Shown: positions 1 to 64,000 of the stretch, one piece after another | Numbering within the stretch: the stretch's first letter is position 1 | Layout: the number at the start of each line of letters is the position of its first letter | Source: Octopus sinensis | Taxonomy: Eukaryota | NCBI RefSeq assembly: GCF_006345805.1 | Contig: NC_043005.1 | Coordinates: 29,760,001-29,824,000 of the forward strand | Direction: 5' to 3' | Length of the DNA stretch: 64,000 nt | Made by a program: the position numbers and the translations under genes | Notes under the pieces: model-generated | Seen by the model: the letters and a program-made list of their open reading frames with translations, nothing else | The model's database searches: none | Told to the model about the DNA's origin: nothing

Positions 1-700
1 AGACAGAGAATTCCTATATCTAATAAATAGGCACTTCTGCAAGTTGGACAGAAACTGAATTCTTTAACACAAATACAGTGGAGGTTGCTACTTTAATATC
101 AAAGACTAGCAAAAGAATTCATATAAATGTAACCATCTCAATGTAACTACTATATTACTTTTTTTGCCCTTTCAATAGAAACTGCTTTCTATGAAGCTTT
201 GATAGGTTTATTGTGCTATAGTATCTTTGAAGGATATGGACAGAAGCTATATCAGTCTCACAGTTAACTCATTCAAAAACCAGTACACCCAGTATCTATT
301 CTCCTTTGGACATCCAAAAACAGAAACACCACATCATTGTATGAATATGTCTTGAGCTTCAAAAGCAAAAACAATAACCAAAATATTAAAATAGAACAGG
401 GCAGTTATTGAAAATGTTTACCATTTTATCAGCAGTTCTAGAAGATACCAATGCTGTTTTGCTGAGAAATTTAATTGTTTAACGATGATTAAGAAACTGG
501 AATCAATTTGAAAGTGTTACTATGAAGTGTGTTACCATCTCAGATTGAATTGCAAGTGGGCTAAAATTCTTTGATTATCAAATTCATAGTAATCTTCAAT
601 AAAATAGAAAAGCATTTTACCAGCAAAAATCAAAACAAAACATTTATATTAGGAATGGTATAGGCATCGTATGGCTGCATGACTAAGATGTTTACTTCCT

Positions 701-1875
701 AATTCTAGGAATCCTCCCATTCATCATAGTCCTTCAGAATATAACAGAAGTTTAAGTCCATTTGTCTGTGAGAATTGCTATATGCTGATGATCCTGTTCT
801 TATTGCTAAATCTGTAGTAGAATTAGAAAAGTAATTCCAAGTGTGGAAGCAAAGCCTGGAATCAAAAGACTCAAAGTTTACTAAGCAAAATCAAAATTTT
901 AGTAAACAGGAAAACAGACAAGACACTTGCTTTTGCTTTCATTGGGGAAATGGCTTTGATATAGAGAAAAAGATTAGATATAAATTACATACATTTCACC
1001 CAATGTAAACTTTTGACACACAAAAAGTGCAGTGGTGCCTCAGGCAAATCACCAGAGAAAGTAGGCTTTGTATGTGGAAGAGACATGAGAACAATAAGTA
1101 CTAAAAGCACGCAGGAAATAGATTTCTTAAAGTTCTGTCAGGAATTCTAGGGGCAGTAGATATCTTCTGTTATGTAGATAGCCTAATTAGCAGTGGAGGA
1201 GGTTGTTCTGAAAGTATTGTTGCTAGAATAAAAACAGGATGGAGCAAGTACAGAGAGCTGTTATTGCCATTGATAAAAGGGGTCTCTTTCAAAATGAAAG
1301 GCAGATTATGTGATGTTTGAGTATGAACTGTAACACTACATGGTAGTGAGATGCAGGCCTTGAATGCAGAGGACAGAGGACAGAAAGAAACAAAGCTAGC
1401 ATAAAAATTGTTTGCCAACATAACATTGCAGTCCTGGTTTAGGATGAATGTTGCTGTAATTTAGCCCCAGGAGACAATATCTCCAGCTGGCTATACGACA
1501 TGATCTGTGTCCTTATATTTTCAAACAAGAGCATTTAACAATATCTCAGCTCAAAACAATATCTGTGTATCATGATTTCTAAACCAGGACTGCCATGTTA
1601 TGTTGGCAAACAATCTTTACTCTAAAGTACTGTTGCTGAATGTATCTCTTGTTGTAAGATTTTAAAATAGTAATTTTCTAAAGCTAGCATACTCCATCAG
1701 ATGTACAAAGTCAGTGAACATAAACAGCAAAATACAAATGTGTTGAGAAAAAATTTGAGCATAAGGGGAATGTGCAAGAGAGAAGACTGTGCTGATCAAG
1801 TGATACATATTGATGGAGACAACTGCATAAATAAATACTGATTGCTTAAGGTTGATGGAATTTGTGAAGATGGAA
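701..1875 (+). mobile_element. Highly decayed RTE-clade LINE RT fragment, split by an insertion at 1404-1679
   Basis: LLYADD-like motif at ~775-795; colinear with the better-preserved copy at 3300-4200. Confidence 0.8.
1404..1679. mobile_element. Fold-back non-autonomous element, family A (internally deleted copy)
   Basis: Same sequence as 32996-33480, in the opposite orientation. Flanked by the 12-bp direct repeat aaagctagcata (1392-1403 / 1680-1691). Confidence 0.8.
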
Positions 1876-2265
1876 GCTTCACCATTTCATCCTTTTGAGA
1901 TTCATAAATGAAGTAACAATTCTATACTGGGGTTAATTCTTCTTTTTCTCTCACTCATTCTTTCTGTCTATCATCAATCTAACTTCCTTTCTTCTAGATG
2001 AAATCTGCAGTGGTCAGGCCTGTAGAAGGGTGGGATCCACTAGGTCCAACAATGTCCAAGACATGCCGGTTATGGTATTAGTGCCTCTACCACTCCATCA
2101 AAGAGTTGAGGGCCCAAGACTAGGCAAGAACTACCTACATACATACATACATACATATATAGGTATATATACATACATACATACATACTTGCATGCATGC
2201 ATGCATACCTACGTACGTACATATGTATGCACGCACACATGCACACACACATGCAGACACATACA

Positions 2266-2608
2266 TATGGGATATGTAACACACTGCTTAAATACCAATT
2301 CTTGAAAAGTTATACTTCTCAAAATCAGAAAGGAGAAAGCTAATTCAAAGACTACAGATCAAATCCATCACTGGAATTGTAAAAGTCTGTAAAACTTTCC
2401 AGAAGTTTATCATTTAAATATATATATGAGCATGTCTAGATATGCAACTATATGCATGAGAATACATACGTAAAACATACAAATCTGCACATACATACAT
2501 ACAAAAATACTCTGTTGTTGAAGTTGAAATTCCAATGAAGGAACCTTGAGTCTAGGTTAGAAACTGGTTCTTTCTCTATTGGCAAGAAATCTTGAAATAA
2601 ACTGAATA
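2266..2608 (+). mobile_element. 3' end of R4/Dong-type RLE non-LTR retrotransposon (family Dong-1)
   Basis: Near-identical to 6147-6495; preceded by a (TACA)n microsatellite. Confidence 0.8.
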
Positions 2609-4680
2609 GAGAGAGGCTTGGAAAAGCCATTATGAAAGACTGCTGAACATGGAGAGTGAATGGGAGGAGGAGAGCCTGCCAAATGTTGACCCAGTAGAGG
2701 AACCAGCTATCCGAATAGACACCTCCCTGGTAGATAAAGCAATTAAGGGTACAAAGCCAAGAAAAGCACCTGGCCCATCAGAAATCACTGCTGTGATGCT
2801 TAAAATATCTGGTAGTGTGGGCTATAGCCTAGTCACCCACATTGTAAACCAGGTAGTTCATGATGGAGTCATACCCAATGACTAGTGTAGCAGCACCATA
2901 GTCAACTGCTACAAAGGTTATGCTCTAGATAGAAAAAAACTACAGGGGTATAAAACTGCTTGATCAGGTGATGAAGGTCGTGGAGAGGGTCATAGCCCAT
3001 CTCATTAGGGAGAGAGTCTGCTTAGATGAGATGCACTTCAGTTTTGTGCCAGGTAGAAGCACCACTGATGCTGTATTCCTAGCTAAAGATAAACCCCTAT
3101 ACTTAGCTTTTGTGGACTTGGAGAAAACCTTCGACAGGGTCCCCCAATTCCTTATTTGGTAGGCAATGCCGAAACTGGAGATTGACAAATGGTTAATAAG
3201 GGCTGTACAGGCCCTATACCGAGAGGCCGTTAGTAAGGTTAGGATTGGCAATGAGTATAGGAAGAATTCCGGGTAGAAGTAGGGGTCCACCAAGGATCAT
3301 CCCTCAGCCCTCTTTTATTCATCATAGTCCTCCAGGCAATAACAGAGGAATTCAAGGCGGGTTGCTCCTGGGAGCTCCTCTATGCAGTTGACCTGGCCCT
3401 CATAGCAGAATCACTATCAGAACTAGAGAAGAAATTTCAGGTTTGGAAGCAAGGTTTACAATCAAAAGGCCTTAGAGTCAATGTAGCAAAGATCAAAGTT
3501 CTAGTAAGTAGGAAGGTGAACACATCACACACCCCTGCTGGCCCTGCTCGATCTGTAGAAAAGGTGTAGGCAGAAACTCTATCAGATGTACCCAGTGTAA
3601 GCTATGGACACATAAGAGGTGCATCAATATCAAAGGAAGATTAACCGGGAAGATAGCTTTCATGTGCGACAGATGCACAGGGGCAATAAACACCACAGAT
3701 GCTCAGAGAAGAGATTCCATTACACTCCAGGGGGAGAAACTTGAAGTAGTTGATAGCTTCTGCTACCTAGGTGACCAAGTTAGTAGTTGGGATGGATGCT
3801 CAATAAGAATAGCCTGGGCAAAGTTTAGAAAGCTTCTACCCCTACTGGTGACAAAGGGCTTCTCGTTCAGAATGAAAGGTAAATTGTATGATGCATGTGT
3901 GTGAACTGCCATGCTTCACGGCAGTGAAACATGGGCCATGACTGCAGAGGATATGTGTAGGCTCAAAAGAAATGAAGCTAGCAGCTGGATGTGTAATATC
4001 AGTGTGCACACAAAACAGAGTGTAAGCGCCCTGAGAGAAATGTTAGACATAAGAAGCATTGAATGTGGCATGCAGGAGAGACGTTTGCGATGGCATGGTC
4101 ATGTATTAGGGATGGATGAGGAGAGATGTGTGAAGAAGTGCCACTTCCAAACAGTTGAAGGAATCCGGGGTAAAGGTAGACCCAGGAAGACATGGGATGA
4201 GGTGGTGAAGCTTGAGTTCTGAACGTTGGGCCTCACAGTAGCAATGACAGACCAAGACCTCTGGAGATATGCTGTGACTGCGAAGACCCAGCAAATAAAG
4301 TGAGTTCGCAGCTGTATCCTACTCCAGTACCTTGGATCATAGGGCGACCTGCTATGCTTGAGGAGACCTATTGAGTCAAGTACATCAACATCAAAATAAA
4401 AATCAAATGGAAATTGTAGTTGTGATATCCATGCTGGTGGCATGTAAAAAGCACCAACCGATCATAGCTGTTGCCAGCCTCCTCTGGCTCCTGTGCCAGT
4501 GGCACGTAAAATGCACCTACTACACTTACGGAGTGGTTGGCATTAGGAAGGGCATACAGCTGTAGAAACACTGCCAGATCAGACTGGAGCCTGGTGCAGC
4601 CTCCTGGTTTCCCAGACCCCAGTTGAACCGTCCAACCCATGGCAGCATGGAAAATGGACGTTAAATGATGATGATGATGA
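2609..4680 (+). mobile_element. 5'-truncated RTE (BovB-like) LINE: pseudogenised RT plus 3' UTR and (GAT)n tail
   Basis: Motifs KAPGPS, LAFVDLEKTFDRVP, GVHQGS-LSPLLF, YLGD, HGSETWAM, RRLRWHGHV and GRPRKTW, with stops and frameshifts. Confidence 0.92.
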
Positions 4681-4686
4681 TACATA

Positions 4687-6498
4687 AGGAAGTCTGAAGG
4701 ATATCTCACTGGTTCACAAGGAAACAGAAATACCAAAATTACACACTGTTTCTTTGGAACACTTGAAACTTTATGCAAAGAATACGGATGAAATAAAAAA
4801 GAGCCTTGACCTAGTGACAACATTCTCAAAGGATATAGGGTTGGGGTTTGGTCAGGATAAATGTTGTTATATGGCTGTGAAAAGAGGGAAAACTATAAGC
4901 TAAACTAGTAACATCTCCATCAATGATTTGACTATTTCCCCTATATCTGACGAGGAATGTTACAGGTATCTAGGGGTGGATGAAAACACATCTTACAAAG
5001 GTATCTGTAACAAAACACGTGTCACTAAAGAATATTACAGCTGAATAAAGAAAATTTGGACCTCAGAACTCTCTGCATTCAATAAAACAGTGGCCCACAA
5101 TGTGTTTGCAGTGCCAGTAGACATACCAACATTTGGGCTGCTTGATTGGGCGCTTGATCCATTGATGTGAAAACCCGAAAAATACTAACAAGCTCACATA
5201 ATTTCTACATCAACAGTGATGTAGACCACTTCCACCTAAAATGAAAACAAGTTGGCAGAGGCTTAACATTAATCCAAAATGCCTTTGAATGTCATATCAT
5301 ATCCCTTCAGCAACATCTTTTAACCTCCAAGTATCAAAGTGCATCCTTTGACCAAGTCTGCATAAGACTGATAACAACATAAGACTTGGGAGGCAGCTAC
5401 TTCAGAAGCATTCCTTTTCTGATAACCTTAAATACACGCCCAAAGAAGATGCACAACTCTACCACAACATAATATCAGATGAAAGGATGAGCATTTATGA
5501 GATGACCATGCATGGATATGTTAGTAGAAAGCTCTGAGATGATAGTGACATTGATCATCAAAGCAGTCTATCGTGGACCAACAAGTGGATTACTACCTCA
5601 CTCTTTCAAGGGTATGTGTTTGCAATCAAGGAACAGGAAATATCAACCAAATACCTTATGCACAAAAGATACAGAGATTCAAGAAAAGCAGTTATATGTG
5701 ACAACCAATGCAGACTTTGTGGAGTTAACTCCAAATATATCACCCGCATCATAAGCAGTTGTCTGAAAATGTCATCACGGTATTATCTACTGATGAGACA
5801 TGATGTTGTAGCTTGGACACTTTATAATGAAATCTGTCAGAAGGATAATTCTGTGGACAAAGAAATAAGAACTCACAGTATGGTAGAAGCCATAGCCACT
5901 CATAATAAAAAGGAGTACTGGTGGAATGTCCCAGTGAACACCTCAATGTAAGCACAATAGACCTGATGTAATGATTTGGGATAGAGAAGAGAAACTGTGT
6001 ATAGTTGCGGAAATCTGCTGCCCAGTGGATGTTAGCATAAAGCTGAAGATTAGTGAAAAGGAGAATACCTGCTGAACTATTGAGAATCTGCAGTTACTCT
6101 ATCCAGATTACAAGTTCAGGTTTATACCTGCAATTATTGGGGGCCTGGGATATGTAGCACACTGCCTGAATATAAATCTTGAGAAATTAGGCTTTCAAAA
6201 CCAGAAAGGAGGAAGATAATTCAAAGACTACAGATCCAGTCCACCACTGAAACTGTAAAAGTCTGTAAAACTTACCAGAAGTTTATCATTTAAATATATA
6301 TGTGGGCATGTCTAGGTATGTAACTATATGCATGAGAATACATACATAAAACATACAAATCTGCACATATACATACATACAAACAAAAATATCCTGTTGT
6401 TGTTGGTGTTCAAATTCCAATGAAGGAACCTTGAGTCTAGGTTAGAAACCGGCTCTTTCTCTATTGGCAAGAAATCTTGAAATAAAACTAAACAATGA
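4687..6498 (+). mobile_element. 5'-truncated R4/Dong-clade non-LTR retrotransposon (RT C-terminus, zinc knuckle, restriction-like endonuclease), family Dong-1
   Basis: YRYLGV; CRLC..(H/R)IISSC zinc knuckle; RHD; KHNRPD; frameshifted. Ends ...aactaaacaatga directly against a (CATA)n array. Confidence 0.88.
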
Positions 6499-6508
6499 CA
6501 TACATACA

Positions 6509-6539
<31 letters not shown>

Positions 6540-9029
6540 GGAAATACATACATACATACATACATACATATATGTGTATGTATATGTACATACATACCTA
6601 TATATATATACATACACACAGGCATATTATACATATGTGTGTGTGATATATTATATATATATGTGTGTGTCTATGAGTGTGTAAAACATATTTCCCAGCT
6701 CATAGGACAGGACTTGTCACAAAGATTAATACCTAAAGTATCTGGGGAAGATTCTACACACTCTCTCTCTCTCATCCAGTTAATGCCACACCATCAAGAA
6801 CTAAACCTCATCTATACTAGCCTCCATAGCTCAGTCCAACCGTTATCTAATCTCTAATATTCTTTGCATATTCCATTCTACTTATTTAGTCCATTTGCAG
6901 ACACAATTCTTGCTTTTCCTCTTAATACAACTTCATTTTCCTTTCCATCTCTTCTAATACTGGAATTTACATTTCCTTTAATGCTTTTACCATTATCTTC
7001 TAGATTTCCTGATATTAGTTCTTTATATGTCGAACTTAGCAGCATTATATCTGATGGATTTATTTCAGATAAAAAACAAAACAAAAAAAAACACTACCAA
7101 TTTTTTTTTTTTTTATCAGGATATCTAAACTTAGATCTAAGCTAAGTGAATCTATTGTTTCGGGTTTTTCTTGTGTTTCTTCACTGTAAATAATATTGAA
7201 CAAGAAAATGGTTAAATTACCTACACTCATCCTGAAGACACTTTCTAATCAAATAATCACTACTCTGCTGGTCTATTTATTGTTTGTAACTATGGTAGCC
7301 ATTGTTATTACAGCTTGACCCTTCCACCCACAGACTAGTGAAAGCAGAACGTCATTGTAACAGCATTTAGACAAGAGGGACATAGATTGGGTTGATACGC
7401 CAACATGATAAAGTATCATGTAACAGCAACACACAGCTGCTACAGCACCATCATGCAGATACTACAGCACCAACCACTACAACATCAACCACTCAACCAC
7501 TACAACACCAACACATACAGTCACTAAATCCCCATCACACAACCAGTATTGCAACATCAACCACAACAATACTTCAACGCTAACACAAAATGATTTCAAC
7601 TATTACCTTCTAAATTGTATGGATATCACTCAACAATGATATTAACAGAAACCTCAACAATTGCAATAACAATGAAGATATTAATATCGGTTAAAATAAT
7701 TACAGCAATAACAAAAACTGTAACCTTAACAACATTACCAGAGAACATTAGCTAGAACCAACCATTCCATTCAACAACATAAATATACTTTACAAAGAGG
7801 AGACATTAGAAGACACCATAGTAGAGAAATTGAGAGAATAGCATACATGGCTATTGGACAGTGGAAAGGAATAACAACAATGCTGTACAAGCTATATCAT
7901 AGAATCTATGCCAGTTCTACTTGGACTCCAGTCTCTCCACATTACACAGAAAACAAACAGCACCAGAACACATCATCACAAACTGTACACACGCAACACC
8001 AAATGAGCACATATGCAATGAAACAAAATTATAGAAAATTAAAGTTCCATTAGGCATTTGAGGGATACAGTTTGTTACTGAAATAGGCTGTAGTAACTGC
8101 ACTTGTTACTGCAGCCTTTTGCAGTTCTCACAGTCTCTGCCATTACTTGAACAATCACTTCTGAGAAAAGAGAAAGAGAAAGAATCAGCCATATCTATAA
8201 TTACTACAACATCAGCCTAACTTAGACAAACCTGAAGAAACAACAATATCAACATCAACATTATGCTGGTCAGGATCAGGCATTACCGAAGAGAAATAAT
8301 TGTATCACTTGCACTGTGCTGCCTATTTCATCGCTCTGTCCTTTGGCCAAAACCAGAATACATGCGCACAATAACAGGACAGTGAAGGACAGGATCGTCT
8401 TGTCCATCTTTCTTGTAATTTTCATCAGGACATGTCCACACACAATAGAACAAGAGAACACACATGCACACAAGAACAGATTGAGCCATAGATAATATGC
8501 AACTGAGCTTACCTTGTTGCATTGCTACACTGCCCTGCTGTACCATTCACATAAACTACTGCACATTGTAGTGTACATAATGACATATCCACACTGCAAT
8601 ACTGCACCATGAACAATAAGGTTTAGGATGTTAGAGTGTGCAGTGTGACATGTCCACATTATCACACTGCACCGTACACAAACTACTGCATGCATATTGC
8701 AGTGTTGGCCAGTGGGATGTCCACCCTGTCACACACCCACAATAAATTGTTGCATGTTGCTGTGTGGTCCTCGACAAGAGAAATGCGGAATATCCAATTC
8801 CCTGGCCCTGTTGGGTGCACACCAACGTTTGTTTTGCTACCAGTGCATGGAACCAGAAGCTAGTAACAATGACAGCAGTATTAACAATATCAGTAATAAT
8901 TCCTTCAAAGTTTGACACAAAGCCAACATTTTTTATGGGTTGGGGGTCAGTCAAGCGCCACGACTTGATTTGCATTTTATTTCATCACTCTAAAAAGGAT
9001 GAAAAACCCTTTCAACCTCAGCAGCATTT

Positions 9030-9330
9030 GGACTCAAGAACATAAAGAGCTGGAAGACATGTTGCTAAGCCTTTTCTCCAATATGGTCAGGATTCTGCTG
9101 ATGCTTGCCTTAACAACAACAGTAATAATGGTTTTCAATTTTGCCACAAGGCCAGCAATTAGGGGGAGGGGATGAGTCAGTTACATGGACCCCAATGTTC
9201 AACTGGTACTTAATTTATCAACCCTGACAGGATGAAAGGCAAAGTCGACCTTGGCAGAATGTAGCGATGGGTGAAATATTGCTAGGCGTTTCATCCAGCA
9301 CGCTAATGATTCTACCAGCTTGCTGCCTTA
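9030..9330 (-). mobile_element. SINE-like repeat, family B (two tandem remnants)
   Basis: Reverse complement of 26243-26447 (ggatgaaaggcaaagtcgacc motif). Confidence 0.65.
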
Positions 9331-9344
9331 ACAGTAATAATAAC

Positions 9345-9652
9345 AAGAGCACTCAGAGAGCACAAACCTCCACCAAGGTAACATCAGTGTCCTCTGCTCT
9401 CACAAACGAGAATACTAAAAATGAACCCGACTGTTCTCAAAAATTAAGTAAAAAAAACCGGAAAAATTATCCAGAATCCTTGTACGGTACCAGATTGATC
9501 CCAAAATCTAATCAGTTTGTGCCAGTCATGAGGCCAAACATCCCAAAAAGTTTTGTCCAAATCCATGCAGCAGTTCTTGAGATATCTTGTCCATGGACAA
9601 ACAAACAAATGTGACTGAAAACAATACCTCTGCTTTCACTAAGGTGGAGGTA
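9345..9652 (+). mobile_element. Non-autonomous DNA element with sub-terminal inverted repeat and 3' stem-loop (Helentron/HINE- or MITE-like)
   Basis: acctccacc (9366-9374) is inverted as ggtggaggt (9643-9651); terminal hairpin tacctctgctt..aaggtggaggta; (CAAA)n near the 3' end. Confidence 0.5.
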
Positions 9653-9654
9653 AT

Positions 9655-9873
9655 AATCCTTCTACAGTGGACACAAGGCCTCAAATTTGCAGGGAAGGGG
9701 GCTAGTTAATTACATTGACCCCAGGTTTTTACTGGTTCTTAATTTATCGACCCCGAATGGATGAAAGGTAAAAGTCAACCTCAGCAGAATTTGAATTCAG
9801 AACATAGCAACAGGTGAAATACTGCTAAGCATTTTGTCCGGTGTGCTAATGATTCTACCTGCTTGCTACCTTA
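9655..9873 (-). mobile_element. SINE-like repeat, family B
   Basis: Reverse-complement similarity to 26243-26447. Confidence 0.7.
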
Positions 9874-9876
9874 CCA

Positions 9877-9918
9877 ATAATAATAATAATAATGATAATA
9901 ATAATAATAATAATAATA

Positions 9919-9959
<41 letters not shown>
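9877..9959. repeat. (AAT)n followed by (ATT)n: self-complementary microsatellite palindrome
   Basis: Directly visible in the sequence. Confidence 0.9.
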
Positions 9960-9960
<1 letters not shown>

Positions 9961-10619
9961 ACTAATACAAGAACAATTGTAACAATAGCAATAAGAAGAA
10001 CAAGAGAACCAAAGCATCACCTGTAACAATGACAGCAATTACCAACATCAGCATCAGCACCACCATCACCACCAACAACAATAGTAACACCAACAAGAAT
10101 AACAACAAACAGAACCATAACATCAAACTGCAACAATAACAACCACCACCACCACCACCACCACTATCTCCACAACTGCAGCAGCAGGAATCAGATTAAC
10201 AGCAGCCAACATGGAAAGCATTAAGCCACAACATCAACAACAGTGACAATAGGAAGAAGAACAACAACAATACATTGTTACTTTTCTGGCAATTAAACTG
10301 TTGTGCAATTAACATAATTAGTATTTATATCTCACAATAATTATGTTTATATTATTGTGATAATTGAATGTTTTGGATCATTTTAATTAATTCCAGTATA
10401 TTTGACAATATTCGTCTGTAATCACTGAGAAGTCGTGTAATTATCTGCTGTGAGGTGATGTGTGTACAAGACAAGTGAACAAATCTGCAATGAGATACAA
10501 ACAGAATCAGATGACTCTCTGTGTTTTGTCTGACGACCATACAACAAAGGTATCAGTGTGTGGTTATCTTTCTGTCTCTCTGTCAGTCAGTCTGTCTATC
10601 TATCTGCCTATCATAAATG

Positions 10620-11050
10620 AGAAGTGAGTTTCTCAACCACTCAGCTATACATGTACCTATAAGCATGGTTGTTCCTGAAAATATAAATTCCATTCACCAA
10701 AACTTTTGATAATATTTTGAACTGCACCACCACCACTAATACTGAGCCACTGTGAAAGAAATCTGAGTCAAATTCATCAATTTTCTTTTACAATTTTTGC
10801 TGAAGAATCCTTAAAAGTTTTCCTGGTTTTCTTGTGGTTGACTTGGCATTTTTGTCACCATTAACAGTATTTCTTCCACTTACGAATGTCTTAACTCAAT
10901 ATTTTCATATTTCTAAATGATAAGACATCATCTTTGTATGTCAGCTGGAGTTCTTCAAAGATTTTTTCCTTTGCATTTTTTGCTTTAAGTACCAAATACT
11001 TGATAATACTTCAATATTCTTAGGACTTTGCTGTAAAGGTGTAAAAATGT
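10620..11050 (-). mobile_element. Very old mariner transposase N-terminal (HTH) remnant
   Basis: Minus strand reads IFEELQLTYKDDVLS...F.SGR, which resembles the mariner HTH region; many lesions. Confidence 0.4.
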
Positions 11051-11230
11051 CAATTTTGTTATACACAAATAAGGATACACAGAAACAAGTTGATTAATAT
11101 TTTTACGTTGTTATTTAATAATAATAATGATAATAATAATAATGAAATTATTGTGTATAGTGCTCAGGTGCACTACAACCCATCAAAGGTACATATATAG
11201 GACATAGAATTATGTACAAATGTCAGGAAA

Positions 11231-11268
<38 letters not shown>

Positions 11269-11957
11269 ATGTGTATATATTTGTGTGTGTATGTGTGTGT
11301 GTATGTATGTATGTGATATGGTATTTCTTCTATACAAATAAATGTCAGGATATTATTTCACTATTTGGTTTAACACTTGTTGAATCAACTACAAGCACAC
11401 ACACACACACATGTACAAACAACACATACAAGTATATACACATGCACACTCTCATGCACAAATATATACGTACATACACACATTCTCAAATGCACATACA
11501 CACTCATGCAAACACACACATACCCATGCAGGCACATATACACATACATATACAGATATACACACATGCACCTACATACACACACACTCATAAATATATA
11601 CTCATATGTGTAATAATTTTTTCTTTTTTAAACATATATTAAGATATAATTAAAATATAAAACATTGAGAAAGAACTCAATACATGCAGGGGACTTAGAA
11701 ATATAGATAAAAACAAAACAAAACAAAACAAATAAAAACAGAGATTGCAGAGTTTCTTCTGGAACAGACTTTTCTCTGTATTGCAACAGATTTGAGATTC
11801 CATTCGTTAAATTTAATTAAAGAAGCCGAAGAAAATAATTGATAAAAGAGAAATCTGAGTGATACAGAGAAAAGAGGGTTATTAGGGGTCAGTAATAGAT
11901 GGATAGAAAGGGTCAGATGTGAAAAAGAGTGAAATAGCAAGGTAGGTGCTGAATGCG

Positions 11958-12115
11958 TTTGTGTGTGTGTGTGTGTGTGTGCAAACGTGTGTGCAATTGT
12001 ATGTGTGTGTTGTGTGTGTGTATGCAATTGTGTGTGTGTGTGTGTGTGTGCAAACGTGTGTGCAATTGTGTGTGTGTGTGTGCAAACGTGTGTGCAATTG
12101 TGTGTGTGTGTGTGC
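11958..12115. repeat. Compound (GT)n minisatellite with repeated gcaaacgtgtgtgcaattgt unit (3 copies)
   Basis: Directly visible in the sequence. Confidence 0.85.
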
Positions 12116-12672
12116 TCAGTGGAGATAAGTGAGTGGAGGTGTTATTTTAACAGTTGGAATTGAGCAGAAAATTCTAATTCTTGCTTGTTTATAATAAATA
12201 AAATGAACTCGTTATTAAGTCCTGCATAATTGTGTTTACATGCAGGGTGGATATTGATTTTGGGGGTTATTAAGTTATTTTAGTGAAACACGAACAGGTA
12301 ACTTTTGTACTGCCTCTTTGTCTTTTTTACCTTTTTAAAAATTTATTCATTTCTTTTTAAGCAGGAAAATAATTTATTTCTATATTTAAACTGAAATCAT
12401 AAAAATATGCGAATTAATTTTAAGATCTTAGAAAGAGTTATTAATGACATTATAAAGGGAAATTTTATCCAATAATTTGTTATAATAATTTATAAATAAT
12501 GCCTAATGTTAGTGCTATGGCAGAGAAATGTTAGATGTTTGGCAGGAAGGTAAACATGTTAATACTTGCCATGACATTTTTTGGTTCTGAAGAATATATA
12601 CAAATAACTTAGGCTCAAATTACAAAGATGAACCACTTAGTATCTGGAGAAAATATTTTAAATGTTTTCAAG

Positions 12673-12830
12673 AGATGGTTGTGTAGTTAAGACATTTGAT
12701 TCCCAATCATATGATCTCAGGTTCCATCCTGTTGCGTGAAACCTTGGGCAAGCATTTTTTACTATAGCTCTTTGCCAACCAAAGCCTTATGAATGAATTT
12801 GATAGATTGAAACTGAAAGAAGCCTGGTGT
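12673..12830 (+). mobile_element. tRNA-derived CORE-type SINE, 5' part
   Basis: A-box/B-box-like head and accttgggcaag core; same family as 23792-24204. Confidence 0.75.
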
Positions 12831-12840
12831 ATATGCATGA

Positions 12841-13813
12841 CATCATCATCATCATCGTTTCACGTCCGCTTTTCATGCTGGCATGGGCTAGACGATTTGA
12901 CTGAGGACTGGAAAACCAAATGGCTTCACCAGGCTCCAGTCTGATCTGGCAGAGTTTCTACAGCTGGATGCCCTTCCTAACACCAACCACTCAGAGTGTG
13001 TTGTGGGTGCTTTTATGTGCCACCGGCATGAGGGCCAGTCAAGCGGTACTGGCAACAGTCATGCTCAAATGGTGTTTTTTATGTGCCACTTGCACAGGAG
13101 CCAGTCCAGCAGCACTGGCAACAACCTTGCCTGAATATTTTTTCACATGCCACTGGTACAAGTAACAGTAGGGCGATGCTGGTAATGATCATGCATGAAT
13201 GGTGCTTTTTATGTGCCACCAGCATGGAAGCCAGTCAGCTGCTCTGGCAACAATCATGCTTGTATGGTGCTCTTAGTGCTCCACTAGCACGGATGCCAGT
13301 CATGCTGTGCTGTCATTGAATTTGATTTCAATTTTGATTTCACTTGCCTCAACAGGTCTTTGCAAGCAGAGTTTAGTGTCCAGTGAAAGAAAGGTATGCA
13401 AAAGTGGGCTGGTTACACCCCTGTCATAGGCCATGGGTTATGGTCTCACTTGGCTTGCTGTGTCTTCTCAAGCACAGCATATTTCCAAAGGTCTCGGTCA
13501 CTAGTCATTGCTTCAGTGAGGCCTAATGTTCGAAGGCCATGCTTCACCACTTCATCCCAGGTCTACCTCTTCCACAGGTTCCTCAACCGCTAGGGTGTGG
13601 CACTTTTTCACACAGCTATCCTCATCTATTCTCACCACATGACCATACCAGTGCAGTCATCTCTCTTGCACACCACATCTGATGCTTCATAGGTCCAACT
13701 TTTCTCTCAAGGTACTTACACTCTGACGAGTATGCACACTGTCATTACACATCCATGTAGTATGGCTGTGTAATGACATGTAGTATGGCTGTTTGTACAC
13801 ATGCATCATACTG
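12841..13813 (-). mobile_element. RTE LINE 3' fragment with ~66-bp tandem units in the 3' UTR
   Basis: (ATC)n tail at the left end; near-identical to 41967-42980. Confidence 0.88.
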
Positions 13814-13816
13814 TCT

Positions 13817-14058
13817 AGAATGAGATAACAAAGCCAAAGCTGTGAGGAAAGAGTTTTCAGGACATTTATAATGAAATAGTCTTACAGTTGTTTCTGGGAT
13901 ATTACGGATATCCCTTCATCAGAGATGGTGTGAGAAAATATTTGAGTTCAAATTATTATGGAAAAGGATATCCATAATATCCCAGAAACAGCTGTAAGAC
14001 TATTTCATTATAAATGTCTTGAATACTCCTCACAGCCTTGGTTTTGTTATTTCCTTCT
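13817..14058. mobile_element. Fold-back insert, family C (Penelope pseudo-LTR-like inverted repeat)
   Basis: Arms ~13817-13915 and ~13962-14058 are reverse complements; carries an HHR. Confidence 0.75.
13878..13926 (-). ncRNA. Minimal type-I hammerhead ribozyme
   Basis: UCU-CUGAUGA-a-GGGAUAU ccgua AUAUCCC-a-GAAA-CAACUG-UA-AGA. The opposite arm shows the palindromic CAGCUG in stem III. Confidence 0.75.
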
Positions 14059-14207
14059 GTCCAATATATATATGCATGCTAATTACAAGACCCACATTAG
14101 ACTCCTCGCTTGAATCATTATCGAGCCAAGAGTTTAACTACGGTCTGTCCTTAGCACATACTTAGTGTTACCTGACACTCTTTGGGTCTTCTAGATACCA
14201 ATATCAC

Positions 14208-14418
14208 TCATCATCATCATCATCATCATCATCGTTTAGCGTCCGCTTTCCATGCTAGCATGGGTTGGACGGTTCTACTGGGGTGTGTGAAGCCAGAAGG
14301 CTTCATCAGGCCCAGTCAAATCTGGCAGTGTTTCTACGGCTGGATGCCCTTCCTAACGCCAACCACTCCGTGAGTGTAGTGGGTGCTTTTTACGTGCCAC
14401 CCGCACTTACGTGCCACT
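14208..14418 (-). mobile_element. RTE 3'-tail fragment (SINE-like)
   Basis: (ATC)n followed by gtttagcgtccgctttccatgctagcatggg... Confidence 0.85.
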
Positions 14419-14421
14419 CAT

Positions 14422-14467
<46 letters not shown>

Positions 14468-15346
14468 ATAAGGCAATGGGCACAAAGATAAAACAGCATG
14501 TGAGTGACAAGTCTTAGAAACATGTCTGTCCATGAGAGAAAAGAAATGTACTTTGCCTCAAAACAGGTAAATGGTTTGGCCACAGGAAGAGTGTCCAGCC
14601 AAAGAAAGTCTGCCTCAACAAATTCTACTTGACCCTTTCAAACGTGGAAAAGTGGATGTTAAAACAGCAACAATGATGATGATGATAACGTTGGCGGCAG
14701 CGGCAGTGGTGGTGGTGGGGTGGGTTTGGGAAGATATATATTTGTACTTTTAGTCAAGTTGATAATCATTTATAAAAGTAAGTTTGGCTTAGAGAATTAG
14801 TTCCTAGTTACCAAAATATGATGGAAATATTAACCACAAAACTATGTCACAAAGTTGTAAGTCTAACAATTTATTGAATCAAAGCATCAGTTATGTGTGT
14901 GTTAATGGTGAGATTTCTTCGTTATTGTAATTCTTTACTTAGAATAGTTTTTATCTTGTAAGGGGATTGGTTGTAATATTAAGAAATTAATCACAAGGTT
15001 TTAGAAAGCAATGAATGAGGGTTTGTATGAAACAGAAAAATATTTTGTTTGTTGTTATCGAGTCTTGAAACATTCCAAATAATCAAATAATATCTAGCCT
15101 TCTGTTATTATGTAGTTGGGATAATCATGAGATTTTGGAAGATAGCTTTAAAATATTATATATGTATACATACATACATATACATAAATACAGGTTTCAA
15201 AGGGGTGATAGGTAACTGCGATTATGTAAGCTTTCACTCATCAGAGGTAGCCATCATGGAATGAAATATGGCAACTGCTCTCTATTGTTGGAGATGCATA
15301 TATTTATATATACATACACACACACACATTTGCATATGATTATATG

Positions 15347-16250
15347 CATAGTGTCCCCCAAATAGTGTATACACACATTGAATGATTATAAAGTCAGTGT
15401 TTATTAAAATACAATTCATTATCAAAATTTGATAAAATCTACAGAATTTATTTTTTGCTATGAATGCCTGTTTTTAAACTGATGGCTGGTCTCGTCCAGG
15501 AGCTGTTGATAAACAAAGCAATGCATTTGCAAACATCAAGAGTCATCATTCTTTTCAGTTTTTGTGTGTACTCTTGTTCAGTGGCTGCCCCCAATTCATC
15601 AAGTGTTGCCAGTTTTGTAGAATAAACTTCATCTTTTAAATATTCCCATAAAATAAAGTATAGTTTTGCAAGGCCCAGTGAATGCAGGTCATATTCTACT
15701 GAACCTTTTAACCCAATCCACCTGTTTGGCAAAATATCATCAAAGTAGGTCCTTACTTTACTATGGGTGTCATGGGTTGTCCCATCTTTATGAAATAAAA
15801 CTCCACATCTTCAAAGCCCTCTTGAATGCTTGGCATGGCAGATTATTGCAGCATGTTATGGCACAAGTAAATGGCATCAGTTCTGGTACTACAAAAAAAG
15901 AATGGTCCAATTAATTCTTTTAATGATAAACCACATGCTACTGTAACTCTTAGTAAATTAATATGACGTTCTTCCTTCATAATCAGATTCTCAGGTCCCC
16001 AGTAGGGGCAATTGGGGAAGTTAACTGAATCATTTAATTTAAATGTAGCCTCATCACCTAAACCAATTTTTGTTGAAAAGTGTGCATCTTCTACGCATCT
16101 CTGCAAGCACCACTCATAAAACTCCACTCTTCAATCTGGATCATCTTCATTGAGAGAATCAGCTACTCATGTTATCTGGCTTTTCTCATGACAATGCTTC
16201 AAAATGTGATGGACGCTTGATTTTGACATTGCTATCTCACAACTCATTCA
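15347..16250 (-). mobile_element. Tc1/mariner-superfamily transposase remnant with one TIR-like end
   Basis: DEATFKLN..VN..NC.YW..EN and LWEYLKDEVY..K..TLDEL motifs; TIR-like catagtgtcccccaaatagtgtatacac at the left end. Confidence 0.8.
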
Positions 16251-17354
16251 CCACCCAAATGTTCAACTATTATTACTTAATATTCTAAAAAATCATACAC
16301 TACAGTCAATTTAAAAACCATAAAAAACAATAAACATGATACATTTATATAAAATATTATTACAAGTATTATACAATATATCAAATAATTATTATTTTAT
16401 TATCATTTAATTAAATATAAATAACATATAATCATAACAAACATATTATCAATCACACAACAATAAAATTAAATAACTTATTTTACACTCAAAATAAATA
16501 TAAATATATATACCAAACAAATTTTCTTGAAATCAGCCTATACGTTTCTACTGACTTTTCTTGCCTTGCGGGGCTTCTTTGTATCCTTAGTCTTCAAGGA
16601 TCTCTCTTCTGCACTTTCTTAACAGTTCCGTCTGCTCTGAACTTACGCCTAATTCAAATGCTGATAAGTCTCGCAGATTTGTTCAAAGCTCCCTCCTAAA
16701 CTGTCTTTGGACTTTGTCAGCATCTTCAAACTTCCAGTGATACTCTAGGTTAAATTTCCTTTCTTCAAAGCTTAGTCTGGTCCCCTTTATTATTTCTAAT
16801 GGGTTAAAACAAAAAAGAAATGAAAATTGAGTTATCAGCTACTAAAATGTATAGAAATATTTTGTGGTGGGGGAGACCCTGTATATCAAATGTTCTATTC
16901 ACAATATCTTGTGAGATAAATTGGTAGATAGAAACTGCATGGAAGCCTCTGTTATATATGTACGCATATATGTATGTATACATACATACTTGTGTGTGTG
17001 TGTGTGTGTGTGTTTGTGCACATGCATGTGCACACATGGGCATGAATGTTAACATCCCACAGGTTTCGCTTGTCCCCATTTCTGTGAAGTAGTGACATAC
17101 TGTTTACATTACTTGTTGACATTATGACCACTTACTTTGTGCTTTCAAAGACTGCTGAAATAAGGCAAAACCCTTCACTTAAAAAGCAGTTAAGCATTTG
17201 TAGCAGAAAGGGCCTCCAGCCATAAAATGCTATTGCAGATAAGTTCCTCTCTAACACATGCCAACATGCAAAAATGTATGTTAAAGAAACATAGAAATGA
17301 ACAAATATATATGTCAATGTTTATATATCTATGACTATCATTCAACTAAGGTAT

Positions 17355-17455
17355 AGACATATCTCTAGCTATCTATCTGTCTGTCTGTTTGTCTCTCTGC
17401 CTATCCATCTGTCCATCTGTCTCTCTGTCTATCCATCTGTCCATCTGTCTCTCTG

Positions 17456-17506
<51 letters not shown>

Positions 17507-17810
17507 GTCTGTCTGTTTGTCTCTCTGCCTATCTATCTGTCCATCTGTCTCTCTGTCTATCCATCTGTCCATCTGTCTCTCTGTCTATCTATCTATCTAT
17601 TTATCTTTCTGTCTGTCTGTCCATCCATCCGTCCTTCCATCCAGCCACCATTCCATCCATCCATCCATCCATCCTTCTGTCTGTCTGTTTGTCAATCTGT
17701 CCGTCCTTCCTTCCATCCATCCATTCTTCTGTCTGTCTGTTTGTCAATCTGTCTGTCCTTCCATCCATCTATCCTTCTGTCTGTCCGTCCATCTTTCTGT
17801 CTGTCTATCT
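17355..17810. repeat. Compound (CTAT/CTGT/CCAT)n tetranucleotide microsatellite
   Basis: Directly visible in the sequence. Confidence 0.95.
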
Positions 17811-18349
17811 ATACATACAAACATGAATTGCATGAATGTGTGTGTGTGTGTGTGGTTTTATTTAAACCTGTAAAAATTCTTTAAGCAGATTTATGATAAT
17901 AGTTCATGGAGTGTTGTGGGTAAGTTGTTAAAGAGGAAATCAAACTCTAGAATTATAAAAGAAAAAAGCAAAAATATCCAACAAATAAAATGCTTGAAAT
18001 CAATTATAAATATCCGCAAAAATGAAAATGAAATATATTAAAATGCTACAAGATATATCTCACTTGTTATAATGGTTACATAGAATTATATCTGGTGAAA
18101 AAGCGTGCATGGTAGAAAATGGAAATTAGATATATCTGAAGTGTAAAGCATTAGAATTTCAAAGTGATTATCAAGTTGCTAATTGAGGGAGACCAGCAGC
18201 AACATGCTTGGGGACATTGTATTTAGTTAATTAGTAAATTAATAAAAGGTATACATTGAATATTTGTGCTAAAAATAATACACACAATATGTATGTGTAT
18301 ATATATATATATATTATCGAAAAATATAGTATTAAATATCCATCACAGT

Positions 18350-18434
18350 TAATCTTACCAATCAGTTTCATGTAAAAGTACAACGGAATGTTTGGTAACA
18401 ATCCAATTATACATCTTTACACTCATCAGAGTTA
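18350..18434 (-). ncRNA. Type-I hammerhead ribozyme with extended stem II
   Basis: UAACU-CUGAUGA-GUGUAAAG...UUUUACAU-GAAA-CUGAUUGG-UA-AG(A)UUA; adjacent to a (TA)n tract. Confidence 0.65.
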
Positions 18435-18467
18435 GCCAATATGGAAGGGAATATGGTGACTAAGTAT

Positions 18468-19141
18468 ATCATCATCATCATCATCATCATTTAACATCCG
18501 TTGTTCATGCTGGCATGGGTTGGAGGGTTTGACCGGGCTGGCACGCTGGAAGAGTGCAGCAAACTCCAGTCTGATTTGGCATGGTTTTCTATGGATGGAT
18601 GTCCTCCTTAGCACTAACCACTCCAAGAATGTTATGGGTGCTTTTACGTGCCACCGACATGAGTGCTAATTTGCATGACACCGGTATCTGCCATGACTGC
18701 GATTTTACCTGGCTTGGTGGGTCTTAAGCACGACATAATGCCAAGGGTCTCCATGAAGCACAACACTTGAAAGAAACTCAACCACTTTGCCTCCATGAGG
18801 CCCAATTCTCAAAAGGTATTCTTTACATGTCACCAGCATGGGCGCACTTGGCTTGATGGGTCCCCTCAAGCACAGCACATTGCTAAAGGTCTTGGTCATT
18901 AGTCATTGCCTCTATGAGGCCCAAAGTTCAAAGATCATGTTTCGTCACCTCATCCCATGTCTCCCTGGGTCTACCCTACCACGGGTTCCTCCACTGTTAG
19001 AGATTGGCACTTCTTTACACAGCTGTCTTCATCTATATGCATCACATGACCATACCAGTGTAGTCATCTCTCTTGCACTCCACATCTGATGCCTCTTATG
19101 CCTAACTTTTCCCTCAAGGTGCTTACACTGACATTGCACAT
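18468..19141 (-). mobile_element. RTE LINE 3' fragment
   Basis: (ATC)n tail, 3' UTR and the GRP..TWDEV region on the minus strand. Confidence 0.85.
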
Positions 19142-19277
19142 CTACCAAAATGTATATCATCATCGTTTAATGTTTGTTTTCTATGCTGGCATGGATTGGA
19201 CAGAAATATATATATATATATCATCAGCATACACACACATATGTGTGTGTGTGTGTGTGTGGTTTGGTGGGTAGTTG

Positions 19278-19640
19278 GGTGCAGGAATGGCTGTGAAGTT
19301 AAAGAGCCTGTTTTAGAACCACATGGTTCTGGGTTTAGTCCCACTGCATGACACACTGGGTAAGTGTCTTCTATTATAGCCTTGGACCAACCAATGCCTT
19401 CTGAATAAATTTGATAGATGGAAACTGTGTGGAAGCTCATCATATGTGTGTATACATGTGTACACGTGTGTGTGTGTGTTTGTTTTCCCTCCTCCTCCCC
19501 CTGCTTGACAGCCAGCGTTGATTTATCTTCCTTAACTTACCAGTTCACCAAAAAGGAATGACAGAATGACAGAAGTAGCGGACTTGAAAGAAAGCAAGTC
19601 TTGAAGTCGACTTATTTGGTTCAACCATTGAAGGTGGTTC
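19278..19640 (+). mobile_element. tRNA-derived CORE-type SINE (decayed)
   Basis: Similar to 23792-24204. Confidence 0.7.
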
Positions 19641-19699
19641 CACACCATAAACTCAACCCATCACCACCACCCTCACCCCACCACTACCACCACCACTGC

Positions 19700-20040
19700 C
19701 AGTCAAGGCAGCGCTGGCATTGGCCCCATTTGGATAGCACTTTTTATGTGCCACCAGCACGGGGATCGCAACTACAATTTCCATTTCATTTTGATGTACT
19801 TGACTCAATAGGTCTCCTCAAGCATGGCATGTTGCCATACAATCCAAGGTACTTTTGAGTGGGCTGGTTATGTGGTACTGGCGTATGATACAGCTGTGAA
19901 CTCACTTTATTTGCTGGGTTTTCTCAGTCACAGCATATCTCCAGAGGTCTCGGTCTTTAGTCATTGCGTCTATTGAGGCCCAACGTTTGAAAGTCATGCT
20001 TCACCACCTCAACCCATGTCTTCCTGGGTCTCCCTCTACA
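19700..20040 (-). mobile_element. RTE LINE 3' fragment
   Basis: Reverse complement of ~4160-4460. Confidence 0.82.
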
Positions 20041-20512
20041 ACGATTGTTGTACTGAATAAAGACTGATGCTAAATCTATTTTCCATTTCGTTCATCAATT
20101 GTTACATATATATAAAACAGGGGATTAGATAAAACAGGGGACAGCTGATGAAGGGATTGTTCTTTGTGTTGTCTGTCTCGTTTCTCTATTTGTTTCTTTT
20201 GTTGTTCAAAAACAAAAATTTACTTTCCATGCTTTTGTTTTTTTATGTTCTTGTTTTTCATTTTGTTCAGTTTTTTTTTACTTCCTGTACCCATATATGC
20301 ATCTATATATACATATATATGTAGGTATGTACATATATGTATATATGCATATATATATATATCTTTACATATATAATCAGCCGAAATTGCGAGGATGATC
20401 CAGTTCTTGACTGAAGATTGAAGGCTTCGAATGTCCAATCCGTGTTTTTTGTATCATCTTCTAAATGTTTTGCGTTCTTGTCCCAGTTTGTAATTTTTTA
20501 CATATACATATA

Positions 20513-20583
<71 letters not shown>

Positions 20584-21012
20584 CATACACACTTTATATA
20601 TGCATAGAGGGAGAGAGAGAGAGACATACACACACCACTAAAATCTTTCACACATACATGTATGTGTATCTAATCATCTCTGCTTGTAAAATATTAAGCA
20701 AACTGTAAAAAGAATCTGACCAAACCATTATCAAATTTCAAAGTGAATTGTTGTCGATGATGACGATGATGATGATAATATGATAATTTCGGTTGTGGTG
20801 ATAATAGACATGGTGAGGGAGGTTGTCATTATTGTAGTGGTGGTAATAACAATAACAGCAGCAGCAGCAGCAGTAGTAGTAGTATTTGTGTGTTGGTGAT
20901 GGTCGTGGTTGCAGTGTTGGTTGTGGCAAATCCAGTCCTTCAGAGAAAGATATGCCACTGCTGAAGATTAGCAAATCTGTCAGAAGATAAGTAGCAAACT
21001 ATTATGCATAGG

Positions 21013-21046
<34 letters not shown>

Positions 21047-21172
21047 AATATTTCTATGAATATATATATATATAGGTATATATGTATGTGTATGCCTAAA
21101 AACATATACATTTTTATACATTTTTAAATATATGCATAAATATACATAAGGTAATGTATATAAGAATGAAAA

Positions 21173-21216
<44 letters not shown>

Positions 21217-21394
21217 GTGTTATGTGGGTGTGTGTGGGGTTAGGGTAAGTAGCTGCTTCTTAAATAATCCATTAGTATTTTATTTCACTGCTCAACACCA
21301 CCACCACCACCACCACCAGAACCACTACTACTGCTACTGTTGCTAATACTACAATTACTACTACTAGTAATACTATGCTTGTGTATATATGTAT

Positions 21395-21441
<47 letters not shown>

Positions 21442-21511
21442 CATATATATATTTATTTATTTATGTGTGTGTGGGTATGCATATGTACATGTGCATATAC
21501 ACACACACACA

Positions 21512-21550
<39 letters not shown>

Positions 21551-22846
21551 CATCATCATTGTATGCATTGTATATACATTTCTATTATAGTTATACATGT
21601 GTGTATATAAATATCTTACATATCAGAACAGCATAAGAGAAATAAAAAAAACTGCAATATTCTATATTTTGTCACTATTTTTGCCAGAAAAATAATTTTA
21701 AAAGGTATGGAAAAATGCCAAAGAAAGAGGAAAATATGTATTCAGTGAAATGCATAAAAATATAAATGATATATATGCCACCAAAATTGACTTTGCTTTT
21801 CATCCCTTCAGGGTTGAAGAAATGAGTACCAGTGGTTACTGGGGTCCATGAAACTAGCTAGTAACCTCCCCGACATACGTCTTCAAAGTCGTTTACTTAG
21901 AATGTGATTTCTTCCTGGATTTACCCAACAGTCAGGTTCTGGAATGTTCAGACATCCACTCATAGTATAATAAAAGATGGTTTGTCTTTAGAGAATTTAT
22001 TGTGTACATATATTTTGCAACAAACATCCATTTTGCTTTGTTTATTAGAACTTCAATCTGTAGTTTCAGGAGAACATGCAACATACAATGGTAACACAAT
22101 CGCAAAGTTTTTGCAGATATTGCATGTAGACAGTTAAATATGAAAGAAAACTATGTTTAAAAAATTTACATTTAAACAATCAGACATAGTTATAGCCATA
22201 AAGGATTAGAATTTGAGAAACACAAAGGTAAAAATGGCATAAACCATGATTTAAATGGCAGTAAAACAGAGATACCATCAATAACAGTGTGTAATGAAAG
22301 CATTCTAGCAAAGCTAAGCAAGTGTTAACTTCCTGATCTTCACCATCAATATAATTCATTTATATGCTGCATAAATCAAAGACAACATATAATTTCTAAA
22401 GGCTCGTTAAAATGATATTAACCTCTGCAACAACAGCTCATATTTTGCTAGCATTACTAGGTAAAAGTTGTACTAAACATGAACAAACTACAGGTAAAAC
22501 AGTGAAAAACATACATGAAGAATGTCAAAGACATAAAAGCATAGAAGAGAGATGTTAAAGAATTTCTACGGCAGCAGCTTACCTATTGCTAGTATTGCAG
22601 GCTGAAATGATGAACTTGACAAAAGTAAACTGCAGGTAAAAGAAAAAAAATCTAGAAGTATATCAAAAAGAGAAGTACATCTTTGCCCCAGAAATTTATC
22701 TAAAGAAAGGATGAAGAGGAAAGTGACTTAATCCTGTTTAGAAAAAAAAATGGCATAGGGTTTTCATGTATTCCCAAAAGGGAATTGAAGGGAGCTCTAG
22801 CTGATGTATGATAAATTTATGCTCCCTTGACAGGAACAAGACATAG

Positions 22847-22888
<42 letters not shown>

Positions 22889-23629
22889 ATAATTTTTAAC
22901 AATAAAGATGAAGTTTTCCTGAACATGGAATCCGCAGAGGAAGTCAGTAAGACTGGGGCAGATAGCAGAAATCCTACATGTTACAAACATTGGTGTACAA
23001 ACTACATAAAGGTCGCAGCCCAGGAAAAAGATAAATGAAAAACAGAAAAAGAAAAAGGATGATGACAGACAACAATAGTTATAGTTGGCTTCTGTTGACT
23101 GCCCCACAAACCATGAGTAAAAGCATCTATGGATGTTCAGAATGGAAAGAAACAGAATCAGCTCAGTATCTTCAGCATCAAGGGCTGACAAGGAGAAATA
23201 AGTGAGAGAAGGTTTTTTTTTTTTTCCTCTACCAGCAGAGAGGCAGTCAGAGGCTTTGAACAAGTAGTTCAGCCTCTTCATTTTGTGGTCATGGGAATTA
23301 ATGGTAGTGATGGTGGTGGTGACAGACTCTGAAAATGAAACTATCAGAGACAAAAAAAGGAAAGGAGCAAATTTTGTTTTTAAACTTAATCCAGATTAAA
23401 GGCAAGTAGGATACTGGAATGCCACATGGAAAGGAACTTGACTTCCCAGAAGAACCTGGATTTCATGGTTGCACTTAAGTGAAAACCAGGAACTTTCCTT
23501 TTATTGAAGCAGCTAAAAAATGACTGGCACAAGAACCAGTCACGTGGCACTGTCACTGGCCATGTTCGGATGGTGCTTTTTAAATGATAATGGAAAGAAA
23601 CACACAGAGGGGTGTGTGTATGTACACAG

Positions 23630-24783
23630 GTTTGCTATTTTGGAGGATCGCTGCAACAAGAAGTGAAGATAAGTGTAGGGTCCATGAGAAAAAATCATTC
23701 ATGACCATTTGCACATGCGGAAGTTGTCTGCACGATGGATTTTCCGGATGCTCACATCTTTTCAGAAGCAGGAATGAGTCAATTGCACCCAGGCGTAGGA
23801 GTGGCTGTGTGGTAAGTAGCTTGCTTACCAGCCACATGGTTCTGGGTTCAATCCCACTGCGTGGCACCTTGGGCAAGTGTCTTCTACTATAGCCTCAGGC
23901 TGACCAAAGCCTTGTGAGCGGATTTGGTAGACGGAAACTAAAAAAAGCCTGTCTATATATATGTATGTGTGTGTATATGTTTGTGTGTCATGTATGTGTG
24001 CGTATATGTTTGTGTGTCAACATCGCTTGACAACTGATGCTGGTGTGTTTACGTCCCCGTAACTTAGCGGTTCAGCAAAAGAGACCGATAGAATAAGTAC
24101 TAGGCTTACAAAGAATAAGTCCTGGGGTCGATTTGCTCGACTAAAGGCGGTGCTCCAGTATGGCCACAGTCAAATGACTGAAACAAGTAAAAGAGTAAAA
24201 GAGTAGGTTCTTTTGGCAATGTGCCAAGAAAATGAGGAGGACTTTTTCGGCAGATTTATCGCACAAGATGAAACATGGATCCATCAATATGATCCTGAGA
24301 CTAAAGTCCAGTTGAAGCAATAGAAGCATGACAACTCACCACCTCCAAAGAAGGCTTGTGTCCAATCCTCAGCAGGCAAGGTGATGCTCACAGTCTTTTT
24401 GGACCAGCACGGAATAGTGATGATGGATTTTCTGGCAAAGGGCATCACATTTAATGGGGCATATTATGTTTCCCTGCTGCAGAAATTGTGGGACACCATC
24501 AAAATCCTTCCTCATCCCCCTTTCTCTCCCAGCCTCACACCTCTTTCCAACAATGAAATCCTTTTTGAAGGGAAAGTACTTTTGGATGACGATCAACTTA
24601 TTTCTCCAGACGCAACCTACCGACTTGTAAAGATGAAGTCTTCACAGCTGCATATAGCAATGGGAGAAGTGTGTCACTATTGGAGGTAGCCATGTAGAGA
24701 AGGACTGATTATTATGACAAGTTTCGTTTATCCCAGTCCTTGGGAAGTGGGTCAGGTGAAATCTTTTATGAACACCCCTCGTA
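23630..24783 (+). mobile_element. Mariner transposase remnant with internal deletion and right TIR, split by a SINE
   Basis: RKLSARWI.RML, QDETWIHQYDPETK, KVMLTVF.D and LPHPPFSP motifs; ends aacacccctcgTA, a mariner-type TIR followed by TA. Confidence 0.9.
23792..24204 (+). mobile_element. Full-length tRNA-derived CORE-type SINE
   Basis: A-box tggctgtgtgg, B-box ggttcaatccc, core gcaccttgggcaagtg, internal (TG) tract, (aagagtaa)n tail. Confidence 0.88.
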
Positions 24784-24864
24784 TACAGTTTTATATTTAA
24801 GAGATGAGGAATTATTTATATTATTTACATTTGATGGATATTTGTCCTCATCTTGTTTGTTGTT

Positions 24865-24910
24865 AACACAACATTTCAACTGATATACTCTCCAGCCTTC
24901 ATCAGGTGTC
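24865..24910 (-). ncRNA. Minimal type-I hammerhead ribozyme
   Basis: GACAC-CUGAUGA-a-GGCUG gagaguauau CAGUU-GAAA-UG-UU-GUGUU; core intact, CpG-decayed stems. Confidence 0.75.
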
Positions 24911-24961
24911 TTGAGGAAATTTCAAACCTGGGTTCTCATTCTTAAGGTATTTTCTATGTTG

Positions 24962-25009
<48 letters not shown>

Positions 25010-25142
25010 TCACTGCTTGGAATCGAACTCTTGGATTTCGAGTTCAATTCCAGGCAGTGACCTGAACAACAATAATAATAATAATAATAACAACATAGAA
25101 AAATACCTTAGGAATGAGAACCCAGGTTTGAAATTTCCTCAA

Positions 25143-25188
25143 GACACCTGATGGAGGCTGGAGGGTATATCAGCTGAAACGTTGTGTT
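25143..25188 (+). ncRNA. Minimal type-I hammerhead ribozyme with core mutation (CUGAUGG)
   Basis: GACAC-CUGAUGG-a-GGCUG gaggguauau CAGCU-GAAA-CG-UU-GUGUU; palindromic AACGUU in stem III. Confidence 0.7.
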
Positions 25189-26193
25189 AACAACAAACAA
25201 GATGAGAACAAATATCCATCAAATGTAAATAATGTACGTAATGTACCCCTCCTATAGTTATATTTCCGTTTTTAAGTGAAACTTGAACAAATTGATGAGA
25301 AGAAAGTGTTTGCCTTCAGTCTTTTAAGTCTAGTCCACTTCTCTTTTCCCTAAGGTCACTAGACAGATGGACATTACCTGTCCTTCACAGCCAAATGAAT
25401 GCAACAGGGTGGTCTTTAAATTGGAGTTAGTGGATAGCTAGATCTGCTCTACACATGATAGCAAGTGTCTGACACAACTCCATAAATCAGCAATGCTTAG
25501 GCACAAGACAAGTGCATGCAGAACAGTTCTGTCACTCTGCATGCACCTCATGCTGGTCTAATGTAATATTTCCTATATAACAATAGCTGATATGGTTGGC
25601 TGGTTGGTTGATTGGTTTCTCTAGTCATGCCATTATGAAGAGAGTAAATGAGAGATACAGAGGTGGAGAGAGAGAAATACAGAGAGAAAGGGAGAGAGAA
25701 CATAACAAGTTAAATTCAAGAGAGGAGTGTTGAAATTGACAAGCCATGGTAGGAGCGGGGAGGTGAAGATGCTAAAAGTTTGTAGTTGACGAACAAAATA
25801 CATGACATACACACACACACACACACACACATACATACACACACAAAGAATCATAGAGGAGGAGGAAATGACGTAGTTGTTGGTTGTTACTGAAAAAAGG
25901 CTCTGCAATAGTCAATATTTATTGCAAAGAATGGTTTCCTTTGATACTTTCCAAATTATGCTGTTCATTGTCAGAGTAAATTTCTTTTGCTCCAATCCCA
26001 AGAGTATTGACTTACTTAAGAATTAATAACAAACTCTTCCAAATGAAGATATCACTGCAATTGCCACAATAATACTATAACACACTTTTTTCTACATTGG
26101 TTGTATGAGAAAACAAGTACCAGTACTGGGGTCAATGGAATCAACTAGTCCCCCTTCCCCCAAATTTTAGGTCTTCTGCCTATAGTAGAAAGG

Positions 26194-26242
<49 letters not shown>

Positions 26243-26243
<1 letters not shown>

Positions 26244-26446
26244 GGTAGTGAGCTGGTAGAATCATTAGCACAGCAGGCAAAATACTAAGCAGCATTTTGT
26301 CAATCTGAGTTCAAATCTTGCTGAGGTCAACTTTGCCTTTCATCCTTTCGGGGTCTATAAATTAAGTACCAGTTGCATACTGGATTTGATCTAATTCACT
26401 GGCCCTCTCCCCCAAAATTTCAGGCTGTCTGCCTATAGTAGAAAGG

Positions 26447-26447
<1 letters not shown>
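26243..26447 (+). mobile_element. SINE-like repeat, family B, with (ATT)n tail
   Basis: B-box-like gagttcaaatc; further copies near 26110, 27210, 32900-33570, 34450 and 59460. Confidence 0.75.
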
Positions 26448-26478
<31 letters not shown>

Positions 26479-26518
26479 GATCATCATCATTATTATTATC
26501 ATTATTATCATTATTATT

Positions 26519-27030
26519 GAGTGAGAGAGCAGTGCATGCCATCAAAGTGACACTGGAGTAAAATATATGAAGCCCAGTATACCCATCAAGACTACCCGTC
26601 TGATAAGAGTACACCAGGCACATGCATCACAACCATATATGCGTGCAACGTGGTGATCTCAGAATTTTCTTCTGGTCAAGTAGCCCATCCTGCTCAAAAG
26701 GTCCCTGAATGAGGAGTGTTTAAGGATGTTGAACGAACCACCCATGTTTCCAAAGGTGAATTATCCAAACCTCTAAGAATTCCTTTCAACATGCAGCTAT
26801 GATGCTCCCCCACTACTTCTGCTCATGATCAGAGATGCACATATCGTCAGCCACTATGGGACATACTCAACTGGTTAAGGTCAAACAACCGACAAGCAAA
26901 TCTATGGTATTGAGCAGAATATTTGCTGTAGCCCATCTTTTATACCATGACAAAACAATGTACATGATAACACTTTCAATCAGTTAAGATCAGAAGCCAC
27001 GAGAGCCACTGTCTGGTACTGCATCAGGGC
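26519..27030 (-). mobile_element. Non-coding retroposon 3' segment ending in (TAA)n
   Basis: Reverse complement of 35380-35905; flanked by ATT repeats. Confidence 0.75.
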
Positions 27031-28256
27031 TTAATCATTATTATTATTATTATAATGCTCCAGCATGATCATAGTGCCCAGGATGGAATAAGGTAAATAG
27101 AAAAGGAAAAAAATATAAATATTGTTAAATTATGAAAGTAAAAACAGACTTTACTGTTTGTTATTGTTTTGTGACAGGTTGTGAGTCTGGTGCTATAAGG
27201 GTATATTCTTTTCTACTCTAGGCACAAGGCCTGAAGTTGTTTTTTTTTGGTGGGGGGACAACCGATTCGATCGACCCCAGTATGCAGCTGGTACTTAATT
27301 TATCACCCCTGAAAGGATGAAAAGCAAAGCTGACTTGGACAGAATTTGAACTTCGAATGTAAAGACAGATGAAATACTGCTAAGCATTTCATCCATGTGC
27401 TAACGTTTCTACTTGCCGCCTTAGTATAAGGGTATATTGTGAATGTAGGGTGACATGATGTGACTAAACTGTGACATGTAACTGTATGATGGTGGTATGA
27501 ACGCCTGGAGATGTGGGTGACATGTGACTGAATAGTCATGTGACTGTATTGTGATGTGATAAATCACAGTTGCTCAACTAGATAAGGTGTCATGTCTCAA
27601 CTGAAAAGTTGTCAATGTTTGATATTCTGTTGCTATGACAACAACAACATTACAAACACTGAATACAGTCAGAAACTGATGTTTTTATTGCATAGAGAAG
27701 AAAGTTTATAAAAATGAAATAAGAAATACATCATTAAGTAATGTTTTGACAAAATAAATTGTTGTTGTTGTTGTTTAGTTCTAGATCAGTCTTGCTCCAG
27801 CAGACTTAGAATCATTTGTTCCAATGTGACCATTCCATCTGTTATTCAGGATTAGAGCTATCCAGGACTACATTGTACTATATGCTCTCTTTTGAAGATA
27901 GCATGGTGTGTTTTTGAGACAGATTTGACTGCTATTTCAAACAAATTAAGGAAGCTCATAATTGGCTTGCTAATTTGAATTCCTGATAATTTTTAATAGC
28001 TTAATCAGAGAATGAAGGGATTTCCATCCCCACTCCATTACTCTTTCCAGTGCCACTGAAACCTGGCCCAAATATTTGCATCAAGGTAGAATTCTCCAGC
28101 TAAAGGCATTGAAAAGCTGTGTAGCGGTGTTCAACTGAGTGTTGGATTAATTAAATGATAATGTTTTAGAGTTTTAATAAAAGGAACGTTTATGTATAGA
28201 ACCAACCATTAAACATTATATTCTTTGTTCTAAAAGTTCCTCTTTATATTTTACAG

Positions 28257-28310
28257 ACCTGTGATTACGCTATGTTTGGACCGATGCGACTGAAGCATAT
28301 CAAATTGTCA
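28257..28310 (+). CDS. PDE8: Internal 54-nt phase-0 exon, probable exon 2 of a PDE8-family cAMP phosphodiesterase (just upstream of the REC domain)
   Basis: Acceptor tcctctttatattttacAG and donor GTAAGT flank the exon. Only frame 0 is open: TCDYAMFGPMRLKHIKLS. From memory it resembles PDE8A ADVQFGPMRFHQDQLQ and PDE8B AEVRIGPMRLTQDPIQ, which precede VLLxFxKED. No database search was run. Confidence 0.72.
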
Positions 28311-29690
28311 GTAAGTACCATTTTGTTCTTCTCAGATGTAATTTTTTTTATAGCCAAGAACTCTAAACCACATTCCAGATTCAAAGTGTTGTGTTCAGAT
28401 TTTTTGGCTAAAAGTAAAAATAAAAAGGAAATTTCTGTTAAAAATCATTTGAACTTACTACTATGGAAATCATATTCTGTATTTGATGGCATTGAAGATG
28501 AACAAGCGTATCAGGTGCAACCTCATTTCAGCAGGAAATATTCAGGAAAAAACATTTCCAATGCATTAAAGCACATAATATTGCTAAACTTTGCATATAG
28601 GACCCAGGAAGATTTTTGGGTTTTTTGAGACATTTTTTGGTGGGTAATAAAGTGTCTTATATGCCATTAAATACAGTAATTTCTGAAATTAATATGTATT
28701 TTTGTTTGGAATCATCTAGTTTATTGTCTTTGCAACTGTTTCTGACATCAGTGTCCATATAAAAACCACTTTTTATTTAATTGTTTACACACAGACTGTG
28801 CATATATTTATTCTGTTACTGTTAGCTTGGTTTGTGATGTGGTGAAGTTCAGCCATGTCTACAACATGTTGAATGATTGAGTAATATATTTTTATTGGAT
28901 AAGGTCTCTTTCTATAACAGTTTTCTGCCCACTCTAGGATTTGAACCTATCACTCCAAAGTAAAGCCTTACCAATTATCGGTTTATTCACTGTTACAAGC
29001 AGCCATTGTTGTATAGTGACATTAACAATTAATGTCTTTCCCAGAAATGGGGTCCCCTGCATTGACATGATATGAACCATCAGTCACTTTGTCAGAATAT
29101 TAATAACCTATTGGCTTTAACCAGCTGCACCTGTCATTCTGTTGCACCTTAACTTTTCAAAGACAATATTCTAGTTTCCCAGTTGTTATCTGCTTTCAGT
29201 TTGATTTTCTAACCAAGCATTGCACATTTTGTTTCCAATAGCACTGGAAGCAGATTAAGGATTAAGTGTGTGTATGGTGGGCTAAATCCCTGCAGACACC
29301 TGAAAATAATTATGCAATATATTCTGCTAATTTAGATAGGTTGCAATGACAAACATACCCCATTCCAGTTAATTATACAAGTTGTATGACTGGGTATTGA
29401 ACCTGTGTAGCTGCATTTAAGGCTTCCAGTTCACATCTCTTGAATTATTTATGGTTTATATGTTGACCAACTTATTGTCTCGAAAGTCTTGTACTAAATT
29501 AATCAGGGACTGAGATTTTCTTACCGATTTTCCTTTCAAGCTTATCCTTTGTTTCTGTTCATTTATTTTAGTTTTTCTGTGTTTTTTTTAACTCTTATCT
29601 AAACTTCTTTTATTGTACTTAGCTTCTAGCGTGGACTTATTCTCCATCATCCCTCTCTCTCTTTCTCACTCAGCAAATACACACACACAC

Positions 29691-29723
<33 letters not shown>

Positions 29724-29831
29724 ACAATTGAGGGTAAAATTAATTAGTTATTAATCAATTTCACCAAGTATTCAGTATGTAAAAGGACCATTTAAGGCAA
29801 ATTCAAAATTTTACTAAGCCCTAATTATATA

Positions 29832-29864
<33 letters not shown>

Positions 29865-30021
29865 TGTATGTATGTACAGGGAAAAGTGTTTTGCTTTTTT
29901 TTATTTGTTTCCTTCCTGTTCTTTTATTATCCAAATCAGTTCCCTTTCCTTGCTTCTGACTATTTTTATAGTCCTGTTCCTGTTATTTTACAATAGATTA
30001 TCATCATCATCATTGTTCAGA

Positions 30022-30389
30022 ATCAAATCAAATTACATTCAAATGGAGATTGTAGTTGTGACCCCTGTGCCAGTGGCACATAAAAAGCACTACCCAAACG
30101 TGGTCGATGCCAGTGCTGCCTTGACTGGCTTCTGTGCCGGTGGCACGTAACAAGCACCATCCAATCGTGGTCGATGCCAGCTCCTCTGGCCTCTGTGCCA
30201 GGGGCACGTAAAAAGCACCCACTACACTCTCAGAGTGGTTGGCATTAGGAAGGGCATCCAGCTGTAGAACCTCTGCCAGATCAGATTGGAGCCTGGTATG
30301 ACCTCCTGGTTTCCCAGACCCCAGTCAAACCGTCCAACCCATGCCAGCATGGAAAACGGACGTTAAACGATGATGATAATGATGATGAT
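30022..30389 (+). mobile_element. RTE 3' UTR/tail fragment
   Basis: Matches 4395-4680; (GAT)n tail. Confidence 0.85.
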
Positions 30390-30619
30390 CTTCTTGTCAT
30401 CATCTTCAACATCATTTCTCATGTGTTTTACTGCATGATAGGGTGCAGCAATGTGCACGCTGGTTATGTGCAATGTTTTGTTTTATTTTATTTATTTCTC
30501 ATTGTAATTGCAATACTCTGCACATTGTATGCATCCAGTGCCTAGGAAATGCGACCGCCTCCCTATATTGTGCATGTTTTACTTCTGGGATTTGGGTTGT
30601 GTATTGTTATTATCCCTTA

Positions 30620-30938
30620 TCTTTTACTTGTTTCAGTCATTAGACTGTGGCCATACTGGAGCACTGCCTTGAAGAATTTTTAGACAAATCAATCGATCCC
30701 ATTGTTAATTTTCTTTTTTAAGCCTGACACTTATTCTATCAGTCTCTTTTGCCAAACTGCTAATGTTACAGGGATGTAAACACAGACACACACAATGGGC
30801 TTCTTTCAGTTTCCCTCTACCAAATCTACCCACAAAGCTTTAGTTGGCTGAAGCTCTAGTAGAAGACACTAGCCCAAAGTGCCACGCAGTGGGACTGAAC
30901 CATGTGGTTGGGAAGCAAGTTTCATATCACACAGCCAC
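30620..30938 (-). mobile_element. tRNA-derived CORE-type SINE
   Basis: Reverse complement of 23792-24204. Confidence 0.8.
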
Positions 30939-32995
30939 GGTGGTTTATATGTTTTTACACATTCTCAAGACATCTATCAGTTTAGAGATTGTTTTTTGGT
31001 TCTGTTTTTTGGTTATCTTTATTTACAGATCTTTACATTTAGATAATTTCTCTGTATTTCCTTTGGAGACACATTATCATTTGTTGAAATTGAGATTTTG
31101 ATTAGGAAGTATTTCCTTTCCTGCTTGTCCTTGACAACAATATCTGGTCAATAAACATTGATCACTTAGTCTGTTTGGATTGGCATAGTCCAGAGTATGG
31201 TCTCTTTGTCATTCTCTGAGACCCTTTTTACCTAGTGTATGTTTCTACATATTTTCTCTGGTTTAGCATTGTTGTTGTTGCTTATCCCTGGTCAAGCAGA
31301 TAAAGATGATGAAAAACACTTCAGCCTTAAACATCCCTTCCTCATTCAGATATGGGGTATGTAAAACTTCATTATCTATTGTGACTTCATTTGAAGGAGA
31401 TCTGACTGCTATTTATAGGAGGTTGAGCAACTACATAGAGATTGCACCTTGGTGGCATTAACATCAACTGCACAAAAGCCCGCAACCGTATTATACCTGA
31501 ATATTTATTCTCTTGCAACCAAGAATCAGCAGCCAGTGAGTATCTGATTGATTTATTGCCATCTTCACATTTTCTGCTTCGTTCAGTGGAATTTGATGGG
31601 ATCATTGTAACCTTGTGTTGCAGTCAAAAATCAATTAATGTCAATTTTTGCTCTTAAAATTCCTCTGGTGCTTTCTCAGTATAAATCTCCCAATCTTGTT
31701 AGAAACTGGAGACATCGATGAAATGCTGTTAGTCCAGTATAAATATCATAAAAATATAACTCTCAGCTGAACTTGGGTGAATTTTGATGTTATGATATAA
31801 TGATTGTTGATGTACATTGAAAAGGTGGTTCTTACCTTTTGTCGATTTTTATCTCATATGTCACTTTCACCTGCCAAGGTACATTGAATACAGTTGTGTT
31901 GATTACACATAAGTGTTTTTAAATATATTTACAAGACATTGATTACTGAGCATTGATTTCCTGTCTCAAAACTGAATTTCTGTTCCAGTTAGTCTTTGTA
32001 ACATTTAAATTACATCAGTAAATTTGTATGTATTTTTTAATCCTTACCATTCACTAATGAAAGCATTGATTCAGTATCAACTTCATGGTAACTCCACTCC
32101 TATCTACAATCGATAAATCCCGATATCACTTGCTTTGTTAGCATTTATAGATGACATAGAAATATTGCATTAATTATTTTCTCCAAGTCCAAGCTCCCTT
32201 TCTCTATTTAAATCATTTATAAACAATTAATATCTTAAATCAATCAATAAATAGTATCAATGAATTCTAACTCACTGCTAGAGGAATTAGCCACCATGAT
32301 GCACAAAAATCGAAGCCAGAGAAATTCAATTAATAAAATACAAAAGACACACATGGTGCAAACAGGAATTCTTTTGACAAGAAGTTCTCTCTAAAATAAA
32401 GTTAAACTTTGTTGCCCCACCACCACCACCACCACCACCACTCTGCCACTACCACCACTCTGCCACTACCACCACCACCACCAATCTGCCACCACCAAAG
32501 AGTGCTTAGTTTTTGACTCCAGATAACAACACTATTTTTTTTATTTTGGTTGCATCTCATCAATATGTAACATCTCATCTGATATGTAACTGCATCATTA
32601 AATGGCCTTGTCATTTTGTTATGGACCCTAACCTTCCCTAGTATATTCTATACCTTGCTGAAGTACCTTGCTGTAGAATAGCCAAACAACAGAATAACCT
32701 CAGTCAATGTCTTCCTTCTCCTACGAGTGTCTCAGAGTGTACCTAAAGGTAAAAAGGTCCCCTGTTCTTTACTCAAAACAATCAGGGAGATTCTGATTTG
32801 GAGAGGTAATAGAAACCAGATGGCTCCCTTCTGTCTTATCACTGCAAAGCATCCTTTATCTCAACCCACCATATCACATTATTTATGAAGAAATAAGATG
32901 GCAAGCTGGTATTTCCTCTGTTTTTATGTTCCTTCAAATTCCACTGATGTTGACTTTGCCTTTCATTGTTTTTTGGGTTGATAAATTAAGTACCA

Positions 32996-33480
32996 TTAGA
33001 AAATTACTATTTTTAAATCTCACAACGAGAGATCTTCAGCAACAGTACTTTGTAGTAAAGATTGTTTGCCAACATAACATGGCAGTCCTGGTTTAGGATG
33101 AATGTTGCTGTAATTTAGCCCTAGGGGACATCGTCTCCAGTTGGCTATACGACACGATCTGTGTCCTTATATTTTTGAACAAGGGAATCTAGCACCCCCA
33201 TTCAGCTCAAAACAATATCTTTGTATTGCAATTTCCAGGTTATTTCCCTTCATCTAGCCAAACATTTATTTTGTGCTGATGAAGGGAAATAACCCGGAAA
33301 TTGCGATACACAGATATTGTTTTGTGCTGAGCGGGAGTGCTAGATTCCCTTGTTCAAAAATATAAGGACAAAGATCGTGCCATATAGCCAGCTGGAGACG
33401 ATGTCTTCTGGGGCTAAATTACAGCAACATTCATCCTAAACCAGGGCTGTCATGTTATGTTGATAAACAATCTTAACTCC
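32996..33480. mobile_element. Fold-back non-autonomous element, family A (most complete copy), inserted in a family-B SINE
   Basis: ~200-bp inverted arms around 33259-33271; 13-bp TSD aaatta(a/t)gtacca at 32983-32995 / 33481-33493. Confidence 0.88.
33272..33312 (+). ncRNA. Minimal type-I hammerhead ribozyme
   Basis: UGUG-CUGAUGA-a-GGG aaauaa CCC-g-GAAA-UUGCGA-UA-CACA. The mirror copy at ~33222-33258 (-) has a 1-nt insertion in the core. Confidence 0.75.
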
Positions 33481-33939
33481 AAATTATGTACCAATTGCAT
33501 ACTGGGGTCGATCTAATCGACTGCCCCCTCCCCCAAAATTTCAGGATTTGTGCCTAGAGTAGAAAAGATTATTTATGAAGAAATGTTGAGAAATATCACT
33601 TTGTTTCATTTATGTTGAGATGTCTTTAGTTATTTGGTGATAAATCCTTTCTTATTGATCCATATTAACTTTAAGCATGATATCCACTAGCTAATGTTGA
33701 TGTGTCTTTAATCATGCTATAATAATGACTCTCATAATTTTATATCTTAATCTTGTCATCAAATCCTGATCTTACGTTGATGTCTCTTTAATCATATTAC
33801 AATCAAAAATAATTTCTCGACAAAGATAATCTAATTACTCTCTTCTCTACTCTCTCATGACATGGTTTTAAAATTAATTTAGAGTTATAATAAGTACACG
33901 TGATGTCCAGCATGATAATGATTCTGCAAGCTTGCCATA

Positions 33940-34428
<489 letters not shown>

Positions 34429-34685
34429 TCCTCGTCCTTCTCCTCCTATGAAATTGTTGGGTGGGGGGTGAATTACATTGACCTTAGTGCTCAACTGGCC
34501 CTTATTTTATTGACCCTGAAGAGAGGAAAAGCAAAGTCGACCTCAGTGCGATTTGAACTCAGAATGTAAAGATGGAGGAAATGCTGCTGAGCCTTTTGTC
34601 CAATGTCCTAATGACTCCGCTAGTTTACTGTTTTAATAATAATAATGATGATGATAACAACAACGACAACAACAACAACAACAAC

Positions 34686-34732
<47 letters not shown>

Positions 34733-35015
34733 TGATGATGATGATGATAATAATAATGGTTTTAAATTTTTGCACAAAGCCAGCAATTTGGTACTTATTT
34801 TATTGACCCCGAAAGAATGAAAGGCAATGTCAATGTCAGCAAAATTTGAATAATGATGATGATGAGGAGGAGGAGGATGACGACGACGATGACGATGATG
34901 ACAACGATGATGATGATGATGATGATGATAATGACGACAACGATGATGACGACGACAACGATGACAATGATGACAACGATGATGATGAAGAAGAAGAAGA
35001 AGAAGAAGAAGAAGA

Positions 35016-35275
35016 AATAGCAAAGTACAAGGACCTAGCTAGTGAATTACAGAGACTAGGGAAAGTGCAGGTAAAATGTATCCCAGTAGTTATAGGTGCA
35101 TTGGGAACAATCCCTAAAGATCTGAACAGATGGATAGTTTAGTACAGCTGCAGAAAACAGTGTTATTAGGGACTGCTAAGATACTTAGGAGGGTTCTTGG
35201 CATTTAAGGTTACTTGTTGTAGCCCAATGTTAGGATTTTTTCTTTTCCAACAGTCTTGCCTGTTGTGCGTATGTG
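35016..35275 (+). mobile_element. 3' end of R4/Dong-type RLE LINE (family Dong-2)
   Basis: KYKDLASELQRL..V..IPVVIGALGTIPKDL and LQKTVLLGTAKILRRVL; embedded in trinucleotide repeats. Confidence 0.85.
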
Positions 35276-35291
35276 AATGTGATGGTGGTGA

Positions 35292-35325
<34 letters not shown>

Positions 35326-35379
35326 GGTGGTGGTGGCGGCGGCGGCGGTGGTGGTGGTGATGCAGCAGCAGCAGCAGCA

Positions 35380-35905
35380 GTACCAGGCAGTGGCTCTCAT
35401 GGCTTCTGATCTTAACTGATTGGAAGTGTTATCATATACATTGTTTTGTCTTGGTATAAAAGATATGCTACAGCAAATATTCTGCTCAATACCACAGATT
35501 TGCTTGTCAGTTGCTTGACCATAAGCTAGTTAACCATGTCCCTTAGTGGCTGACAATATGTGCATCTCTGATCATGAGCAAAAGTAGTGGGAGAGCATCA
35601 TAACCGTGTGTTGAAAGGAATTCTTAGAGGTTTGGATAATTCGCCTTTGGAAACATGGATGGTTCATTCAACATCCTTAAACAATCCTTATTCAGGGACC
35701 TTTTGAGCGGGAAAATTCTAATTGGACCCCACTTGCAAAGTCATGCGCTGTTTTTCTTGATATGAGATCACCATGTCGCGCACATATTGTTGTGATGCAT
35801 GTGCCTGGTGTACCCTTACCAGATGGGTAGTCATAATGGGTATACTGGACTTTGTATATTTTACCCCAGTGTCACTTTAATGACATGCACTGCTCTCTCA
35901 CTCAA
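35380..35905 (+). mobile_element. Non-coding retroposon 3' segment ending in (TAA)n
   Basis: Second copy of 26519-27030, in inverted orientation. Confidence 0.75.
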
Positions 35906-35922
35906 TAATAATAATAATAATG

Positions 35923-35953
<31 letters not shown>

Positions 35954-36244
35954 TAATAATAATAATGATAATAATAATAATTAATAGCAATTAGCACATA
36001 GCTGGTCATAATATATGGTTCTGTGACTAAAACATATCCTCAATAATTTCTATAGACTTTATACTGCATAACTTCTAAAAAAACTGTACTGTATATATTA
36101 CATAGAAAACTCTGAAAGTTAGTGATTGTAAATTGATAAAAGAAAAGATTGTCAGAGATTAATGAGTTCTAAGGAAACACTTCTGTTACCAAATTTCTAC
36201 TGGAATATACTTTGTTTCAATTAATTTTGAAAATAATGAAGAAA

Positions 36245-37035
36245 GGCACAGGAGTGGCTGTGTGGTAAGTAGCTTGTTTACCAACCACATGGCTCCAGGT
36301 TCAGTCCCACTTTGTAGCACCTTTGACAAGTGTTTTCTACTATAGCCTCGGGCCGATCAAAGCTGTGTTAGTGGATTTGGTAGGCGGAAACTGAAAGAAG
36401 CCCATATATATATAATATATATAAATAGATTAGTGGTACAACAAGGCACCAATATTTACTGGAAATAGCAGTCGATACATATACGACACTATAGTAAAGC
36501 TTCACTGCATATATACTGGCAAAGATGTGTGAGTGCAACAAACATGAAAAATTTGTCTTACCTCTAGGAAGAACATTTGATAAATGGACACCCAGAATCA
36601 GATAATGCAGGACCGGTTTCTGACTCTTCAAATACGTTTGTCAACATACATTTGATCCGTCTTCATCAGGTACATTTACCTAGACAATTTTTCAAATGTT
36701 GCTACATTAATGCCAGTACACTCACTTGAATGCTAAGCCATTAACAGAATGAGAACAGTGAAAAAGTTTTCAATGAAGTATAAAATATTGCAATACAATT
36801 GTATTACTTTCCAGTAAAATAAAGTACTGTATATATATATGTGCGTGTTTTTGTGTGTGTGTGTTTGTGTTTGTCCCCCCACCATCACTAGACAACCGAT
36901 GTTGGTGTGTTCACATCCCCGTACTAGGCTTACAAAGAATAAGTCCTGGGGTCGATTTATTCGACTAAAGGCGGTGCTCCAGCATGGCCACAGTCAAATG
37001 ACTGAAAGAAGTAAAAGAATAAAAGAATAAAAGAA
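36245..37035 (+). mobile_element. tRNA-derived CORE-type SINE, interrupted at its internal TA tract
   Basis: Head at 36245-36403 and tail at ~36840-37035 are colinear with 23792-24204. Confidence 0.82.
36604..36676 (-). ncRNA. Type-I hammerhead ribozyme with long stem II, within a ~410-bp Penelope-like insert (~36425-36830)
   Basis: AAUGUAc-CUGAUGA-a-GAC..UCAAAU..AUUUGA..GUC-a-GAAA-CCGG-UC-cUGCAUU; palindromic ACCGGU; GUC cleavage triplet. Confidence 0.72.
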
Positions 37036-37224
37036 AAACTATTAAAATAACTCTGTATTAAGCAGGTATAGAGAACATAAATTAACATGAAGGTTTGATT
37101 GAAGGTTTTAATTAAAATCATGTTAAAACAAGAAGTTTTTCTTATTGGAACAAGGGCAGTCTCAGGCAGGTTGTTATCAAAAGGGTTAAGAAGAATGTGA
37201 CTAACGTTACTCATTGATTTTACA

Positions 37225-37584
37225 TTAGAAAATTACTATTTGTAAATCTCATAACAAGAGATATTCAGCAGTCCCGGTTGTTGTAATTTAGCCCCAGGAG
37301 ACTTCGTCTCCAGCTGGTTATGTGACACAATCTGTGTCCTTATATTTTCAAACTAGGGAATCTAGCACCCCAACTCAGCTCAAAGCAAATCACAATTTCC
37401 GGGTTATTCCCTTTCATCAGCACAGAGTAATTTGTTTTGGGTTGAATGGAGGTGCTAAATTCCCTTGTTTGAAAACATAAGGACACAGATCATACTGTAT
37501 AGCCAACTGGAGACGATATCTCCTGGGGCTAAATTACAGCAACATTCATCCTAAACCAGGACTGTTGGCAAACAATCTTTTCTA
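37225..37584. mobile_element. Fold-back element, family A (third copy), with a damaged minus-strand HHR at ~37389-37424
   Basis: Perfect 13-bp TSD cattgattttaca at 37212-37224 / 37585-37597; inverted arms; UGUG-CUGAUGA..GAAA on the minus strand. Confidence 0.85.
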
Positions 37585-38332
37585 CATTGATTTTACACTT
37601 CACAAAAGAGCCTCCTATGAGTACTTACTGACTAAAAGTGTTAAGAAAAAAAGCAGTAAATCAATTACTGCTGCAGCTACAAAAGTTTCCCTACAAATTA
37701 CATTTTGAATTGTTGGACTGTAAACATAAAGCAGCAGTAAAAAGGCATTAAGATCTCTATGGTGTCTGGGCATAAAAGCATACCTTTATATGATCACTGA
37801 CGTTTTTGTTGAATGTCCCATTATATAAATAAAACTACTTCTGACCTGGATGAACAAATGTATTCAGAATGCTATCACAGAAACAGCAGCATAATACAAA
37901 AAGAAGTCATCCCTACCAGGTATATTGAAAGCAATATCTTCCATTCCTACAGATGTTACCTCAGCAGAGCATTTCTCAAGACAATACACCATTTTATTAA
38001 CGAATCTACTGCAACTATTCTTAGGTGTGTCATGAATCCCAGAATCCAAAAGATTGAGTTTAACCTGGTTTCCCTGTCATATAAAATGTGATTGGGCTTA
38101 CAAACTCTCCCTGGATGGTATGCCAGTCTCCTGTTGTGTTAACTTCCCAGCTCTTCCTGGAACTCATCAGAGTGAACTGGAACAACATAAAATGAAGTGT
38201 TTTGCTCAAGAACACAATTTGCATCTGTGTTAGGAGTGCAACAGACCAAACAGGCCACATATCCTGCAACCAGCTCCAGCCAAATAATGTAAGCATAATT
38301 TTACAATACTGTAACAAAGATGCTCCACATAT

Positions 38333-38756
38333 AGGTGCAGGCGTCGCTGTGTGGTAAGAAGCTTGCTTTCCAACCACATGGTTCCAGGTTCAGTTCCACT
38401 GTGTGGCACTTTGGACAAGTGTCTTCTACTATAGCCTTGGGCTGACCAAAGTTTTGTGTGTGGATTTGGTAGACGGAAAACTGGAAGAAGCCCATCATGT
38501 GTATACACACACACACACATATATGTATATATATATATATGTATGTATATATTTGTATGTCTGTGTTTGTCCCCCTACCATCACTTGACAACCAATTTTG
38601 GTGTGTTTGCATCCCTGTAACTTAGCAGTTCAGCATAAGAAACTGATAGAATAAGTACTACACTTACAGAGAGTGAGTCCTGGGATTAATTTGTTTGACT
38701 AAAAGCAATGCTCCAGCATGGCCACACTCAAATGACTGACACAAGAATAAAAGAAT
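38333..38756 (+). mobile_element. Full-length tRNA-derived CORE-type SINE
   Basis: Colinear with 23792-24204. Confidence 0.85.
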
Positions 38757-39899
38757 ACCCTTGACTACCTAATCTCAATTCCCTTCGACAAAAGCATTCT
38801 GTGATATTCACATTAAACTTAGAAAATAGCAATGTGTAACATTTATGGAGGAACTTTAACATTGAGACAATTCATCTTCATTGACAAACAGGGAATAACT
38901 GAGAACATCTTCCTACAAGACTGCCACTATTAACCATCTACAGAATGTCAGGATTGAAGTTCCACAGACCATTTTGCATGGCTGGGTAGTTGACTGTGAA
39001 TATTAGACAAGAATCCGAGTGACAGGTGCCCTCTTTCTTGAACCACATGTGACCCTAGGGAGACTATACCTGTTCACCATCCAGAGATATTCCAGTTACA
39101 GTAGCAGTACAAAAATGCCCATCACTGATAAGAGCATGTCAAGACATCTTCTTTATCAATGTAAGCAGTAGATTGACCACCTGTTTCTTTCATGGGAAAG
39201 AAATAGAGCAGAAATTTTAATCTGAGAGTAAATGTCTTAATCAGAATACCACTGTTCACTATGTTGTTAACCTACCAATAATGTATACTGTGTTGTTAAT
39301 TCAAAACTTCTGTACACTTTGGTGTTAACTACCGCTGCCACCACCACCAACAACAACACCACCACCGCCGCCGCCACCACTCAAGTGTCAACTACATACA
39401 CCACAGCACTGTACCTTCATATCATCTTCCTAGTTAAAGCAATAATGACTGTCTATCTTTTCATTAAACAAGTAACAGAGTGACTTTTCATGAAATTGTA
39501 AGATTATAAACTATGATGAACAGATATAAATATAAATAAATAAGTAGGCATTATCGTAACAAAACAGCCATTTATTCTGATATATTCTAACATATTTGAA
39601 ATGTTTTCAAAGCTACATTTCAATAAAATGGCAGCAATACTATGTAGTGAGCACATATTCTCAGTATATGTTTTGGTCGAGATAAGAACAACACCAAGGA
39701 TATGTTTTATCTGAAGAATATAATCTGACAGAAACCTATGAGCCCGTGTTCTTGCTGAGCAAAATTAAAAGAATTCTTTTGTGAAGACTTTTAAAATCCA
39801 GTCATAAATAGAGATAGTCGTAAGCAGTGAAATTAATACATGTGTGTGCATATATATATATATGTATATGTATATATAAATATATATAAGTATATATAT

Positions 39900-39937
<38 letters not shown>

Positions 39938-40389
39938 CATTTACCCACACATATGTGTGTGTCTGAGTATAATGTAAACAAAGTGACACAGGAAAGCAAA
40001 CCAAGTCATGTATATATATATGGATATGGATAATAAATATACATGTATGTATGTGTAATAACTGTATGCCGACATATAATGACACACTCCCATTGTAGAT
40101 GATGTATGAGCATTCAGTTTTTGCCAAATGATCTGCACAGATGATTTCTTTACAGTGATCAAATGTTTGTTCCGCACATTACCTCACTCCCTCCATCAAA
40201 TTGATGTAGCATGAACAGGTCCCACAGTGTGCCATGCCTCAGGTGTTGAAGTGATCACAGAGTCACGTGAGATGAAGTGTTCTCCTCAAGAACACAAGAG
40301 AGTACCTGGTCTAGGAACTGAAACCATGATCTCGTGATTGTGAATGCAACACGTTAACCATTAGACCATAGCTCGTCATGTGTAATAAT

Positions 40390-41115
40390 AAAGGAAAGGG
40401 GAGAACAACTGAGAATGGAATATTTCTGAAGACTAAGATTGATGCTGTACTCAAAATTCTCCGGATGAAATGGAAGCCAAGCAGCATCACTTCAGTATGA
40501 AGCTGGAATCATACACTGGCCAAAGAACTGATGAACATCGATACAAAGACAAGAAAAATATTGACAGTGCATGGAGCCTTTCACCCTAAGAGTGACACCA
40601 ATAGGCTGTACTTGTCTGGAAGAAAGGGTGGGAGAGGTTTGATCAGTTGCAAGGACTGTATTGAAGCAGAGGAAACCAGCTTTGGGTGGTATGTGAAAAA
40701 TACTGAGGAATCATTGTTGAAACATGTGAAGATGTCTGGCATCATTAATATTGATAATTGTGTAAAGAAGGAAAAACTTAAAGAGGAAAAGAAAAAAAGA
40801 GTCAACGTTGAAGGAGAAAAAATGTACGGTCAGTTTGCCAGAAGTACAAATGCCATGACGTATGCAGAAGACCGGTGGCTATGGATGAGGAGGAGTGACC
40901 TGAAGATAGAGACAGAAGCACTTATATGCACTGCATAAGAACAAGTATTAAGGACCAAATATGTGAAGTAAAGAATTGATAATGCTACCAATGCTGCCAA
41001 CAGCGACAAGTGCAGAGTGTGTGGTAAGAGGGGTGAAATTGTATGGCACAGCGTTAGTGAATGCCTGAAATTGGCACAATGCGAACACAAAAGACAACCT
41101 GACAATGTGGCAAAG
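40390..41115 (+). mobile_element. R4/Dong-type RLE LINE internal fragment (family Dong-2)
   Basis: IDTKTRK.LT.HGAFHPKSD..RLYL....GGRGL, MYGQF, ETEALI, CRVC....E...H..SEC. Confidence 0.88.
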
Positions 41116-41269
41116 AATGTGTGTGTTAGTGTATGTATACATATATATATATATGTACAGTCATAAAACCAGATATTTATGTGTTGGTGTATATGTATAT
41201 ACGTGTATGCATATGCATAAATATCTATCTATCTTTTTAGCCATGTATCTATCTATCTATCAATTCATA

Positions 41270-41415
41270 TATATGCGTGTGTGTATGTATATACATTTAT
41301 GTATATATATTTATGTATATATATGTATATGTATGTATATATATGTATATATATATATATGTATATATGTATATATATATGTATATATATATATATGTAT
41401 ATATATGTATGTATA

Positions 41416-41453
<38 letters not shown>

Positions 41454-41591
41454 CATGTGTGTGCGTATGTATATACACATATATATATATGTATACATAT
41501 ATGTATATATATATATACATATATATATATGTGTATATATGTGTATATATATGTATATATATATATGTATATGTATATATGTATATATATA

Positions 41592-41665
<74 letters not shown>
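41270..41665. repeat. Long degenerate (TA)n/(TATG)n microsatellite
   Basis: Directly visible; similar tracts near 20500, 21390, 39850, 46150, 53580, 57410 and 61170. Confidence 0.97.
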
Positions 41666-41668
<3 letters not shown>

Positions 41669-41966
41669 TCACCATATAGGGATACATATATGCATATGAG
41701 GATACAAGCAGATGTGCAGATAAGCATATGTATAGCTGTGTGTATGTGTTTGTATATCTACACACATCCCTGTCCATGTCGGTATATTTTTATTGATGAA
41801 TATAAGTATATATGCAAAGTCATGTGTACTTCTGTATGTAAACATACACATATATTGTTCTGTCTGTCTCCCTCTCTATATGAGTGTGTGTGTCTGTGTG
41901 TGTTTGTGTGTGCGTGTGTGCATGTGTGTGTGTGTATGTGTGTGTGTGTATGTCTGTACGTATGTA

Positions 41967-43260
41967 TCATCATCATCATTGTTTAACATCCACTTCCATG
42001 CTAGCATGGATTGGACAATTTGACTGAGGCCTGGCGAACCAGATGGCTGCACCAAACTCCAATCTGATCTGGCAGAGTTTCTACAGCTGGATGCCCTTCA
42101 TAATGCCAACCACTCTGAGAGTGTAGTGGGTGCTTTTACATGCCACCAGCATGAGGGCCAGTCAGGCAGTACTGGCAACAGCCACGCTCAAATGGTTTTT
42201 CTTATGTGCCACCGGAACAGGAGCCAGTCCAGCGACACTGCCAATAACCTAGCTTGAATGATTTTTTATGTGTCACCAGCACGTGGCAGTAAGGCGACGC
42301 TGGTAACAATCACTCTCAAATGGTGCTTTTTATGTGCCACTGGCATGGAAGCCGGTTAGCTGCTCTGGCCACAATCACGCTTGGATGGTGCTCTTAGTGC
42401 TCCACTAGCACGGATGCCAGTCATCGAATTTGATTTTGATTTCATTTGCCTCAACAGGTCTTCACAAGCAGAGTTTAGTGTCCAATGAAGGAAAGGTATG
42501 CATAAGTGGGTTGGTTACACCACTGGCTTAGGCCACGAGGTTATGGTCTCAGTTGGCTTGCCAGGTCTTCTCAAGCACAGCATATTTCCAAAGGTCTCAG
42601 TCACTAGTCATTGCCTCAGTGAGACCTAATGTTCGAAGGTCGTGCTTCACCACCTCATCCCGGGTCTTCCTGGGTCTACCTCTTTCACAGTTTCCCTCAA
42701 CCGGTAGGGTGTGCCACTTTTTCACACAACTATCTTCATCCATTCTCACCACATGACCATACCAGTGCAGTTGTCTCTCTTGCATACCACATCTGGTGCT
42801 TCTTATGCCCAACTTTTCTCTCAAGGTACTTACACTCTGTGGAGTATGCACACTGACATTACACATCCATCAGATCATACTGGCTTCATTCCTTGCAAGC
42901 TTACGCATGTCCTCAGTAGTCACGGCTCATGTTTCACTGCCATGTAGTATGGCTTTTCATACACATGCATCATACAATCTACCTTTTACTCTGAGTGAGA
43001 GGCCCTTTGTCACCAGCAGAGGTAAGAGCTCTCTGAACTTTGCCCAGGCTATTCTAGCAGCAACACTTTCAGCGCATCCTCCCCTGCTACTGACTTGGTC
43101 ACCTAGGTAACAGAAGCTATCAACTACTTCTAGTTTTTCTCCTTGAAATGTGACAGAAGTTGTTCCCTGCACATTTTCAGCACAGAGGCGCTCCCAGGGG
43201 CATCCTGTCTTGAATTCCTCTGTTATTGCTTGGAGGACTATGGTAAATAGAGGGGGCTAG
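41967..43260 (-). mobile_element. 5'-truncated, internally deleted RTE LINE
   Basis: EKLEVVDSFCYLGD, AWAKFRELLPLL, GRLYDACV, WYGHVVRM and GRPRKT motifs; (ATC)n tail at the left end. Confidence 0.92.
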
Positions 43261-43625
43261 TTTTATTTCAAGATTTCTTGCCAATAGAGAAAGAGCCAGT
43301 TTCTAACCTAGACTCAAGGTTCCTTTATTGCAATTTCAACATCAACAACAGGGTATGTATGTATGTATGTATATGTGCAGATTTGTATGTTTTGCCTTAT
43401 GTATATATTCTCATGCATATAGTTACATACCTAGACATGCATATATATATATATTTAAATGATAAACTTCTGGAAAGTTTTACAGATTTTTACAGTTCCA
43501 GTGAAGGATTGGATCTGTAGCCTTTGAATTAGCTTTCTCCTTTCTGGTTTTGAGAAGCTTAATTTCTCAAGATTGGTATTTAGGCAGTGTGTTACATATC
43601 CCAGTGCCTCAATAATTACAGGTCG
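43261..43625 (-). mobile_element. 3' end of Dong-1 RLE LINE
   Basis: Reverse complement of 6125-6490; (ATGT)n array on its 5' side. Confidence 0.85.
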
Positions 43626-43799
43626 GATGGGTGTATGTATGTATGTATGTATGTATGTATGTATGTATGTATATATGTATGTATGTATGTATGGACAGAT
43701 GGATGGATGTAGGTGGATTCATGCATACATGTATTTGAATTTGTGCATATGTATTTGTATATACTGGTAACAGATTCTCTTTCAGACCCTTTAACTTAA

Positions 43800-44022
43800 C
43801 CCTATTGATATCAACCTGGCTGAAACCAGTTCTGCCTCTGTAGTGCAAATGTCTTGTTTTCATAAGTTTTGAATTAAAATCTTCCACCAAACCTCTGTTA
43901 TAATTTATGTTCTTAACACTAGCTGAAAGATAATGAAGTTATTTTACTAAATTCTTTGAAAAAGATTTAAAGTAATTGAAAGAAACACAGAGCATCTCAA
44001 CAGAAATACACTAATGAAAGAA
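43800..44022 (+). mobile_element. piggyBac-like MITE
   Basis: TTAA-ccct... left end and ...aaagaa-TTAA right end; second copy at 36181-37185. Confidence 0.6.
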
Positions 44023-44364
44023 TTAAAGATATAATTTGCTTGCATTTACTTTGTGTATTCTTATTAAATCTTTGTATTTAGTTTGGAAAATAGTCTTTTT
44101 AAATCCATTGATTAATTTAGGCTTCAAGGCCTTGGCCTCATAATTAATCCGAATGAAATTCTGACAATTATGACATGTTCTTGCATGGTCTGCAGTAAAT
44201 CACAATAAAGCAAAGGAATATTGTCAGAACTGATTAACTTGTCAAGGCCAGATGTAAATATATGTAAATACATGTCATATTTATAAATGTGTGTTTGCAT
44301 ATATGAGGTGTGTAGTCTGTCTAGAATCACAGGCAGACTAACAGAGAAAGTAAGCTTCATATAT

Positions 44365-45325
44365 GACAGATGCACTGGTGCAATATGAGCTCATTGGAAA
44401 TAGATTCTCTTAAATGTTCACATGGCTCACTTGAACTAATCAATGGCTTTTTGTTACCGAACAGGTGGAATTAGTAAAGTAGGTGATTGCTCTGAAAGTG
44501 TAGTAATCAAGGTAAGAGTAGGTTGGAAAGGATTGGGGAAACTACTACCATTGCTGGCAATAAAAGTCTTTTCCCTCAAGATGAAGGACAAATTGTGAAG
44601 AATGTTTTGTTACCAAACAGGTGAATTAGTAAGGTAGGTGATTGCTCTGAAAGTGTAGTAATCAAGGTAAGAATAGGTTGGAAAGGATTGGGGGAACTAC
44701 TATCATTGCTGGCAATAAAAGTCTTTTCCCTCGAGATGAAGGACAAATTGTGAAAAATGTTTTGTGTTATAGTTGTAAAGCATAGGCTGGGCCTAAATGC
44801 AGAGGACTTTAGAAGATTGGAAAGAAATGAAGCGAACATGCTCTACTGGATGTGCATTGTAAATGAGTATGAATGATGTAGTGCGAAAAACGTGTTTGGT
44901 GAAAAATTGGGCATAAGAGGAATCTGATGTAGTGTGCAAGAGAGAAGACTGCATTGATATATGCGATGTGTAGGGATGAGGACAGCTGTATAAAGGAGTG
45001 TTGCTCACTTGATTCAGAAGAGGAAGACCCCGGCTGACATAGGGCAGAATGGTGTAGGTTGATATCAGAACTTTGAACCTTATGGAGGAGGTGACAAAGG
45101 AACTTGATGGCATGTGCAAGAAGGAAAGCTGTGCTGTTATGGTCATGTGATGTATATATGGATGAGGATAAAGATGTAACTGGAATCTGTAGAAAAAGGA
45201 AACCCTGAAAAATATAGGACAAAGTATTGATGATTGAATTCAGGAGCTTGAATTTCATGAAGGAGATGACAAAGGACCAGGATGACTGGCAATATGTGGT
45301 TCTAGAGAAGATCTGCTCACTTCAG
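44365..45325 (+). mobile_element. Old RTE LINE fragments with an internal tandem duplication
   Basis: RT C-terminal remnants; a ~158-bp unit is duplicated at 44451-44764. Confidence 0.75.
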
Positions 45326-46190
45326 CAAAATTGGGATTTTGGAAACACAATGTATAATATGTACAACTGACCTCCTTTCCCAGTTTCCTTCCAAAGCCTT
45401 CCCCACCATCCCTCACTAACTTTCTGCTGTATTCTGATACTGTAAGTAAATGAGAGAAGTGGATATTGCATCATCTTTGCTCTGATACCAGTAATCTCCC
45501 TCACTAGCCAGAATCACTTTTCTTGCACCTAGCCATAATTCTTAATGTTATCCCTCTCCACTCACATTATACACTGATCACCTTTCCATGCTACCAAATT
45601 ATCTTTCCTTATCAACCACCATATATCTCACTCTTCTGCACCCTATCCACCCATGTCCTCTCCCTTTCCCCCCATTCTTCCACTATCTACTGCTCTTCAC
45701 TCCTATTTCTATCTACATTTCAGCTTAAGAATTTAAAATAACTCCAGATTTTGTTCAAAATATTTCTATGTATACCCCAAGCTACATTCTACATTTATAA
45801 TGATTAATTAACAATTTTCCCCTTATACCCTTGCAAAATCATTTACTCCATCAGATGTTACACTTAATAAATAATCTATAATCATATCAAAGTGATTGAT
45901 TATTCTACCATACTAAGTTTATTATCTGATGAGATGAAATGCTGGAACCCAATCTGTCTGGAGTGCAACTTGATGCAGAAAACATTACCAGAACTTTAAA
46001 AATTTAAATCATTAGTTTTACTATTTGAATTATTGCAATTCTCTGTTGTGCCACTGAAATAATTTGTTTTATTTTTAACATGAAACCCACTTCCAAATGC
46101 CTAGGAAAAATTATGAAGTAAATATAAAAAAAAAAAATGTAACTAAGAAGATATATACACAAATATATATATATATATATTATATATATA

Positions 46191-46257
<67 letters not shown>

Positions 46258-46335
46258 CATACACATATATACGTGTCTGTCAATGTATGTGTGTACACAC
46301 ACGCATATATATATATATATATACACACACACATA

Positions 46336-46370
<35 letters not shown>

Positions 46371-46709
46371 ATATATATATACACACAATATATATACATA
46401 TATACACACACAAACACATGTATACATTTGTAGATCATGTGTTTATGCATGTGTATAATATATATATGTGTGTATGTATTTGTAGGTATGCATGTATGTA
46501 TGTACATACCCACATATCTACATACAAAGACACATACACATACAGCCATAAAACAATTGTGATGAAACTCTCCATATCCTATTAATTAGGAAAATCAAAA
46601 AGAAAATTATGGAACTCGTTACATAAGAGACTGTCTATAAATCTTCCTAAATTATGCTTCAACTCATAAGCACCTGGTTGACTTGTGCCCAGTGTACAAG
46701 ATTCTAGTG

Positions 46710-46925
46710 GAGGTGCCTGGCTTTGCATGGGTTAGTGTTTAGAGTGTGGGACTATTGAGCGTAAAGTTGAGGTTTCAATTCTTGAACTGGGAGATGTGTT
46801 GTGTTCTTGAGCAAAACATTTCATTCCATATTGCTCCTATCCACTCAGCTGATGAAAAGAGGTGGGGGAATTCATATACCATGAAACCGGGGAACTGGCC
46901 TTTATGAGTCAGTATGACTCTACAG
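46710..46925 (+). mobile_element. Older tRNA-derived SINE (second CORE/Nin-like family)
   Basis: Pol III-like head followed by tgtgttcttgagcaaaaca..ccactcagctg; related copies near 38100 (-), 40030-40380 (-) and 55365. Confidence 0.6.
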
Positions 46926-47340
46926 CACAGTGGTCAAGCAGTGGTCAGGCGGTGGGACCAAACTTCTAATCGTTTGCTTCCGACTAAGTAAATTCTTAAT
47001 TGGAACTTCTCTCTCTCTCTCTTTCTTTCTTTATTTTCTCTCTTTTTCTTCCTCTCTCTCTAAGTATCTGTCTCTCTTTCTCTTTCTTAGTAACTTCCCC
47101 TGAAAATTCATTCAAATTCTGTGTCCAAACATGAAGCAGAGGGTAAAACGGATCACCATTATGATGGGAAGTGGCTTCTGGGCCATCATCTGATACAGAC
47201 AAATAAGAGAGAGAGAGCATATATATATATATATATATATATAACGGGAAGGTTTACGAAAATAAACAAAAGACGAAGGCAGGTGGGGTACAAACAAACA
47301 AACGTATTAGTATGGCACTCAGGAATAGAAATAGAACAAG

Positions 47341-47378
47341 TCTTTTACGTTTCGAGCCTACGCTCTTCGACAGAAAGA
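47341..47378 (-). ncRNA. Minimal type-I hammerhead ribozyme with variant core CUGUCGA, in a Penelope-like insert (~47243-47596) within (TA)n
   Basis: UCUUU-CUGUCGA-a-GAGC guag GCUC-GAAA-CG-UA-AAAGA; stems I and II pair perfectly. Confidence 0.72.
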
Positions 47379-47597
47379 TACACAGAAAAAAAACAAGGAG
47401 AGAAAAAAATGCGTGTAGGAGCTAACAATCTATCATGGCGTTCTGACTTTGGGCAGAGGTCAGAGGTCAGACGCTAGAGGGACAGTAGGGGAGATAACAG
47501 GTCAAGTGACTTCCAAAACGAAGGTGTCCCCAACACAAAGGTGCGTGTGGTGTGTATAAGATAGTATGTATGTGCATGTGAAAGAGGGCTGGTGGTC

Positions 47598-47629
<32 letters not shown>

Positions 47630-49879
47630 ATTTGTGAGCATTTTTAGACAAGGGCTTATTTGCAAAACTAAAGGCACTATGAAGAGTGTTGTTTTTCTGA
47701 TACGGACATTTATGGGCATCTGGGAAATGGAAATATGGAAAGTCACAAAATTTGAATGAATTATCAAAGAGAGAGAGAGAGAGAGAGAGAATAAGGGTGT
47801 ATGGTTAAGAAATTTGCTTTTCTGAACAACATGGTTCAGGGTTTGGTGCCACTGTACGGTTTCTGTCAGCCGGTGTCCTGCATTACATTGCAAGTGAATC
47901 AGTTCCTTGTGAGTAAAATTGGTGAATAAAACCTTAAGAAACCCATGGTATGTGTGTGTGTGTGTGTGTGTTTGTATGTGTGTGTGTTTATGTGTGTGTG
48001 TGTGTGAGTTCCTATTCTCCTCATCTTCGCATACATTTAATGATTCTAAACCAAAGCTTGAAACAGTTGTCCTTGCTTCCCAGTTATCCATGTCTGGTCT
48101 GTTCATTGCTCAACAGATTCTGAGGTGGGTGGCAATTATTTCCTTGCTTAAAAACAGGTGATGACTGGGGACAGAAAGGGCCTCTGGCCATAGAATATCT
48201 GCCTCTGTAGAGTCTTGTCTGACCCATGCAAGCATAGAAAAGTAGATATTAAAACAATGCTGTTGTTGGTTTTGATGACAACGGTGATGATGGTGATGAT
48301 GGTAGTGGTGGCAATAATGGCAATTGATAGTGGTGATGGTGGTGGTGTCAATAATGATGTTGATTATGATGATGATGATGATACTGGCAATGCTGGTAGT
48401 TTTGATGATGGTGATGGTGATGACAATAGTGGTTGTGGTGGTAGTGGTGATGGTGTTAGTGTTGGTGTGGTGGTAGTGGTGGTATTGATGATGATGTATG
48501 TTAATTTTAAAACAGTCATTATTTCAATTTCCTATGATTATAATTAAATCTTTAAAATGCTATAAATGTCAAATGTGTGATAACCTTCTGGTTAAACATA
48601 TATAGTAATTAGTAAACCATGATTTGTTATCACCGTATTCTATTTTTTTAATATTAATTTCTTGCCATTTTTATTATTGTTCTCTTTAAATACTGTATTT
48701 GAGAAGGAAAATCTCCATTCAAAAGCAACATTACCATTATTGACCAAGCAGCTTTCCACAGTAAGACATCATCACCAGCAAAATGCCACTTAGAAGCAAG
48801 CCTTCATAAATTCTGTAAACAAAAACAAAGGGAGATAACTGCAATTCTGTAAAAGAGGGCTATATCTCCCCTGCCATTTATGCAAAGCTGAAGCCCTAAT
48901 TTATTAAGCTACTGTCTCAGTTCCTGAGGGCACTCAATTCTTTAAATCATATATTGGGGTATGTGAGTGTAGTTTCAAGAGAAGCTGCTTAAAATATTGG
49001 CCAAGTCGATAAAAGAAATATCACAGTCTTATCAAGCTATATTTGGAATTTGAAAGATAATGGTATTGTCAACTTCAATATACTGCACTGTTGCAAAAGT
49101 ACATCCCTTGCACAAATTACTGTGACCTCTGTAATGACAAGACACCTTAAATAGGAGGTCAATGTTAATTACAAAATGTTGCCATTTAAATAAGTAAAAT
49201 CTGATTTTAACAGAGCTTTTGAACTTCATTGAAAGTAAATAAGCAGGCAACTAGAAGTGTGCAGACCACGATCCTATAAGTAAGAAAATCAGGAAGTGAA
49301 TAAAAAGTGACACAACATATATAAACATACATACATACATATACAAACATACACACTCACACATACACACACACAAAAACATAAACACATATGCACACAC
49401 ATACACACATTTATATATATACATATGTGCACACACACATATTAACACATACACACACTCATCTGTAGTTATACACACACATACATAAATACATACATAC
49501 ACACACACCTACATGCAGACACTCACACGCCCTCTCACATATACTCACATATATAAATGTATGCACACACACACACACATGCACTTAGAAGAGCAAAGCT
49601 TGCATCATTCATTGACAATATAAAGAAGAATAGAAAAAAAACAAATACACAAAGGAAATAGATAAGGATAAAAAAAAAGGCATTTAAAAGAAAGCAAATA
49701 TGAATAGAAAGAGTGAATGAGAAGTGATGGAGATAAAAGAAGTGCGAACAAGGAAGAGTGGGAAGTTTATAGCAATAAGTAATGGGTCAGAGAATGATAT
49801 AAGGATGAGACTATACACTGGTCGTTCAAAAAAAGTAGTCACCAAAGCAAAGCATACAGAAGAGATTAAATGTATGAGA

Positions 49880-50478
49880 ATCATCATCATCACCATCATT
49901 ATCATTGTTTAATGTCCACTTTCCATGCTGATATTGGTTGGACTGTTTGACTGAAGTCTGGAGAGCCAGTAGGCTGCACCAGGCTCCAATCTGATCTGGC
50001 AATGTTTCTACAGCTGGATGCCCTTCGTAACGCCAACCACTCTGAGAGTGTAGTGGGTGCTTTTTTTTTGCATGCCACAGGCATGGGAGCTGGTCAGGTG
50101 GCTCTGGCATTGATCATGTTCAGATAGTGCTTTTTACATGCCACTGGTATGGCAGCCAGTCAGGAGGCACTGGCATTGGTCACGTTCAGATAGTGCTTTT
50201 TATGTGGTACCAGCCCAGGAGCCAGTCAGGGGGTACTGGCATCAGCTACATTCAGACAGGGCTTTTTATGTGCCACCAGTACAGGAGCCAGTCAGGTGGA
50301 CCTGGCATCGTCCACATTTGGATGATTCTTATTACATGCCGCCAGCACAGGGGCCAGTCAGGTGGACCTGGCATTGTCCATGTTCGGATGGTGCTTTTTA
50401 CATGCCACCAGAATGGGAGCCAGTCAGGTGGACCTGGCATTGACCACATTCAGGTGGTGTTTTTTATGTGCCACCAGC
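49880..50478 (-). mobile_element. RTE 3' UTR fragment with an expanded 66-bp tandem array (~6.3 units, 50057-50478)
   Basis: Unit starts recur at 50127, 50193, 50259, 50325, 50391 and 50457. Confidence 0.88.
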
Positions 50479-50968
50479 AAACAACAAATATAATCACCCT
50501 GAATACTAAAATTAATATATTTAATAATGAATACTTAATATTTAACCTAATTACTGTTTGGTGTAATGTGATTTATTTGGAGAACAAATTCCAATGAAAA
50601 GGTTTGTATCCAATGAATAGATATGAGTAATGTAGTTATTCTGAGGATTTCCGACACTCAATAGCCCAAGGGTTCTATTGTACTATATTGCCCGTTATCA
50701 TATATGAGCTCCAGTATGGCCCAAGTATTTGGATTATTCATAGATACTACGGTAATAATAAATTACCCAAGATATTATATGTGTGACAAGAAATGATCAA
50801 ATCTAAATATTTGTGGCGAAAGAATTTAAATAAGATTTCAGTCCTTAGATTTATTGAAAATCCTAAAATGTTCAAGTGAAGTACTTTACAGATCAAATGA
50901 ACTTAGAATAAAATGCCCTCATTAAATTAGATGCATTTCTTTCATATTTCAAACCTGTTATTTAGTTT

Positions 50969-51016
<48 letters not shown>

Positions 51017-51579
51017 ATATATGTGTGTCTAGATATAAATATAGATATAAATAAAATAAATGATAAATAGTTCCTTTTAAGCCACTATAAATGTCTGCTC
51101 CTTGTCAGCCAATGAGAGTTGATGTATTTCTTGGTGCCATTTGTATGTAAGGAACCTACTGTTGTTTTTTTTATTGATTTTAAGACCTGTATTTGTAAAC
51201 TAAATTTTTGTCCCTTCCTTGTTCTTATCTATTCTTCATTGTCAGTTTCATAACACACCCACCTTATTTCTTTATATCGGTAACTTTGAGGCTAGCTTCA
51301 CTGGCTTGGTAATCAACAAATCACTTAACAGGTCTATGTTCAACTCCACTTTAAATAATGCCTGATGTGCACGATAATTACATAATGAATGTTATAGTCC
51401 TTAATATTGTATTATGCTTACATTAAGTAAAAATTCTTGGCAAAACAATTGTTGCAAAATTTAAACCCATTTGAGTTTTATTATCATACTAGCACTATGC
51501 TGGGTCATAGTGCTAGTACATGCATATACAGCTGTGTGCATGCACACATACATGCAAGTACTGTCCAAATCTCCAACCA

Positions 51580-51840
51580 ATCACATACAGTTAGCTGCAT
51601 TCAATTGGCGTATCAAGTTTCAGGCATTTTGATTGGGTTTTGGATAGAAAATTCACAAAAAAGTCACTTCTATTGATTTTTTAATGGCTTTGCGGGGTGA
51701 CTGGGAAAATGTAAAGATGTGCACGACCACCCTTGGCTTGTTTTAAATGACCATAAAAAGTGTGAACCCTCTAACTGAAAAGTTGTGTATTTGTATAAAG
51801 GACACACACACAGACATTTTGCCGTTTATATCTATAGAGA
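51580..51840 (+). mobile_element. Helentron/HINE-like non-autonomous element 3' portion
   Basis: Ends (CA)n-gacattttgccgtttatatctatagagat; a similar architecture occurs at ~56520-56722. Confidence 0.4.
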
Positions 51841-52298
51841 TATATTTGAAAATGCCAAACAACAAGAATGAATGCTCAACACCACATTGGTGGAAAGAAT
51901 TTCTTTATTTGTGTATTAAAGCTACCATTGGTTTCATGTTTAAAAAAACATCTTAATACCTTAACAATTTTTCAAGCTGATCACATGGAGGAATGATGTT
52001 CATCTCCATTTAGGATGAAAACATATAGTTGATAAGGGAAACAGAAGATGGATATTGTATGAATCATTATTCAGCACGACGATTGTTTGGATCCTTTTGT
52101 GTCTATATTATAGGGGTAGGATATTGTGCATTTGGTTGCATTGCATCAATCAGTGCAGGATGTATCACTTTAGAATGCTTGGTGTAGGAAAATATCCCCC
52201 TGGATACACTGGGAGCCCCTTGGCATGTTGTTCTGGCCAGTTGTACATTGATACAATGGTACATCTACTACATATAAATGCATGTGTGTATATATATA

Positions 52299-52450
52299 TC
52301 ATCATTATCATCATCATACGTCCACTTTCCATGCTGGCATGGGTTGGACGGTTGGACTGAGGACTGGTGAGCCAGAGGCTGCACCAGGCTCCAATCTGAT
52401 CTGGCAAAGTTTCTACAGCTGGATGCCCTTCCTAATGCCAACCACTCTTG
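52299..52450 (-). mobile_element. RTE 3' tail fragment
   Basis: (ATC)n plus the conserved tail; head-to-head with the next fragment. Confidence 0.85.
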
Positions 52451-52494
52451 TTGCTGATGTTGATGTACATGACTCAATAGGTCTCTTCAAGCAG

Positions 52495-53192
52495 ATATAA
52501 AAGGCTGCTGCAGATGGTAATGAGGAAAGTGTAATTGCTAAGATAAGAATAGGATGGAGAAAGTTCAGAGGGTTTTTTCCTCTGTTGGTTATCAAAGGTT
52601 TCTCTCTCTCTCTGAGTTAAAGGGAAGATTGTATGAAGCGTGTGTATGAACTGCAACAATGCTGCATAGTAGTGAGATGTGGGCCCCAAATGTAGGGGAC
52701 ATGTGAAGGCTGGAGGGGAACAAAGCTGATATACTCCACTGGATGTGTGATGTCAGTATGCATGTGTGACAGAACACTGGTGTTTTGGGGGTAAAGTTGG
52801 GCAAAATGGAAATAGAGATACTGAGTGCAAGAGAGGAGGCTGCAGTGGTTTGGTCATGTGATGCAAATGGATGAGGACAATTGCATAAAGAAGAGCCAAT
52901 CATTTAAAGTAGAAGGAATTTGTGGAAGAGGGAGACCTAGGAAGACATCCCAACAGAAATGAGATCCTAAAACCAAAGTGCCACATAAAAAAAGCTCTGG
53001 TGGTGGTACCATGCAAAAAGTACCCAGTACACTCTGTGGAGTGGTTGGCATCAGGAAGGTCATCCTGTCATAGAAACGAAGCCAATACAGACTATGGAAT
53101 CTAGTGTGGCCTCTGGCCTTGCCAGTTCTAGTCAAACAATCCAACCCATGCTAGCATGAGAAACATACGTTAAATGTTGATGATGATGATGA
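52495..53192 (+). mobile_element. Old RTE LINE 3' fragment with tail
   Basis: RIGWRKFR..PLL, WFGHV..M and GRPRKT motifs; (GAT)n tail. Confidence 0.82.
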
Positions 53193-53296
53193 TATATATA
53201 TATATATCATCATCATCATCATATATATACATATATATGTATGTATGAGTGTATGTATGCAGGTATCAGTGAGAATGTGTATGTATGTATGTGTGA

Positions 53297-53329
<33 letters not shown>

Positions 53330-53581
53330 GTTGTGAAATCTACCCTGAGAGGTTCTGCGTCATTTGATGACAGCCAAAACTTTTCAATTCACCAAAAATA
53401 AAACCGTGATGTCTTCTGACAGAGGAAGTTTCTTCAGACCAACATTATTGTATTATTATCATCTCAACTAGGCAGACATCGAAAACAAAAAGTAGTGTAG
53501 TTGTGTGTGTGTGTATGTATATGTTGCATGCGAATAATTACACTTACATACGTTTTTATACACACACACACACACACACAC

Positions 53582-53631
<50 letters not shown>

Positions 53632-53704
53632 ACATATGTATATGTGTGTGTACACATCTCTCTCACTGTCTTTCTCTCTCTCTATCTCTCTCTCTCGCTA
53701 TATG

Positions 53705-53746
<42 letters not shown>

Positions 53747-54573
53747 CACGTGTGTGTGTATATATACATATATATACACACAAATATAAAAATATATATA
53801 TTTATGTATGTATGTATATATATATATTTATACCCACACACATATATGCTTGAGTGTATATATGTATGTGTATGCGCACTCACATACATATACAGATGTT
53901 TGTGTGTAGTTTATGTTTACAGACACACCTTGAAGAATTATAGACAAAAAAAAGTAATGTGAGTCACGACGAACAATGATTAGTTCCGTAAACAAAATAT
54001 TATTTAGATGGTAAACTTTAAACTAAATGGAAGAGAGTAGGACACAGAATTCCATGGACAGCAGTTCTAATGCTACCGTACACTGCAGGAGAATTTGACA
54101 AATCTTCTCTCACCTGCTTTGCAGGATCAAATGGTAACGCACTTCCAAACTGAATATGGTCAACTTATCCTTCATACACAGACTGAAATACTAGTAGTCA
54201 CATGTTGTACCATCGCCATGTTCATAGCATGCATAGTAGATGCAGTAATTAAAGCAAAATGATATTTGGAGCACTAACAGGAACTGTATTTGACCAACAG
54301 CCAATAAAAACAATACCATTGTCATCATTTTAACGTCCACTTTTCCATGCTTGCATGAGTCAGATGGAACTTTCTGTGGCATATTTTCTGTGATCTTCAG
54401 ATGCTCTTCCTGTCAGCAACCTTTACCTGTTTCTAAGCAACATAATATTTACTTATAGCTAGATAGATATGTTTTTCATGGGGAAAGTAGAAACAAGGTA
54501 TGTAGCTTGTGTGACAATGATGCTTGCTTAGAATTGTTATGTGGCATTGAGACAAGGAAATACAAACATACAT

Positions 54574-54618
<45 letters not shown>

Positions 54619-55364
54619 GTCTATCTCTCTCACACATGTAGAGCTCAGAACACAACAACATTCAAGATACACAATCTCTTATATATATATCACTCATCAT
54701 CATCATCGTTCAAAAGAACACAGTAATAACTGAAACAACAACAATAACCTCAGAACTCGGATCCACATCACCAGCAGTGAGTAGAAAGGAATAGCAACTG
54801 TCACATTCTGACTAAGTCCACCTTGCCTACCAGTACAATGGCTGTTGCTAGGATCTATAGATGTACAAGGGATAGACTGGACAGTGGAGAGCATGCAATG
54901 AGTTCAGATTGCACCCCCATACATTTTGTGACTGCATGTCAAAATGTGCAGAATCTTTTGGAGTGTGGGAATCGACTGGACCGTGACGAAAGTGTCACAC
55001 GTGCCAGCTGTTACTTGGCATCCATTATGCACCACCACTGCATGTCAGAGGGGTGTGTATAGTGAGGTTCTGGACAAAGCAGAAACTGGGTTTAACTGGG
55101 AAGGTAGGTGTGTGGGTTACGTCTACTGGCTGGACTGTTTAACGACCTGGCTGTTGATTAAGGACTGATGGCAGCTATACAACAACAACAACAATACCAA
55201 ACTACTAAATGCCAAACCTACAACAACACACAACACATCACCATACACCACACCTACACTACACCATACACTATTAGTAAACCAACATACACCACTCTAC
55301 ACTATCTCAAAACTACATCACATGCTACAATAACACTCTGTCATACACCTCACCCTGTATTCAA

Positions 55365-55645
55365 CTCATGATCAAAAGTTCATAAGTTCAATCCTCAGCA
55401 GTGTGGTGTGTTCTTCAGCAAGACACTTTATTTCACATTGCTTCAGTCCACTCACCTGGCAAAAATGAGTTGCACCTGAAATTCAAAGGGTTAGCCTTGT
55501 TACATTCTGTATCTCATTGAATCTCCCTGAGAACTACATTAAAAGTGAACGTGTCTGTGGAGTACTCAGCCACTTGCATGTTAATTTCACAATTAGGTTG
55601 TTCCATTAATTGAATCAACCAGAACACTTACTGTCATAACCAATG
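55365..55645 (+). mobile_element. Older tRNA-derived SINE
   Basis: gttcaatcc B-box-like motif; tgtgttcttcagcaagacact core. Confidence 0.6.
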
Positions 55646-56084
55646 GAGTGTCCAGCCATGCCCCCTCACCACCACCACTACTGTACCATATACTGCACCA
55701 ACACTACACTACCCTACATCGCACCACCATTACCTTGTTACCAATCTATACCAAAAAATCTGTACAAACGATTCTATTACTTTCTCTCATTATCCTTCAT
55801 TGCCTCCCAAATGAGAAAATTATCAAATCTGTCACAATTTTCCATTAAACTCACCAAATATTCCTCATAATTCTAGATTCCTTTAGCAAATCATTATTTT
55901 CTTAATTCTTACTTAATGAGCCTGACACCACACTAATAAGCCTCTTAATTCTTCTTCACATCTTTTCTTCCTCCAGCTGCCAATAACATGCACACAATTG
56001 TACAAATTAGTGATAGGTCTTTATTTCTTGAATTTATTTCCTTTTCAGAGGTCTTACATATCTATTAAGATCTGTTTTTCAATT

Positions 56085-56137
<53 letters not shown>

Positions 56138-57121
56138 TATATTGTTGTTCTAAGTATTATGCTGTTTTCTTTCATTAGATGTATATTATTCTGTATCATG
56201 TAATACACATTTATCACATAGCGTTATTCTAATATTTACTCATTAGATCCATATCATATATCAAATTTATCAAATATATTTTGTCACGTATTCCCAATAG
56301 GTGCACTTTGTGTTTTGTGTAATTATGTTTTATCATATACACAAGATATCATCTCATCAGATATTTCCTTTAAATATGTTTATGTACACATAATGTTATC
56401 TGTTTATGTTATTTTGTCATGTATAGGAATGGGCTCCCACTGTATAATTTTCTTATTATCATTTCTATATGCATAAAATAAACACGTAAACACACACACA
56501 CACAGATATATATATATAATTAAATTTAACGTGTGGCTCTGTTGACTAATTATATTGAGGATCCACTGATAGCATCATACCACAGCATGAGTTTGATGTA
56601 GTTTTAACTCAGACTCCAAACATCTCTGGTAATTTGCTGCGCATTAGTTCATCTACTTACACGCCTGTATGAACAAACACACACACACACACACACACAC
56701 ACAATAACTTTATATAAGATATCTTGTATAGTTATATTTCCTCCTTAGGTGTATACCACCATATATCATATATTTTATCTCAGCCACACAATTGTTCACA
56801 ATAATGCCGCGAGTATTTCGGATTGCTTCAATTGATAAAAATTCTACAAGTTTTTTTTTACTTTGATTTTTTTGTTCTTATTGCTTCCACAACACAGACT
56901 GTTGTTGATTTCATAAATGCATGTGTGTATAGATATGCGTTTATATAATGAAAATAATCTACAAATGTTTTTCAAGGCATGTGTTTTACAAATATATCAA
57001 TCTTTGATTATACACAATACACAACACAATACTGTATCCTCTATATACATTTATCACACTGTGATATCTTTCCATAAGGTGTGATTATGTGTTACACATG
57101 CACACACACACACACACACAT

Positions 57122-57154
<33 letters not shown>

Positions 57155-57275
57155 ATTAAGGATAATCTCTTAATAAGGGATCTTAACAAGAAATTATCGG
57201 GTAGCTAGCGTGAAAACCTCATAAAAGAAAAGAATCCGAAAATAATTTTTTTCTTTTGAACAAATTAATTATATC

Positions 57276-57520
<245 letters not shown>

Positions 57521-57750
57521 ATATACCTATATACATATGTATGTATATATGTTTAAGTATTAACCATGGGAGTTGTGCAGTATATTAAAAAAACATGTTT
57601 TGCATTGTGCAAATATTATCTGATGTAGAACTCAATACTTTCCATAGAAAGGACGGATGTGTTTAGATTTCAGAAATTAACAGTCTACTCTAAGTTTCAG
57701 CCCAGCTGGAGAAAACCTCAAAGTAGACTATCAACTTTTGATACACACAC

Positions 57751-57955
57751 ATCATCATCATCATCGTTTAACATCCATTTTCCAGGCTAGCATGGATTGA
57801 ATGGTTTGACAGGAGCTGACAGGGCTGTTCAGGTCCATGTCTGTTTTGGCCCAGTTTCTACACCTGGTTGCCCTTCCTAATACCAACCACTTTACAGTGT
57901 ACAGACTGCTTTTTATGTAGCACCAGCATGGGTGCTTTTTACATGCCACCAGCAC
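57751..57955 (-). mobile_element. RTE 3' tail fragment
   Basis: (ATC)n plus the conserved tail. Confidence 0.82.
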
Positions 57956-58084
57956 CTAAATATATCATTATCATTCAGCATCATTTTTGTCCATTCTGGA
58001 ATGGAAAAAAGGACTTTAAATGATGATGATATAAACATACTTGTATATTCGCTTCCCTTTTTTGAATTTGAATAAACTCTGATA

Positions 58085-58708
58085 GGCCACCTTCTTCATA
58101 GCAAGGTTGTGAAGGAAAGTATCTTGTTTTAAACCTTCATTTTTTTAATTTTAAGATCTTCCACATTTTTAGAGTCCCAGATATCATGACCATTTGTAGT
58201 GTATGAATGTACCCTGTTGCTCCAATAATAATCGGTATGAAGCTGGAAGCATGCCTTGGTTACTGGATTTACTAAATCCTTATTAATGATACATACCAAT
58301 CTGTCTGAAGCAAAGTATGGCTGAACTTGGAATTTCAGGGAGAGAACACAAACCCTTAATTTAGATGCTACAAATGATCATGATATCTGAGACTCTAAAA
58401 ATCTTAAGATGTAAAGGATGACAGTTAAAATGAGATATTTTCCTTTGCAACCTTTCGACCAAGTGAGTAGACAATCAAAATTTATAGATGTCCTCTTTCT
58501 CTTGTATTTTTCGAAACACATTGGTTTCCAGAGGGCAACAGATTTTCACAACAGAATATATCTTTTTCTTGTGGCTCCACACAACAATATCTGGTTCGGT
58601 TGTGTTTCTAACTTGGTGGCTGTTTTAATGCCTAAATTCCACCAAATATTCTTTTGATCCTTCAGTCTCAATATGGTCGACATTTGTAGGTGTTTTCTTT
58701 TTTATCCT
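58085..58708 (-). mobile_element. Old R4/Dong-type RLE LINE 3' fragment
   Basis: Minus strand reads KHN..PDIVVW, ICCPLE and FIPIIIGATGY; (ATGT)n on its 5' side. Confidence 0.65.
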
Positions 58709-59459
58709 GTATGTATGTATGCATGTATGTATGTGTGTATGTAAGCGTGTTTGTATGTATGTGTATATGTATGTGTCTACACTACTGTTTCATTACTTAC
58801 ACTACATCCTTATAATTATAATGTTCATTAGCCATTCATTACCCACTCTATAACACTGTAACCTAAGAAGCATGTCTATGATCTGGTTCAGTCACATGAA
58901 TTTGCAGTCATCTGTTGGGTGTTGTTTAGGATATTGTTGTGTCTGATTACATGATATGATTGAAGAATTTTGTGCAGCAATAGGAAACTTTTGTATTGTT
59001 TCTGGTCCAACTCACCTTCCATTCTAAATGTGACAACAAATGTAGCATTTACCTTCCTAGCACTAATTTGCAAACACTTCCCACCAGAACATAATTGTCA
59101 CAAACTGTTCACCTGAAACAATGCTTAGAAACAGATGTAGTCTACAAAAAGTGACTGTATCACAAGATGGACAAACTGAAAAAAATCTGCATTGACTATT
59201 ACTCATGAAACCTACAAATACAGATGCACACATTCTGGAATATAAACAAAATAAAAGCATCCTGGTATGAACGCACCTGTGAATTAAGGGAAAACAATAT
59301 AAGTACAAATATAAAATGGAAGAGTCTTTGCAGAATCACACATAAATGATAATGGAATCTGCATTTGTGCACCTTACAAAAATACAGCATAATCACATGA
59401 AACATGTTTTTAATTTTGAAATGTTTTTGTTGAGGATAAATTAGCAGTTTTATGGAAGG

Positions 59460-59800
59460 GTAATTGGTCAGTTACATCATGCCAGAACTTCACTGGTTCC
59501 TTGAAAGGATGAAAGGCAAAGTTGACCTTGGTTGGATTTGAACTCAGGGTATATATAACCAAAGAAATGTTGCTAAGCATTTTATCCAATGTGTTAACAA
59601 TTTTACCAGTTTAATAATAATCTATTCTGTAATAAGTAATAGGTACAAGGCCTGAAATTTGGGGGGAGGGGACTAGTCAATTATATCAACCCCAGTGTTT
59701 CATTGGCACTTAGTTTATCGACCCCAAAAGGATGAAAGGCAAACTTGACCTTGACAGAATTTGAACTCAGAATGTAGCAACGGGCAAAATACTGCCAAGG
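59460..59800 (-). mobile_element. Two tandem family-B SINE-like copies
   Basis: ggatgaaaggcaaa..gaccttg..atttgaactcag occurs twice. Confidence 0.7.
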
Positions 59801-60746
59801 TTAATAACAATAACAACAAATAAAGAGGAGAGAGAGTGAGTGAGCAATTGAGAAGGAGAGAGGGAGAGAGAGGGAGAGGTTTAATGAGAAGGTTCCCCCA
59901 TGTCATATAGCTCTCCTCCTCACCAGGTATGGGTTATTTATCCTGCAGAAGGAGGAATACAATGAGATGATGTGACTTCCTCATTAGATTCAAGCAAATT
60001 TGTCAAAAGATTTTTTAAAAAAGCAGAAAAAGTGAAAGATCATTTCTTTACAATTTCAACCTAAGCAAATTGTTTTGAAGTTATTTTCTGTTTTATCATT
60101 TGATTGTTGTTGTGACACAAGCAATGGAGACAGTTGTGATTTGGTTGTAGTCAGCAAGCTGACACACTTCTTACAGCTTCTGTGGTATTTATTTCAGCCA
60201 TCTGCATTCTGAGTTCAAATCCTACCCACTTCAACTTCATCTTTCAACCTTTTACTGTTGTTCAGTCATGTACAGGAGTTAATTCTTTCTTTCTTTCTTT
60301 CTGGTGGGTGTGGTGTGGTAGTATGCTGGTAAATCTATGGTATTGGTTGTGATGGTATGGATGTGGTGGTGTGCCAGTGGTTGTAGTGGTGGTTGCAGCT
60401 GAACAGGTTGCAAATTACATCACAAGTAGCAGCAGTAGTGGTGGAGGTGGTGTTGGTGGTGGTGGAGGAGGCAGTAGTTGTAGTGAAGCAATTATTTTCT
60501 TTTCATTCTTTTTCTCTTTCATTTATATTTTTTGTTTTTTTTTTATTTAATTTTTATTCATTTCTTTCCCTTCTTTTCTTTACATATTTACTCTCCATTT
60601 ATATTTTCCCTTCAGTGAATAGAAACATGGAGTAAAGCCGGTCAGATCAGTTAACACACGTGCACAAACACACACCCACACACACACAGAGGCATGCATA
60701 TGCGCATGTGTGTGTGTGTGTGTGTATATATATGTGTGTATATATA

Positions 60747-60785
<39 letters not shown>

Positions 60786-61177
60786 TATATATATGTATAT
60801 ATATATTATATATATAATATATATATATATATGGGTATCAAAATTTTTAATGATATTGGGTCGATAATTGATGAGGGATTGAGCACATCCATGTCTGTTG
60901 TCTGTGCTTTTACTTCTTTTTCCATATATTCTTTTGTTGTCCCTCTGTGCCACATTTTTCATTATATCTATATACATATGTACATATATATATATATGTG
61001 TGTGTGTGCATATATGTATGCTTTTCTCTCTCTCCCTCCCTATATATATATATACATATATATATGTATGTATGTATGTATAATAACTTTTAGATAGATA
61101 TTGATATAGATATTAGGTATATACATACATATATCTACACATAAACATATTACATGTTTTATGTTTTTATATATATG

Positions 61178-61211
<34 letters not shown>

Positions 61212-61281
61212 TATAATATATATATATTATATATATATATATATCTATATATATATATATAGATATATATATATATATATA

Positions 61282-61320
<39 letters not shown>

Positions 61321-61325
<5 letters not shown>

Positions 61326-62199
61326 AGATAAGAAAATGGAGAAATACATCTAAATCAAATATCAATTACCAGATAATACTCAATCACATACTTTATTAAA
61401 CCACCACTTAAGAGACTGTAGGTTTAAACATAAAAAAGCAGAACAAATCAGTGTACATAAAGGAATGTACATAAAAAAGTGTACATAAAAGAGTAATGTT
61501 GTATAATAAGTAGAATATATATAAAAAAGAGAATATAAATATAAGTATAGATTACATCTTACAGCTGTTTCGGCCATGTAGATAAGTATGTCTCATTTTA
61601 CCAATATTAGCCTTATATGGTAGGTCAATATATAGATATAAATGAGACATTTACAAAAATATCATAAGGCCTCTTCGGAGATATACATATACATATGAGT
61701 GCATATACTCACACTCCTATACATATAAAAATATACATATACATAATGATGTAAATAAATAATATAAATTAGTAAACATATGTATAAACATATATATAAA
61801 CATATAAATTAGTAAACATATATATGTTCCACATTCAATGTTTCAGTTTTCAACTTAATATTTTATGTACACTTTTTTATGTACATTCCTTTATGTACAC
61901 TGATTTGTTCTGCTTTTTTATGTTTAACCCTACAGTCTCTTATATGGTGGTTTAATAAAGTATGTGATTGAGTATTATCTGATAATTGATATTTGATTTA
62001 GATGTATTTCTCTATTTTCTTATCTTGTATTAGTAATTTGTGGTAAATCATTTTACCTTTGCGCATATAATACAGTAAATGAATTGATTGCATTGCAATC
62101 CTTAACATTTATGTATTAACTTTGTTGGGTACTTCACTAGCAGTATATTGGATATATGTTATCCCATGGAGGGTTGCATTTACAACCCCTATCTTAATT

Positions 62200-62200
<1 letters not shown>
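61321..62200. mobile_element. Penelope pseudo-LTR-like insert in (TA)n with ~170-bp inverted repeats
   Basis: 61321-61490 is the reverse complement of 61861-62030; the spacer carries an HHR. Confidence 0.8.
61555..61683 (-). ncRNA. Type-I hammerhead ribozyme with variant core CCGAAGA and ~90-nt stem-II insertion
   Basis: UAUCU-CCGAAGA-GGCC...(internal hairpin augucucauuu/aaaugagacau)...GGCC-GAAA-CAGCUG-UA-AGAUG. Confidence 0.65.
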
Positions 62201-62242
<42 letters not shown>

Positions 62243-64000
62243 GTATGTATATAAATATATATATATATATATACATATGTGTGTGTATGTGTATATATCT
62301 GTATATATATGCACACGTGTATGTGTATATATCTGTATATATATGCACACACATATGTTTGTGTGTGTGTGTGTGTGTATGTGTGTGTAAAACTAATCTG
62401 ATTAGCTTTACTGCCTATATTTCTATTCATTAAAAAGAACAGAGACTTATTTATCAAAATAAGAATCCGAAAGTAAAAGGTTTACCAGTGTTTTAAAATC
62501 TGAAGATCAGAAGTGGGTGGTATTCAGAAGAGATGTTCAGAAGAGGTATTCTGAAGTTTCAAGGCTGTGTACAAGACAATACTGAGATGTTGGAGAAAAG
62601 TATACAGAGAACAACAATCCACATGCTCTCACTGAGGCCAAGTGAAAGAAATATTACCATGCTATTATGCGAATTAATTGAATGAGGAGAATATATGACA
62701 GACAGAGAGCCCTCCCTAAGGAGACCCACCAGAGGATCCTGCCATTGTAGTTACCATTATAGTTTGACAGCAAATGTTATGAAGCTGTAACTTTTCAGCC
62801 ATAGCAGATTCACTTCAATTCAATTACATCTGCTATGATTTCAGGAAAGGCATGAATGCCACAGCTTCCGTTCTGATTACTCTAGATACAGTATGTCACA
62901 AGTTTATCTGGAAATAGCAACAGAGAAACCAGTTTGATAGAGTTATAACAAATTATGTGCATCAACAGATATGTAAATTATACTAGATTTGGCTCAGTGG
63001 TTAGTCAGCACATTTCGTGTCTAGAATCTGTTGCAAGTTCAGAATTTTATGTTCTGTGGTTCAATTCCTACCTGATTCTCATTCCTTTGATATGTACAAA
63101 ATATATACTAGATGAACCGAAGTGGAGGGTTGTATGTTAACTGTTGGTTAAAAGCCATGAGTTTGGAGGCTGTCTTTACTGTTTTCTTTAATGAAGAACA
63201 AATGCCTCATCCTAGCTTGATTTACCTTGCATCAATTTAGTACCATAAGAACTACATGAAGCCTTTGTTAACAAAACAGAAAATATTGTTATATTATTTC
63301 TAACATAAGCACATACTGAGAAATTAGTCAAGAAATTATATTATTCAATTATATTATATAATTAAACTGGTACTTTATTGTATTAATCCTGAAAGGATGA
63401 AATACAAAATTGGTCTTCATGGGATTTAAACTCGGAGTTGTCACATAATATTCATGGTATTTTGTGTGATATTCTAACAATTCCACCTGATCATAGTGTA
63501 TAGCAGTTGGTCGGCCTTGGTTGGACAGACATGGCCTTCCATCCATAGCCATACCATAACTTTCTATATCAATGTCCACTGTCATTTTTTTTAATCATAG
63601 TGTGGGTTGAGGGAGACTTGGCTGCTATTTCTAGCAGGTTATGTGGCTGCCAAGAGATTCCTACATTAAATAATACTTTGGAGAGTATAACAGGGCTCAT
63701 GGATTTATAGGGTGAGAGAGACAGAGAGCAGAGGACAAAGGTGTGACATGAAATATATAGATTGTCGGGCCTCTGTTGGTCAACGTTAACTGTGCATCTG
63801 CATATGACCTGTACATGCATTCATCTGCACATGTATGTGCAGGTCAGGTCAAGATTTTGTGAGGAAAAACTAACAGCTGCCCAAGCATGCAAGTCTCCTT
63901 TTTCCATGTCACAGATGTTTATCCAAGGGTTAGGCTGATAATTTGAACCAAAACAGCTTAGCACCTGTGCTGTTATAGGTATTGCTCTCAGAATGCAAAA

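Follow-up and report, generated by a model that had tools for sequence, protein, structure and literature searches.

A non-coding hammerhead repeat of Octopus sinensis with head-to-head arms, two fixed outer ends and Penelope-type insertions

Introduction

How does a short non-coding repeat come to lie in a genome as a hairpin with a hammerhead ribozyme near its fold? The question is raised by a 64,000-nt stretch of the Octopus sinensis genome (NC_043005.1, positions 29,760,001–29,824,000; hereafter the window, to which coordinates without a locus label refer). Three related fold-back copies lie in it, two of them with a type I hammerhead core. A preliminary description had read them as reverse-transcribed RNAs with one fixed end and a fold centred on the ribozyme, the palindrome being either made at each insertion, by snap-back or twin priming near the ribozyme-defined end, or mobilised as a unit. 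Comparable questions surround related elements: the origin of the inverted copy and tail of Penelope elements is still called undefined in the available text of PMC8557442, and the movement of animal retrozymes is treated as an open question in that of a recent preprint (bioRxiv 10.64898/2026.07.22.740005).

Materials and methods

Unit positions (u) refer to one natural unit of the family, here called family A (L031:2802–3154), with CUGAUGA at u93 and predicted cleavage after u125. Family A copies were picked by a terminal pattern and, separately, by an internal pattern that is blind to the ends. The initial DNA search enriched copies turning at the hammerhead because its query contained the junction, and loci L001–L041 were excluded from turn-point statistics. 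L102, a 25-nt array, was dropped from all counts and duplicates were merged. L151 and L214 were excluded from substitution and tandem averages, and arms with internal rearrangement from the turning-point and arm-length tests. Statements on published elements refer to the accessible portions of the cited papers.

Results

The related copies of the window lie at 1402–1681, 32996–33482 and 37225–37586, and the 12–13 bp TSDs, common end and hammerhead reported for them were all recovered. Type I hammerhead cores are present at 33276–33308 (plus strand) and 37420–37388 (minus strand). Copy 2 is flanked by the 13-bp TSD AAATTA(A/T)GTACCA with one mismatch (32983–32995 and 33481–33493, starts 32983/33481), and the first 2 nt of its right TSD also match unit 298–299. 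Its long arm (32996–33254, minus strand) runs from u353 to u95 with 92% identity to the natural unit L031:2802–3154. The outermost 54 nt (32996–33049, minus strand; u300–353) lie between the two fixed outer ends and occur in the long arm only; we call them the tail, a concept taken from work on Penelope-like elements (PMC8557442, PMC11167929). The short arm (33253–33482, plus strand) runs from u70 to u299, extending 25 nt beyond the long arm in the 5' direction, with a non-duplicated centre (33255–33277, plus strand) and short microhomology at the junction. The inverted repeat measures 209 bp at 90% identity, and its RNA fold has a z score of −38.8. The hammerhead of copy 2 (33262–33320, plus strand), identified by motif scan and by covariation over three families, has the core CTGATGA at 33276–33282, GAAA, a 1-bp stem III and a near-palindromic loop, with cleavage predicted after 33308. 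The ribozymes had been described as back-to-back, which does not hold: the core of the minus-strand motif in copy 2 is cut (CTAGATGA) and the 5' strand of the motif's stem I is absent, and copy 1 is coreless.

In copy 1, the 12-bp TSD AAAGCTAGCATA (1392–1403 and 1680–1691, starts 1392/1680) encloses, by alignment to the unit, a short arm without the hammerhead core (1402–1579, minus strand; about u293 to u114) and a long arm (1579–1681, plus strand; u253 to u353). Copy 3 has the 13-bp TSD CATTGATTTTACA (37212–37224 and 37585–37597, starts 37212/37585), a long arm with internal deletions that includes the core at 37420–37388 (37225–37420, minus strand), and a short arm from about u126 to u298 (37421–37586, plus strand). 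Both strands of hammerhead stem I are used at its turn.

Copy 2 interrupts a short interspersed repeat: its flanks map to 26310–26371 and 26359–26452, and the intact repeat at about 26243–26452 contains the 13-mer once (26359–26371). Copy 1 interrupts a LINE RT fragment, with flanks collinear to 3792–3983 and 3975–4164 (RVT_1 match). The intact repeat with its single 13-mer and the collinear LINE flanks therefore identify copies 2 and 1 as true insertions, as had been proposed. Their hosts had been named as a SINE and an RTE, and the assignment stands at the level of a short interspersed repeat and a LINE. The family split by copy 1 is represented at 2610–4222 by a decayed LINE in which RVT_1 and a PHD finger are recognisable. 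Elsewhere in the window, each arm of another fold-back (24811–25242) contains hammerhead-like core sequence; the element has an apparent TSD, and its sequence is unrelated to family A. A fold-back at 13817–14058 with a hammerhead-like core (13922–13883, minus strand) is probably a further Penelope-type family. Inverted-repeat elements also lie at 61321–62030 (96% arms) and 57270–57417 (93% arms).

The family A unit is 353 nt long and forms more than three tandem units at L031. It folds far better than shuffled sequences (z −5.0) and is strongly self-paired; local folds of the hammerhead alone and of the tail alone were no better than shuffles. A dimer of the unit contains no long ORF. The type I hammerhead of the unit combines a palindromic loop with a helix III of 1 bp, an architecture described as dimer-dependent (PMC4209133). 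Among 7 sequences from 3 related families, 96% of cells are paired and 10 of 15 pairs show two-sided change, in a structure drawn from these same 7 sequences, which inflates the comparison with controls. The core is intact in 113 of the 153 arms covering it, and an Rfam scan returned nothing at the gathering threshold. Exact pattern matches in the host genome number 530 and 770; at a divergence of about 5%, these counts suggest roughly 2,000 family A insertions. Upstream of the hammerhead, a hairpin followed by a TATA-like motif (L031:2825–2843), kept in the related family B with different letters, is a possible promoter. Pieces smaller than the unit have been amplified into satellites, namely 160-nt repeats ending at unit 298 (L214:1246–2942) and a 25-nt array from unit 225–247 (L102:5–1177).

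A typical insertion consists of two head-to-head arms whose outer ends lie at fixed sites 54 nt apart, u353 and about u299. The end opposite to the one reported as fixed is thus fixed as well. Among 143 distinct family A insertions, 86 combine a long and a short end, one is long/long (353/353) and none is short/short (299/299); the others are single-orientation (27), complex (3) or show erosion or a different end point on one side or both (26). About 60% of the copies therefore display the complete layout with two fixed ends. The internal-pattern set gave 50 mixed and no same-type pairs (n = 82), against at most one half mixed if the start sites were chosen independently. Of 116 long/short insertions, 86 had a TSD, compared with 3 of 300 mismatched-flank controls; TSD lengths range from 8 to 17 bp, with 12–13 bp in 41 of the 86. 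The terminal 30 nt are on average 38% and at most 53% identical to the reverse complement of the opposite end (116 insertions), indicating no terminal inverted repeats, and the examined copies show no LTR layout. Targets match unit 296–299 (ACAA) at frequencies of 0.63/0.49/0.72/0.57 and unit 352–353 (AA) at 0.51/0.70, so that target and unit share 1–4 nt at both ends; the TSD scoring procedure may contribute a small part of this match. The variable TSDs and non-inverted termini support reverse-transcribed, target-primed insertions of Penelope type rather than MITEs, in agreement with the original view of reverse-transcribed RNAs. Symmetric terminal inverted repeats with a constant TSD length, the outcome that had been named as contradicting that view and the hallmark of MITEs and TIR transposons, were not observed.

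Whether the arms of a copy are nearer to each other than to other copies had been put forward as a check, and they are: family A arms differ by 9.3% within and 10.0% between copies (60/89, p = 8e-4). Rare variants are common to both arms in 8.8% versus 1.3%, and non-CpG variants in 61 cases versus 19.6 expected. CpG decay shows no excess sharing (48 versus 44.8 by permutation, p = 0.28), which argues against later gene conversion. Family B, a younger sister with a 351-nt unit (63% identity to A), a 44-nt tail and TA-microsatellite targets, gave a sharper picture. Its copies (L275:1460–1810 and L272–L353) are 95–99% identical, with ends at 308 and 351 and targets of (TA)n. End pairing was long/short in 47 and same-type in none (n = 67), and the distance was 2.2% within versus 3.8% between copies (42/45, p = 2e-11). 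None of 203 cells at 10 diagnostic columns was discordant; an eleventh column (194) was discordant in 4 of 25. Column 285 of family A was discordant in 20 of 103, more than family B would suggest, and may be a mutable site. The variants shared by both arms show one source locus, not strictly one molecule. Six A-to-G changes in both arms of L072:847–1414 and four in L025:1501–1975 suggest an A-to-I edited RNA template, and a family-wide A-to-G excess was not significant (ratio 1.13, p = 0.11). Two or more further related hammerhead units exist (L238:3020–3264 with L354–L365; L248:186–348), and the L238 family yielded 2731 first-look candidates with two recurring end points about 59 nt apart.

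We consider it probable that this non-coding 353-nt hammerhead unit is a non-autonomous Penelope-like retroposon (non-LTR retrozyme) whose arms are two cDNAs of the same source RNA, one started from each end of the target DNA. The staggered cut in the target would be made in trans by the GIY-YIG endonuclease/RT of a Penelope element. Synthesis would be primed at unit 353 by one target 3' end and at unit 299 by its counterpart, aided by the 1–4 nt of pairing, on an RNA that would be an uncleaved multimer or a circle. The RT starting at 299 would lead, both RTs would stop early, and the cDNA 3' ends would be joined via microhomology. The ribozyme may shape the RNA, as monomer or circle, without setting the fold.

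The strongest alternative is self-priming by snap-back: the first cDNA, begun at u353, would fold back and be copied until bound protein or resolution by the endonuclease stopped the copying at u299, and the hairpin tip would afterwards be resected or deleted. Palindromic junctions of Penelope have been attributed to self-priming in a published proposal (PMC3846280), and the tail to endonuclease resolution in another (PMC8557442); the scheme accounts together for the strict one-of-each ends and the same-source arms. It also predicts the excess of near-symmetric turns (within 20 nt in 24 of 80 insertions versus 10.2 expected for A, and in 16 of 44 versus 5.7 for B) and the correlated arm lengths of family B (rho = 0.42). 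These two observations count against priming from both target ends, although near-symmetric turns would also be expected from two RTs halted by one break in the RNA. Snap-back, however, requires the short arm to be nested in the long arm, and this is so in only 34 of 80 (A) and 16 of 44 (B). Moreover, a lead of more than 20 nt in the 5' direction is about twice as frequent for the short arm as for the long arm (38 versus 18 in A, 19 versus 9 in B), where unbiased tip deletion predicts equal numbers, and the unique centre of window copy 2 is in short-arm orientation. The lead of the short arm thus speaks against simple snap-back as the principal pathway and for priming from both ends of the target, and we regard snap-back as unlikely.

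The inner ends bear on the second alternative, that the 5' end of a ribozyme-cleaved RNA sets the fold-back point. In each window copy one arm ends in the hammerhead region (u114, u70/95 and about u126), an agreement that three copies can attain by chance, and the short arm of copy 3 begins at about the predicted cleavage site. In the family as a whole, inner ends are scattered over the entire unit with no pile-up at the hammerhead. Only 10 of 160 are located about 6 nt or less from the cleavage site, as in neighbouring bins (1–19), and both inner ends fall in u60–130 in only 8 of 80 insertions; turning at the hammerhead is thus not the family trait it had been taken for. The cleavage site is read through in 46 of 80 insertions, contrary to a fold set by a ribozyme-defined end, and the unit junction is crossed by 19 arms. 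Most turns have 1–6 nt overlap. In the 19 copies that do turn at the hammerhead, the junctions are mostly different and the centre is carried by either arm. Fold-back points unrelated to the hammerhead had been named beforehand as the result that would contradict a ribozyme-centred fold, and this is what their map gives. A ribozyme-set fold is therefore very improbable, the cleaved RNA end being at most a minor contributor. The fold is formed per insertion, as one branch of the preliminary description held, and the scattered turns and the read-through of site and unit junction point to an uncleaved multimer or circle as template. Long arms ending at one unit plus tail, as in a collision with the second primer, numbered 4/8 and 2/6, counts too small to establish a pile-up.

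Movement of the palindrome as a whole, whether through retro-copying of a hairpin RNA or in the manner of a MITE-like DNA transposon, would explain the near-identical junctions of a few copies (L004, L012 and L016; L001 and L010), but it is largely refuted already and hardly credible, given that junctions otherwise vary between copies, that family A long arms are 9.8% apart from each other and 10.2% from the short arms of other copies, and that the termini and TSD lengths are those described above.

An autonomous partner was sought. GIY-YIG Penelope-like elements (PLEs) are abundant in the host genome (147 scored of 5029 candidates), and RT plus GIY-YIG ORFs are present. The family A unit served as pLTR in none of 50 GIY-YIG loci, a small sample of the 5029 candidates, and the autonomous PLE with the same terminus that had been proposed as a search target was not among them. 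No partner was found beside about 200 family A copies, by local alignment of 10 PLE 3' ends, by tblastn on family A, B and C loci or by all-versus-all flank comparison. In tblastn with 6 PLE proteins against family A loci, only L047 matched, outside its TSD-bounded insertion, so that no RT plus GIY-YIG ORF lies within the element. The 63–68% matches in L254 and L238 are sister non-coding families. The L254 match was rejected as a pLTR, being a separate non-coding sister family that adjoins a PLE with a different 3' hammerhead-like motif. PLEs of the L254/L264 type carry a hammerhead-like motif near the 3' end. L252–L258 are young Penelope-like elements with open RT and GIY-YIG frames of 775–781 aa, and L255, L257 and L258 are about 99% identical.

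Three runs of raw RNA reads contained 1273–1673 family A reads each, in both directions about equally, and 56–64% of these continue into unlike sequence. No pile-up of read starts or ends was seen at the ribozyme site in the three runs. The reads are compatible with passive transcription inside host RNAs; a re-ligated circle would read like a tandem, and the reads neither show nor exclude circles. A>G differences occurred at 16–22 places and T>C at 9–11, in a comparison made on RNA reads.

Discussion

We conclude that the window copies belong to an ordinary, abundant, non-coding instance of the known non-autonomous Penelope/retrozyme class. A bolder reading, which we hold only tentatively and think may well be wrong, is that an obligate two-primer reaction on one RNA, perhaps a retrozyme circle, underlies Penelope-type insertion: a dimeric RT would straddle the tail and start one cDNA per side, each on its own target strand, and the RT on the 5' side would lead. 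If true, these families would be direct genomic proof of animal retrozymes moved by Penelope machinery, and of a rolling, dual-primed reverse transcription in which RNA edits are sometimes copied into both arms.

Hundreds of short insertions, bounded by TSDs and legible at both ends, form a natural dataset on Penelope insertion. They offer rules for any reconstituted reaction: one of each start site, one source, a leading short arm and ribozyme read-through. Such hairpins are also liable to misfiling as MITEs. On transcription, every copy would give a duplex of 100–200 bp that could be edited.

Two familiar systems invite comparison by shape. In L1 twin priming, cDNA synthesis on one RNA is primed from both target ends, and the outcome is a 5' inversion whose turn shows microhomology; the segments are essentially non-overlapping and the second site is variable, whereas in family A the arms repeat the same stretch of sequence and neither site varies. 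MITEs and foldback DNA transposons are, like family A, short, non-coding, hairpin-shaped and abundant. Family A differs from them in having no terminal inverted repeats, a long TSD of variable length, a variable centre, a ribozyme and an origin from tandem units.

Canonical EN+ Penelope-like insertions have a pLTR, an adjoining inverted 5'-truncated copy and a 30–40 bp tail at one end (PMC8557442, PMC3846280), and those of Adineta have TSDs of 8–10 bp (PMC8557442/PMC3846280). Family A has in common with EN+ elements the head-to-head inverted copy, the one-end tail (both present in 86/143), partial tandems, a type I hammerhead and AT-rich targets. It differs in being without any ORF, in its longer tail of 54 nt (44 in family B), and in that no matching autonomous element was found. 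The Poseidon_Ac protein of the anole cut and extended both strands in vitro, with two internal start sites bounding the tail and hammerhead cleavage dispensable; the start sites were used without strand preference and homology at priming was not observed (PMC11167929). Finished family A insertions, in contrast, comprise one of each site and show 1–4 nt of target homology. The available text of the Penelope and retrozyme literature gave no account of family A, of a strict pairing rule or of same-source statistics; the supplements of PMC11167929 (Figs S1–S2) and the preprint may bear on pairing.

Metazoan non-LTR retrozymes are the closest in the unit itself. In mussel, tandem type I hammerhead units of 350–390 nt are expressed as circles (PMC7229834), and the preprint links such retrozymes to pLTRs (bioRxiv 10.64898/2026.07.22.740005). 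Family A shares with them a non-coding, low-GC tandem unit of about 350 nt (range of the class about 170–400 nt), one type I hammerhead per unit with a weak palindromic helix III, self-pairing of the unit, TSDs above 4 bp and co-occurrence with PLEs (PMC7229834; bioRxiv 10.64898/2026.07.22.740005). The word "inverted" has no occurrence in the accessible text of PMC7229834. Unlike these retrozymes, family A consists mostly of dispersed fold-back copies rather than arrays.
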